DNA from: Paraspadella gotoi
Taxonomy: Eukaryota > Animalia > Chaetognatha
Length of the DNA: 11,329 bases
Assembly: GCA_051294375.1 (NCBI GenBank)
Contig: JBJCIZ010000546.1
Span: 1-11,329, forward strand
Reading direction: 5' to 3'
Shown here: piece by piece, positions 1 through 11,329 of the stretch
How positions within the stretch are numbered: position 1 is the first letter of the stretch
Layout of the letters: each line of letters begins with the position of its first letter
The notes under the pieces: model-generated
Told to the model about the DNA's origin: nothing
Databases searched by the model: none
Seen by the model: only the letters and a program-made list of their open reading frames with translations
Translations under genes and position numbers: made by a program

Positions 1-300
1 TTATCGCAATGCGTCAGAATCAAAAGGTCGGCCGCGCGGATAGGAGCGGCTATATACAAAAACCTTACGCTCGTTTGAATTCTAACTCACGCGATATCCT
101 CGGCACTAAAGTTGCGAGGGTACGTCGGTAAAAATAGCCGCCGAGAACGGAAGGCGCGCGGCCCGCGGAATGCTGCGAAGGGGCGCCTGAACAACTGTTC
201 TGTCGCTGACCTAATAGGCGCTAGCTAATTCCAAATCCGGTGCGCATAATAGCCGAGCCAACAGGTGGCATGCCCAGTGCCCAGCGAGCTTGGTAATGCC

Positions 301-343
301 CGCCCCAGGTGCTAGGAAGGTGCCTGGGGCGAAACTATAATAA
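301..343. mobile_element. GC hairpin at a composition boundary, possible Helitron/Helentron-type terminus
   Basis: The stem cgccccagg (301-309)/cctggggcg (323-331) is followed by aaactataataat, exactly where the GC-rich block 1-331 gives way to AT-rich DNA. Confidence 0.3.
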
Positions 344-838
344 TGACACTGAAGGAAACGATTAGTCAGATTTCGGTCACCGCTCAACAAATAAACAATA
401 TAAAACTTAAACTATTACCGTTAAGTAATTGGAAGCTAAAAATAAATTAATAAGTCTGAACTCTTTTTGACGCTAAATTCAAACTCGTGTCATAACGAGT
501 TCAAATATAATAATCTATCTTCACAAAAATCTCTCAATCTAAAATGTGCCATGAAAAATGCACTGAAAATCAACTACAACTTGCATATCGAACAACAAGT
601 CTAGACTACGGACCGTGAGTTCCAGTTGGCCACCGGTGACTCCGCACAATGATGTTAAAATTGAATCAGGTATGAATCGCTCACTCGATTTGCCAACTAA
701 ACTACCAAAAACAAAAATACTCGAATCTGCATTTTCAGATGTCAAAGCAAAAATAAGCAAAAGAATCATCGCTTAATTCCTTAATACACATAATTATGAC
801 AACCGTATTTAGGGCATTAGTCTTATATTTGTAAACAA

Positions 839-965
839 TTTGGTTATCATCACATCGTCTTTGGTTACATCGCATCAATTATTGTTATCATTACATCAAT
901 ATTTGGTTATCGATCGCATCAATCCTTTGGGTGTATCATCCTGCATCAATATTTTGGTTATCATT
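839..965. repeat. ~22-bp minisatellite, about 6 copies
   Basis: Tandem tttggttatcatcgcatcaata-like units of slightly irregular length. Confidence 0.85.
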
Positions 966-1273
966 GAAGAGCTCGATCCTATTCTTTTAAAGTTTTTATA
1001 AAACGACTATGTAGGCTTTGTAAATTCATCAAACCATTCACAGGTTTAAGAATTTGTAAAATTATAGTGCATAATATGTAGAAAGGAAGAGACCGTGGGT
1101 GTTAGGAGGTGGGGAGAGAGGAGAGGAGGAGTGTCATAACATAGGGTACAAGTAGTCGATGTATAGCTCTCTCTGCTCTCTCTTTTCGAACTGTCTTATT
1201 CCGCTTAATCCCGTCTCAACGGCTATATCCTAAAGACCAGATTTTTATCCTATCCCTGCCTTAAGCCTGAAGT

Positions 1274-1331
1274 CTAACCCTAATCCTAACCCTATCATAA
1301 AGTTATTACCTCAATCTTAACCTTATCCTAA
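1274..1331. repeat. Degenerate (CCCTAA)n-like hexamer tract
   Basis: ctaaccctaatcctaaccctatc...cttaaccttatcctaa. Confidence 0.45.
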
Positions 1332-2137
1332 ACAAAACCCAAAGCAAAACTTAATGGGGGAAACGCCGGCCGTGATTTTTCATTATTTAGAGTCAATCGG
1401 AAATGGTAAGCTTTGTCAGCAATTTAAAGTGTGCTTTGCATTATCTCTCTTTGTCGTTATGTTTTTTGTCGTGTGTTCTCTTTGTCATCTATTCTTCTGT
1501 TGCATTGGATGATTTCCTGACTTTACTTAGTGAAAGAACAGCCAATAACAACGCGCAACCTTTGATTTCTGCCCCTCTCTCTTTTTCTCTCAACTCACTG
1601 CTCTAACTCACTTAGAAGTCACTCTACGTTTTCCACACACTTTTTTCAAACTGATGTTCTTTGTCTCTTGTTCTTTTTCGCAAACCTGTCCTGTAAATAT
1701 GACCCACGCTTGTACTGTATCATAAACGTACCTTATCCCCTACACGAAAATAATTCTCAATTCTTAACTTAGTTGTTGTTAACTACGGCACTATTTTCTT
1801 TAAGTAAATTTGAAACTATTTGCAAAAATGTGTTAAAATCTCTGTTTTCCTTCTTTTAAACTTATTAAGTTTGGTACAAATTACGATAACAAATCTTTCA
1901 ATTAATAATCTTTATAGGTGGCTGAGTTTTTATAAGCTGAATTGAAAATTGTGTTTTTTTGGAGTTATTTTTGACAGTTATTGGGTCATATTACTGCAAA
2001 AAGTTAATTTTTAAAAGTCTAATTATAATCCAATTATGATGTTGGAATCAGTTGACCCCTCTTCTTCGGGACAGAACAATATATAAATATGACTGCGCAA
2101 TCTCAAAAGAAGTGACCAAAATGTTTAATCTTTTAAT

Positions 2138-2163
2138 TTTTAGATTCCTTTATTGGAATATTA
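2138..2163 (-). other. 3' terminal extension (rE) of the DIRS element
   Basis: AT-rich ~26 nt beyond the 3' ITR with no partner at the 5' ITR. Its reverse complement (taatattccaataaaggaatctaaaa) matches the ICR core (ttatattcctaaaggaattaaaa, 6646-6668). It contains the hairpin ATTCC-tttatt-GGAAT (2144-2159). Confidence 0.8.
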
Positions 2164-2355
2164 ATTCTATATCGGTCCGCCGCCAGCGAAATGCCCCTTT
2201 TGTTCGCGCTAGTAGTCAGTAAGAAAACGAACAAAATAACATCGATAGATGAAAAAAAGAAATGCGCAAGGGGAAGCCGTCACGTGACTGCCTCGACCGA
2301 TGGAGCCGGCAAATCCCAAGCCGGCTCCTCCCTCATGGGCCGGTATACGAAAGCC
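2164..2355 (-). repeat. 3' inverted terminal repeat of the DIRS element
   Basis: attctatatcggtccgccgccagcgaaatgcccc...gggaagccgtcacgtgac...ggtatacgaaagcc is the inverted partner of 7477-7694. Differences are mostly small indels. Confidence 0.93.
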
Positions 2356-2489
2356 ATCAAAACGTCCCCTTAGAATCCGGTGAGGGGCGCCCCACGCGAC
2401 CGTCCCTCCGCAGTAGACACTCGAAGAAGGGACTGCGCTCGGCAGACCAATCTCCACGCGGACAGATAGACGCCGCGAATCCACGCCCG

Positions 2490-3340
2490 CGAGCGAAGGC
2501 TTCTGAAACCGCCATAGCGTGTGTCCGAAACCCACCGGGGGCGCAGAAGCATCTGCTTCAAAAAAGCTCCTTGAGAATGAGGCGAAACACTGCGCGAGCC
2601 AGTGGTGACGAAAAAGGCGGCGAGCGGGGGTGCAGAAAAGAAATTGTGGCCGGGACGGGCAAATTTCGAACAAAGGCCAATTGCGAGCGCCTGAAACCCG
2701 GGCAACGATCCCAGAGAGCGGGCAGCGAATAGAAGATGGAAACGCCCTGGACCCATGTGTCCAGAACCCTGTCCGTCCTCGAAGGCGTCGATGGCAAACC
2801 CAGACCGAACGTGATCTGCCGCTGAAGGAGAGCGCCGTGTGTCGCAACGAAGCAGAGACGATCTCTGAAGGGCGCACCGAACTGACGCTAAAGCGACGGA
2901 GAAAGAGTCGAGCGTCGTAGAAGGATCCGCATCGGCGGGATCCGAAGTGCGCCGAGTCGACGAATGCGTAAAACCGAGCGCATTCACGTGGGGAAAAATC
3001 GACGTGAAGGGAGGGCGTCTCTCGAAAACCTCCCTTGAGAAGAGCGCCGGACCACAGGAAGCTCTGCCAACCCGGCGCTCCCGGCTAGGGGGGGGAGAGT
3101 AGCTGAGATGGCCGCGATCTGAGCTGTACGAGAGGTCCTCGAACACTCTCCTATCCTGAAGGAAGTCGCAGGAGCACCAAGGCTCTGGCTAGCTGCTCTC
3201 CGGGTAGCGAGCCTCTCCAGCGTCGACGATGGACGGAGAAGGGTGGAGTCGTCGATTCGAGAGAATGTGCACCGCCTAAAAACCTTTCCAACGAGAGTGC
3301 CGAGATGCGATCCGCCTGCGGTGTGCGAAAGGGTTCCGAC
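2490..3340 (-). pseudogene. DIRS tyrosine recombinase (YR), frameshifted as sequenced; N-terminal limit uncertain
   Basis: LERFLGG...PP (~3295-3250) and ARALVLLRLPSG preceding the expected catalytic Arg (~3190-3145). An HxxR-like motif reads H-P-A-R after removing one C (~2632-2620). QMLLRPRWVSDT-TLWRFQKP (~2555-2498) resembles the DIRS YR ending W.S..TF.RFY.KP. Confidence 0.75.
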
Positions 3341-3429
3341 GACGAGCAGGTGCGACGCACGAGGTTTGTTCGAGGGCGTCGCGCCAGGCAGAGGCGCCTC
3401 CGCGTCCAGAAACCCTGAAGAGGAAAAAG

Positions 3430-5330
3430 GAGGCCTCTGGAAACCACTTCTGAGACCGGCCAAACGGGGGTGATCAGGAGAAGGGAGAACCTCGCCTTCT
3501 CCAGCTTCGGAATGCACCATCATCAGCAGAGGAGGGGGAGGAAAAGATAGGCCAGTGGACAGCTGGCCAGGGCTACCCCGCAGCGGCCTCCACGAAAAAA
3601 ACGTGGAACTTGAGCCGACCGGGAGTCGCTCGAAAAAAACGATGTGGAGGGACCGATATGTTTCGACATTCCGATTCCTGCTGCAGAAACCTCTCGGAAG
3701 GAGTGTCCAGTCCGCGTTCACTTAGCGGCCCCTCTGACGACCCGCGCGCCGTGATGATAATAGTCTCTGCTTTCCGAAGAGAGAATGGACTCCTGCTTGC
3801 ATACCGTCTCCATCCCGCTACGAAGCGGCAGTGAGGAGAGACGAAGCTTTCGTCGTCTTCCAAGGATGGAACGCGCCGTCGGAAGGAAGAGCTTCGCTTG
3901 GAGAGTCCTACTGAACGCTTTCACGAAAAGGAGAGGGCAGTCTCCATTGACGCAGGCCCACAGTTGACCCGATGCGAAAACCCCAGTCCCTGCGATGAAG
4001 CACTCCGTCGTCACGGCTAAGGGCAGAGGGAGGCGGCTCAGCGCAGGAGGGTCTGTCGATCGGGACGCCGAGGTAGCCTAGGCTGAGACGAGGCGCGTCC
4101 AGCGCTTGTCCTCTTCATGGCGACGGGCCGGCAGAGTTGGAGATGGGAAACGAAGCGCCAGCCTCACCGAGATACCTCTCACCTTCGACGTCGTTCACCT
4201 TAGCGTGAGACACGACTCCCCGGGGAAATTCGTCGAGCCGACAAGGGACGGGCTAGAGCTCGATCCAGAGTCGGACCGTCGAGAAGAACGCGTGAGACCT
4301 CTGACTGGCCAAACGTTGACAATCGATACTGCAGCGTAGCACGGTCGCCAAGGACGCCGCCTGTCGAATGGCCTACGAGCTGAAGGACCTGACGAGCACG
4401 TGTGTGCGGTGTGGCAAAGATTTCCCCGCGAGAAGCGAAGCAAGTCGATTTTCGTCTCGTGGAGCGCGAAATGGGAGTGGGAAGAGGCCTGCTCCCAAAC
4501 GATAACCGAAGAAATTCGACAGCTCTGCAGAGGAGACAGGCTCGACTCTGAAGTGGATGGGTGACACCCCGCTCCTTCTTGAGTAGCCCACACCGTCCTT
4601 CCGAGTGGCGACTCGTCGACAATTGTCCGCCGAGGAAAAACTCAGGATCCAAGATGCCGTCTACAATGAAAAAAATGCAATCAATCCCATTGGTCGAGGC
4701 GGAGGGCCAAAGACTAAGGGGGTTCCCTCGTCGTCTGTGAAAAGCAAGGGCGCGGCCGATCGTAGAGCGCGCGAAAAGAAAGGGATCTGTACTGGTAGAC
4801 GCGCCCTCTCCAAAGGAAGCGGCCAAAGTCTTCGATGATCCTCCGTTGGGACGGAGAGAAGGAGATAAGCAATCGTCGGGCGGGTGCTTCACCGAGGCAC
4901 CCAGAGGCGCTCCCATCGACCTCGAAACATCCGTTCTACGTCCGGGGCTCCTCCCTCCGGAAATAAGCGGCGGCGAAAGGGAGACGAGAGTTGAAGCTTC
5001 TTTTAAGTTCAAAAATCGGGGCGCCAGGCCTCCATCTTTCTTTCGTAACAGAGGAAAAACATTGCGAAAAGAACCCGGAGAAACCGGGACTACCCTTGAT
5101 GGCCGTCTCTCCCCAAAAGCCGCCGCATCCTTCCGCGTCGACCAAGGCGTTCTCGGTCCCCAAAAGACGGTGTCGCGTCCGAGGAAGATTGGAAAGCGTC
5201 TGGAAACTCTTCGCCCCTCGAGGCGAATTCCCGAGAAGTTATCGAGAATTGGCGACGTCTCGCCAACGAGGGTCGTCCAGGGGTTGAAGCAGACGAGAGC
5301 CCGACCTCACTCGACGGGGACTTCACCGAA
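3430..5330 (-). pseudogene. pol: DIRS pol: reverse transcriptase + RNase H + methyltransferase-like domain (frameshifted as sequenced)
   Basis: Motifs read across frameshifts: PV..GR...F..WTTL....ILD..SGIRLE (~5325-5220); KKDGG-WR-PI-LNLK (~5045-5000); DFGRFLWRGRVYQYRSLSF (4830-4774); CIFFIVDGIL at the YxDD position (~4679-4650); RNase H VTT-D-ASSQGLG (~4014-3981) and NAD (~3715); MT-like FFSWRP...FPPPPLL...KLEKARFSLLLITPVWP-SQKWFP (~3600-3438). Confidence 0.9.
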
Positions 5331-6366
5331 GAAGCACCGGCGCGGAAAGATCCGTGTCGAGACTTCGGTCCATGGCGGATCCGGCACTAAAACTGGGCGG
5401 TCTCGGACGAAGGCGCGCCGCGAGGCGAGGCGTTCGAGTCACTTCGGCCGGGATGCGAATCCCCGGCCCTTCCCGTCTCCCACTTCTTGCTGAGGAACAG
5501 ACTTCATGGGTTTCCACATGCTGCCTTGAAGGTAAGACCGTGAGGGAAATGAGAGGCGCTTCCAGTCGGCAGTGGGTTCTGCGCCGAGCGCGCACGTTCA
5601 TGAAAGCGTCGAATTGAGCGCCGATTCCAGCTGCCGCCTTCCTGAATACCAAAAAGGAAGAAGATCGGTCTGGCCGCGGAGCGAGAAGGCGTGTGCCGGA
5701 ATCCTCGGCGCCACAAAGCGAGTACCTTGGCGCGCGGATCTCGCCGACTGAAAAGGTTGAGGGACGCCGCTTGAATAAGAAGCCGCGTCGCGAAGCGCGG
5801 CGGCAAAGCGGCATCGCCCAACGCTGACCTCAATTTCTGACGAGCCGGAAGCGGAGAGCCTCCTTGATTCCGCGCAGCTCATCGGAAACTAAGGATGGCA
5901 GCGCGGTAGCGCCGTTCGTCTGCATCGCACGTGAAAGGAGGCGGAGAGTAGCCGCGTTATTCCCCTTGGAAAACGCGACTCGAATTGAAGCGAGAGGCAA
6001 CGTGTTCCGGCGTCGGAAGCGGTGAACTCCGGAGGAGAAGCGACGTCGATGCCAGTGGCGTTTACTGCCGATCGCTGGGCGTTCCCAGCGAGTTCCAGTG
6101 TGCCGTGAGGAAGACCCCTTCCAACAGCGAAGAAACGCCACATGTAACGAACCTGGAACCGGCGCTCGACCTGCTCGGTGGCAGGAAGCCGCTCGAAAAC
6201 CGCCGACGTCGTCATCCGAAGACGAAACGTTTCTCCCTCCTCGCCGAATCGGAGGAGTACTTGCGCGTCCGGAATCCGGCACTGTGTGGATCGATTGACG
6301 CTTGGGTAGAGGCGAGACTGTTGTGACGGTCCGAGGCGGTGCGCCCCGATCTGATGAGGGGGCCGC
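5330..6366 (-). pseudogene. DIRS ORF1 (gag-like), predicted exon 2, frameshifted; 3' end approximate
   Basis: The frame is open from 6366 (AAPSSDRGAPPRTV...SSSDDDVGGF) into ORF 5830..6282. Overlapping minus-strand ORF fragments continue to the pol start. Positional assignment. Confidence 0.5.
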
Positions 6367-6904
6367 CTACTGAGTCGGAACAGCAGAAGAATTCGAGAAC
6401 TCATCAAAACGAGGCGAAGCGTAGTGGAGAGAAAAAACCGACCCGATATGGAATGTCACATGTAAAAAAAAACGTAAGCGGAAACAATTAGCGCGAGAAT
6501 TAAACGGAAAAAAAAACTCCCGAACCCCCCCCCTCTCTCCCAACCCGCCCTTCCCTAAGCCACCCAAAGCCACAAAAAAAACATGGTAGGAGAACAAAAA
6601 AAGGGCTGGACGTGGTGATCGGGCGAGGCGGACGCGATTATAGACTTATATTCCTAAAGGAATTAAAAATTCTCATATCGCGTCCGCCTCGCCACGAAAA
6701 TGCCCCATGCCAAGAGGCCGGAGGAAGAGCGGTTTATTTCAACAAAATTAATTCGATCGAATCAGACGAAATAAAAAATTCTAAAAGTTCCAAAAATCGA
6801 ATAATTCGAAAAAAGAAAGAAATAACGGAGAAACAAAAGAGGGAGGCGAGCGTTGAAAACGAGCTTAAAACCCCCACTACGCATATGCTCGGGGAAAAAC
6901 TCAC
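6367..6904 (-). other. Predicted 538-nt spliceosomal intron in DIRS ORF1
   Basis: Donor GCC|GTGAGT at 6904 and acceptor ttcttctgctgttccgactcagtag|GCG at 6367. The interior is T-rich, unlike the flanking GC-rich coding DNA. Phase-0 joining links the frames of ORFs 6734..7180 and 5830..6282. Confidence 0.65.
6622..6706 (-). other. Internal complementary region (ICR) of the DIRS element
   Basis: The + strand reads ggcgaggcggacgcgattataga-cttatattcctaaaggaattaaaa-ATT-ctcatatcgcgtccgcctcgccacgaaaatgcccc. This is the element's sense-strand 3' end plus rE, one ATT, then its 5' end, so the sense strand here is complementary to both termini. Confidence 0.9.
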
Positions 6905-7312
6905 GGCCCCAAAGCGTCGAAACCGCCGCTGAGACTCGGCGCGAAAATCGTCGAAATCCATCCTAAAGCTGTTGCAGTGACGAAGACATCTCGTAAGGAC
7001 AGACTCGCAGTCCTCTGTCTCGTCATCCGCGCAGTGGGGGATACCAGACCGGCCGCACAGGTCCGAGAGCCAGCGAGAGGGCGCCTGGACTAAGCCCCAC
7101 CGCTCGGCGGGCAACGCAAAGTGTCGGTTGGGTACGGGCCGAGTCCCCAAAACCGACGGAATCGGGCTGCCGAAAACCACGTAAAAGGGGGAAAGGCGGT
7201 GTCGGTGGGGCAGGTGGCGGCGGGGCGAGACCGCTCGAGTCTCCCTTAGGACCTCTCAAGCCCCGAGGGATCTTCCAAACCCTTCTCTACGTTTTAGAGA
7301 CATGTCCGACAT
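6905..7312 (-). pseudogene. DIRS ORF1 (gag-like), predicted exon 1, frameshifted as sequenced
   Basis: First ATGs inside the 5' ITR boundary are at 7312/7303 (MSDMSLKRR). A Pro-rich stretch follows, then ...WLSDLCGRSGIP...DFDDFRAESQRRF, ending at a GTGAGT donor. Assigned by position only. Confidence 0.55.
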
Positions 7313-7476
7313 TTTTCGGGCTGTCAGACTTCTTGTCGAACGTTCGTCTCTACTTGACTCTAATGAGCGGGTTTCGAAGCGTAGATATACGAGAAAATCG
7401 TGAAAAAAGTCAAGAAAAAAAACGCGGAAATCAAGTAAGGAAACAACCGAACTAGGATGAGCGCGAAAAAGAATTA

Positions 7477-7694
7477 GGCTTTCGTATACCCGGATGAGGG
7501 AGGGCCGGATTGGGATTTGCCGGGCTCCCATTGGTTCGAAGGCCGGTCACGTGACGGCTTCCCCTGATTTTTCTTTTTTCATCCTATCCGAGGTTATTTT
7601 GTTCGTTTTTTCTTACGTCTGATAAACGCGCGATCTATCGACTAGCGCGAACCCAAAAAGGGCATTTCGTGGCGAGGCGGACCGATATGAGAAT
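7477..7694 (-). repeat. 5' inverted terminal repeat of the DIRS element
   Basis: Its reverse complement (attctcatatcggtccgcctcgccacgaaatgccc...gggaagccgtcacgtgac...ggtatacgaaagcc) aligns with 2164-2355. Confidence 0.93.
7480..7555 (-). promoter_or_regulatory. Candidate Pol II promoter motifs in the 5' ITR
   Basis: Palindromic E-box GTCACGTGAC (7546-7555, also 2279-2288). Two CCAAT boxes on the minus strand (7534-7530, 7513-7509). Weak TATA-like GTATAC near 7489-7484, about 170 nt upstream of the ORF1 ATG. Confidence 0.4.
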
Positions 7695-7870
7695 CCAAGT
7701 TTTTCTAGTGTGGTAATATTTTTTTTTAATTTGGGGTTGTCTTAGGTTAAAGCACACGTTTTACAATATTTTAAAATCATCACGTAATTTGATTTATTAT
7801 TTTTGACTATTTTAGTGAAAAAAGTTTTAAACTCATTTTTATGTGATAACTCCTATGTTTTTTTAAATAC

Positions 7871-8127
7871 CTCCCTGAAATTACATCAATATGTGCGGGC
7901 ATGTTAGTCGATTATATGGACCAAAAATAAAACAAATTAAAAAAAAAATAGCTGTTTTAGAAGCAAAACAAAATAAAAAATAAATCAAGACCTTAGCGCA
8001 AAATTTTAGAAATGATTATTTTCTATCAGGTGGGCAATAGAGCAAATTTTCCTTCATCTTTTTACGAAATCTTAGCTCATTATAACGATAACTTTATGAG
8101 TTATTCATTCACTGGACTACTAGGAGT
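7871..8127 (-). pseudogene. Damaged USP35/38-like exons 3 (8127-7992) and 4 (7951-7871)
   Basis: Splice signals are largely phase-compatible (ttttctctag|, AAG|gt, 40-nt intron ending ctaaaacag|, AG|gtattt). ENLLYCPPDRK*SFLKFCAK|L resembles USP38 DFVQCIPKGKLSITFCQQL. In-frame stops lie at 8111, 8096 and 8018. Exon 4 has a stop and an apparent frameshift in a T10 run. Confidence 0.45.
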
Positions 8128-8271
8128 CTAGAGAAAAGTTACTGTATAATATATAATTATAAAATTAACCGATTTTAACGGTTTTATGAATTTAACGAAT
8201 TTCATGAAAAATTAACGGTTAACGAAACTCTACTTTGAACTCCGTCACTTAATATAAATAAATCAAACCAC

Positions 8272-8565
8272 CTGGATGTGGGCGCTGCAACTATCGCCGC
8301 GACGGTGCCGGTGCAGGCGCCCGTAGCGGAGCCGGCGTCCTCATCACCGGATTGAATGGTGGGAGGAAAGGAGGCGGTGGAGGAGACGGAGTCGGAGGGG
8401 GAGGGCGGGGAGGAGGAGGGGGTAGGAGGACCGGAACTGGGGGGCGAAGGGATGGCGCTGGCGCTAGTCGAAGGCGCAGAGGCACTAGGGGCAGCGGGGA
8501 TGGGCGTGGATGGGGAGGCGTTGGCGCGATCGAAAAAGTCGATTATAGTTTCGTGGCCGAAAAAC
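8272..8565 (-). CDS. USP38: USP35/USP38-like coding exon 2 (Pro/Ser-rich)
   Basis: A 74-nt intron (8639-8566) ends ttcttcag. The spliced frame continues YLNE|FFGHETIIDFFDRANASPSTPIPAAPS...AAPTS with no stop. Donor AG|GTGGTT at 8271. The 294-nt length fits phase 2/2. Confidence 0.75.
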
Positions 8566-8639
8566 CTGAAGAAATGATAAAGTATTAAACAGATTTACTT
8601 AAGAGTTATTAGGAAATTTCCTTCTATTTAAAGACCCAC

Positions 8640-8881
8640 TCGTTGAGATATTCTCTCTGGCCCTCGGCGAATTCCTTGAGGATGATGACGCCCATATCGC
8701 GCCGCGATTGAGACGCATCCTCCGACAAGGACCAGGACAGCGCCAGGCAGAAAACGGCGCTGAGGTCGGCGTCGGCGACGTCAGTACGCCGCGCGTTGAC
8801 GCCCACCACTTGCTGAAGGAGCCGACGCTTCACATCATCCGAATGATTCGAAGCCTCAATGCCCACAAATACTTTATCCAT
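8640..8881 (-). CDS. USP38: USP35/USP38-family deubiquitinase, coding exon 1
   Basis: MDKVFVGIEASNHSDDVKRRLLQQVV...LSAVFCLA...SRRDMGVIILKEFA resembles the USP38/USP35 N-terminus as I recall it (MDKILEGLVSSSHPLPLKRVIVRKVV...QRQVGHQVLEAYA). Donor GA|GTGGGT at 8639. Confidence 0.8.
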
Positions 8882-8884
8882 AAC

Positions 8885-9021
8885 GAGAGAGAGAGAGAAA
8901 GTGAAAGAGCGTGCGAGAGAGAGAGAGATAAAGTGAAAGAGCGAGAGAGAAAGTGAAAGAGCGAGAGAGAAAGTGAAAGAGCGAGATAAAGTGAAAGAGC
9001 GAGAGAGAGACGAGAGAGAGA
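8885..9021. repeat. Compound (GA)n microsatellite / ~20-bp minisatellite
   Basis: About five copies of gagcgagagagaaagtgaaa-like units within GA runs, ending 3 nt upstream of the USP ATG. Confidence 0.9.
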
Positions 9022-9334
9022 TATATTAATGTGCGTCGAGGACAAGTGGTTCCCTGTAGAGATTTCGCATCTTAATCGTCCTTTTCAATTTTCGTAGCAA
9101 AACATTTTTTGACTAAAAATTTAAGAAAATTAACATGAAACTTATTAAATCTGACAAATTTAAATAAAGGACAAAGAAAAGCGGTAACAGGAGAAATAAA
9201 CCCAATACATCACTCGACCGACCAGAATATAAAAAATTCTACATAATATTTAAAATAAATAAATATAAAACATAAGTAAATACAAAACTAGATTAATTTT
9301 TCCTGGACGATGTTCATTAAGGCGGCGGAGGCGT

Positions 9335-10041
9335 CTATGGGGGCGCGGCGTCCATTTTTTCGGCGGAAGCGTGAGTGAGGACCGCGTCGACGGCGGCAGC
9401 AACGCCCTCGGAGATAAAGCGATGAGTCTCGGATGCCATTTTCGAGAGGCTGACGTCGTTTACGGGTTTGGAGAAAGACGACGACGACCCTTGGCGAATA
9501 TTGGGAACTGACTCGTCTTGTTGCTGCTGCTCCTGCCGAAGATTATGCTGCTGATGCTGCGGCGGAGACTTATCAGGTTCCCCTCGGATTCTCAAAACTT
9601 TTTTCGGTTTCTCCTTTGATCTCGCGTCTTCCTCCTCCTCCTCTTCATCCTCCTTGTCTTTGTCGTCACGGGCGACCAAAATGACGGAAGAGCAAGGCCG
9701 CTCTTCGTGGGAAAAAACTCGACGCGAGGATCGAATTTGGCCGCCAATACCGCCGCTCCCATCGCCGCCGCTTCCTCGGGCGACGCTTCCAGAATGAGGA
9801 CGCCGTCTTCGAACATCAACTTCTTCAAACCGGTCTTCAACGACTGATGATGCGTCGGAGATTTCGACATCACCTTCGGGGTGAGCAGTGGGGACATTGA
9901 GATCCGCCGAGGTGCCGGCGTGGTCGTCGTTGGAAGTGGACGACTCGGAAAAAGCGGAAATAGAAGAATTTGGAAAAGATCGCGAGCGACGTCGGCGAAG
10001 ATCAAAGGCAGCCATGGGAGAATCGCTGAGAACCGCAGCAG
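9335..10041 (-). CDS. Terminal coding exon of an unidentified host gene (low-complexity Ser/acidic/Gln-rich C-terminus)
   Basis: The 226-aa ORF extends upstream in frame (AAVLSDSP-MAAF) to a pyrimidine-rich acceptor ttttattttcttttaaaaag| at 10042. It is a GC-rich island in AT-rich DNA. TAG at 9337-9335 is followed by an AT-rich 3' UTR-like stretch. Confidence 0.7.
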
Positions 10042-10162
10042 CTTTTTAAAAGAAAATAAAAAGGTAAAATGTAAGAGATAGATGAATAGTTACGAAATGA
10101 GATTGTGCTATAACTTTGCCGTTGCCAAAACAAACAAAATTTCTTTCTTTAATTTAAATAAT

Positions 10163-10350
10163 TTATTATGGCAACGGGAGGATTGCCTGTGATACCCGGG
10201 GCGCGGGGTATCTCACCAACTGGCGGAGGGGCTGCTGACCCTCAGTGACCGCCTCCTGTCACTGGCATGTTTAGATCGGCTCCGTCACATTAAAGCCAGA
10301 ACCGGGATACCCAGGGATTAAACCCGGGACGCACGGTGCTCAGTAGGGTG
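10163..10350 (-). mobile_element. 5'-truncated tRNA-derived SINE-like repeat
   Basis: Minus-strand T-arm/B-box CCGGG-TTTAATC-CCTGG (~10327-10311), a GC-rich body with hairpin gatacccggggcgcggggtatc, and an ataataaat tail. No A box is visible. Confidence 0.45.
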
Positions 10351-10535
10351 AAGTGAAAGTTTGGAATCAAAGTTTAGCAGTTATATCTTGAAAACTATCA
10401 TATTAGTGAAAACTAATGTTTTTATTTTTTTTTTTACAAATATAGTAGCCCAGTCAGCTTATTTTGTATATACTAATACCCTTACTATATAATAAGGCGT
10501 AGTATGGTGGACTAAAATCCACCAACCGTTCATCA

Positions 10536-10723
10536 GCGGCCATTGGTGCCAGAGGTAAGTCATTCGCCTCCCAACCCAAAGGTCCGGGTTTCTAGCCCGG
10601 TGGTCGCCTAGCAGTTAAGAGGGACGGGGCGCTTAACCCGCCTGTAACACGGCGTTACAGCCTGATCCAAAGCTCAGGGACTGCTTATATTGAACGGTTC
10701 TGTCATTAACACATAATAACAAT
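10536..10723 (+). mobile_element. tRNA(Gly-like)-derived SINE or pseudo-tRNA with 3' body
   Basis: 72-nt cloverleaf remnant at 10536-10607: acceptor stem GCGGCCA/TGGTCGC, A-box-like TGGTGCCAGAGG, loop CTCCCAA, T-arm CCGGG-TTTCTAG-CCCGG. The anticodon stem is broken. A structured body and an ataataacaat tail follow. Confidence 0.65.
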
Positions 10724-10765
10724 TACTGTCTCTTCAGTAGTTAAATTTTTAAATTTAACTTTATT

Positions 10766-10775
10766 NNNNNNNNNN
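10766..10775. other. Assembly gap (10 N)
   Basis: Run of n characters; contiguity across it is not guaranteed. Confidence 1.
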
Positions 10776-11010
10776 GTTTTATTTTTACTTATTAAAAAGT
10801 GGTTTGTCGGTTAAGCAATGGAAACTAATATAAGATCAGTTTTAATAAGCTGTATAAACTTTATTAATTAGTTTTTTTTCTATTTAGTTTCATTTAACTT
10901 TAGTCCCAAGGGTTTTAGAAGTAAGACGACTCTTATTCAAACCTTGAGTATATCACATCAAGTTTCATTATAATAAAAAATACAGCAATATAAAATTATT
11001 AAATATTTTA

Positions 11011-11329
11011 TTGTTTTGACAAGGAATAACAAATATTTAGTATTAAGCAATTCATAGTAGAATTTACAAGTTCATTTTTATTACTTTCATGCTAATATTT
11101 TGATTCTTATGAACAAATCATTTTTCAAGGCAGTTCTTTTGTATTTTGCTTCTCTCTCTTTCTCTCTACCTAACTTTTTCTGGAACTATTTACTTTTACT
11201 CTGGACTGCCTTTAAAAATGATTAGTTCATAAGAAACAAAATGTTGGCAAAAAAGTAAGAAAATTATACTTATAAATCTTACCACAAATCGCTTAATACT
11301 AAATATTTTTTTATTCCTTGTCAAAAAAA
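11011..11329. mobile_element. Foldback/MITE-like long inverted repeat, running off the window end
   Basis: Arms 11011-11134 and 11205-11329 are reverse complements over ~125 nt (e.g. ttttgacaaggaataa...tattaagc vs gcttaata...ttattccttgtcaaaa). The spacer is 70 nt and pyrimidine-rich. Confidence 0.8.

Follow-up and report, generated by a model that had tools for sequence, protein, structure and literature searches.

A DIRS1-like retrotransposon of Paraspadella gotoi with its ICR upstream of pol, within a predicted ORF1 intron

Can a retroelement carry the signal that restores its own ends inside an intron, so that splicing separates the RNA that is translated from the RNA that is propagated? 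Little is known of gene expression and template choice in DIRS elements, and the question is raised by a single locus in the chaetognath Paraspadella gotoi (assembly GCA_051294375.1, contig JBJCIZ010000546.1, of which positions 1-11,329, hereafter the window, were analysed). The ICR of a DIRS element found there lies upstream of pol, in a T-rich segment with the outward signs of an intron. We consider the identity of the element and the position of its ICR, then the evidence that the segment is spliced, and lastly what splicing would mean for the element.

The element and the position of its ICR

The element occupies positions 2135-7694 on the minus strand (5560 bp) and has ATT at both termini. 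Self-BLAST delimited a 5′ (left) ITR at 7477-7694, the element starting with the ATT at 7694, and a 3′ (right) ITR at 2164-2355; the pair (7477-7694 against 2355-2164) shows 76% identity over 225 columns, 40 of which are gap columns. The left ITR contains GTCACGTGAC and CCAAT, which we take to be promoter-like motifs. Beyond the right ITR lies a right extension (rE) of 29 nt (2135-2163), which ends the element with the ATT at 2135 and is matched by the right ICR only. A 5-bp hairpin was seen within it at 2144-2159; for DIRS-1, a self-priming hairpin has been proposed at the right extension (cited in PMC7192593).

Read on the minus strand, the left ITR is followed by a T-rich leader, a probable 5′ UTR (7361-7476; 38% GC, 47% T, AG-free over 7452-7360), then by ORF1a, the predicted exon 1 (6905-7312; 61% GC, first ATG at 7312), and ORF1b, the predicted exon 2 (5400-6369), both of them coding-like in composition and frameshifted. 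Single-frame protein searches (word index, representatives, atlas, PDB, Pfam) came back empty on account of the indels that disrupt the copy, and intact DIRS elements and pol-like proteins were therefore gathered and aligned in a frameshift-aware manner. With a profile built from 65 DIRS pol proteins, the match scored 158.8 against 38-55 for eight shuffles and 39 for the antisense strand; it begins at 5306 and reaches the end of the methyltransferase-like domain at 3438 at penalty 8, so that pol, with RT, RNase H and methyltransferase-like domains, spans 3438-5306. A tyrosine recombinase (YR) was aligned in the same way at 2438-3195, with a profile of 5 sequences (109.8 against 48-63 for ten shuffles and 37 for antisense). 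For the ORF1a and ORF1b pieces, Pfam, atlas and gag-profile searches yielded no protein match, the gag profile (18 N-terminal or gag sequences) scoring 38 against 36-57 for shuffles, with its best match outside ORF1; we infer from position only that ORF1 is gag. Little signal was obtained from a self-trained 3-periodic model. An ATG in strong context (GCCATGG) is present at 5373, just upstream of pol, and the element's sense (minus) strand has its two highest-ranking acceptor-like sites at 5642, upstream of pol, and at 3415, upstream of the recombinase.

The density of indels bears on everything that follows. The frameshift count in pol varies with the penalty, from 13-19 over 1021 nt to 43 over 1869 nt, about one per 45-80 nt, with insertions outnumbering deletions and 2-4 stops. 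Between the conserved parts of the ITRs there are 5 mismatches and 15 gap events, 9 of 11 deletions adjoining an identical base; the ITRs of the control elements described below are 94-95% complementary and gap-free. The pattern suggests errors of unpolished long reads or decay by slippage. Of the 402 pol-like proteins that passed, 120 were listed; the 70 of these with at least 500 aa were scored and include no close relative.

The element is DIRS1-like, as the original prediction had it. RT, RNase H and methyltransferase-like domains are followed by a co-oriented tyrosine recombinase (by our own frameshift-aware alignments), the terminal repeats are inverted, the ICR is in two parts with a 3-bp junction, and both NTT ends and a terminal extension are present; the split direct repeats of PAT and Ngaro elements are absent, there being no long direct repeats and the ends being inverted. 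With the DIRS1-like elements described in parts of PMC3266345, PMC7192593 and PMC9210276 it shares the ITRs, the rE, a two-part ICR overlapping on AAT, the ATT ends, the order ORF1-RT-RH-MT-YR and a length of 5.56 kb. It departs from the layout given in PMC3266345, which we take as typical and not as defining, in that the ICR is not between the YR and the right ITR but upstream of pol, in the predicted intron.

The left ICR (6669-6705, minus strand) is complementary to the 5′ end of the element in 35 of 37 columns, with 2 gaps, and the right ICR (6622-6671, minus strand) to the 3′ end together with the right extension, the two overlapping on the AAT circle junction at 6671-6669. When 125 tiles across the element were scored, the best here reached 62 and 59, those elsewhere at most 20, and no other tile resembled either terminus; there is thus a single ICR, 18% along the element. 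Both halves of the ICR (6622-6705) share one extra base, reading GGACGCGAT against GGACCGAT at both termini, and since the same base is present in both, the bulge is probably real and not a read error.

All 28 of the published DIRS ICRs tabulated in PMC3266345 (Additional File 3) come after the YR motif, as do those of the four control elements (L002, L003, L035, L037) after the recombinase, so that the 5′ ICR seen here is a real exception. Its position is our firmest result, solid for this copy, the one copy from which it is known, and it means that the end-joining signal need not sit near the 3′ end. Among the publications searched, no DIRS element with a 5′ or intronic ICR was found; Poulter/Butler 2015, Goodwin/Poulter 2001-2005 and Repbase, which could mention one, were outside the scope of the search. 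Term searches of the portions of PMC6681497, PMC13465315 and PMC3950715 covered were also blank, and a term search of the main text, as far as covered, of PMC3266345, PMC3783388 and PMC9210276 found no mention of introns or splicing.

Two rearrangements were considered as the origin of this layout and rejected. An inversion between the ITRs would leave the ICR 3′ of the YR, and an inverted coding block does not fit a strand bias that is uniform, T exceeding A constantly from the leader through the YR. A broader alternative is that the copy is a one-off, rearranged and dead or mis-assembled, in which an ICR-bearing fragment was placed in ORF1 and which reflects no trait of a family. That only one copy is known, and that its sequence is as full of indels as unpolished long reads or decayed copies are, speaks for it; yet the single ICR matches the element's own two ends with the correct AAT junction, the roughly 80 nt between the end of the YR and the 3′ ITR hold neither an ICR nor a remnant of one, both ATT ends, which require a working ICR, are intact, and the uniform strand bias is found in an element of normal length. 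We therefore give this explanation little credence.

The T-rich segment as a predicted intron

The ICR is enclosed by a T-rich island at 6370-6904 on the minus strand, 535 nt long if it ends with the CAG at 6370 and 538 nt if it ends with the TAG at 6367. GC content is 44% in the island, where T makes up 40% and TTTT occurs 8.0 times per 100 nt; the coding-like parts have 58-61% GC and 0.5-1.4 TTTT over the same length. Its composition change-points are broad (90% sets 6832-6967 and 6373-6437) and compatible with the predicted splice sites, but also with one frame that stops at 6901 and another that starts at 6404. The original prediction, of a T-rich 538-nt segment that opens with GTGAGT, closes with a polypyrimidine tract and AG and contains the whole ICR, agrees with what we found on the minus strand, GTGAGT lying at 6904-6899, TAG at 6369-6367 and the ICR at 6622-6705.

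The predicted 5′ splice site, GTGAGT at 6899-6904, is the sole GTRAGT in the 5560 nt of the sense strand, where 0.92 would be expected over the whole element and 0.03 over the boundary interval of 180 nt. It has no match on the exon side, and a ranking of 278 GTs by U1 pairing leaves it outside the first 15; depending on the score used, 15% or 86% of 260-nt windows do as well. At the other end (6367-6407), a branch-like TTGAT at 6407 and a pyrimidine tract precede tandem acceptors, CAG at 6370 and TAG at 6367. The AG-free zone near this end (6517-6400, 117 nt) is the second longest in the element; the acceptor ranks sixth in the element and is matched by 27% of windows. The signals of a U2-type intron (GT donor consensus, branch point, pyrimidine tract, YAG) are thus all present, at moderate strength only.

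The two ends of the island are also predicted to pair. A 12-bp helix between 6871-6882 and 6419-6430 (6882-6871 with 6430-6419) has an energy of -20.0 kcal/mol, the strongest outside the ICR, with a pair probability of 0.62-1.0; 2 of 1000 shuffles were equally strong, in windows picked after inspection of the fold. The overall folding of the island without the ICR is no better than that of shuffles (z -1.1). We rejected an Introner-like insertion as the source of the island, the inverted arms sitting 22 and 49 nt inside its ends.

The reading frame says less than had been supposed. The claim that removal of the segment fuses two ORF1 frames holds insofar as excision of 6904-6367 leaves 178 open codons. 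However, no YAG lies between the branch-like site and the CAG at 6370, 3 nt before 6367, and a phase-0 join at that CAG meets an immediate stop, so that a phase-0 join requires the second AG; at 6367 all three phases are open (50-178 codons), and an open join there therefore says little. A weak codon model, right for 20 of 34 held-out segments, gives the phase-0 frame 0.03-0.14 at 6369-6345, favours another frame (0.80-0.93) at 6273-6153, and assigns most of the initial 250 nt of exon 2 to other frames; a splice in phase 2 reaches the frame favoured by the model, with 159 open codons. The phase-0 junction of 6905 to 6366 that was originally proposed is thus probably not the native one, the first usable AG being that at 6370 and the codon model favouring another frame. 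The indels in this copy are so dense that the native phase is unreadable and phase-based arguments are weak.

These same frames raise the possibility that the island is a plain spacer between two ORFs, never spliced, ORF1a stopping at the TGA at 6903-6901, ORF1b starting at the ATG at 6404 and being reached by reinitiation, an internal start or trans-splicing, and the ICR occupying the sole non-coding room. One ORF1a frame is indeed closed exactly by this TGA, inside the would-be donor, the ATG opens a frame of 171 codons which is that favoured by the codon model, the 3′ composition boundary is 0.8 likely to be at or above 6400 under an order-1 model, and the leader is equally T-rich. Nevertheless, a phase-2 splice gives the same frame, and a spacer leaves unexplained the sole GTRAGT, the branch-like site with its first CAG, the helix joining the edges, and the splice-like flanks of canonical ICRs reported in the next section. 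We consider a spacer unlikely, though a stronger competitor than a one-off rearrangement, and prefer to read the island as a predicted intron.

Splice-like flanks of ICRs in control elements

As controls we used intact DIRS elements from bacterial assemblies (four elements from two assemblies: L002, L003, L035 and L037), leaving out a fragment without ends (L038) and matches without the methyltransferase part. In three bacterial species representatives (G001, G002 and G212; loci L002-L041) there are intact DIRS elements of eukaryotic kind, together with related retroelements, in part on megabase contigs; they are likely host contamination. Overlapping samples of 401, 401 and 301 prokaryote assemblies added one partial element only; no DIRS element was found in viral contigs or plasmids, Rfam gave no match, and a 20-nt ITR pattern found a single locus in metagenome contigs, bacterial-looking and judged to be a chance match. 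An ICR is present in four of the five two-ended controls, the exception being L036 (sense 2296-6707), which has both ITRs and a truncated YR. The controls are divergent, the pol proteins of L002 and L003 being 33-54% identical to the others.

All four control ICRs are preceded by a donor-like GT, at 63, 54, 7 and 35 nt (GTGAGA, GTGAGT, GTATGT and CAG followed by GTGAGA), and three of the four are followed by a pyrimidine-rich CAG, at 50, 80 and 59 nt. The flanking sites are at 7275-7477 (sense) in L037, 10403-10636 in L002, 5636-5825 (sense) in L035 and 5159/5262 in L003. In L037 the flanks of the ICR read as a textbook intron of 203 nt, and no acceptor in L002 is better than the site that follows its ICR; in L003 a good acceptor is lacking after the ICR (0.89). 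Combined window ranks gave p values of 0.007 (post hoc score) or 0.04 (U1 score) for the donors and 0.017 for the acceptors, against 0.88 and 0.91 for mirrored positions, in a test that is small and post hoc, uses crude scores and ranks mostly against coding windows. With four elements from two assemblies and such scores, the result is only a lead. It nevertheless raises the odds that the island at 6904-6370 is an intron, and suggests that a module of donor, ICR and acceptor moved as a unit, which would explain why ORF1 tolerated the insertion; the island itself has no DNA likeness to the controls.

These flanks further hint that canonical 3′ ICRs may themselves be intronic, hidden in an intron of the 3′ UTR in DIRS1-like elements generally, the module having moved into ORF1 in the present case. 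We put this forward tentatively, as a possibility with the odds against it. If it were true, mRNA and template would be separated throughout the superfamily, and hosts would have a handle at the level of splicing.

GTGAGT was also seen right past the left ITR in L003 (254) and in L035 (sense 84), after GAG and AAG respectively, marking possible leader introns. If these are introns, introns in DIRS elements can persist without an ICR inside, and may do so for other reasons too, for example alternative acceptors for pol and YR. The frames of L003 have no Met before residue 205 in pol and residue 212 in YR.

The island could also be a real intron whose main role is another one, either keeping the ICR out of mRNA as a protection against RNAi or providing a shared donor for acceptors before pol and the recombinase. 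It has been proposed that dsRNA arises when the ICR pairs with the termini in RNA (PMC3950715, in part), the acceptor-like sites at 5642 and 3415 are strong, and L003 pol lacks a Met ahead of residue 205. Against this, both sites are in coding sequence, where pyrimidine-rich codons yield acceptors by chance, and the pairing of ITR with ITR would survive splicing. Such roles are compatible with a model in which mRNA lacks the ICR and do not exclude it; as the main role, we hold them to be improbable, marginally more so than a one-off origin, and return to the intron as a means of parting mRNA from template.

A possible separation of mRNA and template

Our preferred reading, to which we assign a probability of roughly 0.55, is that the island is a retained intron that carries the ICR, its removal yielding an ICR-less mRNA and only unspliced RNA being propagated. 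Experiments on DIRS-1 of Dictyostelium, reported in sections of PMC7192593, bear on the second step: deletion of the ICR left cDNA synthesis in place and abolished insertion, the RT copied both spliced and unspliced RNA of an element whose marker intron lay close to the 5′ end, and the ICR was needed after first-strand synthesis. Transcription would start from the left ITR, and the helix joining the ends of the intron may bring donor and branch point together. Splicing from 6904, probably to 6370, would then join ORF1a to ORF1b in a continuous ORF1, and unspliced RNA would encode a truncated ORF1a. The spliced, ICR-less RNA would serve as mRNA and its cDNA would be a dead end, so that the intron would be present in each new full copy; unspliced RNA alone would give cDNA that can regenerate its ends and integrate. 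The donor-ICR-acceptor module would probably have been shifted into ORF1 from its usual 3′ site. Such a sorting does not require a regulated switch, since a fixed level of partial splicing would do.

The packaging signal of retroviruses sits downstream of the major splice donor and is lost from spliced RNAs. It resembles the layout proposed here in being a cis signal for propagation that splicing removes, but it selects RNA before reverse transcription, whereas the ICR acts on cDNA after first-strand synthesis; spliced DIRS RNA would for this reason still be copied, into dead-end cDNA. A closer likeness is found in the Ty1/Copia element EVD, in which, according to the part of PMC5580714 covered, a spliced shGAG RNA gives Gag, the intron-retaining RNA is the template of reverse transcription, and the intron persists through that unspliced template. 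Splicing in EVD is coupled to early termination, whereas here the predicted intron would carry the end-joining signal itself. Penelope-like elements likewise keep a 5′ intron through retrotransposition, and the significance of this retention is called unknown in the passages of PMC8557442 covered; they are of another class and mechanism, and for the DIRS element a direct reason for retention is proposed. An intronic ICR, if real, would give a retroelement such a reason to keep an intron, and would also offer a simple test of the circle model, in which spliced RNA should lead to dead-end cDNA; the controls suggest that this test is feasible in any fish or invertebrate DIRS element for which RNA data exist.

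Outside the element, GC-rich, host-like exons with no obvious frameshifts were seen on the minus strand at 9335-10045 and 8290-8710, for which no Pfam family passed, and one of them has a GT-AG intron of 74 nt at about 8638-8565 (minus strand). The window also holds an AG-rich tandem array at 8876-9031 and, at its edge (11011-11329), a MITE-like inverted repeat with arms of 107 nt (82%).

Follow-up and report, generated by a model that had tools for sequence, protein, structure and literature searches.

The DIRS-Type Element and Its Surroundings

The window, as we call the whole 11,329-nt stretch of Paraspadella gotoi contig JBJCIZ010000546.1 that was analysed, carries on its minus strand a DIRS-type element of 5,560 bp (7694-2135), which has ATT at both ends and no target-site duplication, the two flanks differing in sequence. 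Self-comparison places its left inverted terminal repeat at 7694-7477 and its right one at 2355-2164 (minus strand), with 76% identity over 225 columns; a separate alignment of the two gave 177 matches, 6 substitutions, and 21 gap events. Outside the right repeat lies an extension of 29 nt (2163-2135, minus strand) that forms a small hairpin with AATAAA in its loop and finds its complement only in the ICR described below; it sits on the tyrosine recombinase (YR) side, as it does in 6/6 canonical loci having both ends. Self-comparison found no long direct repeats inside the element, which sets it apart from the PAT, Ngaro, and VIPER elements with their split direct repeats. The inverted repeats, ATT ends, right extension, the reverse transcriptase (RT), the methyltransferase (MT), and the YR identify the element as DIRS-type. 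Within the left repeat there is a donor-like GTAAGA at 7616, and a second T-rich stretch, besides the one treated below, lies directly inside that repeat (7500-7401, both on the minus strand); together these two features could represent a leader intron.

The genes were located with profiles built from 30 pol ORFs and 28 YR ORFs of loci fetched for their DIRS RT motif (95 loci; 93 + 2), using frameshift-aware alignment to the window. A DIRS-type RT with many frame changes matches at 5191-4343 (73.6 bits on the minus strand, against 17 on the plus strand and a maximum of 28.5 in 20 shuffles). It is followed on the same strand by a weak RNase H start at 4018-3944, whose score was reached by 2/100 shuffles, and by a methyltransferase-like motif block at 3567-3435 (34.7 bits; maximum of 20.8 in 30 shuffles). 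The region 3450-2340 reached 42.1 bits with the YR profile (maximum of 27.9 in 100 shuffles), and on this match the segment 3168-2410 is a tyrosine recombinase, again with frame changes; YR sub-profiles run separately over the whole element gave weak or non-significant scores. Thus, RT, methyltransferase motif, and YR are all encoded on the minus strand. The reading frames of the window had no meaningful match in Pfam, a result that for the RT is explained by the frame breaks. Protein searches with fragments from the window gave no match, nor did PDB sequences, viral contigs had 0 matches to two RT motifs, and Rfam gave 0 matches.

Two host exons lie upstream of the element in the same orientation (8881-8640 and 8565-8262, minus strand), separated by a 74-nt GT-AG intron and giving 182 codons without a stop; the element is probably within the next intron of that host gene. 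The preponderance of gap events over substitutions between the terminal repeats (21 vs 6), together with the intactness of these exons, suggests that the frame breaks in the element come mostly from errors in unpolished long reads of a repeat that is young, not from decay. The start of the host exon product may resemble USP35/USP38; Pfam gave no match for the exons and the atlas returned weak eukaryotic HEAT-like clusters. Elsewhere in the window, a 236-residue low-complexity open frame at 10045-9335 (minus strand) belongs to another host gene and has no family match, ten N at ~10766-10775 mark an assembly gap, and an inverted repeat with 125-nt arms (83%) at 11011-11329, cut by the window end, is possibly a small fold-back element.

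An ICR Upstream of pol

DIRS1-like elements carry an ICR complementary to both of their ends, and that of the present element was sought with a circle junction probe consisting of the last 60 nt and the first 60 nt of the element with the ATT shared. The probe aligned over 6627-6705 with a score of 115, while 200 Markov shuffles of the interior gave a mean of 23.6 and a maximum of 34. The ICR occupies 6706-6622 on the minus strand; its left half (~6706-6669) complements the left end and its right half (~6671-6622) the right end, with an overlap of AAT. Self-comparison of the copy, which the earlier note had proposed as a check, recovered the inverted repeats together with an inverted match of 37 nt and 94.6% between the left end and 6705-6669. 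A junction-only probe made of the right extension and 12 nt of the left end scored 58 at the ICR (null maximum 29). No junction match was found at 2356-2495, between the YR end and the right repeat (score 17; null mean 17.4), in 2356-6500 (score 22; null mean 23.2), or in 6760-7476 (score 22; null mean 20.5). The distance from the ICR is 988 bp to the left end and 4,267 bp to the inner edge of the right repeat, so that two statements of the earlier note stand, namely that the only complement of the junction lies at 6622-6706, ~1 kb from the 5′ end and ~4.3 kb from the 3′ ITR, and that there is no such match between the YR end and the 3′ ITR. Since the genes run on the minus strand, the ICR is upstream of pol on the element's coding strand. 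Position, complementarity to both ends, and gene order are directly supported.

The match covers ~38 nt of the left end and ~47 nt of the right end and then stops, while the repeats continue for ~200 nt, which identifies 6622-6706 as an ICR and rules out a tandem junction of two copies. The ICR folds into a long hairpin (z -7.5 and -6.6; 0/200 shuffles as good) built like those of six canonical ICRs. Given this fold and an extension on the YR side, it appears that the ICR alone has moved; the location of the extension likewise disfavours an inverted coding cassette. The two ICR arms (6683-6677 and 6639-6633) share one base that is absent from both ends (7683-7681 and 2175-2177) and resemble each other more closely than either end, and in a canonical element (L094), too, the arms agree with each other at a place where they differ from the left end; the hairpin may be preserved in its own right. 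Just beyond the ICR, 6620-6586 has a loose likeness to the terminal repeat (27 nt, 74%) and is perhaps a remnant of a longer copy of the ends from which the ICR arose.

It could be asked whether the layout reflects an accident in a single copy, either rearranged or misassembled, with a block that carries the ICR having passed from the 3′ end to gag, or with several copies combined in one mosaic. Errors are clearly abundant in this sequence, and the layout is known from one copy. Nevertheless, this explanation requires two events, a 3′ loss and a 5′ gain, and the YR alignment ends at 2410, ~55 nt from the right repeat, a gap too short for an 85-nt ICR and to be compared with 267-1,154 nt in six canonical loci. 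Furthermore, the flanks of the block match nothing at the 3′ end, there is no duplication at the block edges, an inversion between the repeats would have moved ICR and genes jointly, and the ICR, with a perfect 17-bp stem, still fits both ends of the same copy. We therefore consider an accident of this kind unlikely.

The ICR Position Among DIRS Elements

A 3′ ICR is given as the rule in the available portions of three publications (PMC3266345, PMC8969392, PMC7192593), and it is near the right end in all 28 elements, one of them chimeric, that have coordinates in supplement S3 of PMC3266345. Of the 95 fetched loci, 35 extend at least 1.9 kb upstream from the RT motif, 44 extend at least 2.45 kb downstream, and 20 do both. 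In 17 loci, representing 14 families at 80% RT identity, an ICR arm was assignable to one of the ends, and it was at the 3′ side in 17/17; the assignments were made by the author, that of L007 by position only. Three further loci had a 3′ hairpin only. The statement in the earlier note that canonical ICRs lie near the 3′ end is therefore borne out, and the present element departs from the canonical order of left repeat, genes, ICR, and right repeat, in which the ICR comes 3′-most in the internal region.

Inverted pairs at the 5′ side only were seen in six loci and rejected as 5′ ICRs. The pair in L049 is an inverted copy of gag coding DNA at the contig start, that in L058 is outside the homology of the locus to its family, and those in L025 and L071 are outside the mapped left end, as is the pair in L048 judging by family position; L034 is a split-direct-repeat element whose pair is upstream of its left repeat. 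Two fetched loci have peculiarities of their own. L094 (3992-8890) is a complete canonical DIRS element on a contig of 1.5 Mb that is catalogued as part of a bacterial MAG, where nearby TG microsatellites suggest eukaryotic DNA in the bin. L075 (RT motif +2620 to +3499) is canonical with ~0.9 kb between ICR and right repeat, far above the others, possibly owing to an insertion.

RT identity to 42 fetched loci was at most 33% in a noisy alignment, with no close relative among them, and a tree of RTs from 42/95 loci left the element on a long branch beside L084 with weak support (62). The survey thus shows the rarity of a 5′ ICR, not the state within the element's own family. The earlier note had suggested a distinct structural subclass: the layout does depart from every DIRS1-like element compared, while a subclass, as opposed to one odd copy, is likely rather than demonstrated. 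The whole picture comes from one indel-ridden copy, in which the departure in ICR position is real and well supported. The available portions of the literature consulted describe no 5′ or intronic ICR (PMC3266345, PMC7192593, PMC4157794, PMC9210276, PMC3783388, PMC8969392, PMC2685390, PMC6681497, PMC5718144, PMC5890265, PMC12477816, PMC5580714), and Repbase/Dfam may already contain such families.

The T-Rich Block and the Putative gag Region

The ICR is embedded in a T-rich block of 538 nt (6904-6367, minus strand), a location that is new here and absent from the earlier note. The coding strand is GC-rich with T ~0.23 at 7313-6905 and 6370-2400, and the T content of the block is 0.40, compared with 0.21-0.25 in flanking and pol/YR sequence. 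Segmentation gave a log-likelihood gain of 36.5 (maximum of 9.7 in 20 shuffles on a coarser grid) with edge intervals of 6838-7016 on the left and 6367-6387 on the right. A donor-like GTGAGT at 6904-6899, the sole GTRAGT of the 5,121-nt interior, falls within the left-edge interval, and the acceptor region at the right edge (6407-6367) has a branch-like TTGAT at 6407, a pyrimidine tract, and a tandem acceptor CAGTAG at 6372-6367, with no AG dinucleotide between 6518 and 6401. The chance of the donor placement is 0.026 with Markov shuffles and 0.09 with local shuffles, and for the right edge, with its branch motif, pyrimidine tract, and YAG, it is 0.043, values that are guides only, the splice criteria having been chosen after sight of the sequence. 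The consensus words are those of general knowledge, not of a trained splice model. The block and its splice-like edges are plain features of the DNA, and the presence of donor, branch, pyrimidine tract, and acceptor at the edges of what looks like non-coding sequence makes 6904-6367 a likely spliceosomal intron within the gag region. ICRs do not ordinarily have T-rich surroundings, given that the ICR flanks in 7/8 canonical loci have a T content of 0.26-0.34, near that of their own coding DNA; the exception is L067 (0.42).

With the second AG (6367) as acceptor for the donor at 6904, a 117-aa open frame is connected to one of 178 aa, and with the first AG (6370) a stop falls within the long frame; acceptor scanning normally favours the first AG. 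Random joins opened equally well in 917/3,759 cases (24%), and the indel-rich sequence renders the reading phase unreliable and frame arguments weak.

The GC-rich block upstream (7313-6905, minus strand) is the putative first gag exon, with GC 0.61, T 0.23 as in pol/YR, and an ATG near 7313; its composition would fit a coding sequence. The Cys-richest 30 residues of the minus-strand interior begin within it, at 7063. Comparison with the sole gag zinc finger among the fetched loci (L076) was not significant, 31-61/100 shuffles reaching the score, and the first-exon frame had no relatives among viral contigs and no usable atlas match. The one match to this frame among representatives (P0002; E 1.3e-6) was rejected, being a 13-repeat chitin-binding protein in which weak matches sum. 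The rest of the putative gag region is placed at 6366-5300 (minus strand) by position and composition (GC 0.62) and did not match any of 58 fetched gag-region ORFs significantly.

Alternatively, 7313-6905 may represent a promoter or leader that is rich in GC, and gag may begin after 6400. In that case, the 5′ ICR would be a family trait located in a long unspliced 5′ leader and its position would be neutral, ends being repaired as in DIRS-1 by cDNA folding back on the ICR wherever it is placed. Such an arrangement agrees with the missing homology of the putative first exon, with an ATG near 6403 in a 188-aa open frame, and with the varying placement of internal repeats among PAT elements in the accessible part of PMC4157794. 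However, it leaves unexplained why the two edges in composition have a donor and an acceptor signal, respectively, and why the upstream block has the composition of coding DNA, and we regard it as rather improbable, though a stronger candidate than an accident in one copy.

Implications for Replication

In DIRS-1, deletion of the ICR blocks retrotransposition at a step after cDNA synthesis; the cDNA is by then nearly full length and lacks only the left repeat, and the ICR acts after first-strand synthesis (PMC7192593, portions available). The same portions report that marker introns disappear in new copies, that an intron set near the 5′ end was incompletely spliced, and that the RT works in trans (PMC7192593). 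Extrapolating from DIRS-1, the transcript of the present element would lack the outer ends, the cDNA would rebuild them on the ICR, and cDNA deprived of the ICR would give no insertion. If the block is spliced and 7313-6905 is coding, spliced RNA would serve for protein only, its cDNA being a presumed dead end with no template for the ends. Conversely, cDNA from unspliced RNA would fold back on the ICR, have its ends rebuilt, and be inserted by the YR at ATT. Because the ICR is essential in DIRS-1 and would be absent from spliced RNA, insertions would derive from unspliced RNA only and the intron would be locked in, escaping loss despite the element's passage through RNA. We give about even odds to an ICR that lies, ~1 kb from the left end, within a likely gag intron and makes unspliced RNA the only source of insertable copies. 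A broader reading, which takes the layout as a family trait, is that in a DIRS lineage the template essential for end repair came to lie in a gag intron, with the intron thereby locked and splicing choosing between protein and new copy; we give it a slightly lower probability, roughly 0.4.

A different role for the 5′ position had been suggested in the earlier note, in which near-complete cDNA would be needed before the ICR is copied, thus selecting against internally truncated templates. By its position the ICR would indeed be copied late in first-strand synthesis. Yet repair of the left end needs cDNA reaching the left repeat whatever the ICR position, and a template with a deletion at any place within 6600-2356 would retain the two repeats as well as the ICR and could be served by an RT acting in trans, as that of DIRS-1 does (PMC7192593, portions available). 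Internally deleted copies with ICR and ends do exist among canonical loci (L012, L058). Selection of this kind is accordingly very improbable and the proposal finds no support.

The 3′ ICR has been regarded as an invariable feature of DIRS1 elements. A functional element whose ICR is 5′ would demonstrate that the repair of ends is independent of ICR position, which bears on a model of DIRS replication that is still partly untested. If the ICR is intronic, as in the preferred reading, it would explain in concrete terms how a spliceosomal intron can persist in a retrotransposon, and splicing would be a switch between translation and copying that is open to exploitation by the host for control. 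Annotation tools expecting a 3′ ICR would misread families with a 5′ one.

Comparison With Known Systems

With DIRS1-like elements, including DIRS-1 of Dictyostelium, the present element shares inverted repeats, an ICR whose complementarity extends to both ends and overlaps by 3 nt, ATT ends with an AAT junction (the most frequent type), a right extension, and a hairpin-forming ICR, as described in the accessible parts of PMC3266345. The size of 5.6 kb is also shared, as is the order RT-RH-MT then YR, in which the RNase H match is weak here. It differs in having the ICR upstream of pol and within an intron-like block, whereas theirs is between YR and right repeat, and in having almost no gap between YR and right repeat. 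PAT-like elements of nematodes and echinoderms (Pat1, Kangaroo) provide a precedent for an internal junction copy that shifts position between lineages. Those elements, in contrast, have split direct repeats, and their internal copy either separates MT from YR or lies close to the 3′ end, with none upstream of pol described in the portions available (PMC4157794).

The dependence proposed here, where a needed cis element in an intron limits copying to unspliced RNA, has counterparts among intron-bearing retroelements. Retroviral packaging signals lie downstream of the splice donor. Goodwin and Poulter are said to have reported, in 2004, spliceosomal introns in some YR retrotransposons, and introns alone are therefore probably not new. 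In plant Ty1/Copia elements with spliced gag RNA, splicing likewise parts the RNA for protein from the RNA for copying, according to the available portions of PMC5580714. What would distinguish the present element from other intron-bearing retroelements is that its intronic part is a template for the repair of DNA ends after reverse transcription, not a packaging signal.
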